Source: a virus
Virus genome (UHGV): UHGV-0135757
DNA length: 10,798 nt
Strand: one strand, 5' to 3'
Shown here: piece by piece, positions 1 through 10,798 of the stretch
Numbering within the stretch: position 1 is the first letter of the stretch
Layout of the letters: the number at the start of each line of letters is the position of its first letter
Position numbers and translations under genes: made by a program
The notes under the pieces: generated by a model
The model's input: only the letters and a program-made list of their open reading frames with translations
What the model was told of the DNA's origin: nothing
The model's database searches: none

Positions 1-110
1 GCGGTCATAAAACCGCCGCGAAGCAGTCGACCGATCATTCGAGTTCCACCTTCTTATTCATAAGGCGGGACACTTTCAGGATTTTGAATTTATTCAATTT
101 TTTCCTTTCT

Positions 111-142
111 CCAAAATCTCTCCAAAACGTTTCCCCAAAACT
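111..142. repeat. Three direct CCAAAA(C/T) repeats in the AT-rich region downstream of the integrase gene; possible integrase arm-type or IHF sites of the att region
   Basis: Seen directly: CCAAAAT (111-117), TCCAAAAC (121-128), CCCCAAAAC (134-142) in an AT-rich non-coding stretch just 3' of int. Assigning them to att is inference. Confidence 0.25.
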
Positions 143-204
143 AGGCCACGCATTTTACAACACTTTTTTCCTGAGATGGTGACGGATATTCCATATGGTG
201 TTTG

Positions 205-1323
205 TTAAATAACCAACTTAACCCATTCCTGACCTCGAGTATCGTTATAGCGATCGGTGGTTGCCTGGACTTTATGTCCTAGTAATGTTTTTGTATCGAT
301 ACCCTGTGCACGGTACAGCCGTTCTGATAGAGAGCGTTGTTCATGAAATGTTGGCGGAGTTTTTCCTGCTGGTGGAATTATCCCAGCCAGATCCCGTGCT
401 TTGGCAAAGTAGTCGCTCAGGTTGTCTTTACTCATCGGCTTCGGTTGTTTCTGGTGCCGACTATGGATTAGATATGGACTTAATATTCTGTCTCGGCACC
501 CATCAATAACTTCTTTTAACGTTATCCCAATGGCATCACAGCGTAGTGTAAGCGGTAACGCCAGACGCATTCCGGTTTTTCCCTGGGTGATATGCAAGTG
601 TTCGTTCCACACATCTGAAAAACGCATGTGGCAAATGTCATCACGGCGCTGACCAGTAACAATCGCAAGAAGCATTGCGTTACGGATAAAGTGTTTTTCA
701 GGCGTTGCATTGTAAATTTTTTGCCAGTCTTCCATGGTGAGCCTGGCTCTGGTTACTTTAGGGATCGGTTTACGGGTAGCCTCCGGAGGATTCCATCCAG
801 GAGGAACTTCCCCTGCATGCTGTGCTTCTTTATAAATATCAACCCATAATCCACGATTTACTCTCGCTGTGCTGACCATGTCTTTATCCAGCCACTCATC
901 CAGTATTAATGCAAAGTCTCTTACTTCCAGTTCTTTCAATGGGTGGTTTCCCAGACGGGAAACCAGGTATGCAGCCATTCGAGTTTTTTCTTTGTGAGTT
1001 GTAGCTGCAATATCTCCATTTTTCAGTCGTGTGTCCTGTATTTTCAGATATCGATCAACCCATGCCTTTAATCTGATACCCCGACGTTTTGTTGCTGACG
1101 GACTTTCATCAATTTTGCGCATGAAATATTCAGCTTCTGCTGCAGCTATTCGCTGATTGGCTGTGGAAGCGATTTTTTCTGCCTTACCTTTGTCTGTTCC
1201 GAGTCCGTGAAATTTTCCAGTCACAGGATTTTTATACTGGTAGTAAACTCTGCCAGTTCTGCGATCAAACTTTTCGTAAAGACCGGCTACGTCAGTGCTG
1301 TTTTTTCGTGGCCTCGGTGACAT
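205..1323 (-). CDS. int: Phage tyrosine integrase (site-specific recombinase)
   Basis: 372-aa ORF. C-terminus carries the tyrosine-recombinase signature H-x-x-R followed by the catalytic Tyr (HEQRSLSERLY). ATG at 1323 is preceded by AAGGAG about 10 nt upstream on the minus strand. Sits at the end of the module, overlapping an excisionase-like gene, as in lambda. Confidence 0.85.
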   Translation of the reverse strand: MSPRPRKNSTDVAGLYEKFDRRTGRVYYQYKNPVTGKFHGLGTDKGKAEKIASTANQRIAAAEAEYFMRKIDESPSATKRRGIRLKAWVDRYLKIQDTRLKNGDIAATTHKEKTRMAAYLVSRLGNHPLKELEVRDFALILDEWLDKDMVSTARVNRGLWVDIYKEAQHAGEVPPGWNPPEATRKPIPKVTRARLTMEDWQKIYNATPEKHFIRNAMLLAIVTGQRRDDICHMRFSDVWNEHLHITQGKTGMRLALPLTLRCDAIGITLKEVIDGCRDRILSPYLIHSRHQKQPKPMSKDNLSDYFAKARDLAGIIPPAGKTPPTFHEQRSLSERLYRAQGIDTKTLLGHKVQATTDRYNDTRGQEWVKLVI

Positions 1324-1561
1324 GAGTTAAAATCTCCTTCAGTGCATCATCATCGCCAGTATGAATTTCCGGCGCAATTCCCGTTTCACCAGGCCCAACA
1401 AATACTGCTCGGCGATCTATCAGCCAACGCCCACGAATTTTTTGTGGCCTTGGAACGATGTATCCTAGTTTTCCGTATTTCACCAGGGTAGTGTTTGTTA
1501 TTGGGAGACTGAACCGTTTTGGTTTCCACTCGTCGAGCGTTATCAGGTACTGTTCGCTCAT
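1292..1561 (-). CDS. xis: Excisionase (lambda Xis-like small DNA-binding protein)
   Basis: 89-aa ORF from ATG 1561 (GGAG 8 nt upstream); the ORF track starts it at GTG 1570. The N-terminal segment YLITLDEWKPKRFSLPITNTTLVKYGKLGYIVP resembles the lambda Xis winged-helix region (from memory). Its 3' end overlaps the int start by about 30 nt, as xis/int do in lambda. Confidence 0.65.
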   Translation of the reverse strand: MSEQYLITLDEWKPKRFSLPITNTTLVKYGKLGYIVPRPQKIRGRWLIDRRAVFVGPGETGIAPEIHTGDDDALKEILTHVTEATKKQH

Positions 1562-1622
1562 GGCTATCACTCCGGAACGCGCCAGTTGCAGAATATCAAC
1601 GACAACTGGCGACGGTTGAACA

Positions 1623-4064
1623 TTAAAAATCAGCCTGACTCGGGATCAGTTTTTGCCAGATAACTGAAACGTATTTTGCCTGGTAACGGGCGTCATCAAG
1701 TGCATTATGGCGCTCACCTTCGAATGGAATAGCCGTTCTGGCATCGAAGTCTATGGCTTTCCCCAGCTCAACGATTGTGCGTACATCGCGATCGTTGTAG
1801 TAACGCCACGGGCAGGGGATCCCCTGCCGTTCGTATGAACGGCGCAAAATCGTGTTGTCGAAGTTGGCTCCATTTCCCCAGACCTGAACAAAAAATTCAC
1901 CGGAGTTTTCGTCGATAAATTCCCGCAATTGTAACAGTGCATCATCTAACGGGATTTCATCGGTCATAATGGCAGATTGCGCTTCGCGTGATTGCTTAAG
2001 CCACCATTTAATGGTGTCCCGATCAATGACTCCGCCAGCAGTTTCCAGATCGATAGTCTTACTAAATTCCGGTCCCATATCTCCGGTTTGCGGATCGAAA
2101 AATATTGCACCTATTGAGATGATCGGGGCATCAGGATTTTTTCCCATGGTTTCAAGGTCGATCATTAGATGGTCACACGTCCTGCTGGTGGATGTGATTT
2201 CTTGATGACCGTTCACCTTAATTGAGTGATCTGCCGTCTCGCCAGTTTCATTATCGCTATCGTGATGCTGATTGCCGCCAGTGTTCTCCTTGTGTGGATG
2301 TTCAGCGCCTTCCATTTCCTCCGGATCATCTTCCTGAACTTCAGGCTGATTCTCTCCATCGAATATTTCCAGGCATGTTGCGTCACCCATCACCGCACCA
2401 CAATCAGGGCAGTTGCCGCCACCGCTCTGACCGCAGGCGGTGCAGACTTTTTCCACTTCCTGTTGCGCCACTGGTTCGGATTGTTTCGTTTCTGGCTCGT
2501 TTTGTAACGCATTTGGGCTGTTTTGTTCCGCTTTTTGGTCGTTCCGTTCCGATTCATGCTGGTTCTGGTTCACAGAATCGCGAGTCTGGATCCCTTTGAC
2601 CCATTTCGGATCATTCGGGTCGCTAATCCCCTCAACAAATTCACCACGCGATACAGCAAGTAACTTATCGGCGTCAGGCTGGCTGATATTGGCTGCCTGC
2701 ATAATTTTGTTTACTTCGTCAGCGGTGACTTTTACTTGGTTAGCGGAACTCACCTGCGACTGAGCATCCAGCGACTGCGCGTTCTGGCCATGTTCAGTTG
2801 TATCCGGTTCCATTGTTTCAGTTGTTGCCTGTTCACCTGCCATTGCGTCAGATGGTTGTGGTTTTTCTTCTTCTGTTTCACGCTCAGTAACCACCTCGCG
2901 GTTAATTTCTTCCAGGATATCTTTTTCCGGCGTATGCCGGGCAGCTGTGAGAGTTTCCTTGCTGGGGTTCTCGTGATCAGTTTCCGTCAAATAGGCGTTG
3001 ATATACCCCTGAAGGCGTCCCGGGTAGTGATAAAATTCAGGGTGTGCGCTTCGGATAAGTGCAAAAATAGCGGCGCGGGAATAGTCCAGAATACCCGGGG
3101 TTGCACGAAGTGCTGCGGACCATTCTTTGAACGGATTTTCTTTGTTCAGAACTACTTCTTTTGCGCGACGATAAACGCTGCCCGGAATTTCATAAATATT
3201 AAAATCCATCGGAAGTGTGGCTGCTGCAATCTCCACATCCAGTGTGTCGAGGGTGTGTACTAAATTCGGATTGCGATCGGTTTTGTTCCCACCGCCAGCA
3301 TTAGCACCGGAAGCCGTGCGGGTGATGCGTGAAACACGATTTCCTTTCATCCACTCTTTTGTCAGCAGACCCCGATCAGTGTAGTCAGCGTCCAGGTATG
3401 CTTCGAAAAAAGCAGTTATTAGTCCCAGGTCTGAATTACCAGGATTAGGGAAAACTTTGTCAGTGTCACGAACCAGTTTGTGGAGGTCGCGAATCTCCAG
3501 CGAGTCGAGCAGACTGGTTTTATGCGAAATAGCCAGGGCAGTAACAGCCGGTAGTTCTTCAGCCCGTGCAATGTGTAATGCCTGGAGTTCGTCGCGTGAA
3601 ACGTGCGTTACTGGTTTTTCGCTGCCGTGTTGAGCAAGCCAACGAATGGGCAGTTCCTGACCGGAGACAGGCAGAAGCATGCTCTCCTCAATCTCAGTCA
3701 TGTCTTCGCCGTTGATGTTGGTATTGTCAGTGCTGGCTGGTTTGTCCTGAACAGAGGGGGAAGGGCCGATAAATGTCATTGTGATGCCATCTTTCCCGCC
3801 TTTTTCATAGCGGTTGCAGAATTCAGTATCAAACACGCCTTCTGGCGGAAGGTCGTCAACAACGGGCAAATTGACGCGGACGGGTTTTTTAAAGTCGTCT
3901 TCATCATAATCGTTGTCATCCATTGCGGTAATGCAGCGGGAGATTGCAACAGATAATTTTTTTGCTGTAGTCCAGTAAAAACCACCTTTAATTCCTAGGC
4001 GTTTTCTTACTTTGTCATTTTTTGCTTCGCAATATAGTGCAAATTCTTCTTTATCAGTGCTCAT
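1623..4064 (-). CDS. Large prophage protein: RecE-like N-terminal region, a Cys-cluster (zinc-ribbon-like) motif, and a C-terminal DnaQ-type DEDDh 3'-5' exonuclease domain
   Basis: 813-aa ORF. C-terminal ~190 aa show the three DEDDh motifs: Exo I MIDLETMG, Exo [14 protein letters not shown], Exo [12 protein letters not shown]. The middle is acidic and Q-rich with [24 protein letters not shown]. The N-terminal ~550 aa resemble the non-nuclease N-terminal part of Rac RecE as I recall it. Start ATG at 4064 has GAGG about 10 nt upstream. Confidence 0.8.
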
Positions 4065-4157
4065 TATTGGTAAACCTCATCACAGATTTAAGGGTGAACA
4101 AATCTCTGCCATTGCTGACATATAAGAATGAAACTGGATATTTATTACGGTGCTGTT

Positions 4158-4358
4158 TTAAAATCCTGCCGGGATTTCGTTATTATCCTGGTGAATAACT
4201 TTATCGACCGGATAACAGTTGCCTGGAATTTTCTGTTCGGTTGCTGCTGCCATACATTCCTGCATTGTTCTGTGAACACTGACTGCAATATCAACTGGCT
4301 CTCCGGAAACAAGAAAAACCGTCAGAATAAGTGCAAATACTGGATTCATTGTGCTCAT
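4158..4358 (-). CDS. Hypothetical small protein (66 aa) with hydrophobic N-terminal segment; possible membrane or secreted peptide
   Basis: ATG at 4358 overlaps the stop of the upstream small ORF as ATGA, suggesting translational coupling. N-terminus MSTMNPVFALILTVFLVSGEP is strongly hydrophobic. No family recognised. The track's longer 81-aa form starts further upstream without coupling. Confidence 0.4.
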   Translation of the reverse strand: MSTMNPVFALILTVFLVSGEPVDIAVSVHRTMQECMAAATEQKIPGNCYPVDKVIHQDNNEIPAGF

Positions 4359-4534
4359 CCTTTTGGCATCAGACGTAAACGGGCCAGCATTGAAACAATG
4401 CATACTTTATTTAATAACTCCCGTTCGTGTTTTCTTTTGTTAATGGCATCTTCAGTAAATACAGGATTACTGATAGTGACACCAATTTCAAAACAACCTT
4501 CAGACGTATTAACGTTTGGTAATAACGTTTTCAT
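4355..4534 (-). CDS. Hypothetical small protein (59 aa)
   Basis: Internal ATG at 4534 has GAGGG 7 nt upstream on the minus strand. It is the first ORF after the long leftward leader. It is not arginine-rich at the N-terminus, so it is not an obvious N-type antiterminator. No family recognised. Confidence 0.35.
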   Translation of the reverse strand: MKTLLPNVNTSEGCFEIGVTISNPVFTEDAINKRKHERELLNKVCIVSMLARLRLMPKG

Positions 4535-5189
4535 TATCGCGCCCTCAACAATGAGTTTTGTGATGCGGTGCCTGGTGCCTCCAGGTGACGTTAACCAGTT
4601 AACAATTAACGCCGGATACAGAGAATCCACCCATAACACTGTTTTTGGTTTTAACTGTTCCGCGTGCGCTTAGCCGCATTCACCGCATCACAAAATTCAC
4701 TTTAAAAAGGGCGGCAGAGCAGTCACGGAGTAAAACTGATACCGCCAAACGTCACCAGAAAATTGATAACAGAGGGCGTTGCAGCGGGGTTGTCACTTAA
4801 GCGTATGGTCAACCTGACAATCCGGTGTCCTCAACGGGGAAAGAGTAACCCCGCCATACTTACCGCCGCGCCATTTCGCGGATTACCACAACGCTGAGAG
4901 CACTTAGCCAGTTACGGCACCACACTTTGTCGCGGTTCCATAAATGCCCTCATCGTTGCACCCTGGTCTCTTCCCAGGCGTCAAACCGGATCGCCGCGCT
5001 GGTTAGGCGTCTTATCAGCATCATCATTGACTTGCACATTCCGGCTACCTGGTTTGTTTGCCCGAGCAAGGAGTGGATTGTCCCCTTTAACGTCCCCAGA
5101 CCGCTAACGACGCATGTGCCATACGCCGTGTTACAACCAAATTTTGTTAGTACCTTGTTTGTTGGTCTGGAAAGAAAGATAAAATGAAG

Positions 5190-5228
5190 TTGCGCATTAT
5201 GCAAGTGTTTTTATTGCGAGATATGCAA
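5190..5228. promoter_or_regulatory. OL-like operator pair: two 15-bp TTGC-N7-GCAA palindromes, presumably overlapping the leftward early promoter
   Basis: Seen directly: TTGCgcattatGCAA (5190-5204) and TTGCgagatatGCAA (5214-5228), centres 24 bp apart. The same TTGC-N7-GCAA pattern recurs between the repressor and cro-like genes (5997-6011). A CATAAT -10-like hexamer lies between them on the minus strand. Confidence 0.45.
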
Positions 5229-5240
5229 TTTGATGGGTAA

Positions 5241-5262
5241 TGAAAAGCCACCTTCGGGTGGC
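5241..5262 (-). terminator. Rho-independent terminator downstream of the repressor gene
   Basis: On the minus strand: GCCACC-CGAA-GGUGGC (6-bp GC-rich stem, 4-nt loop) followed by UUUUCAUUA, about 20 nt after the repressor stop. On the plus strand the hairpin is not followed by a U-tract, so it is unidirectional. Confidence 0.55.
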
Positions 5263-5283
5263 TAATTGATGAGGAAGTAAGGG

Positions 5284-5976
5284 TTAATTGTGTCGTTTAA
5301 GGGTTTGTGACTGGCTGATTAAGACCTTTCCAAAGACCATAAACCGGTGTTCATTTTCGCTGGTAATTCCCCATTCACGGTAAATCTGGTTATCAGAAAT
5401 CACCAGCAGTTTGTCAGGAATCATTTGAAGTCTTTTAACGTATATTTTGTCATCAAAACCAAAGACATATATACCATCACCATCAAACTGATTGATGCTG
5501 ACATCAACGAAGATGAGATCTCCTGGCTCAATGGTTGGACACATACTGTCCCCACGAACGTTGATAACTTTAATGTGATTGGCTGGTCGTCCGCCAAACA
5601 TCGATACAGCATTATCAGTTCTGTATTCAATGGCATGAATCACATCAATGACATCACCGCCCTGGATAAGGCCATTTCCCGCACTGGCACTGACATCCAG
5701 CATTTCAATACGGAATACATCCTTCACCTGCGCAACATCCTCATTATTACTGTTTTTATATACAGTATTACTTTTGAGGGCAGAGGTAAAGAGATCAGCA
5801 ATATCAACACCTAAGCTCCTGGCAATATTACTCAGGGCTTGTTCAGTGAATTGTTTCTGCTTACCTGTTTCCAGGCGCGAGATATTCGCCGCATCCACTC
5901 CTATTGCTTCAGCGAGATCGGCGATTTTCATGTTCTTCGCCTGGCGAAGTTGTCTGACTCGGTTTCCTATGTTCAT
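5284..5976 (-). CDS. CI-type prophage repressor (N-terminal XRE-family HTH, C-terminal S24 LexA-like autopeptidase domain)
   Basis: 230-aa ORF. N-terminus MNIGNRVRQLRQAKNMKIADLAEAIGVDAANISRLETG is a classic HTH. C-terminus has the S24 serine motif VRGDSM and a downstream Lys (YVKRL), with an Ala-Gly pair in the linker (SASAGNG) as a possible RecA-stimulated cleavage site. Divergent from a Cro-like gene across an operator-rich intergenic region. Confidence 0.9.
   Translation of the reverse strand: MNIGNRVRQLRQAKNMKIADLAEAIGVDAANISRLETGKQKQFTEQALSNIARSLGVDIADLFTSALKSNTVYKNSNNEDVAQVKDVFRIEMLDVSASAGNGLIQGGDVIDVIHAIEYRTDNAVSMFGGRPANHIKVINVRGDSMCPTIEPGDLIFVDVSINQFDGDGIYVFGFDDKIYVKRLQMIPDKLLVISDNQIYREWGITSENEHRFMVFGKVLISQSQTLKRHN
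5748..5767. promoter_or_regulatory. Near-consensus LexA (SOS) box inside the repressor gene's linker-coding region
   Basis: Seen directly: TACTGTTTTTATATACAGTA matches the E. coli LexA-box consensus TACTGT(AT)4ACAGTA at 18 of 20 positions, with CTGT-N8-ACAG intact. It encodes residues NTVYKNS between the HTH and peptidase domains. Confidence 0.45.
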
Positions 5977-5996
5977 GCGTTTATTACATTTCTTTA

Positions 5997-6066
5997 TTGC
6001 GCGTTAAGCAAATCAACTTGCGCAAAATATTTGCGTGAAATAATATGCTCATCACGCAATATGTGG
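5997..6066. promoter_or_regulatory. OR-like operator region with candidate rightward promoter (-35 TTGCGC 6018-6023, 17-bp spacer, -10 TAATAT 6041-6046)
   Basis: Seen directly: TTGC-N7-GCAA palindrome at 5997-6011, the self-complementary TTGCGCAA at 6018-6025, and further TTGCG/CGCAA half-sites to 6060. The promoter-like hexamers have correct spacing and lie about 28 nt upstream of the cro-like start. Strong GGAGG SD at 6066-6070. Confidence 0.5.
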
Positions 6067-6073
6067 AGGTTAT

Positions 6074-6334
6074 ATGCAATCACCATTACGAAATGTGCGT
6101 AAGGCGCACGGGTTTACTTTGCAGCATGTTGCTGCGGGCGTTCAGGTTAATCCAGCAACGCTGAGTCGTATTGAGAGACTGGAACAAATTCCATCTATCG
6201 ATCTTGCAGAGCGTCTGGCCAATTTTTTTAAGGGTGAAATCAGCGAAATGCAGATTCTTTATCCGGCACGTTTTCAATCTAGCCAAAACCAGAATGGGTT
6301 TAAACCACAGGAACAGGAGGTGAACCGTGGGTAA
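6074..6334 (+). CDS. Cro-like small HTH transcriptional regulator (XRE family)
   Basis: 86-aa ORF with GGAGG 4 nt upstream of the ATG. HTH-like segment HGFTLQHVAAGVQVNPATLSRIERLEQIPS. Divergent from the repressor gene. Confidence 0.8.
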   Translation: MQSPLRNVRKAHGFTLQHVAAGVQVNPATLSRIERLEQIPSIDLAERLANFFKGEISEMQILYPARFQSSQNQNGFKPQEQEVNRG

Positions 6335-6884
6335 GCATCACTGGAAAATAGAAAAACAGCCTGAGTGGTACGTGAAAGCTGTCAGAAAAACTATCGCGGC
6401 GTTGCCGGGGGGTTACGCTGAAGCTGCTGAGTGGCTGGATGTAACAGAGAACGCTTTATTCAACCGCCTTCGTGCAGATGGCGATCAGATTTTCCCGCTG
6501 GGATGGGCAATGGTTTTACAGCGTGCTGGTGGCACTCACTTCATTGCTGATGCTGTGGCGCAGTCTGCAAATGGCGTCTTTGTGTCTCTTCCTGACGTCG
6601 AGGATGTGGACAACGCCGATATTAACCAGCGCCTGCTGGAAGTCATTGAACAGATTGGCAGTTATTCCAAACAGATTCGTTCGGCAATCGAAGACGGTGT
6701 GGTGGAACCGCATGAGAAGACAGCAATTAACGACGAGCTGTATCTCTCAATTTCGAAGCTGCAGGAGCATGCAGCACTGGTCTACAAAATCTTTTGCATT
6801 TCAGAAAGTAATGACGCCCGCGAGTGTGCAGCTCCGGGCGTCGTGGCGTCGATTGCTTCTGGTTGTGGAGAAACTAACGCATGA
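6327..6884 (+). CDS. Phage 186 CII-like (CP76-family) lysogeny-establishment regulator
   Basis: 185-aa ORF starting at GTG 6327 with AGGAGG 6 nt upstream, overlapping the cro-like stop. Sits where a cII-type gene is expected. Layout and the segment [35 protein letters not shown] resemble phage 186 CII as I recall it; needs a profile search. Confidence 0.6.
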
Positions 6885-7239
6885 ACAGTTTAACAACACA
6901 CTACCGTCGCTCGCAACTGATTGCGCTTCCTGTACCGGGTGGAAAAGCGAAGGTGGAGTATTGCTATGCAGTGAATGTACCAGGTGACAGGGAAATTGTA
7001 ACCCACAGCTTTGCTGAGTGGGCTGTGGGTGATTTCAACCGGCAGAAGGAGACAGTCCTTTGCGAGAAGTTAACCGCTGGTTCAAAGATCACTACGGAGT
7101 GCCCGTCAGAGTCATTCGTTGGGAGCCGGAAACACAACGGGTTATCTACCTCCGCGAAGGCTATGAGCATGAGTGCTTCAGCCCGCTCGAACAGTTTCGT
7201 CGTAAATTCAGGGAAATAGAGGTCGGTCATGAGCACTAA
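6881..7239 (+). pseudogene. Small hypothetical gene with an apparent frame switch (frame 2 to frame 1 near 7033-7075); possible frameshift pseudogene or sequencing indel
   Basis: ATG 6881 overlaps the previous stop as ATGA. The frame-2 product looks protein-like only to about CEKLTAG (~7075), then turns into a low-complexity Ser-rich tail. Frame 1, open from 7033 to TAA 7237-7239, encodes a protein-like tail ...[56 protein letters not shown] with no in-frame ATG. Confidence 0.4.
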
Positions 7240-8170
7240 ATTAACCGGCTATGTATGGGATGGTTGCGCAGCGTCAGGCATGAAATTATCCAGTGTGGCA
7301 ATTATGGCCCGCCTGGCTGATTTCAGTAATGACGAAGGTGTGTGCTGGCCATCAATTAAAACCATTGCCCGTCAGATTGGCGCGGGGATGAGTACCGTCA
7401 GAACGGCTATCGCACGGCTGGAAGCAGAAGGCTGGTTAACGCGTAAGGCGCGTCGCCAGGGTAACCGCAATGCGTCGAATGTTTATCAGCTTAACGTTGC
7501 GAAGCTTCAGGCTGCGGCTTTTTCTCAACTGTCAGATTCTGACCCGTCAAAATCTGACGCATCAAAATCTGACCCGTCAAAATTTGATGCGTCGAAATCT
7601 GGCAAAAAAGCGGGTTTTCACCCGTCAGAATCTGGCGGGGATCCGTCAGTAAAATCAAAACATGATCCGTCAGATAAAAAAACTTCTCGTCCGGACGCTT
7701 CGCAACCGGACACGCAGAAGGCTGAACAGGATTTTTTAACTCGCCATCCTGATGCGGTTGTATTCAGCCCTAAAAAGCGCCAGTGGGGGACGCAGGATGA
7801 TTTGACCTGCGCACAGTGGCTCTGGAAAAAAATCATCGCCCTGTACGAGCAAGCCGCCGAATGTGACGGCGAGGTGGTTCGTCCCAAAGAACCGAACTGG
7901 ACAGCCTGGGCAAACGAAATTCGCCTGATGTGTGTGCAGGATGGTCGTACTCACAAACAAATCTGCGAGATGTACAGCCGCGTCAGCCGCGATCCGTTCT
8001 GGTGCCGTAACGTGCTCAGCCCGTCGAAGCTGCGGGAAAAATGGGATGAGCTTTCCCTGCGCTTATCGCCGTCCGTCAGCACGTACACCGAAAAACGCGA
8101 AGACCCGTACTTCAAAGCCAGTTACGACAACGTGGACTACAGCCAGATCCCGGCAGGATTCAGGGGGTGA
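7229..8170 (+). CDS. Replication initiation protein (lambda O-like organisation: N-terminal winged-helix DNA-binding domain, repeat-encoded linker, C-terminal domain)
   Basis: 313-aa ORF with GAGG upstream of ATG 7229. The N-terminal HTH (SVAIMARLADFSNDEGVCWPSIKTIARQIGAGMSTVRTAIARLEAEGWL) is typical of phage replication initiators. The linker is encoded by tandem DNA repeats. Position (after cII-like, before nin-like genes) matches lambdoid replication genes. Confidence 0.75.
   Translation: MSTKLTGYVWDGCAASGMKLSSVAIMARLADFSNDEGVCWPSIKTIARQIGAGMSTVRTAIARLEAEGWLTRKARRQGNRNASNVYQLNVAKLQAAAFSQLSDSDPSKSDASKSDPSKFDASKSGKKAGFHPSESGGDPSVKSKHDPSDKKTSRPDASQPDTQKAEQDFLTRHPDAVVFSPKKRQWGTQDDLTCAQWLWKKIIALYEQAAECDGEVVRPKEPNWTAWANEIRLMCVQDGRTHKQICEMYSRVSRDPFWCRNVLSPSKLREKWDELSLRLSPSVSTYTEKREDPYFKASYDNVDYSQIPAGFRG
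7529..7683. repeat. Iteron-like origin array inside the replication initiator gene, followed by an A-tract
   Basis: Seen directly: four tandem 15-bp units at about 7547-7606 (TCAAAATCTGACGCA / TCAAAATCTGACCCG / TCAAAATTTGATGCG / TCGAAATCTGGCAAA), further CCGTCAG cores at 7622, 7643 and 7667, then AAAAAAA at 7674-7682. The 15-bp period gives the peptide repeat SKSDA/SKSDP/SKFDA. By analogy to ori-lambda inside gene O. Confidence 0.6.
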
Positions 8171-8172
8171 TC

Positions 8173-8661
8173 ATGAGTCTTTTGAATGAAGTTCAGAAAT
8201 ACATTGAAGCCCATCCGGGGTGTACTTCCGGAGACATTGCGGATGCTTTTGCAGGTTACTCACGGCAGCGCGTTCTGCAGTCAGCAAGCAAGTTACGTCA
8301 GAGTGGGCGTGTGGCTCACCGTTGTGAAGGAGATACACGCAGACATTTCCCACGCCTGACTGAGAGAGCGCAGGAGCCGGAACCACAACCAGTTCGTGAA
8401 ACCAGACCTGTGCGCAATTTCTATGTCGGCACTAACGATCCCCGGGTGATTTTATGCCTGACCCGCCAGGCTGAAGAACTGGAGTCAAGGGGCTTATACC
8501 GTCGTGCTGCAACCGTGTGGATGGCGGCATTCCGTGAAAGCCACTCCCAGCCAGAACGAAACAATTTTCTGGCACGTCGTGAGCGGTGCTTACGGAAAAG
8601 CAGCAAGCGCGCTGCATCGGGTGAAGAGTGGTATCTGTCAGGGAATTTCGTGGGGGCTTAA
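8173..8661 (+). CDS. PerC-like transcriptional regulator with an N-terminal HTH-like extension
   Basis: ATG 8173 follows GGGGG with a 5-nt spacer, 2 nt after the replication gene stop; the track starts it at GTG 8167. The C-terminal segment AEELESRGLYRRAATVWMAAF resembles the PerC/Pch-family core as I recall it. Confidence 0.6.
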   Translation: MSLLNEVQKYIEAHPGCTSGDIADAFAGYSRQRVLQSASKLRQSGRVAHRCEGDTRRHFPRLTERAQEPEPQPVRETRPVRNFYVGTNDPRVILCLTRQAEELESRGLYRRAATVWMAAFRESHSQPERNNFLARRERCLRKSSKRAASGEEWYLSGNFVGA

Positions 8662-9314
8662 TGAGTAATAAATATTGCCAGGCGCTGGTGGAACTGCGGA
8701 ACAAACCAGCCCATGAACTGAAGGAAGTGGGCGATCAGTGGCGCACGCCGGATAACATTTTCTGGGGAATTAACACCCTGTTTGGCCCGTTTGTTCTGGA
8801 TCTGTTCACTGACGGTGATAACGCCAAATGTGCCGCGTATTACACGGCGGAAGACAACGCGCTGGCGCATGACTGGTCAGAACGTCTTGCGGAGCTTAAA
8901 GGTGCTGCCTTTGGTAATCCCCCATACAGTCGCGCCAGTCAGCATGAGGGGCAATACATCACCGGCATGCGTTACATCATGAAACATGCCAGTGCCATGC
9001 GTGATAAAGGCGGGCGCTATGTTTTCCTGATCAAAGCTGCCACCAGCGAAGTGTGGTGGCCGGAAGATGCAGATCATATTGCTTTTATTCGCGGGCGTAT
9101 TGGTTTTGAACTGCCTGCCTGGTTTATCCCGAAAGATGAGAAGCAGGTGCCGACAGGCGCTTTCTTCGCTGGTGCTATTGCTGTTTTCGACAAGACCTGG
9201 AAGGGACCGGCAATCAGCTACATCGGGCGCGATGAACTTGAGGCATGTGGTGAGGCCTTTCTGGCGCAGGTTCGCCAGCAGGCGGAAAAACTGGTCAGGG
9301 AGATGGCGGCATGA
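8661..9314 (+). CDS. Phage Dam-type DNA N6-adenine methyltransferase (orphan, no partner endonuclease visible)
   Basis: ATG 8661 overlaps the upstream stop (TAATG). Catalytic motif FGNPPYS is present. Size (~217 aa) and location are typical of nin-region phage Dam-family methyltransferases. Confidence 0.8.
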   Translation: MSNKYCQALVELRNKPAHELKEVGDQWRTPDNIFWGINTLFGPFVLDLFTDGDNAKCAAYYTAEDNALAHDWSERLAELKGAAFGNPPYSRASQHEGQYITGMRYIMKHASAMRDKGGRYVFLIKAATSEVWWPEDADHIAFIRGRIGFELPAWFIPKDEKQVPTGAFFAGAIAVFDKTWKGPAISYIGRDELEACGEAFLAQVRQQAEKLVREMAA

Positions 9315-9637
9315 CGACGTTAACTCAATGCCAGCAGCAGGTGCTGGATATGCTGATTTCTTATCAGAAAGAACGTGGTTTCCCGCCAACCAATCAGGAG
9401 GTGGCAACCATGCTGGGATACCGTTCAGTGAATGCAGCGGTGGAGCATCTTCGCGCACTGGAGAAAAAAGGTGTCATCACGATAAAGCGTGGCGTGGCCC
9501 GGGGGATAACGCTTCATACCGCGGTGAAGGACGACGACAGCGAGGCGGTCGGGATTATCCGCTCACTGCTTGCCGGTGAGGAAAACGCCAGGCTGCGTGC
9601 AGCCCACTGGTTACATGAGAGGGGCCTGAAAGTATGA
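9311..9637 (+). CDS. LexA N-terminal DNA-binding-domain-like protein lacking the S24 autocleavage domain
   Basis: 108-aa ORF; ATG 9311 overlaps the Dam stop as ATGA. Residues 4-66 (LTQCQQQVLDMLISYQKERGFPPTNQEVATMLGYRSVNAAVEHLRALEKKGVITIKRGVARGITL) align colinearly with the E. coli LexA winged-HTH domain, including the recognition helix (SVNAAVEHLRAL vs SPNAAEEHLKAL). The ~40-aa C-terminal tail has no Ala-Gly site, Ser or Lys dyad. Confidence 0.8.
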   Translation: MTTLTQCQQQVLDMLISYQKERGFPPTNQEVATMLGYRSVNAAVEHLRALEKKGVITIKRGVARGITLHTAVKDDDSEAVGIIRSLLAGEENARLRAAHWLHERGLKV

Positions 9638-10029
9638 AGCTGATCCTGCCTTTTCCGCCCAGCGTGAACACGTACTGGCGACACCCCAACAAAGGGGCGT
9701 TTGCAGGTAAGAGCCTGATAAGCGCGGCGGGGCGAAAATTCCAGAGCGCGGCGTGCGCAGCAATAGTTGAGCAGTTACGTCGTCTGCCGAAACCAACGTC
9801 GGCACCTGCTTCAGTGGAGATCGTGTTGTTTCCTCCGGATAACCGGATCCGCGATCTGGACAACTATAACAAGGCGCTGTTTGACGCCCTGACCCACGCG
9901 GGTGTGTGGGAAGACGACAGTCAGGTGAAAAGAATGCTGGTGGAGTGGGGACCGGTTATCCCGGAAGGGAAGGTTGAGATCACTATCAGTAAGTACGAAA
10001 AAGCGAGTTGCAAATTAGCAACTCGGTAA
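9634..10029 (+). CDS. rusA: RusA-type Holliday junction resolvase
   Basis: 131-aa ORF; ATG overlaps the upstream stop as ATGA. Conserved acidic core DLDNYNKALFDALTHAGVWEDDSQV matches the RusA catalytic region. Typical nin-region gene. Confidence 0.9.
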   Translation: MKLILPFPPSVNTYWRHPNKGAFAGKSLISAAGRKFQSAACAAIVEQLRRLPKPTSAPASVEIVLFPPDNRIRDLDNYNKALFDALTHAGVWEDDSQVKRMLVEWGPVIPEGKVEITISKYEKASCKLATR

Positions 10030-10074
10030 CGGAATTGAGCAACACCCTAAATTTGGGTATTACCTCGTTAAAGA

Positions 10075-10128
10075 TACTGTATTTATGAACAGTGTATCCT
10101 TGATAACTATTAAAAATCGCAGTAAGTT
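10075..10128 (+). promoter_or_regulatory. LexA (SOS) box adjacent to a candidate promoter upstream of the antirepressor-like gene
   Basis: Seen directly: TACTGTATTTATGAACAGTG (10075-10094) has CTGT-N8-ACAG intact and matches the consensus at 16 of 20 positions. Candidate promoter hexamers TTGATA (10100-10105), 17-bp spacer, TAAGTT (10123-10128); alternative -35 TGAACA inside the box. Confidence 0.55.
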
Positions 10129-10191
10129 CATCCTGCATCAACGAAAAGGGAGTGCAGTCCCGCTCGTGGATAAAAATTTGTGGAGAAACCA

Positions 10192-10798
10192 ATGAATCAG
10201 TTGCTTGTAATTGATGGCGTTTCTGTGCGCCAGTACTTCGAATCTAACTACTGTCTTAACGACCTTCAGAAAGCTGCTCTTCTTGCCGCTGGTGAGAATC
10301 GCTCCTCCCGTTCGCTGGAAGTTCACGAGTTTATGCGTCGTCCTGAAACGAAGGCTCTTGTGGAATTATTGGAAGAAGAAACTACGGGAGATTCCCGTAG
10401 TATTCCTGTCATCACCATTCAGGGGCGCAATGGTGGGACGTATGTCTGTAAAGAGCTGGTCTATGCATATGCAATGTGGATCAGCCCGGCATTCAGCTTA
10501 AAAGTGATACGTACTTTTGATGCGCTTCATAATTCATCACCAGAAGAAACCACATCCGACAAAATTAAATCCGGGGTCATTCTGCTTGAATCAGCAGCAA
10601 AGACTCTAAATCTGTCAAACTCCTCGAAACTTGGTGCATACCAGAAATTATCAAAGGTAGCTGGTCTTCCTGAACTTATGCCGATCTATGCCATTGATGC
10701 ACCTGCTGATGCGCCAGATGGTTCAAGCCGCCCTACGCTGTCGCTGAGTGCACTGCTGAAGCAGTATGGTATCCGCCTGACGGCTAATCAGGCATATC
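10192..10798 (+). CDS. KilA-N domain / antirepressor-like protein (Roi/Ant-like), 3'-truncated by the window end
   Basis: Open frame from ATG 10192 (GGAG 6 nt upstream) to the window end with no stop; absent from the ORF track for that reason. N-terminal region (IPVITIQGRNGGTYVCKELVYAYAMWISPAFSLKVIRTFDAL) has the KilA-N/Bro-N-type signature. It follows rusA, where lambdoid phages often carry roi/ant-type genes. Confidence 0.65.
   Translation, partial: MNQLLVIDGVSVRQYFESNYCLNDLQKAALLAAGENRSSRSLEVHEFMRRPETKALVELLEEETTGDSRSIPVITIQGRNGGTYVCKELVYAYAMWISPAFSLKVIRTFDALHNSSPEETTSDKIKSGVILLESAAKTLNLSNSSKLGAYQKLSKVAGLPELMPIYAIDAPADAPDGSSRPTLSLSALLKQYGIRLTANQAY

Follow-up and report, generated by a model that had tools for sequence, protein, structure and literature searches.

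A conserved structured RNA in the early leader of a dicF-carrying lambdoid prophage

The leftward early leader and the DicF module

The window, by which we mean the whole stretch of DNA that was analysed (10,798 nt of the virus genome UHGV-0135757), covers the part of a lambdoid prophage that holds its immunity and early genes. Its features around the leftward early operon are listed here, with arrows giving the direction of the minus strand:

6074..6334, plus strand: cro-like gene
5284..5976, minus strand: gene for a cI-like XRE/S24 repressor
5246-5263: terminator hairpin of the cI-like repressor gene
5190..5228, minus strand: two OL-like operators read from the sequence, TTGCATATCTCGCAA (5228->5214) and TTGCATAATGCGCAA (5204->5190)
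5201->5196, minus strand: CATAAT, the -10-like hexamer of the presumed pL promoter, just outside 4640-5185
4962..5128, minus strand: core of element A, about 170 nt and five helices including a pseudoknot, from comparative analysis
4887..4960, minus strand: P6, a helix of about 20 bp in which UGCAACGAUGAGGGCAUUUA (4960->4941) pairs with UAAGUGCUCUCAGCGUUGUG (4906->4887) around a 34-nt insert
4886->4761, minus strand: element B, the 5' extension of the 190-nt DicF precursor, from identity to Qin
4760->4709, minus strand: the DicF sRNA, 52 nt (Rfam RF00039, 76.7 bits against a gathering score of 48, model positions 1-52 of 52, E = 6e-16)
4557..4697, minus strand: dicF-dicB spacer, collinear with K-12 Qin, with a sub-threshold resemblance to STnc100
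4355..4534, minus strand: dicB, 59 aa, ATG at 4534, the first leftward protein-coding gene (Pfam DicB PF05358, 5.7e-38)
4158..4403, minus strand: ydfD-like gene (Pfam DUF1482, 8e-25)
1623..4064, minus strand: gene for a RecE-like exonuclease, 813 aa (Pfam Exonuc_VIII and Rv2179c-like)

Since cI, the operators and cro lie to the right of 4640-5185, and the genes from dicB onward to its left, this interval is the leader of the leftward early (pL-type) operon. It is untranslated and forms, on the minus strand, a polycistronic array of non-coding RNA modules, transcribed in the order 5' leader (about 60 nt), element A, P6, element B, DicF, spacer and dicB. The operator-like repeats at 5190-5228 share the form TTGCAnnnnnnCGCAA, and their TTGCG/CGCAA half-sites are also found between cI and cro. 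A consensus scan called no promoter at 5190..5228, so that the transcription start is placed by synteny only. In the 813-aa protein the N-terminal region is of the Exonuclease VIII (RecE-like) kind and is fused to a 3'-5' exoribonuclease domain that is Rv2179c-like.

An earlier note, made from the letters of this DNA alone, had described the interval as ORF-free, GC-rich and dense in hairpins. It does lack a conserved reading frame: the ORFs that overlap it all start with TTG and are 44-86 aa long, and the longest two (84 and 86 aa; 4950..5204 minus, 4927..5187 plus) match no Pfam or PHROG family. These ORFs, and the hypothetical ORFs placed by depositors over the leader DNA of mEp460, cdtI, Ayreon and PhiR40_1, are what could be adduced for a small or unconventional protein, such as an N-like factor, encoded in the leader. 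The depositors' ORFs, however, differ among themselves in strand and frame, and the NCBI pipeline annotates nothing over the leader; a frame anchored on the invariant 19-mer described below is open in at most 8 of 29 diverged homologues; the indels in the variable loops of the leader RNA have lengths that are not multiples of three; and its substitutions compensate one another across helices. We regard a protein encoded here as extremely improbable. As to composition, the interval is richer in GC than its neighbours (0.51-0.55 vs 0.38-0.44 on either side), which is the sense in which the earlier description holds, the whole window being at about 0.48.

About half of 4640-5185 is occupied by elements that are already known, namely DicF and its precursor, which like dicB further left are textbook material; the earlier note overlooked DicF (52 nt), about 125 nt of the known DicF precursor, and dicB as the first leftward gene. 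DicF is a textbook sRNA, a regulator of cell division. In the window the full-length covariance-model score lies above the curated gathering score, the 3' end is a terminator-like hairpin (GGCGG...CCGCC) followed by UUUUU, and the context is that of a prophage operon, with dicB (PF05358) starting 175 nt downstream and the putative precursor extension upstream. Leftward from 4892 the window is collinear with, and 95% identical to, K-12 Qin (window 4892->4073, L154 2252-3071), the identity reaching 97% over 4892->4701, and this identifies element B as the 5' extension of the 190-nt DicF species. In P1, the start of the ban operon transcript matches element B at 75-80% identity, the match overlapping an annotated 'dicF-like region'. 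The spacer gives a partial match to STnc100 (RF02076) at 4697->4557 (38.8 bits against a gathering score of 47, E = 1e-6, model positions 21-154 of 206), which falls below the family threshold; it may be a diverged relative of this prophage sRNA.

The inverted repeats reported earlier are all present: GCGGGGTT at 4784-4791 with AACCCCGC at 4847-4854 (an 8-bp stem), CCGCG-ccattt-CGCGG at 4866-4881 and CCTGG-tctcttc-CCAGG at 4962-4978. They differ in what the homologues say of them. The long-range 8-bp stem is disrupted in the relatives L125 and L091, which keep a local hairpin instead, shortened to CGGG/CCCG (CGGGG-9 nt-CCCCG in the window). This local hairpin of element B, CGGGG-UUACUCUUU-CCCCG, is accompanied by CCGCG-AAAUGG-CGCGG (4881->4866), whose stem is invariant in all homologues and is for that reason evidence neither for nor against pairing. 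A reading of 4784-4854 as a degenerate tRNA was dropped; ARAGORN found no tRNA or tmRNA in the window. The third repeat belongs to element A and is taken up below.

Upstream of 4892 the window no longer resembles Qin. It is here more than 97% identical to the ORF-free pL-yfdP leader of SfV-like lambdoid phages (mEp460, cdtI, Ayreon, PhiR40_1 and Stx2c phages among them), regardless of their immunity region. No complete E. coli genome or phage record matched the exact junction of SfV-like element A with Qin-like dicF-dicB (query 4540-5290) over at least 80% of the query. By these comparisons the window reads as a rare recombinant, joined within about 4770-4892, a segment common to both lineages. 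Element B and a DicF-type terminator hairpin also follow element A in the SfV-like leaders, so that DicF-like sRNAs with varied 5' seeds form a family within these arrays. The members have in common the terminator hairpin UUGGCGG...CCGCCCUUUUUAC and differ in their seeds (e.g., GCUGUGUGUAGUC); they are found at about 2900-2960 in L008, at about 3900-3985 in L001, and downstream of element A in L013, L084 and L041, and none of these five reaches the Rfam threshold for DicF. In the rightward operon of SfV-like relatives, isrK and C4 antisense RNA lie side by side over the Rha/antirepressor region, both above the Rfam threshold (L001 6450-6638; L002 5360-5548; L004 and L006 4880-5068); neither is present in the window.

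Structure, probable processing and distribution of element A

Before the DicF precursor comes a conserved RNA of about 240 nt with a tight fold. It consists of element A, whose parts are given below in the order of the transcript, and of the helix P6:

5128->5108, minus strand: H1, hairpin CGGCGUAUG-GCA-CAUGCGUCG
5104-5097 with 5051-5044, minus strand: P2, a long-range helix that encloses a variable hairpin
5049->5031, minus strand: near-invariant 19-mer, GGUAGCCGGAAUGUGCAAG
5009-5007 with 4999-4997, minus strand: stem a
5004-5001 with 4987-4984, minus strand: pseudoknot of AACC with GGUU
4978->4962, minus strand: P5, hairpin CCUGG-GAAGAGA-CCAGG, the CCTGG/CCAGG hairpin of the earlier note

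Covariation across homologues had been set beforehand as the test of the proposed RNA structure, and it is strong for element A as well as for P6. Twenty diverged sequences (mean column identity 66%) were aligned with MAFFT independently of any structure. In this alignment 95.3% of the pair positions of element A can pair, against 31-47% when the partners are slid by one to three columns; 15 of the 32 pairs changed on both sides in a compensatory manner, and none of 500 shuffles reached the covariation score. With 82 distinct sequences the corresponding figures are 95.8% paired and 16 compensatory pairs, in an alignment that was made to the model and so leans towards it. The same 20 sequences show the pseudoknot, in which the loop of a short stem, UCACCA, pairs with a downstream GGUG. 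In P5 four of the five pairs are compensatory and the loop GAAGAGA is conserved, which bears out this hairpin of the earlier list. The covariance model built for the element (R1) finds a single match in the window even with filters off (5135->4943, 148.8 bits, E = 3e-45); the rightward operon holds no further copy. Many of the conserved pairs are G-U, which would be A-C on the other strand, so that the functional strand is that of the leftward transcript. The earlier note's reading of the region as a non-coding leader, transcribed leftward and containing structured RNA, is supported.

Comparison between sequences was more telling than the folding energy of the single sequence, which is not unusual for 4761-5190 (z = -1.1) and marginal for 4886-5135 (z = -2.0), at best weakly out of the ordinary. 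About 40 nt of element A are near-invariant and unpaired. RNAalifold pairs the H1 loop GCACAU with AUGUGC in the 19-mer, a possible second pseudoknot, both sides of which are invariant. The pseudoknot loop is UCACCAG in most relatives, complementary to the DicF seed CUGGUGA, and its partner GGUGUGAC resembles the seed; in the window the loop is UAACCAG (5005-4999 vs seed 4757-4751), with one mismatch to the seed, and the complementarity is probably due to chance.

P6 lies between element A and element B. The duplex is predicted in most of 29 representatives, with inserts of 5-90 nt, and in an alignment of 16 sequences, K-12 Qin included, 92.2% of its pair positions pair, against 32-60% in register-shifted controls, 10 of the 20 pairs being compensatory. 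Its counterpart in Qin is CCAUAAC-GC-GAAAGCGCAUGG / CCGUGCGCUUCC-G-GUUGUGG. The 3' strand of P6 contains the motif UGCUCUCAG (4902->4894, minus strand) that the earlier note had called boxA-like; as one strand of a covarying 20-pair helix, it is selected for pairing and not as a single-stranded NusB/NusE site.

The 190-nt DicF species of K-12 is RNase III-dependent (PMC10448788), and its 5' end, at about position 2246 of L154, falls within the 3' strand of the helix homologous to P6. P6 is thus a likely RNase III processing site at the border of element A and the DicF precursor. If processing follows that of its homologue in K-12 Qin, RNase III would cut P6, freeing element A and making the 5' end of the 190-nt precursor, which RNase E would then trim to the 53-nt DicF. 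Fragments resembling the T-arm and acceptor end of a tRNA (GGTTCGATTCC...) were seen in or just after the P6 inserts of L009 (about 2620-2710), L103, L076 and L097 (1077-1203), in the last of which Rfam calls a tRNA-like match of 127 nt.

Element A is not confined to the SfV-like leaders. Sensitive BLAST searches found segments of 78-83% identity in the ban operon of P1, P7 and D6, directly after tRNA-Ile and before ban; in epsilon15-like phages (phiV10, typing phage 9, SPN1S), directly before tRNA-Arg(UCU); and in Klebsiella and Enterobacter phages. The conserved 19-mer GGTAGCCGGAATGTGCAAG, used as an exact word, was found in at least 120 viral contigs and in 24 species-representative genomes. 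These 24 are all of Enterobacteriaceae or Erwinia, save one probably mis-binned contig and one chance match. The former, a 1.7-kb contig in a Bacillota/Oscillospiraceae bin, carries a full element A (L150 1152-1329, 178 bits) and is probably enterobacterial phage DNA; the latter, from a metagenome bin of the same assignment, scores 10 bits (L138 5562-5650). The core is present in 1833 of 5426 complete E. coli genomes, about one third, and always unannotated, the NCBI pipeline having no annotation for it. Among 100 sources each locus has one copy, except L026, in which one leftward leader holds a tandem pair about 630 nt apart on the minus strand (4787-4964 and 3980-4159; 176.7 and 125.2 bits).

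Three settings can be told apart. In the lambdoid one, element A begins 45-150 nt past the terminator of a co-oriented cI-like gene in all of about 23 representatives (within about 10 nt of the -10 box in L015 and L045), so that it comes first among the modules downstream of pL for every type of immunity, and it is followed by an ORF-free stretch of 450-1200 nt. In the epsilon15-like setting, an operator-flanked promoter between oppositely oriented portal and terminase genes precedes, in this order, element A, P6, tRNA-Arg, a DicF-like sRNA, a strong terminator and a Phage_gp49_66 ORF. In L008, L009, L025, L043 and L084 this promoter (TTGACA ... TATTAC) lies about 40-230 nt before element A and coincides in part with the inverted repeat TTACC-N5-GGTAA, near which ATTATTACC recurs; the repeats are probably repressor operators, so that the RNA array looks regulated. 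In the P1-like setting, element A lies inside the ban operon. Tight linkage to a tRNA is a feature of the P1-like and epsilon15-like subsets only. A tie of element A to the yfdPQR type of operon was considered and rejected, since ST64B has an 815-nt ORF-free pL leader before yfdP/Q/R-type genes (L157 9239-10053) and no element A in it; that leader may hold a different RNA element.

We found no family to which element A belongs. The 4227 models of Rfam 15 gave no match to the minus strand of 4887-5135 at gathering thresholds, nor at E <= 10 with permissive filters, and in 21 related loci Rfam found no family over element A, its calls being tRNA, C4 and isrK elsewhere. No description of the element was found in the literature, which was covered by a full-text search for the 19-mer and by searches on antitermination of the put-like or N-independent kind, on leaders of the SfV/yfdP type, on transcriptomics of P1 ban and on surveys of sRNAs in prophages. 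The sRNAs Pas, AgvB and AsxR were set aside, being located in the late region. Element A is thus apparently an undescribed, widespread, structured RNA.

Possible roles of element A

The leading hypothesis, which we hold tentatively, is that element A is an RNA antiterminator. It would act in cis on the polymerase that has just transcribed it, making that polymerase resist the DicF-type intrinsic terminator, and Rho over about 650 nt of untranslated RNA; read-through would let dicB and the distal early genes be expressed after induction, and the job of lambda N/nut or HK022 put would be done by an unrelated RNA. Consistent with this hypothesis, element A is the promoter-proximal first module in about 23 lambdoid representatives, and terminator hairpins stand between it and the next ORF in the non-P1 arrays that we examined (the window, the SfV-like leaders, L013, L041 and the epsilon15-like arrays), the DicF terminator in the window and a DicF-like GGCGGUACCAG...CUGGUACCGCUCUUUUU in the SfV-like leaders. 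In the epsilon15-like arrays the U-tract of the terminator abuts the ribosome-binding site of the next ORF, which can therefore be reached by read-through only. The length of the untranslated leader transcript and the lack of any N-like Pfam family among 29 representative early-left ORFs point the same way, and the near-invariant unpaired segments suggest contact with a conserved host machine. According to the literature, N is missing from lambdoid phages whose left operon is of the yfdP/Q/R type, and these 'may' rely on an RNA like put, none having been identified (PMC12315714); element A is a concrete candidate for the RNA guessed at in these phages.

Other features are less easily accommodated by antitermination. 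There is one copy of element A per phage and none in the rightward operon; the P1 copy lies in mid-operon, after tRNA-Ile and before ban, downstream of the terminator of the dicF-like region; some epsilon15-like arrays have a P6-type helix or a module of about 200 nt upstream of element A; ST64B, with the same type of left operon, does without it; and the consensus scan gave no call for pL. Over most of the leader G outnumbers C in the transcript, which may be a poor Rho substrate anyway, the composition being uninformative on Rho sites. The RNase III-type helices and tRNAs that bracket element A resemble, furthermore, arrangements by which stable trans-acting RNAs are released.

This last point leads to a reading that is nearly as likely as the antiterminator, and likewise doubtful when taken by itself: element A would be a discrete, stable RNA, released by RNase III at P6-type helices, by RNase P/E at neighbouring tRNAs or by the 5' end of the transcript, that binds and titrates or redirects a conserved host protein or RNA through its invariant loops, its position in the leader merely reflecting early expression. 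Element A is portable as a cassette, since its three contexts are unrelated: pL leaders of lambdoid phages, the ban operon of P1, and, in epsilon15-like phages, a moron-like unit that separates the portal and terminase genes. Trans action is the rule for its neighbours in the arrays, tRNAs and DicF-family sRNAs, and L025 and L043 have a P6-type helix on either side of it. The tandem pair of L026, the lack of a copy in the pR operon, the single copy elsewhere, the mid-operon position in P1 and the absence from ST64B also speak for a trans-acting RNA. Against this stand the strong positional bias, element A being first after the promoter in every lambdoid representative, the want of a partner that could be named, and the lack of any likeness in Rfam to 6S, Y RNA, tmRNA or other known protein-binding RNAs.

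We consider two further roles improbable. Element A could be a folding or processing scaffold with no function of its own, which sets P6 and the 5' end so that RNase III and RNase E yield the downstream DicF-family sRNA in the proper amount; P6 and then a DicF-family sRNA do regularly follow it, in the window, the SfV-like leaders, L013 and the epsilon15-like arrays. K-12 Qin, however, makes DicF with P6 and without element A, no DicF-like sRNA follows the P1 copy, and the helices upstream of P6, together with the near-invariant unpaired nucleotides, far exceed the needs of a processing helix. Of similarly small probability is a role in gating or cutting the early transcript, as a riboswitch aptamer that senses a ligand or as a self-cleaving ribozyme. 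The compact pseudoknotted fold with its highly conserved junction nucleotides, the possible second pseudoknot (GCACAU/AUGUGC) and the location in a 5' leader speak in its favour, but there is no conserved expression platform, as what follows varies (P6 and a tRNA, P6 and element B, or ban directly), and no Rfam family of either kind matched, even at E <= 10. A hammerhead ribozyme was rejected, the hammerhead-like CGAUGAG not being conserved. We also rejected a type III toxin-antitoxin system, suggested by the RNA-terminator-ORF order of the epsilon15-like arrays; the ORF there encodes a Phage_gp49_66 protein of no assigned function and is absent from the window.

To return to antitermination, the array reading and the mechanism proposed for it, taken as one explanation, have in our judgement about an even chance of being right. 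The wider proposal, that element A represents a new class of RNA-only antiterminator, or more broadly that it is a means of reprogramming RNA polymerase or some other core machine of the host, and that it supplies the missing early function of N-less lambdoid phages and was reused by P1 and epsilon15-like phages, is speculative and rather unlikely as a whole. If it were true, P1 and the epsilon15-like phages would use element A to push transcription through untranslated arrays of sRNAs and tRNAs; if element A acts in trans, it would still add a new kind of structured phage RNA. A further result is that a phage 'leader' can consist of a row of RNA genes with RNase III helices and tRNAs between them, in which the DicF-like sRNAs have differing seeds.

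Comparison with known systems

The earlier note had thought plausible an RNA-based antitermination element, put-like or nut-like, or another structured RNA. A structured RNA is indeed there, but the region is an array and not one element, and membership in either class is not borne out. The stem-loops of put are joined by a single base, its copies lie downstream of pL and pR, and it brings about processive antitermination by RNA alone, giving read-through of terminators in cis when bound to the zinc-binding domain of the RNA polymerase beta-prime subunit. With about 70 nt and two stem-loops (PMC9378689), put differs in architecture from the approximately 170 nt and five helices, pseudoknot included, of element A. 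What the HK022 and element A RNAs have in common is a place at the start of the pL transcript of an N-less lambdoid phage, a folded RNA with conserved unpaired bases, and terminators downstream. They share no similarity of sequence or model: with filters off, model R1 found nothing above 3.7 bits in the early region of HK022, a stretch chosen so as to include putL and putR, in a record that annotates no promoters or put sites. HK022 has both putL and putR, whereas element A is single, has no counterpart at pR and also occurs outside early operons.

The likeness to lambda nut and to the boxA of rrn operons is confined to the motif UGCUCUCAG and its variants in relatives (e.g., GUGCUCUUUUUG), which resemble boxA (UGCUCUUUAACAA) and are followed by a hairpin. 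The motif is, however, paired in P6, no boxB-type loop was found, and no N protein: the left-operon ORFs include no N-like family, 29 representative early-left ORFs having been compared with Pfam. A nut site was rejected on these grounds.

P1 has both elements in its ban operon, oriented as the operon is and 75-78% identical to those of the window: element B stands at the start, whereas element A follows trnI and precedes ban. The order of the two is the reverse of that in the window, about 2 kb of tRNAs and tciABC lie between them, and P6 is missing; the P1 record annotates the dicF-like region only, and not element A.

The closest counterpart is dicBF of Qin in K-12, which is 95-97% identical to the window leftward from 4892 and has in common with it the RNase III helix motif, the precursor extension, DicF, the spacer, dicB and ydfD. 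As in Qin, DicF of the window would be cut out of a long transcript started at a repressor-controlled promoter. The small ORFs ydfABC come after this promoter in Qin, whereas the window has at this place the non-coding element A, joined at P6, and the immunity system is DicA/DicC in Qin and a cI/S24-type repressor in the window.

Follow-up and report, generated by a model that had tools for sequence, protein, structure and literature searches.

We have identified a near-perfect LexA operator (box) within the coding sequence of a CI-type prophage repressor, in the linker between its DNA-binding and peptidase domains. The identity of the operator, purifying selection on its DNA, a conserved promoter geometry that overlaps it and a conserved Shine-Dalgarno (SD) sequence with a start codon downstream of it are established here by sequence comparison among homologous repressor genes. 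A LexA-repressed promoter inside the gene is hypothesized to yield, after SOS induction, a repressor without its DNA-binding domain, for which the likeliest role is that of a built-in antirepressor; this explanation as a whole is given a probability of roughly 0.45.

The DNA under study, a stretch of 10,798 nt from a viral genome that is referred to here as the window, makes up the early region of a lambdoid prophage and contains an integrase gene, an exonuclease VIII-like gene, the DicF sRNA, the repressor gene, cro, a CII-like gene (ymfL), replication genes, Dam, a gene for a protein with a LexA DNA-binding domain (LexA-DBD), RusA and a KilA-N gene. Within the repressor, the helix-turn-helix (HTH) domain (HTH_3/HTH_26) spans residues 3-64 and the Peptidase_S24 domain residues 104-218. 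The putative cleavage site is VSASA-GNG (Ala99-Gly100), and the predicted catalytic motifs are GDSM (Ser144) and VKRL (Lys181), the second of which aligns with the Lys156 motif of LexA. Judged by its domains, Ala-Gly site and Ser/Lys dyad, the predicted protein fits the CI/LexA-type self-cleaving S24 class.

The immunity region shares 93-97% DNA identity with mEp460, SfII, Stx2a_1447 and several ECOR prophages, and its more distant relatives include Salmonella ST64B (~75%) and Klebsiella phages (~70%). This common immunity type is found in Stx2a- and Stx2c-converting phages, in the Shigella serotype-converting phage SfII, in ST64B and in many Klebsiella prophages. Of 5426 complete E. coli genomes, 2569 contain a match to the stretch from cI through cro to ymfL, and in 1040 of them the match spans at least 80% of it. 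An e14 immunity type, which the ymfL label suggested, was ruled out; YmfK/CohE of K-12 is an unrelated protein whose gene carries no box. Since the e14 repressor differs in this manner, reports of LexA-dependent e14 induction are not applicable to the prophages considered here. The features of the repressor gene and its surroundings are collected in Table 1.

Table 1. Coordinates of observed and predicted features in and around the repressor gene (window positions; the repressor is encoded on the minus strand)
Feature	Position	Strand	Remarks
Full-length CI-type repressor gene, 230 aa	5284..5976	-	HTH_XRE and Peptidase_S24; mEp460 / SfII / Stx2a_1447 / ST64B immunity type
LexA (SOS) operator	5748..5767	-	TACTGTATATAAAAACAGTA; encodes (N)TVYKNS(N), residues 70-77, interdomain linker
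Predicted -35 hexamer, TTTACC	5785..5790	-	Codons Phe63-Thr64; cI direction; 17 nt from box
Predicted -10 hexamer, TACTGT	5762..5767	-	First half-site of box; umuD-like layout
Predicted transcription start	5753..5757 (near 5755)	-	Inside box, ~7 nt past -10; from promoter geometry alone
Shine-Dalgarno-like GAGGA	5738..5742	-	10 nt upstream of GTG84
In-frame GTG (codon 84), candidate internal start	5725..5727	-	Window's clade and ST64B clade
Predicted nested ORF, 147 aa	5284..5727	-	(M)KDVFRIEMLDVSASAG...; whole S24 peptidase/dimerisation domain with Ala-Gly site, without HTH
Intrinsic terminator	5246..5263	-	Directly after repressor gene; predicted end of full-length and internal transcripts
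OR region, repressor's own operators	5997..6059	.	TTGCG-N5-WGCAA type
PRM-like promoter	6067-6040	-	TCCACA, 16 nt, TATTAT
OL operators	5190-5204 and 5214-5228		Matching OR type

The LexA box and its conservation among repressor genes

On the plus strand, positions 5748-5767 read TACTGTTTTTATATACAGTA, which departs from the 20-mer SOS consensus at two positions (18/20). On the coding strand of the repressor, the same positions match the umuD and sbmC operator of E. coli letter for letter. The site has the makeup of a gammaproteobacterial LexA operator, with a 16-bp core of CTGT-N8-ACAG in a 20-bp palindrome near TACTGTATATATATACAGTA. A position weight matrix was derived from 18 validated E. coli LexA operators, whose own scores range from 13.6 to 28.0 bits; the box scores 27.1 bits, at the top of this range. 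When the window was shuffled with dinucleotide composition preserved, none of 200 shuffled windows contained any match to the SOS consensus at three or fewer mismatches. The initial annotation had described a near-perfect LexA box lying in the repressor linker, and both parts of this description were borne out, with the box coding for residues 70-77 (N-T-V-Y-K-N-S-N) between the HTH and Peptidase_S24 domains. We regard it as confirmed that this is a real candidate LexA box of top predicted strength. The operators of the repressor itself, which flank its gene in OR and OL, are of a different type (Table 1), which shows that the LexA box is unrelated to them.

The window holds a second LexA site at 10075-10094 (20.7 bits), and all remaining sites score 10.6 bits or less. 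This second site precedes the KilA-N gene, which is a conventional LexA-controlled arrangement in the same window.

Homologs of the repressor gene were gathered from four kinds of source (annotated phages, genomes at one per species, viral contigs, metagenomes), for a total of 204 unique nucleotide sequences. In 201 of these, a box of at least 19 bits lies at one and the same codon position (nt 210-229, or 207-226 in the Proteus clade), with scores of 19-29 bits. The boxes fall into 39 variants that differ solely in the spacer and the outermost bases; 197 sequences have the core CTGT-N8-ACAG, and the other four have CTGT-N8-CCAG. Hosts of box-bearing genes include Escherichia, Shigella, Salmonella, Citrobacter, Klebsiella, Kluyvera and Pseudescherichia, as well as Trabulsiella, Buttiauxella, Pantoea, Mixta, Rosenbergiella, Serratia and Proteus. 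Retention of the box extends down to 54% protein identity and over more than 12 enterobacterial genera, despite synonymous variation elsewhere in the gene, and the suggestion in the initial annotation that conservation of this kind be looked for among homologous repressors was thus answered in the affirmative. Only three homologs are box-less, namely two from Dryocola and one from Phaseolibacter (39% identity), and the box-less controls used below consist of these three sequences from two lineages. Further box-less relatives were sought in viral contigs and metagenomes, where every gene returned bore a box.

Selection on the box and its probable ligand

The box-encoded peptide, T-V-(Y/C/H/F)-x-x-S, occurs in 23 variants among the 201 box-bearing sequences, and its codons are nearly fixed. 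The Thr codon is ACT in 200 of 201 sequences, the exception being GCT (Ala), and the Ser codon is AGT in all 201, with AGC or TCN used in none. The Val codon is GTA in 197, the Tyr, Cys, His or Phe that follows has a T-ending codon in 197, and the codon preceding the Thr has T as its third base in 193, across nine different amino acids. Elsewhere in the same genes, invariant residues with four- to six-fold degenerate codons use 2-6 codons each, and both codons are used at invariant two-fold residues. A sliding profile of synonymous constraint over 28 cluster representatives places the highest peak of the gene at codons 67-78, with an observed/expected ratio of 1.9-2.0; the 5′ end of the gene reaches ~1.6, below the peak at the box. 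Because the codons are frozen (ACT, AGT) while the spacer residues vary, the DNA is taken to be what selection acts on. The proposal that the DNA site, rather than the peptide, is under selection is confirmed by this codon analysis, which indicates purifying selection on the box at the DNA level.

These data also bear on whether the box has any DNA-level function, as opposed to reflecting a conserved T-V-Y-x-x-S peptide, chance, or the fossil of an old fusion between an HTH and an SOS-regulated, umuD-like gene. The Thr, Val and Ser do show amino-acid conservation, and the nested open reading frame (ORF) is UmuD-like in architecture and comes with the operator and promoter layout of umuD. However, the Thr and Ser codons are frozen, in contrast to those of all other conserved degenerate residues, the T that ends the preceding codon is held across nine amino acids, the box carries the highest synonymous constraint in the gene, and a fossil would be expected to decay at 54-70% protein identity. 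A box devoid of function is scarcely credible on these grounds, and with respect to ongoing selection it is refuted, as far as codon usage can tell. A fusion origin is possible, but it would offer no explanation for the maintenance of the box.

The window encodes a LexA-like protein of its own, which the initial annotation had listed as a possible ligand of the box. This 108-aa protein (9311-9637) has a LexA_DNA_bind domain, is 43% identical to LexA residues 1-86 and retains most of the recognition helix, all of which would suit a protein for which the box, rather than for host LexA, is the main target. It is nevertheless very improbable that the box serves chiefly this protein. A protein search found no LexA-DBD gene in ST64B, the Klebsiella phages or Flotzy, all three of which keep the box, and its absence from ST64B was confirmed by direct tblastn. 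The gene travels with a Dam-RusA module and is present in SfV, SfIV and cdtI, none of which is among the matches to this immunity region. The distribution of the gene indicates that the box does not need the LexA-DBD protein and largely refutes it as the primary explanation; where it is present, the protein could be a second, uncleavable ligand of the box. Dependence of the box on either the LexA-DBD protein or the boxed KilA-N gene was rejected as well, since ST64B lacks both and yet keeps the box. In ST64B (40 kb), the cI box acts alone, because the phage has no other LexA site of at least 13 bits.

The predicted internal promoter and start codon

Both strands around the box were scored with a sigma-70 weight matrix in 23 homologs. 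The sense strand displays one fixed geometry, composed of TTTAC(C/A/T) or TTTATT, 17 nt and TACTGT, with a mean of 6.7 bits, and TTTACN-17-TACTGT is the best match in 17 of the 23. The 17-nt spacing between the -35 and the box is constant in all clades but Proteus, and TTTACN occurs in 156 of the 201 box-bearing sequences. A simple consensus promoter scan at the box found no promoter, and the initial annotation had likewise seen no convincing -35/-10 hexamers there. That statement requires correction, as TTTACC, 17 nt and TACTGT are present in the window, with a half-site of the box as the predicted -10; the pair was missed because it falls below a simple consensus scan. Both predicted hexamers are modest (4/6 and 3/6), and conservation of the -35 is largely set by the Leu-Phe-Thr codons and is not independent evidence. 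The constant 17-nt distance is notable within an otherwise variable linker. In sum, the box overlaps a conserved umuDp-like promoter geometry, the promoter itself being predicted and its -35 confounded by coding.

The same scoring on the antisense strand of the 23 homologs yielded no -35 or extended -10 at a fixed position. The initial annotation had also considered a rightward promoter, by which the box would gate an RNA antisense to the 5′ third of cI that possibly extends into cro. The palindrome does provide TACAGT as a plus-strand -10, the sequence TTATTA, 16 nt, TATTAC in the window resembles the recA layout, and lambda OOP is a precedent for a LexA-repressed antisense RNA. Nonetheless, the best fixed antisense geometry averages 1.8 bits versus 6.7 bits on the sense strand, no consistent -35 or extended -10 exists across homologs, and the linker is at its most variable in the region that would lie upstream of this promoter. 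Little credence can be given to an antisense promoter on this evidence. No ncRNA inside the cI gene of ST64B is annotated in the D23580 transcriptome tables. STnc1310 of ST64B was considered as a candidate transcript and rejected, given that it sits ~330 nt downstream of cI and not within it.

LexA might alternatively act as a roadblock, hindering polymerase from PRM within the gene and holding repressor synthesis low until LexA is cleaved, with no internal promoter involved. Polymerase from PRM would meet this operator, one of the highest-affinity class, ~285 nt past its predicted start (the -10 ends at 6040). Gene-level RNA-seq of ST64B under peroxide and NO shock is in keeping with this, in that cI mRNA is level or slightly up under these DNA-damaging conditions; cro and the early-left genes are up about ten-fold. 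The cI mRNA pattern is also compatible with an added internal transcript, although it is weak evidence and not diagnostic. A roadblock would work at any position in the gene and in either orientation, so it leaves the fixed site at the domain boundary unexplained, along with the fixed 17-nt distance to TTTACN and the peak of SD and start codons downstream. Moreover, a larger supply of repressor during SOS opposes induction. We consider a pure roadblock unlikely, and it and the antisense promoter are the weaker alternatives to an internal sense promoter. Even with the sense promoter in place, a strong operator in a transcribed region would also partly block PRM transcription, complicating the regulatory logic.

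Candidate translation starts for a transcript from the internal sense promoter were identified by scanning 30 clusters (<90% protein identity) for in-frame ATG, GTG or TTG codons with an SD core 5-10 nt upstream. An SD and start codon occur at residue 87 in 20 of the 30 clusters and at residues 84-86 in three more. There is a secondary peak at residue 95 (10 clusters), and elsewhere in the gene no position exceeds two clusters. The SD and start codon lie 30-50 nt downstream of the box, and residue 87 is where the S24 domain begins, preceding the Ala-Gly site by ~12 residues. At this residue, GTG accounts for 18 of 24 Val codons (75%), versus 20% gene-wide and 50% or less at other conserved Val columns, and two Pantoea clusters have ATG. 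SD-like motifs (GGAG/GAGG/AAGG) are found 5-10 nt before codon 87 in 86% of representatives, which is the maximum for the gene, versus a background of 5.9%. The three box-less genes (two Dryocola, one Phaseolibacter) have no such SD and start. The motif is coded by clade-specific sets of amino acids (E-G, G-D, Q-E, K-E-K, R-K and Q-G-G), and because the SD arises from different amino-acid pairs in each clade, the pattern points to selection of the SD at the RNA level. The sequences contain a conserved putative internal ribosome-binding site with an in-frame start codon.

The position of the candidate start differs among clades. In the window's clade, codon 87 is GTA, and GTG84 is the alternative, with a long SD spacing of 10-11 nt; the predicted ribosome-binding site of GTG84 in the window's and ST64B clades is weaker than that in most clades. 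Klebsiella-type clades have a good SD and GTG at residue 95/96 only. A leftward, SOS-gated promoter giving rise to the peptidase domain from Met92 (5703-5701) had been among the roles first suggested for the box. The comparative data favor that role, but the Met92 start is unsupported and was rejected; it has no SD, and its codon is ATA, GTA or TTG in relatives.

Proposed mechanism and comparison with known systems

We propose that the box is an operator for host LexA that at the same time supplies the -10 and the start region for a promoter lying co-directionally within the repressor gene. In an undamaged lysogen, LexA on the box would keep the internal promoter shut. Upon DNA damage, RecA* would trigger LexA self-cleavage, and the internal promoter would fire. 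The resulting short mRNA would begin within the box and be translated from the SD and in-frame GTG or ATG (GTG84 here, residue 87 in most relatives), giving a product of ~145 aa that consists of the S24 peptidase/dimerisation domain minus the DNA-binding domain. This product would join intact repressor in mixed dimers or oligomers, or else cleave it in trans. Operator occupancy would then drop, RecA*-driven self-cleavage would be reinforced, and the prophage would be committed to induction. LexA occupancy, promoter activity, the transcript, the protein and the effect of the protein are the steps that we infer. More broadly, and tentatively, the arrangement may be seen as a gene within a gene, in which a complete umuD-style SOS unit (promoter, LexA operator, leader, ribosome-binding site and start codon), situated within the coding sequence of a large family of enterobacterial prophage repressors, yields a self-encoded antirepressor or trans-acting protease, such that induction is wired via both RecA* self-cleavage and LexA.

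The sign of the product's effect could be the reverse, with the truncated repressor serving as a brake instead of an accelerator. The same LexA-gated C-terminal-domain product would in that case compete for RecA* with full-length repressor and LexA, thereby buffering brief or mild SOS responses. The lambda CI DNA-binding domain is dispensable for RecA* binding, and the free C-terminal fragment of lambda CI binds RecA* and inhibits cleavage of another CI fragment. In cells, this free fragment delays or blocks SOS induction in a dose-dependent manner. Such a precedent speaks for a brake, and the sequence evidence for the promoter and internal start fits it equally. On the other hand, the fragment studied for lambda CI had been made monomeric and catalytically dead by engineering, whereas a wild-type domain would undergo cleavage and pair with intact repressor, and the known LexA-gated phage modules (Tum, Ant and Gfo/Gfh) promote induction. 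A braking effect is on balance not likely, though it deserves consideration alongside the antirepressor role that we favor.

The proposed unit has its closest counterpart in umuDC and sbmC of E. coli, with which it shares an identical 20-bp operator. The arrangement of a -35, 17 nt and TACTGT as the -10 is that of umuD (TTGATC, 17 nt, TACTGT in K-12), and sbmC fits it too. LexA is predicted to cover the -10 and start site, as in umuDC, and the predicted product resembles UmuD in its S24 fold, its lack of a DNA-binding domain, its short N-terminal arm and its cleavage site. Unlike in umuDC, the predicted promoter, operator, leader and start codon are all inside, and in frame with, a larger gene, and they would yield the C-terminal two-thirds of a phage repressor rather than a subunit of a polymerase. 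A layout of the TTGACA-17-TACTGT type works in practice, as a minimal synthetic promoter of 47 bp derived from umuDC, with TTGACA, 17 nt and TACTGTATATAAAAACAGTA, has been published and is functional, tight and SOS-inducible.

LexA-controlled antirepressors of phages include Tum of 186, GfoA/GfhA of Gifsy phages, and Ant of SPC32H and N15. Each of these has a gene of its own with no relationship to that of the repressor, and the repressors on which they act are usually unable to self-cleave. As with these modules, host LexA would couple prophage induction to the SOS response under our proposal. In contrast to them, the candidate antirepressor has no separate gene but would be a shortened form of the repressor itself, read in frame from within the same gene, and the repressor retains the putative Ala-Gly site and Ser/Lys residues of a self-cleaving protein. 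The candidate product may therefore work in the manner of the Tum, Ant and Gfo modules, yet it is not a member of their group.

Truncated isoforms provide a further parallel. The Inh protein of Tn5 is an in-frame, N-terminally truncated inhibitor isoform of the transposase that is made from an internal start. Like Inh, the proposed product would be without the DNA-binding N-terminus, keep the oligomerisation part and enter mixed oligomers; unlike Inh, its predicted input is a strong LexA operator over an internal promoter, and its setting is a lysis-lysogeny switch. Free C-terminal fragments of lambda CI and LexA (such as the mCI probe) are similar in that the lone domain binds RecA* and can affect the cleavage of other molecules. 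Those fragments are engineered or are cleavage products, whereas the fragment considered here is predicted to be encoded and regulated as such. McDonald et al. are said to have described intermolecular cleavage for LexA/UmuD-type enzymes in 1999.

LexA operators, LexA-gated antirepressors and truncated dominant-negative isoforms are already known. The searchable literature returned no relevant report of a LexA site inside a repressor gene or of an internally initiated truncated repressor, a result that is not proof of novelty. Relative to that literature, the new element appears to be a conserved LexA-gated unit that is predicted to be nested in frame in the gene of a self-cleaving repressor.

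The DNA element and the repressor protein can be told apart by synonymous mutations, which gives the arrangement a high test value. If the proposal is true, a seemingly unconstrained linker would hide both a regulatory unit and a second protein, a clear case of its kind and a warning for annotation and for synonymous recoding. Should the box control production of a truncated repressor, these prophages would depend on host LexA for their induction beyond textbook self-cleavage, and this dependence would cover the release of Shiga toxin after SOS-inducing antibiotics.

Features and homologs of the repressor gene

Within the repressor gene, an out-of-frame mini-ORF of six codons begins 11 nt after the main LexA box, and the GTGA at its end overlaps the candidate internal start GTG84. 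It is possible that this overlap constitutes a translational-coupling arrangement specific to the clade of the window. The HTH-coding part of the gene holds a secondary peak of synonymous constraint, and the predicted internal -35 element follows approximately 40-60 nt downstream of this peak (Table).

Table. Coordinates of features in the window and in phage mEp460
Feature	Position	Strand	Details
DicF sRNA	4709-4760	-	Rfam RF00039, 76.7 bits vs gathering score of 48
TTGCG-N5-WGCAA palindromes, repeated	5190-5204, 5214-5228, 5997-6011, 6045-6059		Both flanks of repressor gene
Mini-ORF	5724-5744	-	ATG AGG ATG TTG CGC AGG TGA
Secondary synonymous-constraint peak	5821-5847	-	Repressor codons 44-52, observed/expected 1.4-1.5
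108-aa protein, LexA DNA-binding domain alone	9311-9637	+	Pfam LexA_DNA_bind
Second LexA box, TACTGTATTTATGAACAGTG	10075-10094		20.7 bits; intergenic, after rusA
KilA-N domain ORF	10192-10798		Downstream of second box; continues past window end
mEp460 (L030), two adjacent LexA boxes	23255-23302		Promoter of dinI-like gene
mEp460 (L030), LexA box	41021-41040		23.1 bits; 8 nt inside annotated start of DNA methylase gene

One of the two Dryocola repressor genes without the box (L021) retains CGCTGTGCAAAAGCACAGCG at nt 210-229, where CTGT-N8-ACAG is kept around a GC-rich spacer (7.2 bits); the SD and the internal start have been lost from this gene. The site looks like a LexA box in decay. This same enterobacterial repressor gene, its box intact, also occurs on a 1.4-kb contig (L026) of an actinomycete assembly labelled Actinomadura rugatobispora, and its presence there most likely reflects assembly contamination.

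Early-left region and presumed repressor operators

The DicF sRNA is located in the early-left region, with the exonuclease gene on one side and the repressor on the other. The repeated palindromes are presumably the OL and OR operators of the repressor itself, and PL would in that case sit immediately to the left of the terminator that follows cI (5246-5263).

LexA-related protein and additional LexA boxes

The 108-aa protein is 43% identical to residues 1-86 of E. coli LexA and mostly keeps the recognition helix; the peptidase domain is absent from it. The protein could serve as an uncleavable LexA mimic produced in lytic growth. There are 61 phage records in which its gene accompanies the Dam-RusA module.

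The second LexA box is set in the same layout as the main box, here with TTGGGT, 16 nt and TACTGT. Together with this upstream box, the KilA-N gene is probably a conventional LexA-gated antirepressor, and the prophage of the window may therefore have two LexA inputs. As the boxes of mEp460 also illustrate, LexA sites are used repeatedly by phages of this kind.

Follow-up and report, generated by a model that had tools for sequence, protein, structure and literature searches.

The window analysed here, meaning the whole 10,798-nt stretch of the virus genome UHGV-0135757, contains a short LexA-like open reading frame (ORF) in the early rightward operon of a prophage (Table 1). Overlaps of four nucleotides between start and stop codons tie this gene to dam on its 5' side and to rusA on its 3' side, and the ATGA shared with dam implies that both genes are co-transcribed and translationally coupled. 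No promoter or terminator belonging to the LexA-like gene itself was found in the region 8100-10798. The repressor cI is the RecA-sensitive switch of this prophage and thereby defines the early operon that holds the gene. From this position, the LexA-like protein should appear after induction or infection, while a quiet lysogen should lack it. Without its own promoter and coupled to dam and rusA, the gene is consequently unlikely to provide a standing repressor during lysogeny.

Table 1. Features of the LexA-like gene and its surroundings in the window (strand: +, as given; -, opposite;., not assigned).
Feature	Position	Strand	Description	Evidence
cI repressor gene	5284..5976	-	HTH + S24 peptidase	PF00717 E 6.2e-19, HTH families
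LexA box in cI	5748..5767	.	near-consensus TACTGTTTTTATATACAGTA, in cI coding sequence, linker residues N-T-V-Y-K-N-S	
Phage Dam methyltransferase gene	8628..9314	+	stop overlaps LexA-like ATG (ATGA)	PF05869 E 1.1e-45
Shine-Dalgarno sequence	9298..9302	+	GGGAG, 8 nt 5' of LexA-like ATG, inside dam end	sequence read directly
LexA-like ORF	9311..9637	+	108 aa, ATG start, stop included; LexA-type DNA-binding domain and C-terminal two-helix tail, without peptidase domain	
Winged helix-turn-helix (predicted)	9311..9505	+	residues 1-65	Pfam residues 1-65; AlphaFold2; 3jso_B superposition
Recognition helix (predicted)	9428..9466	+	residues 40-52 (VNAAVEHLRALEK), S39 just before	alignment with E. coli LexA; family statistics
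Helical hairpin (predicted)	9530..9619	+	residues 74-103 (helices 74-87, 93-103), after low-confidence linker	AlphaFold2 model, family conservation
RusA Holliday-junction resolvase gene	9634..10029	+	ATG overlaps LexA-like stop (ATGA)	PF05866 E 6.4e-15
LexA box 3' of rusA	10075..10094	.	canonical TACTGTATTTATGAACAGTG, in 163-bp spacer rusA/KilA-N gene	candidate target
KilA-N domain gene	10192..10798	+	runs off window	PF04383 E 7.1e-16; PHROG 129

The N-terminal part of the ORF matches the LexA DNA-binding profile PF01726 (LexA_DNA_bind) over its entire length (residues 1-65 on profile positions 1-65 of 65; E 2.9e-19, 69 bits at a cut-off of 23.7 bits), and 35 of 69 residues are identical in an ungapped alignment with E. 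coli LexA 1-69 (51%). An AlphaFold2 model (pLDDT 80) deviates from DNA-bound LexA (3jso_B) by 0.8 Å over 68 residues and features helices at residues 6-22, 28-35 and 40-52 as well as strands at 56-58 and 66-68 within the domain. Both the profile search and the structure prediction proposed in the initial annotation thus agree with its reading of the first ~65 residues as a LexA winged helix-turn-helix. Likewise borne out was the expectation that the S24 features are missing: a Pfam search gave no match to Peptidase_S24 (PF00717) in the ORF, which ends at residue 108, while the cI gene of the same window matched this profile with E 6.2e-19. The full-length LexA model TIGR00498 aligned over positions 1-91 of 203 and its score of 70.8 stayed below the cut-off of 110.95. 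Of the canonical LexA architecture, the winged helix-turn-helix is hence present, and the S24 domain with its Ser-Lys dyad is absent, so that self-cleavage stimulated by RecA* cannot inactivate the protein. The segment LLAGEE aligns with the cleavage-site segment VAAGEP of LexA, suggesting that the gene arose by truncation of a full-length LexA. However, the Ala-Gly is not a feature of the short LexA-like family, as LANEE, LAKEE, VERES or IAEEP are found at that place and the catalytic domain is absent in cis. A role of LLAGEE in trans-cleavage or as a decoy was therefore rejected as a conserved function.

Behind the domain, the ORF contains the 35-residue tail already pointed out in the initial annotation (SLLAGEENARLRAAHWLHERGL). 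Among 31 diverse family members, A79, V80, L82, L83, R84, L86, L87, A93, R94, R96 and A97 are conserved in all 31, and F/W/Y100 and L101 in 30, and no PDB sequence match was found past profile residue 77. Judged from this conservation and from the model, the tail is a conserved two-helix module rather than junk, and its hairpin could represent a candidate dimerisation module. Altogether, we predict ORF 9311-9637 to encode a small, LexA-derived, sequence-specific DNA-binding protein consisting of a winged helix-turn-helix domain, a flexible linker and the two-helix tail.

LexA contacts DNA via the helix-III residues S39, N41, A42, E44 and E45 (PMC3091678). Four of these five (S39, N41, A42 and E45) are kept in the LexA-like protein and E44 is replaced by valine; most of the recognition helix is therefore indeed retained, as initially noticed. 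Among 132 tail-bearing relatives, S39 is found in 99%, N41 in 98%, A42 in 88% and E45 in 61%, and position 44 is never occupied by glutamate. Position 45 differs between subfamilies, with D, L, T, G or I in several of them, and the region around positions 41-46 reads e.g., NAAVEH, NAATDM, NAVLLH or NAANDH. Helix III is nearly identical to that of LexA in the E. coli clade and in the Enterobacter protein P0137 (SSPNAAAEHLK). The strictly conserved residues of the family are the DNA-reading ones. Nevertheless, the absence of glutamate at position 44 and the variable position 45 mean that canonical LexA specificity is not assured, and the variation at both positions, despite identical LexA boxes across the hosts, suggests a diversifying operator specificity.

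The gene recurs at about 98% identity in 50 phage records, including mEp460, SfV, SfII, SfIV and Stx2c phages, and of 5426 complete E. coli genomes, 2233 (about four in ten) contain full-length ORFs of 95-99% identity. The short LexA-like gene is thus very common, and not rare, in E. coli prophages. PHROG 362 was matched over practically the whole protein (residues 1-108 on profile positions 1-106 of 106; E 1.4e-59), and database clusters with thousands of members are 96-98% identical to the ORF. Full-length similarity, covering domain and tail, and the early/nin location in lambdoid prophages place it in the family of short prophage LexA proteins. Relatives with 40-65% identity occur in Enterobacterales prophages of at least eight genera, the domain being intact and the tail conserved, and both parts are under purifying selection across these prophages. 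The databases also hold many frameshifted or partial copies of the gene. The initial annotation was aware of no characterised coliphage protein of this type, but the type is not unknown: thousands of genomes contain annotated members ("LexA family transcriptional regulator", PHROG 362), and GIL01 gp6 is an already characterised truncated LexA homologue from a phage (PMC6182141). For the enterobacterial short family, a full-text literature search found no functional study; neither the SfIV genome paper nor work on gene co-transfer among lambdoid phages mentions the gene, and a study on an STEC prophage methyltransferase (PMC10810198) deals with a different gene and leaves LexA unmentioned. Defence-system libraries returned nothing relevant.

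With regard to possible binding sites, the exact motif CTGT-N8-ACAG occurs twice in the window (0.13 expected; two reached in 3 of 200 shuffles). The two LexA boxes listed in the initial annotation are therefore real, but the assumed connection to the LexA-like gene failed, since the box at 10075-10094 is limited to SfIV-type phages and the cI-internal box is conserved in diverged cI homologues, including those of phages without the gene. The former probably controls the KilA-N gene, and the persistence of the latter in phages without the LexA-like gene marks it as at least a site for host LexA. Further options for the cI-internal box were discarded: no convincing sigma-70 promoter was found there on either strand, by scan or by eye (alignment A5), an internal start yielding a C-terminal piece of cI is improbable given that Met92 lacks conservation, and a link to ymfK of e14 was rejected, this gene being unrelated and devoid of such a box.

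Across 101 kb of gene-bearing loci, CTGT-Nx-ACAG was enriched at x = 8 only (9 vs 1.2 expected) and at no other spacing, although this may merely reflect the control of temperate phages by host LexA. In the Klebsiella/Enterobacter subfamily of 130-135 aa, the gene follows an SOS-type promoter that carries a LexA box and, in Klebsiella, also drives a DinI homologue (locus L002, box 5385-5404). At locus L013, a promoter-like site (TTGCAA-17-AATAAT) is directly followed by a box (4560-4579), and no terminator was found on the + strand between this box and the LexA-like gene. For Cronobacter L005-L007, L011 and L014, a canonical box is absent within 5-6 kb on both sides of the gene.

Taking domain, tail and operator data together, we tentatively propose that the LexA-like protein is a RecA-insensitive LexA-box binder, which would restore repression after host LexA has been destroyed. 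It would be made only when repression by cI is lifted, either by SOS induction or upon fresh infection, could pair via the tail and/or domain-domain contacts on the DNA, and would bind SOS-box-like CTGT-N8-ACAG operators. In this way, repression at LexA-box promoters might be re-established once host LexA is gone, the putative targets being SOS genes of the host, genes under LexA control on co-resident elements and LexA-box sites of the phage itself. The proposal is supported by the domain and fold match, the four retained contact residues, the conserved tail, the enrichment of N8 boxes only, the SOS-type promoters in Klebsiella/Enterobacter and the operon position, and by the precedent of LexA itself, whose N-terminal domain alone keeps SOS-box binding and repression, so that ClpXP must degrade this fragment for full SOS induction (PMC10584840). 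Furthermore, two LexA N-terminal domains touch each other on DNA (PMC3159453). It is weakened by the lost E44, the variable position 45, the window boxes that are not tied to the gene, the box-free loci and the different behaviour of GIL01 gp6.

In effect, such a protein would be a stable, RecA-proof counterpart of the N-terminal cleavage fragment of LexA. With the LexA 1-84 fragment and LexA(Ind-) it shares the winged helix-turn-helix fold (0.8 Å, 51% identity) and four of five helix-III contacts; like the fragment, it has no S24 dimerisation/cleavage domain, and it would be as indifferent to RecA* as the fragment and the Ind- mutants are. In contrast to the fragment, it is separately encoded and would be expressed from a phage early operon, carries valine instead of E44, and its SOS-box binding is putative. 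Moreover, the LexA fragment ends in ...VAA, which is recognised by ClpX, whereas the phage protein has the conserved two-helix tail instead. Lambda-type cI is modular in a similar way, and its DNA-binding domain by itself can keep operator binding once S24 is lost (PMC10584840). However, cI features a Cro/C1-type helix-turn-helix and not the LexA winged one, and the cI of this prophage is a separate, complete and cleavable protein.

A more far-reaching version, which we consider possible but rather doubtful, is that of a RecA-proof LexA mimic of the derepressed prophage that binds host SOS boxes, shuts SOS down in spite of active RecA* and silences LexA-controlled functions of rival elements. 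These functions would include antirepressors of other prophages, colicin and lysis genes, or toxins, e.g., TisB. If true, this would amount to a phage-encoded SOS reset at the operators themselves and to a means of prophage-prophage competition. The outcome, a mobile element lowering the host SOS response, would be the same as for the DinI homologues of prophages and PsiB of plasmids. DinI and PsiB act on RecA and not on DNA, whereas the LexA-like protein would act at the operators. Klebsiella prophages hold the LexA-like gene and a DinI homologue in one LexA-box-controlled unit.

The main alternative is a phage-specific transcription factor, its LexA-derived domain having shifted to an operator of its own, that would activate or repress phage genes and not act on the host SOS regulon. 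Here, GIL01 gp6 of a Bacillus tectivirus serves as precedent: this truncated LexA homologue, 44% identical to the host LexA domain, binds GaCACAnnTGTGaC centred at -43.5 and activates the late promoter P3 (PMC6182141). Both proteins belong to temperate phages and have the DNA-binding domain of LexA but no protease domain, and gp6 is an early-operon product after SOS induction in a phage that also contains host LexA boxes, as would apply here. In Foldseek, tectivirus LexA-domain proteins were found at the fold level only (E 3.7e-3, 30% identity), gp6 itself being compared by description. The family-wide loss of E44, the variation of positions 42-45 between subfamilies, which is typical of diversifying operator specificity, and the missing canonical box near many gene-bearing loci fit such a regulator as well. 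However, gp6 lacks an extra C-terminal helical module, stems from a Gram-positive tectivirus and recognises a non-LexA palindrome as activator of a late promoter, whereas the present family has a host-like recognition helix, almost identical to LexA helix III in the E. coli clade and P0137, and late genes here are governed by the Q antiterminator found downstream. In addition, a search for a private operator at eight gene-bearing loci revealed no shared non-LexA palindrome, the recurrent ones being homologous coding sequence or terminator-like hairpins, and no CTGT/ACAG spacing other than N8 was enriched. Overall, we regard a private regulator as somewhat less likely than a LexA-box binder.

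The tightly kept neighbourhood, comprising a DNA methyltransferase of varying family, the LexA-like gene, RusA, KilA-N or Rha/ANT, DUF968 and Q, recurs in mEp460, Cronobacter, Atlantibacter, Enterobacter and metagenomic contigs. This order, the translational coupling to both neighbours and the conserved tail arginines R84, R94 and R96, which have no assigned role, could also point to a role other than that of a transcription factor, with the protein serving the DNA-metabolism module of the nin region (methyltransferase, RusA, DUF968/HNH) as an accessory factor that binds DNA or protein; it might guide or modulate the enzymes encoded next to it, or its tail might bind a host protein. Against this, the upstream methyltransferase varies (PF05869, PF02086 or a C5+D12 fusion) and can even be missing, SfIV having PerC immediately before the LexA-like gene; in Klebsiella, RusA does not adjoin it, and in ST64B, Dam is joined straight to RusA without the LexA-like gene. 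No neighbour is thus obligatory, and the strict conservation of DNA-reading residues likewise makes an accessory function improbable. For the same reasons (varying family, none in SfIV, Dam-RusA in ST64B), a role as controller of the adjacent methyltransferase was rejected. Finally, a functionless, decaying remnant of a captured lexA, to which the LLAGEE/VAAGEP alignment and the numerous frameshifted or partial copies might hint, is hardly credible given the near-identical full-length ORFs in 2233 E. coli genomes, the intact domain and conserved tail in relatives from at least eight genera (40-65% identity), and the good ribosome-binding site and coupling to neighbours.

The SOS response drives mutagenesis, antibiotic tolerance, prophage and Shiga-toxin induction as well as colicin release. 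If the LexA-like protein acts at an operator of its own, it would represent, after GIL01 gp6, the second independent reuse of the LexA domain by a phage as private regulator, which would be of more modest interest. If, as we tentatively propose, it occupies SOS boxes and is uncleavable, the consequences would be wide: an SOS off-switch of phage origin, acting straight on the DNA, would be present in a large share of E. coli, Shigella, Klebsiella, Salmonella and Cronobacter strains. In that case, the protein would provide a natural template for SOS-blocking tools, and the SOS dynamics of polylysogens and the timing of Stx-phage induction would need to be revisited.

The initial annotation placed the LexA-like gene correctly, as the ORF listing gave exactly the same position and strand. 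It had read the 108-aa product as a LexA winged-HTH domain without S24 peptidase, and both the profile search and the structure prediction it had proposed bear this out. Pfam LexA_DNA_bind covers residues 1–65 over all 65 profile positions (E 2.9e-19), 35/69 residues are identical to E. coli LexA residues 1–69 in an ungapped alignment, and Peptidase_S24 was not matched in a search which readily detects this domain in the window's cI. The full-LexA model TIGR00498 aligned only over positions 1–91 of 203 and scored under the cut-off. An AlphaFold2 model (input alignment of 31 sequences, mean pLDDT 80) features three helices, a two-strand wing, a low-confidence linker (71–75) and two more helices (74–87 and 93–103), and its first 68 residues superpose in Foldseek on DNA-bound LexA (3jso_B) with 0.8 Å rmsd. 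[quoted passage not shown]

The C-terminal tail is a genuine conserved module: in 31 diverse members, A79, V80, L82, L83, R84, L86, L87, A93, R94, R96 and G105 are conserved, A97 occurs in 31/31 and L101 in 30/31, and position 100 is aromatic. A profile search of PDB sequences gave no solved relative of the tail, LexA being the sole match with an alignment ending by LexA residue 74. The predicted hairpin of two helices, attached by a flexible linker and with a conserved hydrophobic face, is a reasonable candidate for a dimerisation element. Its first helix aligns with the hinge and cleavage-site segment of LexA (EGLPLVGRVAAGEP vs. EAVGIIRSLLAGEE), which, together with the reach of TIGR00498 to position 91, suggests that the gene descends from a lexA truncated just past the cleavage site. 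Cleavage in trans was rejected as a conserved property, because the Ala-Gly of this site varies within the family.

The initial annotation knew of no characterised coliphage protein of this type; the gene itself is widespread and has long lists of annotated copies. Fifty phage records carry it at 98% identity, e.g., mEp460 gp46, SfV orf42, SfII, SfIV gp43, fifteen Stx2c phages and phage 1720a-02. Of 5426 complete E. coli genomes, 2233 have it under the name “LexA family transcriptional regulator,” and one genome may contain up to four copies. PHROG 362 (“transcriptional repressor”) matches the protein over its full length, and profile searches found tail-bearing relatives of 105–135 aa in Salmonella, Citrobacter, Cronobacter, Klebsiella, Enterobacter, Atlantibacter, Kosakonia and Hafnia. 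Full-text literature searches turned up no functional study of this enterobacterial family; a survey of Stx phages mentions it only as a pfam01726 “pham” present in 15 phages (PMC8136144). Among truncated LexA homologues encoded by phages, gp6 of GIL01 is the one that has been characterised (PMC6182141), and in comparison to known proteins of this kind, the LexA-like protein adds a conserved tail to the truncated LexA and has a reading head like that of the host. LexA-domain proteins without S24 are frequent among phages in general. Some of about 160 aa (P0152, P0156, P0160 and P0164 from the profile search) carry two tandem LexA domains and no S24, and would be single-chain “dimers,” an alternative route to a non-cleavable bivalent LexA-type binder; in P0155, two such domains are joined to a PTPS domain.

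Positions of the LexA-like gene, LexA boxes and further features in the window and comparison loci
Feature	Sequence	Position	Strand	Remark
LexA-like ORF	window	9311-9637	+	ATG start, 108 codons
ATGA overlap	window	9311-9314	+	stop of preceding Dam methyltransferase gene
ATGA overlap	window	9634-9637	+	ATG of rusA, the next gene
Residues 84-91	window	9560-9583	+	RSLLAGEE, aligned to LexA GRVAAGEP
LexA box	window	10075-10094		in 163-bp spacer (10030-10191) before KilA-N gene
KilA-N gene	window	10192-10798
cI	window	5284-5976	minus	HTH + S24
LexA box	window	5748-5767		inside cI, variable linker between HTH and S24 domains, T-V-x-x-x-S codons
cI-internal box equivalent	L001 (mEp460)	1546-1565
cI-internal box equivalent	L008	6468-6487
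cI-internal box equivalent	L009	6462-6481
cI-internal box equivalent	L010	6461-6480
Late-region LexA box	L001 (mEp460)	10597-10616		TACTGTAAAAATAAACAGTG, in first codons (M-K-N-T-V-K-I-N-S) of DNA methyltransferase gene
Late-region counterpart	L012	10136-10155		degenerate (GGCAG)
Box, promoter and LexA-like gene unit	L002-L004 (Klebsiella prophages)	5385-6393
Promoter-like site, box and LexA-like gene	L013 (Enterobacter prophage)	4531-5408
PerC-like gene and LexA-like gene	L016 (SfIV)	1798-2618
813-aa protein gene	window	1623-4064	minus
dicB homologue	window	4355-4639	minus	leftward early region (4158-4639)
DUF1482 gene	window	4158-4403	minus	overlapped by dicB homologue

The start and stop of the gene overlap its neighbours, a Shine-Dalgarno GGGAG lies 8 nt 5′ of its ATG, and a scan of 8100–10798 gave neither a promoter before it nor a plus-strand terminator around it, so that the gene lies within the early rightward operon and is translationally coupled there. 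The order in the window is int, xis, ExoVIII-like gene, dicB-like, cI, cro, cII-like, O-like replication gene, PerC-like gene, dam, LexA-like gene, rusA and KilA-N gene. The DicB homologue belongs to a family of cell-division inhibitors, and the 813-aa protein has an ExoVIII region (PF06630) at its N-terminus and an Rv2179c-like 3′-5′ exoribonuclease domain (PF16473) at its C-terminus, with a long, acidic stretch of low complexity between them. Among prophages, the usual order is DNA methyltransferase, LexA-like gene, RusA, KilA-N or Rha/ANT gene, DUF968/HNH and Q. None of the neighbours is indispensable in this otherwise conserved context: the methyltransferase varies (PF05869, PF02086 or a C5+D12 fusion) and is absent in SfIV, where the PerC-like gene directly precedes the LexA-like gene, while ST64B joins Dam to RusA with no LexA-like gene between them. 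The rusA stretch of the SfIV record carries no annotation.

Both near-consensus LexA boxes of the initial annotation are exact CTGT-N8-ACAG sites with AT-rich spacers (2 vs. 0.13 expected; 3 of 200 shuffles reach 2). Neither can be claimed as a dedicated operator of the LexA-like protein. The 163-bp spacer and an N-terminal variant of the KilA-N gene are confined to SfIV, VIT_AJPSC and PhiR49_1; other phages with the LexA-like gene, e.g., mEp460, have a 20-bp gap without box. This sequence arrangement suggests an SOS-inducible, perhaps antirepressor-like, KilA-N cassette. The cI-internal box occupies an unchanged position in mEp460, ST64B (cI 76% nucleotide identity) and Klebsiella phage Kp4871-1 (70%) and, with one core mismatch, in Citrobacter phiNP; a five-way cI DNA alignment shows differences in the flanks but none in ACTG and TACAGTA. 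Since ST64B and phiNP keep it with the LexA-like gene absent from the compared regions, it is at least a host-LexA site. No convincing promoter was found there on either strand, and the box could act as a roadblock in cI or control an SOS-dependent antisense start. The late-region box of mEp460 shares the T-V..N-S reading frame of the cI-internal box.

The LexA residues reported to contact DNA all lie in helix III (Ser39, Asn41, Ala42, Glu44, Glu45; PMC3091678). The LexA-like protein has S39, N41, A42, V44 and E45 and so keeps most of them, in line with the initial annotation. Among 132 aligned tail-bearing cluster representatives, 99% retain S39, 98% N41 and 88% A42. Glu never occurs at position 44, where V, A, T, N, L or F stands instead; at position 45, E accounts for 61%, D for 26% and other residues for 13%. 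Helix III of the E. coli clade (RSVNAAVEHLR) and of an Enterobacter member (SSPNAAAEHLK) is very near that of LexA (RSPNAAEEHLK), and less so in Klebsiella (SSSNAVLLHLR) and Cronobacter (ASPNAATDMLR). These comparisons point in two directions: the reading head is LexA-like in its core, yet the family varies as expected if operators differ between subfamilies. The main rival, which we consider somewhat less likely than the mechanism given below, is a private regulator like gp6, which came to recognise a palindrome of its own and activates transcription from a late promoter (PMC6182141). Several gene-bearing loci indeed have no canonical LexA box anywhere near the gene; however, no other shared palindrome emerged, and in 101 kb of such loci CTGT/ACAG was enriched at N8 spacing only (9 vs. 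1.2 expected).

These two results mildly support what we tentatively regard as the likeliest mechanism, although host-LexA control by itself would already lead one to expect N8 enrichment: a RecA-insensitive protein, produced by the early operon once the prophage is derepressed, would bind LexA-box-type sites and restore repression at LexA-controlled promoters. The initial proposal of an SOS-insensitive repressor is partly supported; this timing differs from that of a standing repressor in the lysogen, which is unlikely for a gene inside the early operon with no promoter of its own. The N-terminal fragment of LexA retains some SOS-box binding and repression, so that SOS is fully induced only when ClpXP clears it (PMC10584840), and two such domains touch each other on DNA (PMC3159453); by analogy, a stable separate LexA domain with a possibly dimerising tail could plausibly repress SOS promoters beyond RecA's relief.

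In the Klebsiella prophages, a promoter whose −10 is overlapped by a near-perfect LexA box (TACTGTTTATTTATACAGTA) drives a DinI homologue, a small conserved ORF (82–96 aa) and the LexA-like gene of the 130–135 aa subfamily. The Enterobacter prophage has a promoter-like TTGCAA-17-AATAAT directly followed by a LexA box, then the small ORF and the LexA-like gene, with no plus-strand terminator between box and gene. From these upstream sites, the gene of this subfamily looks SOS-inducible and linked to another SOS damper, and in Klebsiella, it and the DinI homologue resemble a pair of potential SOS dampers in one SOS-induced unit.

Follow-up and report, generated by a model that had tools for sequence, protein, structure and literature searches.

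A putative LexA operator before a kilA-N gene in the nin region as a possible second SOS input of a prophage

Introduction

In the Gifsy prophages, a LexA box that is preceded by a palindrome and located 3′ of the replication genes drives genes needed for induction (PMC3121763). LexA-gated antirepressors are established in these prophages (GfoA, GftA, and GfhA) as well as in coliphage 186 (Tum) and in N15 (AntC) (PMC3121763), and the repressors of 186 and N15 are not RecA-cleavable (PMC3121763). Another antirepressor, Rem, is directed against DicA and is encoded by the Qin prophage of Escherichia coli K-12 (PMC10448788).

Here we describe a locus that we assign to the known class of LexA-gated prophage loci. 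It lies in a stretch of 10,798 nucleotides from the virus genome UHGV-0135757, the whole of which is referred to as the window. The features of the window are listed in Table 1.

Results

The core CTGT-N8-ACAG of the box upstream of kilA-N was found at positions 10077 to 10092 in a motif scan of the window, with zero mismatches, and the spacing between the box and the kilA-N start codon is 97 nt. This is as an earlier note on the sequence had claimed, which placed an intact box about 100 nt 5′ of a KilA-N gene. The start codon is the ATG at 10192, as the frame beginning at 10193 leads into stop codons. The LexA box consensus of gammaproteobacteria is taCTGtatatatataCAGta (PMC7556043). For the bare CTGT-N8-ACAG motif, 0.13 occurrences per window are expected and two were observed; two or more were present in 3 of 200 shuffled sequences, so that a single match is only weakly significant. 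Stronger evidence comes from the whole 20-mer TACTGTATTTATGAACAGTG, which obtained 21.7 bits with an approximate matrix derived from 24 E. coli SOS boxes. The 24 training boxes scored between 13.0 and 26.9 bits with a median of 20.3 bits, which places the box at about the median of true boxes, and its score was reached in none of 300 shuffles of the window. In the complete genomes of the related phages PhiR49_1 (45 kb) and SfIV (40 kb), it is the sole strong LexA box. It is located outside the immunity region, approximately 4 kb to the right of cI/cro and behind the replication genes. These data confirm that the LexA box before kilA-N is real and of good quality, and it probably serves as a LexA operator. 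If this regulatory gene of the phage is preceded by a working LexA site, the prophage would likely sense DNA damage in a second way.

Table 1. Features of the window discussed in the text
Feature	Position	Strand	Remarks
cI-type repressor	5284..5976	-	HTH and S24 peptidase; Ala99-Gly100, Ser144, Lys181
Second LexA box, inside cI (codons 70-76)	5748..5767	.	TACTGTATATAAAAACAGTA on the cI sense strand
108-aa protein, LexA DNA-binding domain only	9311..9637	+	No S24 peptidase domain
rusA (Holliday-junction resolvase)	9634..10029	+	
Palindrome CGAGTTGCAAATTAGCAACTCG	10004..10025	.	rusA 3′ end, upstream of the box
LexA (SOS) box TACTGTATTTATGAACAGTG	10075..10094	.	Sequence match and matrix score, 21.7 bits
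Best candidate sigma-70 promoter, TTGATA, 17 nt, TAAGTT	10100..10128	+	-35 at 10100-10105, -10 at 10123-10128
Outer stem of leader hairpin	10141-10167		
Leader hairpin GGGA-GUGCAG-UCCC	10148..10161	+	4- to 5-bp stem, hexaloop (G/U)UGCAG
Conserved GTGGAGAA motif with ribosome-binding site GGAG	10180..10187	+	
kilA-N	10192..10798	+	First 202 of 271 codons; runs past the end of the window
KilA-N protein, C-terminal 150 residues			phrog_6486

LexA-like boxes were also present 75 to 137 nt 5′ of the start codon at the homologous loci of Citrobacter (17.8 bits), Erwinia (17.1 bits), Serratia (14.8 bits), and Pantoea (14.7 bits), in intergenic regions that could otherwise not be aligned. The 257 kb searched contained 11 matches of at least 12 bits, 4 of which fell into the 150-nt zone before kilA-N homologues, and in 8 of 11 loci with a long gap the best box score was within the top 1% of background windows. 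Among the diverged loci, the same position carried a clear box in four additional genera and a degenerate one in another four, and it had none in three. The boxes of Kluyvera and Leclercia had decayed to 7.7 and 11.7 bits, respectively, and no LexA box was found at the homologous locus of Cedecea and Citrobacter farmeri. The module occurs in 187 of 5,426 complete E. coli genomes, including strains of O104:H4, O157:H7, O103:H2, and O111:H8, and in the Shigella serotype-converting phage SfIV. In 106 copies of the same flanking context, the box was identical in 101, ended with CAGTA in 4, and had a disrupted arm in 1; the four SfIV-type variants shift towards the consensus. Because the copies in E. 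coli hardly differ from one another, they contain little information on selection, and searches with the exact box and its flanks, which returned almost exclusively identical copies, were therefore of no use for footprinting.

The box is part of a promoter cassette of about 140 nt located between rusA and a conserved leader hairpin. In SfV, SfII, Stx2a_1447, and PhiR63_1, the gap between rusA and kilA is only 19 nt long and free of a box, and the hairpin and the ribosome-binding site are retained; the hairpin is thus kept also in relatives lacking the box. In the alignment of the hairpin, 92% of the cells were paired, compensatory changes were found at all five pairs, and none of 500 shuffles gave an equal result. 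The best candidate promoter agrees with the sigma-70 consensus at 8 of 12 positions, including the T, A, and final T of the -10 region, and was not listed by our consensus scan, as it is below the threshold. Its -35 region begins 5 nt past the end of the box, and transcription would start near 10135. The earlier note had described the box as overlapping or abutting a candidate promoter; the candidate found here is next to the box but weak. The same layout was found in Citrobacter L107, the box ending 4 to 5 nt 5′ of the -35 region in both the window and Citrobacter, whereas in Erwinia and Pantoea the box overlaps good promoters (TTGCCA-17-TATATT and GTTACA-17-TATAGT, respectively). With the candidate promoter of the window, the center of the box would be at about -50, upstream of the -35 region, which is unusual for repression by LexA.

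The palindrome CGAGTTGCAAATTAGCAACTCG resembles a terminator on the minus strand only, as no U-run follows on the plus strand. A LexA-controlled small RNA on the minus strand ending at the hairpin from 10025 to 10004 was considered and rejected, since no minus-strand promoter was found, and a hidden open reading frame for a small antirepressor was not present in the 97 nt between the box and kilA-N. A search of positions 9950 to 10300 against Rfam with E values up to 10 gave no match. DicF was the only Rfam match in the window.

The gene order LexA-domain gene, rusA, gap, kilA-N, DUF968 gene, and Q is conserved in five genera. In PhiR49_1, no strong plus-strand terminator was found in the stretch from kilA-N to Q; transcripts could be halted before Q by two weak terminator-like hairpins where the DUF968 gene ends. 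The full-length kilA-N gene, which the earlier note had recommended to obtain beyond the window, comprises 271 codons in SfIV and PhiR49_1. The protein matched the Pfam family KilA-N (PF04383) with an E value of 7e-16 and 58 bits (gathering cut-off 23.8), and its predicted structure resembles a DNA-binding domain of the APSES type followed by a winged-helix-like C-terminal domain. Membership in the KilA-N/APSES family, which includes KilA of phage P1 and Mbp1 of yeast, implies a fold and not a function. The PHROGs category of the protein is "transcriptional regulator," and all its database names read "KilA-N domain-containing protein." Neither PADLOC nor NCBIfam gave informative results for KilA-N or the DUF968 protein, a Foldseek search of the PDB with the full KilA-N model gave no match below an E value of 1e-3, and a sequence search of the PDB gave a chance match only. 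In the literature on KilA-N in connection with an SOS box, an antirepressor, or SfIV, no study of this module was found.

The earlier note had regarded the KilA-N protein as antirepressor-like. In that case, loss of LexA would lead to synthesis of KilA-N, which would bind and inactivate CI and thereby open a second route of induction beside CI self-cleavage. The LexA-gated antirepressors cited above serve as precedents, the locus occupies a place equivalent to that in the Gifsy prophages (3′ of the replication genes and behind a palindrome), and in the Qin prophage the antirepressor gene rem is found in the same slot, directly 5′ of ydfU (DUF968) and Q (PMC10448788). Furthermore, the PHROG anti-repressor families phrog_2127 and phrog_63 were matched, but only weakly, via the shared N-terminal domain, and only by the SfV and Stx2a_1447 alleles. 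Apart from this generic domain (Pfam KilA-N; no NCBIfam family), the protein has no homology to tested antirepressors, the sequence and fold searches of the PDB returned no antirepressor, and both modelled domains look DNA-binding.

The distribution of the gene points in the same direction. The kilA-N allele with the box is associated with at least three immunity types having unrelated repressors: it was located beside the cI type of the window in 21 contigs, beside the SfIV-type cI in 15, and beside neither in 18, and what the window-type and SfIV-type CI proteins have in common is confined to about 39 residues surrounding the catalytic Ser. The occurrence of one allele with unrelated repressors argues against a dedicated pair, although P22-type antirepressors can act on several repressors, so that mixed partners are compatible with an antirepressor. 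Most members of the KilA-N family have neither a LexA box nor a promoter of their own and just belong to the early right operon. In addition, the known LexA-controlled antirepressors are paired with short, uncleavable repressors, whereas the CI protein of the window carries the Ala-Gly, Ser, and Lys residues. We therefore consider an antirepressor function unlikely. Most likely, KilA-N is a sequence-specific DNA-binding regulator with two predicted DNA-binding folds rather than a repressor-titrating protein. Of the LexA-gated induction switch suggested previously, the quality and recurrence of the box, a plausible promoter nearby, and a cleavable-looking CI remain, but not the identity of the regulated protein as an antirepressor.

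The CI protein matched Peptidase_S24 with an E value of 6e-19, and its predicted self-cleavage apparatus is complete and of the lambda CI type, in agreement with the view of the earlier note that the repressor has an S24 domain with Ala-Gly and looks RecA-cleavable. A scan of viral contigs with the CI protein revealed only relatives with at least 98% identity. A stronger LexA box located in the linker codons of cI had been overlooked by the earlier reader; it is of direct relevance to the proposed LexA-gated switch. The near-consensus sequence TACTGTATATAAAAACAGTA, which we take to be identical to the E. coli umuDC operator, a high-affinity SOS operator of the umuDC/sbmC type, obtained the highest score on our matrix, above that of the kilA-N box, a ranking that is partly circular because the same sequence belongs to the training set. 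In contrast to operators of this type, the box lies about 210 nt within a coding sequence, and a search for a promoter that it could control gave no convincing candidate on either strand. The box is retained in SfII, Stx2a_1447, mEp460, ST64B of Salmonella, and a Klebsiella phage, so that its conservation extends from E. coli to Klebsiella; searches of the literature on ST64B and mEp460 revealed no reference to a LexA site within this gene. Synthesis of a C-terminal CI fragment from an internal start (GTG after GAGGA) is a conceivable but unsupported alternative.

The 108-aa protein encoded on the same strand two genes upstream of kilA-N, in the position given for a LexA-like gene by the earlier note, matched LexA_DNA_bind (3e-19), aligning to LexA residues 2 to 69, and shows 51% identity to residues 1 to 69 of E. 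coli LexA. The recognition-helix residues are conserved, and Ser39, Asn41, Ala42, Glu45, His46, Arg64, and Gly65 are retained. With the LexA equivalog model TIGR00498, it obtained 70.8 bits (cut-off 110.95), and no S24 match was found. The protein is thus predicted to be an uncleavable copy of the LexA DNA-binding domain and not a LexA. In the literature, no experiment on this family of phage proteins was found.

The operator before kilA-N might serve mainly or additionally this phage protein. As a product of the early right operon, it would bind anew to the kilA-N box, the box within cI, and the SOS boxes of the host after the loss of host LexA, and would thus turn off both the SOS-driven promoter and the SOS response of the host in the course of lytic growth. 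The similarity to LexA, the conserved recognition residues, the lack of a peptidase domain, and the score below the equivalog cut-off are consistent with this function, as is the retention of the gene two genes 5′ of kilA-N in every locus examined. In Kluyvera and Leclercia, a diverged recognition helix coincides with a box of the form GTG-N10-CAG instead of CTG-N10-CAG, which is suggestive, although these are two cases. However, the gene is equally present in phages without the kilA-N box (SfV, Stx2a_1447), and an isolated N-terminal domain of LexA binds DNA weakly when it lacks a dimerizing domain; a dimerizing role of the 39-residue tail of the phage protein is hypothetical. We regard this role of the operator as improbable.

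A wider circuit would comprise three parts: the operator inside cI, at which LexA or its phage copy would set the amount of full-length CI, for example as a transcription roadblock; the kilA-N operator, which would open a CI-independent route into kilA-N and Q; and the LexA-domain protein of the phage, which would close both operators again after the destruction of host LexA. This circuit is speculative and on balance doubtful; if it exists, it would bring two novelties, an operator conserved inside the coding sequence of a repressor and a LexA mimic of a phage that acts at this operator.

Finally, it is very improbable that the box has no present regulatory role, being a relic in decay or a match by chance, and that kilA-N is expressed only by read-through from PR: the weak promoter in the window, the degeneration or loss of the box in several genera, the many relatives that manage without it, and the disrupted arm in 1 of 106 copies would fit, but no shuffle attained the score, which is in the usual range of true boxes, the box is found again in at least five intergenic regions that could otherwise not be aligned, and the four SfIV-type variants move towards the consensus.

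Discussion

We consider it somewhat probable that the locus allows a LexA-gated, CI-independent entry of transcription into kilA-N, the DUF968/HNH gene, and possibly Q. According to this model, a cassette composed of an operator and a weak sigma-70 promoter would have been inserted into the nin region between rusA and the kilA-N leader hairpin. In a lysogen, host LexA would bind the box and keep the promoter shut. Upon DNA damage, RecA-stimulated self-cleavage of LexA would allow transcription from near 10135, independent of the occupancy of the main operators by CI, and the transcript would cover kilA-N, the adjacent DUF968/HNH gene, and then probably the Q antiterminator gene. As CI can presumably cleave itself, the kilA-N box would represent a second, parallel SOS input, which would advance or reinforce the expression of lytic genes and would not be the sole trigger of induction.

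If the promoter works as proposed, antibiotics that damage DNA would activate a regulator of these prophages, and possibly the antiterminator of their late genes, while bypassing the CI switch, and the speed and readiness with which these prophages lyse their hosts would be affected. The site also offers a simple test for the role of the very common, unstudied KilA-N proteins of the nin region. Moreover, the box within cI, together with the LexA-domain gene of the phage, suggests an SOS wiring beyond the two textbook routes, repressor cleavage and LexA-gated antirepressors.

Rem of the Qin prophage shares with KilA-N the position in the gene order, directly before the DUF968 gene (ydfU) and the gene of a Q-type antiterminator, but it consists of 83 aa and is unrelated in sequence; a search for a LexA box upstream of rem in Qin revealed none. 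In the case of Tum (p95) of coliphage 186 and AntC of N15, a phage promoter repressed by host LexA ties the lytic switch to the SOS response, an arrangement that we propose here as well, although for a different protein without sequence relation to either. A further parallel is the dinI-antirepressor operon of Gifsy-1, -2, and -3 of Salmonella (gfoA, gftA, gfhA). Its genes encode DinI and a small antirepressor, to which the KilA-N protein of 271 aa has no similarity, the Gifsy repressors are short and uncleavable, whereas the CI protein of the window has a full S24 self-cleavage domain, and the function of the operon was derived from genetics (Lemire et al. 2011, PMC3121763), whereas that of the locus of the window is predicted. 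Common to both are a LexA box outside the immunity region and a palindrome before the box, together with a promoter at the box and an SOS input to the prophage via host LexA, both of which are putative here.

A LexA box upstream of kilA-N

The window comprises 10.8 kb of early-region DNA from a lambdoid prophage in the SfIV/SfII/PhiR49_1 group; at its right end it shares 99% identity with Escherichia phage PhiR49_1 and Shigella phage SfIV. In near-identical phages, kilA-N has a full length of 816 bp (271 aa); a DUF968/HNH gene begins 2 to 8 nt downstream, and the Q antiterminator gene comes next. The early-right operon also carries a PerC-like activator gene; in pathogenic E. coli, prophage-borne PerC homologues are known to act on virulence genes of the host.

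Features of the window and positions of the second leader hairpin copy in related phages (genome coordinates)
Feature	Position	Strand	Remark
Putative integrase gene	205-1323	-	from ORF reading
Large ORF, 813 aa	1623-4064	-	long acidic low-complexity middle
DicF small RNA	4709-4760	-	early-left region; Rfam RF00039, 76.7 bits
cI	5284-5976	-	HTH + Peptidase_S24
cro-like gene	6074-6334	+	
CII/CP76-like gene	6327-6884	+	
Replication protein gene	7229-8170	+	
PerC-like activator gene	8167-8661	+	YfdN-like; early-right operon
Dam methylase gene	8628-9314	+	
LexA-DNA-binding-domain protein gene	9311-9637	+	
rusA	9634-10029	+	
Gap rusA/kilA-N	10030-10191		162 nt
kilA-N	10192 to window end	+	
Second hairpin copy, SfV	24635-24654	-	
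Second hairpin copy, SfIV	27241-27260	-	
Second hairpin copy, PhiR49_1	4000-4015	-	

The candidate LexA box is the 20-mer TACTGTATTTATGAACAGTG at 10075-10094. Its distance of 97 nt to the kilA-N ATG at 10192 agrees with the roughly 100 nt of an earlier note on this DNA, in which the start codon was off by one base. The bare motif CTGT-N8-ACAG was found twice, compared to 0.13 expected for such sequence; a single copy by itself is only mildly unlikely to occur by chance. Whole sites were scored with an approximate, symmetrised matrix of 24 E. coli SOS boxes. The box reached 21.7 bits, within the range of true boxes (13.0 to 26.9, median 20.3), and no site across 300 shuffles of the window attained this score. 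Neither the whole PhiR49_1 genome (45 kb) nor that of SfIV (40 kb) contains another strong box. One viral contig carries the exact 20-mer a single time in unrelated surroundings, 9 nt ahead of an ATG and directly preceded by a second box-like site, CACTGGTTATATTTACAGTA; this pair looks like a tandem SOS operator for another gene.

Distribution of the box among relatives

Among phage records, the intergenic region with the first ~170 codons of this kilA-N allele was confined to SfIV, the nearly identical VIT_AJPSC, and PhiR49_1. The module was found in 187 of 5,426 complete E. coli genomes, in every case on the chromosome. The box was identical in 101 E. coli copies, ended in CAGTA (nearer to the consensus than the window box) in four, and was disrupted in one, but this invariance says little because the flanks are invariant to the same degree. 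SfV, SfII, Stx2a_1447, and PhiR63_1 encode a KilA-N protein with 71% identity, and their rusA/kilA-N gap comprises just 19 nt without a box, which argues that the box is part of an insertable cassette. SfV has a strong LexA box elsewhere (TACTGTAAAAATAAACAGTG, 34170-34189, 22.6 bits), at the start of the DNA methyltransferase gene orf48 downstream of Q.

When homologues were sampled at one genome per species, 43 loci were obtained. Just 11 boxes in 257 kb scored 12 bits or more, and 4 of the 11 were located 75 to 137 nt 5′ of the kilA-N ATG: in Citrobacter freundii (AACTGTTCAAACATACAGGT, 17.8 bits), Erwinia (GATTGTATATTTATACAGTC, 17.1 bits), Serratia (AGTTGTACGTTTATACAGTG, 14.8 bits), and Pantoea brenneri (ACCTGGTTACATGACCAGTA, 14.7 bits). 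The surrounding intergenic sequence was otherwise unalignable with the window. In 8 of the 11 loci with a gap of at least about 100 nt, the best score ranked within the top 1% of 1,882 background windows; the other three, from Pantoea alvi, a Symbiopectobacterium, and Serratia marcescens, had no box. Decayed boxes were seen in Leclercia (11.7 bits), Kosakonia (10.6 bits), Rahnella (9.8 bits), Erwinia persicina (8.0 bits), and Kluyvera (GGGTGTATGCATGAACAGTG, 7.7 bits), and none at the kilA-N loci of Cedecea and Citrobacter farmeri. Reading by eye, we noticed in Cedecea a perfect 12-bp palindrome, TGGTTATAACCA, in place of the LexA box, ~75 to 55 nt 5′ of kilA-N and flanked by −35-like and −10-like hexamers; another regulator may use it as its operator.

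Candidate promoter and conserved leader hairpin

The earlier note had the box overlapping or abutting a candidate promoter. In a relaxed scan, the best candidate was TTGATA (10100) and TAAGTT (10123) with a 17-nt spacer, starting 5 nt past the box. In it, 8 of 12 positions match, the three key −10 positions among them, and a stricter consensus scan of the window did not list this candidate. From this arrangement we infer a promoter next to the box. The arrangement is the same in Citrobacter, and the boxes of Erwinia and Pantoea overlap good promoters (TTGCCA-17-TATATT and GTTACA-17-TATAGT, respectively).

Every kilA-N leader compared, from many genera, contained a short hairpin with the hexaloop (G/U)UGCAG (10148-10161 in the window), followed 3′ by GTGGAGAA and the ATG. 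When ten distinct sequences were aligned on the loop, 92% of the cells were paired, with both-side changes in all five pairs; none of 500 shuffles matched this pairing, and slid registers were 30 to 64% paired. The chance expectation for such a hairpin is about 0.025 per 10.8 kb, and an Rfam search gave no match. The box-less SfV type also has the hairpin, overlapping the rusA end, which suggests that the cassette (box plus candidate promoter, ~140 nt) was inserted upstream of a pre-existing leader element. SfV, SfIV, and PhiR49_1 have a second copy of the hairpin in their early-left operon; it is just 5′ of a yfdP-like gene and adjoins the same GTGGAGAAAC motif as in the kilA-N leader.

Proposed SOS control of the nin region

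We lean, by a small measure, toward a nin-region promoter that is held by LexA and opened by the SOS response into kilA-N, the DUF968 gene, and probably Q. In the lysogen, LexA would keep this weak promoter closed; upon DNA damage it would open in parallel to CI self-cleavage and provide early CI-independent transcripts of these genes. Between kilA-N and Q of PhiR49_1 no strong plus-strand terminator was found, and two weak ones occur where the DUF968 gene ends. During lytic growth, PR read-through would also enter kilA-N, as the plus strand shows no U-run after the palindrome at 10004-10025.

A phage LexA-domain protein and a LexA box within cI

As the earlier note stated, a LexA-like gene is located two genes upstream of kilA-N on the same strand. 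It is followed by rusA. Its 108-aa product aligns to residues 2-69 of E. coli LexA (7e-16; 51% identity over residues 1-69) and retains Ser39, Asn41, Ala42, Glu45, His46, Arg64, and Gly65, which include those through which the recognition helix and the wing contact bases. The protein has no S24 domain and falls below the LexA equivalog cut-off, so it should not be cleavable through RecA. The gene keeps its position, with or without a box before kilA-N, in E. coli, Shigella, Kluyvera, Cedecea, Leclercia, and Citrobacter. The phage protein family consists of the LexA DNA-binding domain and a ~40-residue tail without S24, and its gene always lies between a methylase gene and rusA. We hypothesize that the protein could re-occupy SOS boxes once host LexA is lost.

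A second near-consensus LexA box, TACTGTTTTTATATACAGTA, lies at 5748-5767 within cI (codons 70-76, HTH-S24 linker). It has two mismatches to the 20-bp consensus, and 200 shuffles gave no equal match. Read on the sense strand of cI, it is TACTGTATATAAAAACAGTA, the sequence of the umuDC operator. The box is identical in SfII and Stx2a_1447, which share this cI family, and reads TACTGTATGTAAAAACAGTA in mEp460, TACTGTATGTAAACACAGTG in Salmonella ST64B, and TACTGTACATATAAACAGTG in a Klebsiella phage. The arms are constant, and the spacer alters the encoded residues (Tyr/Cys/His, Lys/Ile, Asn/His). Compared to the Klebsiella phage, 17 of 20 positions are identical, against 39 to 70% in adjacent 20-nt windows and 68% for the gene average. 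Repressors with only ~42% identity lack the box, a promoter search on both strands found none convincing at this site, and the papers searched made no mention of a LexA site inside cI. The site could possibly block cI transcription, be a target of the phage LexA-domain protein, or serve as a promoter inside cI from which a C-terminal CI fragment is made. A circuit of LexA boxes including this operator and a phage LexA mimic appears unlikely.

KilA-N as antirepressor and comparison with known systems

The earlier note had regarded the kilA-N product as antirepressor-like; on this reading the protein, made upon loss of LexA, would inactivate CI. Homology gives no support for this proposal. KilA-N (residues 10-114) was the sole Pfam domain seen; in PHROGs the whole protein matched phrog_129, "transcriptional regulator" (1e-108), its C-terminal 78 residues an unannotated family, and "anti-repressor" families were matched weakly, via the N-terminal domain of SfV-type alleles only. 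The 120 listed homologues were named "KilA-N domain-containing protein" or not at all. PDB searches (Foldseek and sequence) gave nothing significant. The full 271-aa protein was modelled with AlphaFold2 (34 sequences, mean pLDDT 77). It appears to be a regulator that carries two folds of DNA-binding type.

Among 54 contigs with enough upstream sequence, the same kilA-N allele and box stood beside the window-type cI in 21 and the SfIV-type cI in 15, and 18 had neither, the two CI types being unrelated except for ~39 residues around the catalytic serine. Antirepressors can be promiscuous, however, and in E. coli K-12 Qin the DicA antirepressor gene rem (3652-3903) occupies exactly the kilA-N slot, 5′ of ydfU and the Q gene, but without a LexA box upstream. 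Taken together, we consider an antirepressor function quite improbable, also because the CI protein is of the self-cleavable type: the RecA cleavability suspected earlier is in line with Peptidase_S24 (6e-19), a Ser144/Lys181 dyad, and Ala99-Gly100 as candidate cleavage site.

The window locus is a new member of the well-known group of LexA-gated prophage loci, unusual for the control of a KilA-N regulator, the cleavable repressor alongside, and the phage LexA-domain gene nearby. We found no earlier description of such a locus; the operator within cI and the leader hairpin may be more original than the kilA-N box. In known LexA-antirepressor systems, the promoter is under LexA control and lies outside the immunity region, the gene product inactivates the repressor, and this repressor is incapable of self-cleavage (PMC3121763). 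The first of these features is plausibly shared by the window locus, whereas its CI, unlike their uncleavable repressor, has the features of self-cleavage.
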